Shown here piece after piece: positions 1 through 6,102 of a stretch of DNA of 6,102 nt (position 1 is its first letter; each line of letters starts with the position of its first letter). The stretch spans positions 1 through 6,102 of IMG/VR virus record IMGVR_UViG_3300020030_000010; one strand, given 5' to 3'. The notes under the pieces are model-generated. The model did not search any database and had not been told where the DNA came from. It saw nothing but the letters and a program-made list of their open reading frames with translations. Made by a program: the position numbers and the translations under genes. The DNA comes from a virus.

Positions 1-81
1 CTTTCCACCAAGAGGACGGGTTACTATTCTAGTTCCCTTTCCCTTTTTTTTTCGACGAGCCTTCATCGCAATCAATATTAA
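1..81. repeat. Terminal direct repeat copy 1, identical to 6022..6102; circular-genome assembly overlap (unit length 6021 nt)
   Basis: Base-by-base reading shows 1..81 equals 6022..6102, including the T9 run (44..52 = 6065..6073). The repeat is cut off by the window end, as expected for a circular contig written past its origin. Confidence 0.9.
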
Positions 82-352
82 AGTCAAACAAAATGACAAT
101 CGTATTGTCGAAAAATTCGATACTGAAACCCGGGAGACAACCACAAGCGTTAACAATGTCGGGGAGCTTCGAGTGATCGATGTAGAGAGAATCGCTGATA
201 TGCGAGCTCTTCAAGTAGGGTGCGATCGGAGAATCCGCAACAGCACTAAAAGGAACAGGGTCGAACTGGCCGTCTTTAATACGACCTACTTGGGCAAGGT
301 CGATTTTGAGAGCCGGATTAACCCGACGGATAACAACGTGGATCTGTGCCAT
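29..352 (-). CDS. Hypothetical protein, 107 aa, with a short basic C-terminal tail (SSKKKGKGN); function unknown
   Basis: ATG-initiated ORF on the same strand as all other genes. It starts 11 nt after the stop of the 105-aa ORF, and its TAG stop at 29..31 is followed about 45 nt downstream (circularly) by the intrinsic terminator. I recognise no family motif. Confidence 0.55.
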   Translation of the reverse strand: MAQIHVVIRRVNPALKIDLAQVGRIKDGQFDPVPFSAVADSPIAPYLKSSHISDSLYIDHSKLPDIVNACGCLPGFSIEFFDNTIVILFDFNIDCDEGSSKKKGKGN

Positions 353-363
353 AATAATATAGT

Positions 364-681
364 TTAAAGATCAGATTTGAATTTGTTGCAATACTGCTTC
401 CAAAGATTCGACTTGTCTACCCAGAAGTCATAACCTTCCGGCGTCATAGAAAACGGAAAAGACGTAGAAATAATAACACTGAAGCCGGTAACAGGAAAAC
501 GACTCAGAGTGCGAAGCCTAATACGCAAATTGTGGCGAAAAGTCCGGTTATTCGGGTAAAATTTCTCGAAATTCTCCTTATACGTAAGGAATAAATTTTG
601 ACGGACGAGCCACTCAGTGAACATGTACTCGACGACATCGACGGAGAGATCTGAGAGTCTAGGCATTTTTTTTGCTTTCAT
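364..681 (-). CDS. Hypothetical basic protein, 105 aa (Arg/Lys-rich, e.g. RTFRHNLRIRLRTLSR); a possible DNA-binding/packaging accessory protein, which is speculative
   Basis: ATG start at 679..681, co-oriented and tightly followed by the 107-aa ORF. A candidate promoter lies in the 86-nt gap upstream. No conserved motif recognised. Confidence 0.55.
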   Translation of the reverse strand: MKAKKMPRLSDLSVDVVEYMFTEWLVRQNLFLTYKENFEKFYPNNRTFRHNLRIRLRTLSRFPVTGFSVIISTSFPFSMTPEGYDFWVDKSNLWKQYCNKFKSDL

Positions 682-707
682 AGTAACATGGTTATTGGTT
701 TACAATG

Positions 708-738
708 CAAATGTAAGACGAAGAAAGTTAACGATAAA
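708..738 (-). promoter_or_regulatory. Candidate Bacteroidota-type promoter: -7 element TACATTTG (exact TAnnTTTG) with a -33-like TTTA 19 nt upstream
   Basis: The - strand reads ...aacTTTAtcgttaactttcttcgtctTACATTTGcattgtaaaccaataaccatgttactATG. The -7 box is + strand 708..715 (caaatgta) and the -33-like box is 735..738. The ATG of the 105-aa ORF lies 26 nt downstream of the -7 box. The -33 box matches TTTG at only 3 of 4 positions. Confidence 0.35.
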
Positions 739-767
739 GTTCAAAAAGTCGAGATGGTTGTTCAATT

Positions 768-2015
768 TCACCTTACATAACGACGGCTGGCCCTCGTAGT
801 TCCAGAGTATCTGCCATCTTTACCGTAAATTTCTCTAGTTTCATCGTAATCGACAGGGGCAGGACGCTTTGTAACAGCCGTGCCAGCGATAGCCATGGCG
901 CCAACCAAGGCAGTTCTCGCCAAACCATAGCCAAAGGCATTCTTACTGGACCGATTCTGAAACCAGCGGCCCGAGAGGCCTTGTTCGCCTTCCGAGGCAG
1001 CAAGACCCATAAGCTTCTGGTGAATCTGACGACCTGTCATCTTTGTTGTCTTGCCGGTAGGCTTGCCTTTTCCATCAACCTCGGGGACGTCAACTTCCGT
1101 GTCCCAATTGAGGTTAAACCACTCACGAAGATCGGCCAGACTAACCTTACGTATCTCGGATTCAACATTTAAGACATCACCGGAGGCAGCAGATTCATAA
1201 GCAGCGGCGAAATCTCGGGCGATTTGGGCAGCATAAACAGAATCAAAATACTTGTCATTGTATTTCCTAATCTGATTCGCCTCCTCAACGTGTTTTGAAT
1301 ACATGGCGACAAAGTCTTGAAACTTATACGTAGACATAAGATCAGCGTACTCGGCGTCAGCAGCATGAATGTCCGCCAAAGCGCGATTAAGGCGAATTAA
1401 TTCAGAAACATTGTTGATCTGATGCTCCAAAGATTTCTTCTCCAAATTATCCATCTCCTTCCGCCAGTCTGCGCTATGAGTGTTGCCTCTCATAAGATCA
1501 GCTTCAGCGTCATCCCGGTTAGCAGCAGCAGTATTCCGGTCAACCGTAGACCGCGCAACCATATTCTGTGCGATAGCAGCGGGATCGGCAGAGGCGAAGA
1601 CGCCAGAGCCGACGGGAGCACCACCGGAAGGGCCGGAGGCGGAGGGCATAGAAGCAGAACCGCCGGACATTGTAGCGTTGACGCCGACGCCCGAAGAACC
1701 CAAAACGGCAGCAGGTGTAACGCCAGCTTTGAGATAGCGATCGAAGATTTTCGAAGGGTCGTTGTAAGCGTTTTCGTAATCAAACTGTTTTTGCCAGTTA
1801 GCATAGGAAAGTTCAGACTGTTTCTGCATCTGTTCGAGAGCATACTTCTGCTGAAGCTTCATCTGCTTTTGCTGAAATTTCCACTGGCGGCGAGCATTCA
1901 TGCCGCCAAAAAGCTGGCCTAAAGCACCAGAGATCAGACCGGTAGTGCCTGTAGAGGCAGCAGACTGACCGAGGGCTTGACCAAAAGATGCGGCGGCAGC
2001 AACAGGAATAGCCAT
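768..2015 (-). CDS. VP2: Microviridae minor capsid / DNA pilot protein (VP2; functional analogue of phiX174 H), 415 aa
   Basis: The architecture is typical of microvirus pilot proteins. It has a Gly/Ala-rich hydrophobic N-terminus (MAIPVAAAASFGQALG...GLISGALGQLFGG) and a Q/K-rich coiled-coil-like stretch. It carries the conserved-looking YNDPSKIFDRYLKAGVTPAAV block (compare the Y-N-S-P...AG-(L/V)-N/T-P motif of gokushovirus VP2). There is also a G/S/A/P low-complexity linker and a C-terminal hydrophobic segment (LARTALVGAMAIAGTAV). It lies downstream of the capsid gene. Confidence 0.8.
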   Translation of the reverse strand: MAIPVAAAASFGQALGQSAASTGTTGLISGALGQLFGGMNARRQWKFQQKQMKLQQKYALEQMQKQSELSYANWQKQFDYENAYNDPSKIFDRYLKAGVTPAAVLGSSGVGVNATMSGGSASMPSASGPSGGAPVGSGVFASADPAAIAQNMVARSTVDRNTAAANRDDAEADLMRGNTHSADWRKEMDNLEKKSLEHQINNVSELIRLNRALADIHAADAEYADLMSTYKFQDFVAMYSKHVEEANQIRKYNDKYFDSVYAAQIARDFAAAYESAASGDVLNVESEIRKVSLADLREWFNLNWDTEVDVPEVDGKGKPTGKTTKMTGRQIHQKLMGLAASEGEQGLSGRWFQNRSSKNAFGYGLARTALVGAMAIAGTAVTKRPAPVDYDETREIYGKDGRYSGTTRASRRYVR

Positions 2016-2016
2016 A

Positions 2017-2202
2017 CTACATTTGAGTTAAATTTCTAGAACGAATAATATAATCAACACGTACTGTGTCAATATGAACGCCACTACGCTGCATCCTGGC
2101 TTGAGCAGAACACGATGACAGGAAGAAGGCAGCAAGAGCAGATACAACTGCTGCAATCAATGTCCAAAACTTCTTGGATTTTAATAAAGCTTTGATATTC
2201 AT
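2017..2202 (-). CDS. Small predicted lipoprotein, 61 aa: signal peptide plus lipobox L-S-S-C (Cys31), mature peptide about 31 aa; candidate lysis or superinfection-exclusion factor
   Basis: The sequence MNIKALLKSKKF (basic n-region), WTLIAAVVSALAAFF (h-region) and LSSC matches [LVI][ASTVI][GAS]C. On the - strand, ctg tca tcg tgt is + strand 2110..2121. ATG start at 2200..2202. The TAG stop at 2017..2019 is 1 nt from the VP2 ATG, which implies co-translation with VP2. Confidence 0.6.
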   Translation of the reverse strand: MNIKALLKSKKFWTLIAAVVSALAAFFLSSCSAQARMQRSGVHIDTVRVDYIIRSRNLTQM

Positions 2203-2286
2203 AGAATTAAGTTTTTTGCGACCTCCATGAAAATCAATAAAAACCTAAAATTTTACAACTTTCTATAGAGGTCAAGAAAGAACGAT

Positions 2287-2366
2287 AGAAAAATGCGCGA
2301 CCTCTCCTGCAGTCGTTACCAATAACCTCCAGCGATTCACGAACTCTCGCAGAAGGGGTTCGCGCA
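2287..2366 (-). promoter_or_regulatory. Long-range inverted repeat TGCGCGA (2360..2366) / TCGCGCA (2294..2300) on the - strand, with an extendable imperfect stem, followed by T5 on the coding strand; possible attenuator/terminator or ssDNA structural element
   Basis: The - strand reads tgcgcgaacccc...(59 nt)...gaggtcgcgcaTTTTTct. There is a 7-bp perfect GC-rich stem plus cc/gg and ctgc/gcag inner pairings. It lies in the 194-nt gap between the acidic ORF and the lipoprotein ORF. The large interior means it is not a canonical terminator. Confidence 0.3.
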
Positions 2367-2396
2367 CGTAGCATATATCGTCAAGTAAAGGATGTA

Positions 2397-2693
2397 CTAT
2401 TTTTCTTCAGAATTGGCAGGTTTCGAAGCAGACTTCGCTCTATCCAACTCTGAGTCAATAAGTTCCTGTCCGACCTCGAGACCGTCAAACTTATCCATAC
2501 GGGAGAAGGAATTAGGGTCAAAGTCGATCTCGGGGTTAAACTTTTCACCCTTATCAAAATCAGACGATGACGCCGCAACATCCGGACGACCAGGAAGGAC
2601 GTCGACGGAACCAGAACCATCAAGGACAGATAAAATACGCTGACCACGCGAAATGTAATCTTCGCGATCCTCAATCATCCAATCTAGTGCCAT
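2397..2693 (-). CDS. Acidic 98-aa protein; possible scaffolding-type protein (VP3-like by composition and position only)
   Basis: ATG at 2691..2693, 11 nt after the VP1 stop. It is strongly acidic (by hand count about 23 D/E versus about 12 K/R) and hydrophilic, with no TM segment. Microvirus scaffolding proteins are small and acidic, but I recognise no diagnostic motif. Confidence 0.5.
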   Translation of the reverse strand: MALDWMIEDREDYISRGQRILSVLDGSGSVDVLPGRPDVAASSSDFDKGEKFNPEIDFDPNSFSRMDKFDGLEVGQELIDSELDRAKSASKPANSEEK

Positions 2694-2704
2694 AAAATGT
2701 AATA

Positions 2705-4528
2705 TTAACGGTTAGACAAACGGGTTGCAAAACTTTTATTAATCAGGTTCTTCTTCTGAACAGCGTAAGACATATTCACAAAGAAATTATCTTCCACGTC
2801 AGAAGCGAAAGGAGAATTAACCTGCGACAAATCGACAAAAAGAGCAGGCGCGTAATCGGCCTTCGAAGGCCAATAGGAACTCCAATTCACTTGACGCTGC
2901 TGCACCCAATAAGCATAAAGTTTCCGACCACTAACGCTTCCAGCGGTACTAGAAATTTGACCTAAGACTTCATCATAAGAAGACCGAAACTCATTAAAGC
3001 AGGGCTCTTGCGAAAAAGTCGTCTCGACGACGCCGCCAACAAGATTACCAAAACGCCAATTAGGCACACTCTGATATCCTATATCATTGTAGATCGGATT
3101 GAAATAATCAGAGCCTCGATAATTCAAGTAGTCAGGCTTGATCTGCGACCAGTAATAAACAGGACGAATACTTAGCATATCAATCAAATAACCAGGCTCA
3201 CGGAAGTAGTAAGACTGTCGGCGGCCAAGACGATCGTTAAAGGCGATAGCGCCACCCTGCTGACCGAGAGGGCCGGCTGCACCCGCGTGGCCGAAATTAT
3301 TCGGTCCGGCCTGATTCATAACAATCTGAACATTAACAGTCTGCGAAGCACTGAAAAGGAGTTTTGGACGATCAACATGCTCAATCTTAGAAGCGAAAAA
3401 TGTTTCCAGCCAATCACTATAGCGGCTTCCTCCTGCGCCGAGCAAATCTTTGTATTCCTGAAGACGAGAGGCAATAGCCAACTGCGGGATAGTTTGGACA
3501 CCAGTCATCGAAACGGCAGAACTACTACCAATAGGAAGGAGCCGACTAAATCGATCAGGGTTAGACGGAATGACGGCCATAGGATGGGCGAGATTAAAAA
3601 TAATAGGCTCAGCGAGACCCTTTGTATCGTCAATCGAACTATATTGATCGAGAGGAGCCGATGTTCCCCAGACTTGAAGCGCGGTCGGTTGAGACGCAAC
3701 CGGATAGCCGTCACCGGAAGCACCAGCAGCCGCACCAGAGGAGGCAATATCGGAGGCGATGATCTGCCGAAGCAAAGCAGAACGACAGTAAGTATTATTA
3801 GAAGACGCTACAGCCGCGGGGTAAAACTGACTCTCAAAATAAGCATCAAGGAATTCGAGATTACCATAACGTTGAGTAAAATACGAATCCGAACCAGGCG
3901 CATTAAAAGAGTAGGTACCATTAGAAGCGGTAGAATGACCTGTTACGGTGTAATACCAGGAGGCAGGCCAAGCAAAGGAATAGAGTCCCCACTGCGAATA
4001 GCCGTAATAATTTCGGACGATATCCCAGTAAGCAAGATATGTATCAGCGTTAGCCCAAATACCTCCAACAATATTCGAGGGGAGGACAACGCCGCTAGTT
4101 GAAGCAGGCGTAGTATAATCAACAGCGCGGTTAGACACGCGCAGCCAATACATAAGCGAATTAGAAAAAGTCGCAGTAACGGCAGGAGTCGCGCCAGTCG
4201 AAGGAATTCCCGGAACTGAGTTGATCCAATTAAGACTCAGACTATTCATATCGAACTTACTGCTATTCGTTCTGAGCTCAGGGTGATACAACTGAAGCGG
4301 CACCCAAAAACGATGCAAACGAATAGTGTAGGGATTGAACGTTGGGACAGCAAGCGGGTTGCTACGAACATCGATACCCTGCTCGATAGAAACGCGGTCC
4401 CTAGCGTTAATAAAATCGATCCGCACTGGATATAGAATACCAGGCGTACACGTAAAAGCCTTACTCTCAGGAACATCATAGCGAGAGTAGCCATTTACAG
4501 CATGTGAGATAAAGGGTTGTTTTCCCAT
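2705..4528 (-). CDS. VP1: Microviridae major capsid protein (VP1 / F-like), 607 aa
   Basis: It is the longest ORF. The N-terminal block YDVPESKAFTCTPGILYPV...RFWVPLQLY resembles the F/VP1 N-terminus. The block ASRLQEYKDLLGAGGSRYSDWLETFF...VDRPKLL matches the hallmark LQ..E..ARGG(S/T)RY.E....FGV...D.R..RPE.L region of microvirus capsid proteins. The start lies 3 nt after the VP4 stop. Confidence 0.93.
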   Translation of the reverse strand: MGKQPFISHAVNGYSRYDVPESKAFTCTPGILYPVRIDFINARDRVSIEQGIDVRSNPLAVPTFNPYTIRLHRFWVPLQLYHPELRTNSSKFDMNSLSLNWINSVPGIPSTGATPAVTATFSNSLMYWLRVSNRAVDYTTPASTSGVVLPSNIVGGIWANADTYLAYWDIVRNYYGYSQWGLYSFAWPASWYYTVTGHSTASNGTYSFNAPGSDSYFTQRYGNLEFLDAYFESQFYPAAVASSNNTYCRSALLRQIIASDIASSGAAAGASGDGYPVASQPTALQVWGTSAPLDQYSSIDDTKGLAEPIIFNLAHPMAVIPSNPDRFSRLLPIGSSSAVSMTGVQTIPQLAIASRLQEYKDLLGAGGSRYSDWLETFFASKIEHVDRPKLLFSASQTVNVQIVMNQAGPNNFGHAGAAGPLGQQGGAIAFNDRLGRRQSYYFREPGYLIDMLSIRPVYYWSQIKPDYLNYRGSDYFNPIYNDIGYQSVPNWRFGNLVGGVVETTFSQEPCFNEFRSSYDEVLGQISSTAGSVSGRKLYAYWVQQRQVNWSSYWPSKADYAPALFVDLSQVNSPFASDVEDNFFVNMSYAVQKKNLINKSFATRLSNR

Positions 4529-4531
4529 AAA

Positions 4532-5602
4532 TTAAATGATTAGTTGAAGTTTATAATGATCCTGCCAAAATCGAACAACATCCTGATCGAGCCAAGCAGG
4601 AGGGTCAAAATCCGGCATCTTGCGAGAGGAGGCGGAAAAACGCATTATCTGCTTTTGCTCCCATGCATACGACGCTCTACGGGATACGGCGGAATTGAGA
4701 GAGAACCGCTCAATACACAGAGACACAATACGCTTAACCAAAGGAGACTTGCTAAAACGTGCATAAGCGTCAGCAGCAGCAACCGAGCGGGTAACCTCGT
4801 CTTCAGGTTTAAGATATTTAAGATAGTATCGAGGGATCGAGTAATTATAATTGATACGCTTCTCAAAATCAAAATAAGACCACGTCGAAGTACGAGCAGT
4901 AGGGCGAGGCATATAACCGAGAAAATCACCAACGCCAGCAGATATGAATTTTCGCGTATAACGGCGATGTTGGAGGAGGTAAGATAAAGGTGTAGACTTT
5001 CCATCTAAAATAACATTTTGATTAGATATTTCTGTAGGATCGAAATAAATCTGCTTAGTAACGTATTTAACAACGTATCGCGCCCGCTTGTGTGTACCTT
5101 TGGCGAGCCAGACGAAACCTAAATCACGGACAGCAGATCTGATTTCATTGTAAAGGCAGTTAGTTCCGAACAAAAAACCATGGAAATGAAGACGCGGGGC
5201 CGATCCTGTTTCCGGGTGAGTGCCAAACTCCTGAAAAAAAGCATGTTTGAAGGAGTGACCGAGTTTATGCCGCACACGCTCATTCCATCGCCGAATAAAC
5301 CTAGAAGGATCCTTCAGCGCTTCATCGTAATACCTGGGGGCTATAGTTATCGTAATAAAAATAGCCTGTTGAGATTCAGCCTTGCAGCGGGCAAGCTCAC
5401 GCTCGAGCCGCACAAACCAGTTATTGCGCTGACGCCGCAAGCAATCCTCGCACTTACCACACGGGACCATAAGCCATTGACGCGCGATGTCCCAAGGGCG
5501 AAGAGCAAGTGCAGACTTAGCAATATCAGAACCGTCTCGACAAGGATTCTTCTTATCGAAATAACGACGATTGCGTATCCATATGGGAGAGGAACAGGGC
5601 AT
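4532..5602 (-). CDS. VP4: Microviridae replication initiation protein (VP4 / phiX174 A-like HUH rolling-circle endonuclease), 356 aa
   Basis: RCR motif 1 is FITITI (aa 82-87). The HUH motif LHFHGF has H-F-H at + strand 5180..5188, read as cat ttc cat on the - strand. The two-tyrosine catalytic motif YVVKYVTK is at 5063..5077 (tac gtt gtt aaa tac); compare phiX174 A, YVAKYVNK. The N-terminal CGKCEDC cysteine cluster (5441..5461) is typical of VP4 proteins. Confidence 0.93.
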   Translation of the reverse strand: MPCSSPIWIRNRRYFDKKNPCRDGSDIAKSALALRPWDIARQWLMVPCGKCEDCLRRQRNNWFVRLERELARCKAESQQAIFITITIAPRYYDEALKDPSRFIRRWNERVRHKLGHSFKHAFFQEFGTHPETGSAPRLHFHGFLFGTNCLYNEIRSAVRDLGFVWLAKGTHKRARYVVKYVTKQIYFDPTEISNQNVILDGKSTPLSYLLQHRRYTRKFISAGVGDFLGYMPRPTARTSTWSYFDFEKRINYNYSIPRYYLKYLKPEDEVTRSVAAADAYARFSKSPLVKRIVSLCIERFSLNSAVSRRASYAWEQKQIMRFSASSRKMPDFDPPAWLDQDVVRFWQDHYKLQLII

Positions 5603-5979
5603 TAAAAAATACTCTTAAGACAGTCAAACTTTACAGCAGGGTAGTTAAGGCGGCAGCGAATGAGATAATCATTGGCGGGCTCTTCCTCGGAGAACCAAGC
5701 GATAACGACGCGCTTCCTGCCGCGATAAGCCGCAACAGAAAAACGGTAAGGAACACTGTCAATCACAGGGGAAAAACGAGGGCGAAAATCAAATATATCC
5801 ATAATCAGGCAATAATATTTTGCGCTTCGAAAGACGGTACTTTCGAGCGCGAAAACTGTTTCGTTACGCCGCTCGACGGCCTTAACGGCCGGGACGCTGC
5901 GCGTCTTCGAGCTCCATGGCTTCACTTCACGAACTTTATACCGAATAAATTCGGTGATTTTGAAAACAAAAGCTCCCAA
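5602..5979 (-). CDS. Hypothetical protein upstream of and overlapping VP4. The maximal ORF is 125 aa from a TTG start; a more conservative version is 66 aa from the ATG at 5800..5802
   Basis: The stop TAA (5602..5604) overlaps the VP4 ATG (5600..5602) as TAATG, which suggests translational coupling and supports at least the 3' part being coding. The listed start is TTG at 5977..5979 and sits inside the stem of the intrinsic terminator. The 5' 177 nt are full of hairpins, so the true start is doubtful. Confidence 0.4.
   Translation of the reverse strand: MGAFVFKITEFIRYKVREVKPWSSKTRSVPAVKAVERRNETVFALESTVFRSAKYYCLIMDIFDFRPRFSPVIDSVPYRFSVAAYRGRKRVVIAWFSEEEPANDYLIRCRLNYPAVKFDCLKSIF
5822..5850. 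other. Strong hairpin: 11-bp stem with one bulge (gcgcTtcgaaag / ctttcgagcgc) and a 6-nt loop acggta
   Basis: Pairs g5822-c5850 to g5833-c5840 with t5826 bulged, read directly from the sequence. It lies 20 nt upstream (coding sense) of the ATG at 5802. No T-run follows on either strand, so it is not a terminator. It is a candidate ssDNA structural or replication element. Confidence 0.5.
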
Positions 5980-6006
5980 GGGAGAGAATAAACTCTCCCA
6001 GGAGCT
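5962..6006 (-). terminator. Rho-independent (intrinsic) terminator on the coding strand, at the end of the gene array
   Basis: The - strand reads AGCTCCTGGGAGAG-tttatt-CTCTCCCTTGGGAGCT-TTTGTTTTC. The stem is 7 bp plus 6 bp around a small internal loop, GC-rich, with a 6-nt loop, and is immediately followed by TTTGTTTT. It lies about 45 nt downstream (circularly) of the stop of the last ORF (29..31). Confidence 0.7.
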
Positions 6007-6021
6007 TCATAATCAAAGAAC

Positions 6022-6102
6022 CTTTCCACCAAGAGGACGGGTTACTATTCTAGTTCCCTTTCCCTTTTTTTTTCGACGAGCCTTCATCGCAATCAATATT
6101 AA
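6022..6102. repeat. Terminal direct repeat copy 2 (= 1..81); contains a duplicated 3' fragment of the 107-aa ORF (6050..6102 = 29..81)
   Basis: Exact identity with 1..81 by direct reading. This is not an independent feature of the replicon. Confidence 0.9.

What the first reader, a model, noticed from the sequence alone, without database searches (positions are those of the whole stretch)
2017..2202. 61-aa phage lipoprotein coupled to the pilot gene: candidate single-gene lysis or exclusion factor
The ORF has a textbook lipoprotein signal: a basic n-region, a 15-16-residue hydrophobic core and the lipobox LSSC with Cys31. This leaves a mature lipopeptide of only about 31 aa (CSAQARMQRSGVHIDTVRVDYIIRSRNLTQM). 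No acidic residues follow the Cys, so it lacks a Bacteroidota-style surface-export signal. Its stop is 1 nt from the VP2 start. The genome has no recognisable endolysin or peptidase, so lysis must come from a small protein. phiX174 uses the membrane protein E for this. Alternatively, small phage lipoproteins such as T5 Llp or Cor block the receptor to prevent superinfection. Either role would be unusual and poorly documented for Microviridae.
Basis: partly seen in the sequence, partly recalled or inferred. Interest (0 to 1): 0.7.

Follow-up and report, generated by a model that had tools for sequence, protein, structure and literature searches.

The report
Conserved small lipoprotein of gut microviruses
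The 61-codon gene just upstream of this gut microvirus's pilot-protein gene encodes a real, strongly conserved small lipoprotein shared by several lineages of Alistipes-associated microviruses; it most likely helps breach the host envelope at release, but that role is untested and a second, hidden membrane-protein gene competes for it.

Summary
Window 2017-2202 (minus strand) is a 61-aa ORF with a basic n-region, a 17-residue hydrophobic core, the lipobox LSSC (Cys31) and a 31-aa cationic mature peptide. Its stop lies 1 nt before the VP2 ATG. The gene is real: dN/dS is about 0.08 while synonymous sites are saturated. It is present in all 147 adequately complete relatives. The [GAS]-Cys is kept in essentially every intact family member, even where the signal peptide or the mature peptide has been swapped.

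The family occurs in four microvirus genome layouts, including prophages in Alistipes, and is far better conserved than the capsid or Rep proteins. No layout has a recognisable cell-wall hydrolase. Eight Bacteroidota-type microviruses that carry an M15 peptidase lack the lipoprotein. Sister lineages have 180-220-aa long forms with a C-terminal membrane anchor, the topology of a unimolecular spanin.

I favour a role in envelope disruption and release (about 0.4). Superinfection exclusion remains open (about 0.2).

No described family matches, and I found no literature on this gene. One GenBank homologue is auto-named "lipoprotein".

The parts
2017..2202 (-). ORF61, a 61-aa prolipoprotein (stop codon at 2017-2019)
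   Evidence: sequence; homologues with E down to 1e-28; dN/dS 0.08; present in 147/150 loci
2113..2202 (-). Signal peptide, aa 1-30: basic n-region plus hydrophobic core F12-L28. Unusually conserved (F12, W13, L15, A22, A25, F26 and F27 are invariant).
   Evidence: alignment; dN/dS 0.077 for this part; the same signal peptide is found on unrelated mature peptides
2110..2121 (-). Lipobox L28-S29-S30-C31; predicted SPase II cleavage between S30 and C31
   Evidence: position -1 is S157/G14/A5 and the Cys is invariant in 176/176 FW-type members
2020..2112 (-). Mature 31-aa lipopeptide CSAQARMQRSGVHIDTVRVDYIIRSRNLTQM (net charge +3)
   Evidence: kept with a different signal peptide in L002, P0149, P0164 and P0165
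2038..2082 (-). Near-invariant beta-prone core G41-VHIDTVRVDYIIRS-55, the presumed effector or binding element
   Evidence: invariant columns; dN/dS 0.04; Chou-Fasman beta 1.19 versus alpha 0.95
2016..2016 (-). Single spacer base between the ORF61 stop and the VP2 ATG (translational coupling)
   Evidence: 1-nt spacing in 106/147 loci
768..2015 (-). VP2 DNA pilot protein, the downstream coupled gene
   Evidence: PHROG 8689/8693 'pilot protein'
2281..2382 (-). Conserved structured intergenic element upstream of ORF61. GC-rich hairpin (inner stem 2293-2367) followed by a U-run (2288-2294), terminator-like. Gene callers mis-read it as an N-terminal 'MLRARTP...' extension.
   Evidence: fold z = -3.4; terminator-like hit; compensatory pairs in 71 relatives; read in different frames in different relatives
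2219..2274 (-). Second hairpin immediately 5' of the ORF61 start
4645..5004 (-). ORF119, an overprinted +1-frame gene inside Rep. It is a 119-aa protein with 2-3 TM segments and a basic C-terminal tail, and is a possible partner or rival lysis factor.

Best explanation
ORF61 is a genuine Sec/SPase II-type prolipoprotein and a core gene of Alistipes-associated (Bacteroidota) gut microviruses.

Inferred pathway: the precursor is exported, lipid-modified on Cys31 and cleaved after Ser30. [quoted passage not shown] Its near-invariant beta-prone core (GVHIDTVRVDYIIRS) binds a conserved host envelope component. The peptide accumulates in step with VP2 through termination-reinitiation coupling. It thereby contributes to envelope failure and virion release. 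It would stand in for the missing cell-wall hydrolase, acting either alone or together with the Rep-embedded membrane protein ORF119.

Shown: the gene is real, it is a lipobox protein, it is a core gene, it is modular, and its genomic contexts are as described. Inferred: processing, localisation, the target and the lysis role.
For: (1) It is a real gene under strong purifying selection. dN/dS is 0.08 with saturated dS, and 0.04 in the core.

(2) The lipobox is conserved where its neighbours vary. It is kept when the signal peptide is replaced (L002, P0149, P0164, P0165) and when the mature peptide is replaced (type B, P0166-P0182).

(3) It behaves as a core gene, not a patchy accessory gene. 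It is present in every sufficiently complete relative (147/150; the 3 exceptions are truncated contigs). It occurs in four different genome layouts.

(4) It is 54-80% identical between phages whose VP1 and Rep are only 24-29% identical. This points to a conserved host target rather than a phage-specific partner. Two hits in bacterial genomes are both microvirus prophages in Alistipes.

(5) Apart from ORF119, it is the only predicted exported or membrane protein in the genome.

(6) No muralytic domain is found in any of the four layouts. M15 peptidase is absent from all ~150 lipoprotein-bearing loci and from the window. Conversely, 8 M15-bearing microviruses, including the cultured B. fragilis phage phiHBP1, have no family member and no credible lipobox ORF.

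(7) Sister lineages carry 180-220-aa long forms. These have the same lipobox N-terminus plus a C-terminal hydrophobic segment and a basic tail. That is the topology that defines unimolecular spanins (PMC6139136).

(8) There is precedent that a lipopeptide of this size can lyse cells. Colicin lysis proteins are 47-aa precursors with 28-aa mature lipopeptides, are lethal when over-expressed, and are likewise preceded by a terminator hairpin (PMC2896534).
Against: There is no experimental evidence of any kind.

ORF119, overprinted in Rep, is an equally good or better lysis candidate by analogy with phiX174 E and the ssRNA-phage lysis genes.

The complementary distribution with M15 peptidase is confounded by phylogeny and host, and the M15 side rests on only 8 genomes.

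In temperate relatives the gene is the first gene at the prophage edge, a position typical of lysogenic-conversion or exclusion genes.

Several unrelated mature peptides share one signal peptide, a pattern that could also reflect an arms race.

Spanins normally need an endolysin and holin, and no i-spanin partner is evident. The short form lacks the C-terminal anchor.

AF2 gave only a low-confidence helix for the mature part (pLDDT 57-62), so the beta-strand binding idea rests on propensity alone.

Some members have atypical lipobox residues: T or N at -3, E at -2.
Confidence: 0.4

Rival explanations
1. Superinfection exclusion or progeny protection. The periplasm-facing lipopeptide would inactivate a host receptor or entry factor, as T5 Llp and phi80/N15 Cor do with FhuA. 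Alternatively it would block insertion of the pilot-protein conduit of an incoming microvirus. Either way, infected or lysogenic cells and their debris would stop taking up related phages.
For: It is a small periplasmic lipoprotein, the same class as Llp and Cor. In the window-type genomes it lies next to the pilot gene. In the Alistipes prophages it is the first gene at the prophage edge. One signal peptide is combined with several unrelated mature peptides. The same mature peptide is shared by very different microviruses of one host genus, which fits a shared host entry factor.
Against: Exclusion genes are usually dispensable and patchy. This gene is present in every complete relative and is under very strong purifying selection. 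No orphan or domesticated copies turned up in 185,579 species genomes; the only two hits are intact prophages. From my own knowledge of phiX174, and as suggested for phiHBP1 (PMC13064476), microvirus receptors are surface polysaccharides, which a periplasmic peptide cannot mask. There is no similarity to Llp, Cor or any PADLOC, Pfam or PHROG family. Adjacency to VP2 is not conserved across layouts.
Confidence: 0.2
2. A non-lysis, non-exclusion periplasmic role. Examples are a lysogenic-conversion or host-modulating lipopeptide that alters envelope physiology in carrier or lysogenic cells, or an accessory factor that only tunes burst size, as phiX174 K does. In this reading ORF119 or an unrecognised enzyme does the actual lysis.
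For: ORF119 is a bona fide overprinted membrane protein. The lipoprotein gene sits at the prophage edge. No structural or family clue ties ORF61 to a lytic mechanism.
Against: A core gene kept in four genome layouts of roughly 6-kb genomes suggests an essential step. No muralytic enzyme is seen anywhere. The long forms have spanin-like topology.
Confidence: 0.12
3. It is not processed as a lipoprotein. The conserved hydrophobic helix would be an uncleaved signal-anchor, and the transmembrane segment itself would be the effector: an E-like 'amurin' that inhibits a membrane step of cell-wall synthesis.
For: The hydrophobic segment is conserved far more than ordinary signal peptides (F12, W13, A22, A25, F26, F27 invariant; dN/dS 0.077). 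It is re-used with different C-terminal peptides. AF2 draws one continuous helix. Atypical -3/-2 residues occur in some members.
Against: [GAS]-Cys is invariant even where both flanks vary. The mature peptide is retained with completely different hydrophobic segments (L002, P0149, P0164, P0165). This makes the mature peptide, not the helix, the conserved effector. There is no Pfam hit to the phiX174 E family.
Confidence: 0.08
4. A chance ORF or non-coding spacer between the scaffold-like gene and VP2.
For: It is short (61 codons) and matches no known family.
Against: dN/dS is 0.08 with third positions saturated. There are 450 homologous protein clusters and 67 representatives at 50% identity. 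The ORF is conserved in 147/150 loci.
Confidence: 0.01

Closest known systems
Colicin lysis proteins / bacteriocin release proteins (BRP, Kil, Cel; Pfam Lysis_col)
   Same: A tiny Sec/SPase II lipoprotein: the BRP precursor is 47 aa and the mature lipopeptide about 28 aa (PMC2896534), against 61 and 31 aa here. The lipopeptide alone compromises the envelope and is lethal when over-made. The gene sits just downstream of a terminator-like hairpin. From memory, the BRP signal peptide is itself stable and toxic, which would fit the unusually conserved signal peptide here.
   Different: No sequence similarity (no Pfam hit at E<=0.1). BRPs are plasmid-borne in Enterobacteria and act through the outer-membrane phospholipase A. 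The host here is Bacteroidota, the target is unknown, and the gene is viral.
Phage spanins: o-spanin (lambda Rz1) and unimolecular spanin (T1 gp11)
   Same: Small phage-encoded outer-membrane lipoproteins that face the periplasm and act in the last step of lysis. The long forms of this family have the defining u-spanin topology: an N-terminal lipobox, a periplasmic linker of about 120 aa and a C-terminal TM segment (PMC6139136).
   Different: The window's protein is the short form with no C-terminal anchor. No i-spanin gene, holin-endolysin cassette or periplasmic Cys is present. There is no sequence similarity to any spanin family. The long forms contain periplasmic cysteines, unlike the 58 u-spanins surveyed. 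They also carry a strongly conserved basic cytoplasmic tail that known u-spanins do not have.
T5 Llp and phi80/N15 Cor superinfection-exclusion lipoproteins
   Same: [quoted passage not shown] In the window-type genomes the gene is adjacent to a gene for an entry protein. (My knowledge of Llp and Cor is from memory.)
   Different: The mature peptide is about half the size. There is no sequence similarity. Llp and Cor target a TonB-dependent receptor protein. Here the gene is universal within the clade rather than accessory.
phiX174 protein E (single-gene lysis, MraY inhibitor)
   Same: A small membrane-targeted protein of a microvirus that lacks an endolysin.
   Different: E is an uncleaved N-terminal-TMD protein overprinted in gene D. 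ORF61 is a free-standing gene with a lipobox. The E-like feature of this genome is ORF119 inside Rep, not ORF61.

Membership tests
Bacterial-type lipoprotein precursor (SPase II signal) | Positively charged n-region, hydrophobic core, and lipobox [LVI][ASTVI][GAS]-C with the Cys at about position 15-35 | tested here: met
   K4/K8/K10/K11; core F12-L28; L-S-S-C31. Passes the PS51257-style rule I coded from memory. [GAS]-C is present in 176/186 family proteins, and the other intact members also keep S/G-C.
Bacterial-type lipoprotein precursor (SPase II signal) | Lipid modification of the Cys and globomycin-sensitive cleavage | not testable with these tools
   Needs palmitate labelling or mass spectrometry. 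SignalP and LipoP were not available either.
Bacteroidota surface-exposed lipoprotein | Lipoprotein export signal: acidic residues at +3..+5 (K-(D/E)2; SDDDD in B. fragilis; PMC5080379) | tested here: not met
   The sequence after the Cys is CSAQAR. 0 of 176 family members have D/E at +2..+5.
Colicin lysis protein / BRP (Pfam Lysis_col) | Sequence membership in the family | tested here: not met
   No Pfam-A family at E<=0.1; none in NCBIfam above its cut-off.
Colicin lysis protein / BRP (Pfam Lysis_col) | Mature lipopeptide of about 28-35 aa that causes quasi-lysis via outer-membrane phospholipase A | not testable with these tools
   The size criterion is met (31 aa). The activity is untested.
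o-spanin (Rz1-like) | OM-lipoprotein gene embedded in, overlapping or adjacent to an i-spanin gene (N-terminal TMD plus periplasmic coiled coil) within a holin-endolysin cassette | tested here: not met
   There is no holin-endolysin cassette and no muralytic domain. The neighbours are a structured intergenic element and the pilot gene VP2. In other layouts the neighbours differ.
u-spanin (T1 gp11-like) | [quoted passage not shown] | tested here: not met
   ORF61 ends 31 aa after the Cys and has no second hydrophobic segment. The feature is met only by the long-form homologues (L001 6947-7597, L132 2432-3025, P0121-P0162).
u-spanin (T1 gp11-like) | Complements an Rz/Rz1 defect and works downstream of an endolysin | not testable with these tools
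   No endolysin is recognisable in any lipoprotein-bearing layout. A complementation assay is needed.
Llp/Cor-type exclusion lipoproteins | Sequence or profile similarity to known exclusion lipoproteins or defence families | tested here: not met
   PHROGs gave 0 families. PADLOC gave only a sub-threshold hit at E=0.004 to the uncharacterised PDC-M02A. Pfam gave 0.
Llp/Cor-type exclusion lipoproteins | Blocks adsorption or DNA entry of the same or related phages | not testable with these tools
   Needs a cultured phage-host pair.
phiX174 E-type amurin | An uncleaved N-terminal TMD protein overprinted in another gene, with Pfam Microvir_lysis membership | tested here: not met
   ORF61 is a free-standing gene with a cleavable lipobox signal and no Pfam hit.

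The most novel reading that the evidence does not exclude
The family is a previously unrecognised lysis system of non-phiX microviruses, built on a lipopeptide. The short forms would be stand-alone 'lipo-amurins' or disruptins that hit a conserved Alistipes envelope protein. The long forms would be unimolecular spanin-like proteins created by extending the same gene through an overprinted region to a C-terminal membrane anchor. That would be the first natural short/long homologous pair documenting the o-spanin-to-u-spanin route, which Kongari et al. (PMC6139136) called speculative. It would operate without any endolysin and possibly in concert with the Rep-embedded membrane protein ORF119.
Probability: 0.25. 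Interest if true: 0.85.

Novelty: new variant of a known kind. Interest (0 to 1): 0.6.

Why it matters
How microviruses other than the phiX174 group get out of their hosts is an open question. Some carry an M15 peptidase; most have nothing recognisable. These phages are among the most abundant in animal guts.

This work defines a concrete pair of testable candidates in one roughly 6-kb genome. One is a universally conserved 31-aa lipopeptide with a near-invariant core. The other is an overprinted multi-TM protein in Rep.

If the lipopeptide is lytic, its target would be a conserved and possibly druggable weak point of the Bacteroidota envelope. The approach mirrors how E, LysM and A2 pointed to MraY, MurJ and MurA.

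If it is an exclusion factor, it would be the first such mechanism described for microviruses.

Either way the short and long forms give an unusually clean example of modular evolution and overprinting in a tiny genome. The result also corrects a recurrent mis-annotation, the 100-aa 'MLRARTP...' fusions.

Tried and rejected
(1) Structure prediction. AF2 on a 20-sequence alignment gave one long helix (mean pLDDT 70, mature part 57-62). This is uninformative, so I ran no fold search.

(2) Family searches. Pfam, PHROGs, NCBIfam, PADLOC and PDB sequence or profile searches of ORF61, the long form and ORF119 found nothing above threshold. The weak NCBIfam hits only match the signal/lipobox region of mycoplasma lipoproteins.

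(3) A real N-terminal extension ('MLRARTP...GRAFFYRS', 100-aa gene calls). Rejected. A stop separates it from ORF61 in the window. Other relatives read the same DNA in another frame. The DNA folds into a covarying hairpin.

(4) Programmed +1 frameshift fusing the lipoprotein to VP2, suggested by the 1-nt spacing. Rejected as a general mechanism: about 10% of genomes have spacings of 2, 8, 11 or 17 nt, which put VP2 in the other frame. In the other layouts the downstream gene is not VP2.

(5) Apparent absence of the gene in L016, L033 and L034. These are truncated contigs.

(6) Other alternative-frame hydrophobic ORFs as lysis candidates. None is conserved as an open frame except ORF119.

(7) L139 as a possible prophage of the window type. 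It is a chimeric assembly of two related genomes.

(8) Exact-sequence look-up of encoding contigs for ORF61. Nothing was on record.

(9) Rfam. The only result is a sub-threshold DUF805b hit at 3880-3917.

(10) Literature. No paper describes a microvirus lipoprotein or its function.

Full report
**Context.** The 6102-nt window is a complete-length microvirus genome with all genes on the minus strand.
- Rep/VP4 is at 4532-5602 (Pfam REP_ORF2-G2P, PHROG 942).
- Major capsid VP1 is at 2705-4528 (Phage_F, PHROG 514).
- An acidic 98-aa scaffold-like ORF is at 2397-2693.
- ORF61 is at 2017-2202.
- Pilot VP2 is at 768-2015 (PHROG 8689/8693).
- Three unassigned ORFs of 105, 107 and 125 aa complete the set.

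The nearest GenBank records are uncultured Microviridae from pig, musk-deer, civet, rodent, lemur and tortoise faeces at about 70-76% nucleotide identity.

**Observation.**
- The start is ATG at 2202.
- The n-region is MNIKALLKSKK and the hydrophobic core is F12-L28.
- The lipobox is LSSC with Cys31.
- The mature peptide is 31 aa with net charge +3.
- No acidic residue occurs near the Cys.
- The stop is TAG at 2019-2017, followed by one base and then the VP2 ATG.

The ORF passes a PROSITE-style lipoprotein rule that I coded from memory. SignalP and LipoP were not available, so I relied on comparative evidence instead.

**Is it a real gene?** Yes.
- A search of 5.8 billion proteins returned 450 homologous clusters, with E-values down to 1e-28. 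One NCBI record (DAU60727.1) is auto-named "lipoprotein".
- A profile search of 1.84 billion 50%-identity representatives found 67 representatives.
- From IMG/VR I collected 150 related loci. 147 of them contain the ORF. The three exceptions (L016, L033, L034) are contigs whose ends fall exactly on this region.
- Over 131 distinct coding sequences, third codon positions are saturated (pS 0.62) while pN is 0.10. This gives dN/dS of 0.08 overall, 0.077 for the signal peptide and 0.04 for the core GVHIDTVRVDYIIRS.
- In 106 of 147 loci the stop codon is exactly 1 nt from the ATG of the VP2 ORF of at least 250 aa.

**Is it a lipoprotein?** The best in-silico argument is modularity.
- Most members share the signal peptide K-S-K-K-F-W-T-L-(V/I)-A-A-I-V-A-A-L-A-A-F-F-x-x-S-C.
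- L002, P0149, P0164 and P0165 carry a quite different signal peptide. They keep the same [S]-Cys and the same mature peptide.
- Conversely, type B (7 loci at the same genomic position: CTARHYVVQSASSIKSGDTTRTTITYEQIGNFKRP) and P0166-P0182 keep the signal peptide and the Cys but have unrelated mature peptides of about 30 aa.
- Across 186 family proteins, [GAS]-Cys follows the hydrophobic core in 176. The others are alternative-signal members that also keep it, or frameshifted fragments.
- No member has D/E at +2..+5. The Bacteroidota surface-export signal, K-(D/E)2 or SDDDD (PMC5080379), is therefore absent, and a periplasm-facing location is inferred.
- Caveats: some members have T or N at -3 or E at -2. 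The signal peptide is more conserved than a disposable leader usually is.

**Host and distribution.** A scan of one genome per 185,579 bacterial species found the family twice, both times in Alistipes (A. montrealensis and an Alistipes MAG) and both inside microvirus prophages. In those prophages the gene order is lipoprotein, then Rep, VP1, a small ORF and VP2. Their Rep and VP1 are only 24-29% identical to the window's, whereas the lipoprotein is 80% and 54% identical.

Altogether four layouts carry the gene:
- (i) The window type: VP1, scaffold-like ORF, hairpin, lipoprotein, VP2.
- (ii) Lipoprotein (62 aa), small ORFs, Rep, VP1, VP2. Examples are L148, L150 and L152, the last two with Alistipes-like host flanks.
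- (iii) The same order as (ii), but with a 195-216-aa long form (L001, L132-L137).
- (iv) Lipoprotein, then VP1 (L147).

Within the window-type clade the genomes are mosaics. L070 has an identical lipoprotein but only 67% VP1 identity, while L004 has 94% VP1 identity but only 74% lipoprotein identity. The gene therefore behaves as a host-linked module that is kept by every lineage.

**Long forms.** About 30 representatives (and L001, L132-L137) extend the same N-terminus through roughly 100 poorly conserved S/T/P-rich residues. That region is overprinted on a 118-135-aa ORF in another frame. The extension then reaches a conserved hydrophobic segment of about 15 residues and an almost invariant basic tail, RRGGRRGRPRPKxKTIPLGGSHL. 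Codon-level variation in the tail, including AGT/TCT serine switches, shows that this frame is translated.

An N-terminal lipobox combined with a C-terminal TM segment is the defining topology of unimolecular spanins such as T1 gp11 (PMC6139136). That review noted that an origin of u-spanins from o-spanins by stop-codon loss was only speculation, because no homologous pair was known. Here there is such a homologous short/long pair, although whether either form is a spanin is untested.

**Lysis candidates in the genome.**
- No muralytic domain was detected in the window or in any of the other three layouts.
- An M15 peptidase query found 331 phage records, including roughly 130 microviruses. 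It found none of my ~150 lipoprotein-bearing loci and nothing in the window.
- Eight M15-bearing microviruses have no family member (profile E>=0.22) and no credible lipobox ORF. They include the only cultured Bacteroidota microvirus, phiHBP1 of B. fragilis (PMC13064476).
- This complementary pattern fits a lysis-related role but is confounded by phylogeny.

A screen of all gene-strand ORFs with TM-like segments found one other conserved frame, at 4645-5004: 119 aa in the +1 frame of Rep codons 200-320.
- In 94 distinct Rep variants its ATG and stop are conserved 94/94, and 93/94 have no internal stop.
- Normalised synonymous-site diversity in Rep drops from 0.68 outside the overlap to 0.29 inside. 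None of 20,000 random codon subsets was as low.
- Rep amino-acid diversity is higher inside the overlap (0.49 versus 0.33).

This is the classic signature of an overprinted gene. Its product has 2-3 TM segments and a basic C-terminal tail. It therefore resembles a holin, E or K, and it is the natural analogue of the overprinted lysis genes of phiX174 and the ssRNA phages.

**Upstream element.** The 'MLRARTP...GRAFFYRS' peptide that many gene calls fuse to the lipoprotein (the 100-aa versions) is not a protein.
- In the window a stop separates it from ORF61.
- In other relatives a different frame of the same DNA is in phase with the lipoprotein.
- The DNA folds into a GC-rich hairpin followed by a U-run (z = -3.4; terminator-like hit), with compensatory pair changes across 71 relatives.

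ORF61 therefore heads a translationally coupled block just after a structured, terminator-like element. Colicin lysis genes sit behind the T1 terminator in the same way (PMC2896534).

**Interpretation.** The following points are firm:
- ORF61 is a genuine gene and a lipobox protein.
- It is a core gene of a host-linked group of microviruses.
- Its mature core is under extreme constraint across phages that otherwise differ greatly.

That last point argues for a sequence-specific interaction with a conserved host component, not generic membrane perturbation or a phage-specific partner.

Function is inferred. I rank a role in envelope disruption and release first, at about 0.4. The reasons are:
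- its core-gene status in a roughly 6-kb genome;
- the absence of any hydrolase;
- the complementarity with M15 peptidase;
- the spanin-like long forms;
- the precedent of 28-aa colicin lysis lipopeptides.

It may act with ORF119 rather than alone.

Superinfection exclusion (about 0.2) is kept alive by the protein class, the prophage-edge position and the swapping of mature peptides. Universality, strong purifying selection, the lack of orphan copies and the likely polysaccharide nature of microvirus receptors count against it.

An uncleaved E-like anchor (about 0.08) is disfavoured, because the mature peptide survives replacement of the signal peptide. A chance ORF is excluded.

**Novelty and score.** No curated family (Pfam, PHROGs, NCBIfam, PADLOC, PDB) includes it, and no paper in the searchable library describes it. 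Small phage lipoproteins are a known kind (spanins, Llp/Cor), as are lytic lipopeptides (BRPs). A universally conserved one in Microviridae, with homologous short and anchor-bearing long forms and no endolysin, is a new variant of that kind. Interest is 0.6. It makes the long-standing question of how non-phiX microviruses lyse directly testable with two defined candidates, but the functional claim is still inference.

Noticed in passing
window 4645-5004 (-): An overprinted 119-aa ORF in the +1 frame of Rep (codons 200-320). It is very hydrophobic, with 2-3 TM segments, and ends in a basic tail (..PPYPVERRMHGSKSR). Its ATG and stop are conserved in 94/94 Rep variants. Rep synonymous diversity is 0.29 inside the overlap versus 0.68 outside, while Rep amino-acid diversity is higher inside. 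It is unannotated and matches no family. It is a holin/E/K-like candidate.
   Followed up: yes
window 2219-2382 (-): A conserved structured intergenic element upstream of ORF61. It comprises a GC-rich hairpin (2293-2367) with a U-run (2288-2294) and a second hairpin (2219-2274). Compensatory base-pair changes are seen across 71 relatives. Gene callers often translate it as an 'MLRARTP...' extension or as a separate 46-aa ORF (2234-2374). It could be a terminator or attenuator, or an ssDNA complementary-strand origin.
   Followed up: partly
L001 6947-7597; L132 2432-3025; L136 1440-2027; P0121-P0162: Long forms (180-220 aa) of the lipoprotein. They have the same N-terminus, then a variable S/T/P-rich ~100 aa overprinted on a 118-135-aa ORF in another frame, then a ~15-aa hydrophobic segment and the near-invariant tail RRGGRRGRPRPKxKTIPLGGSHL. 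The topology is u-spanin-like. From memory, the tail also resembles the C-terminus of the phiX174/G4 DNA-binding protein J (..RLWYVGGSQF).
   Followed up: partly
L070, L004 and the table of L003-L131: Strong mosaicism in the clade. L070 shares a 100% identical lipoprotein, 96% VP2 and 92% Rep with the window, but only 67% VP1. L004 has 94% VP1 but a 74% lipoprotein. This implies frequent recombination with breakpoints flanking VP1.
   Followed up: partly
L001 6113-6577; L002 13169-13684; L132 1717-2172; L150 2353-2808; L152 2024-2479: Different microvirus prophages lie next to the 3' end of the same Alistipes helix-turn-helix gene. In L002 the prophage is in the opposite orientation relative to that gene. 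This suggests a shared, orientation-independent (dif-like?) attachment site.
   Followed up: no
L042, L047, L050, L056, L074, L076, L078 (locus upstream of VP2): A second allele (type B) at the same position. It has the same signal peptide but the lipobox L-E-S-C (Glu at -2, atypical) and an unrelated 35-aa mature peptide, CTARHYVVQSASSIKSGDTTRTTITYEQIGNFKRP. These genomes also lack homologues of the window's 105- and 107-aa ORFs.
   Followed up: partly
L132 3434-3649; L001 7901-8224; L148 1905-2081; L152 4324-4554; L153 (phiHBP1) 1766-2035 (-): Hydrophobic alternative-frame ORFs are also embedded in the Rep genes of the other lipoprotein-bearing layouts and of the M15-bearing phage phiHBP1. 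I did not test whether they are under dual-coding constraint like ORF119.
   Followed up: no
window 2045-2072 (-): A near-consensus sigma-70-type promoter match (TTGACA-16-TATTAT, 11/12) lies inside ORF61, upstream of VP2. The number of such hits in the region is no more than in shuffled controls, and Bacteroidota promoters differ, so it is probably meaningless.
   Followed up: no
window 3880-3917 (+): A sub-threshold Rfam hit to DUF805b RNA (22 bits against a gathering score of 35.6; E=0.009), on the non-coding strand inside VP1. It is probably chance.
   Followed up: no
L139 (IMGVR_UViG_3300020029_000058, 10519 nt): This contig is a chimeric or concatenated assembly of two related (~89-93% identical) microvirus genomes, not a prophage.
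   Followed up: yes
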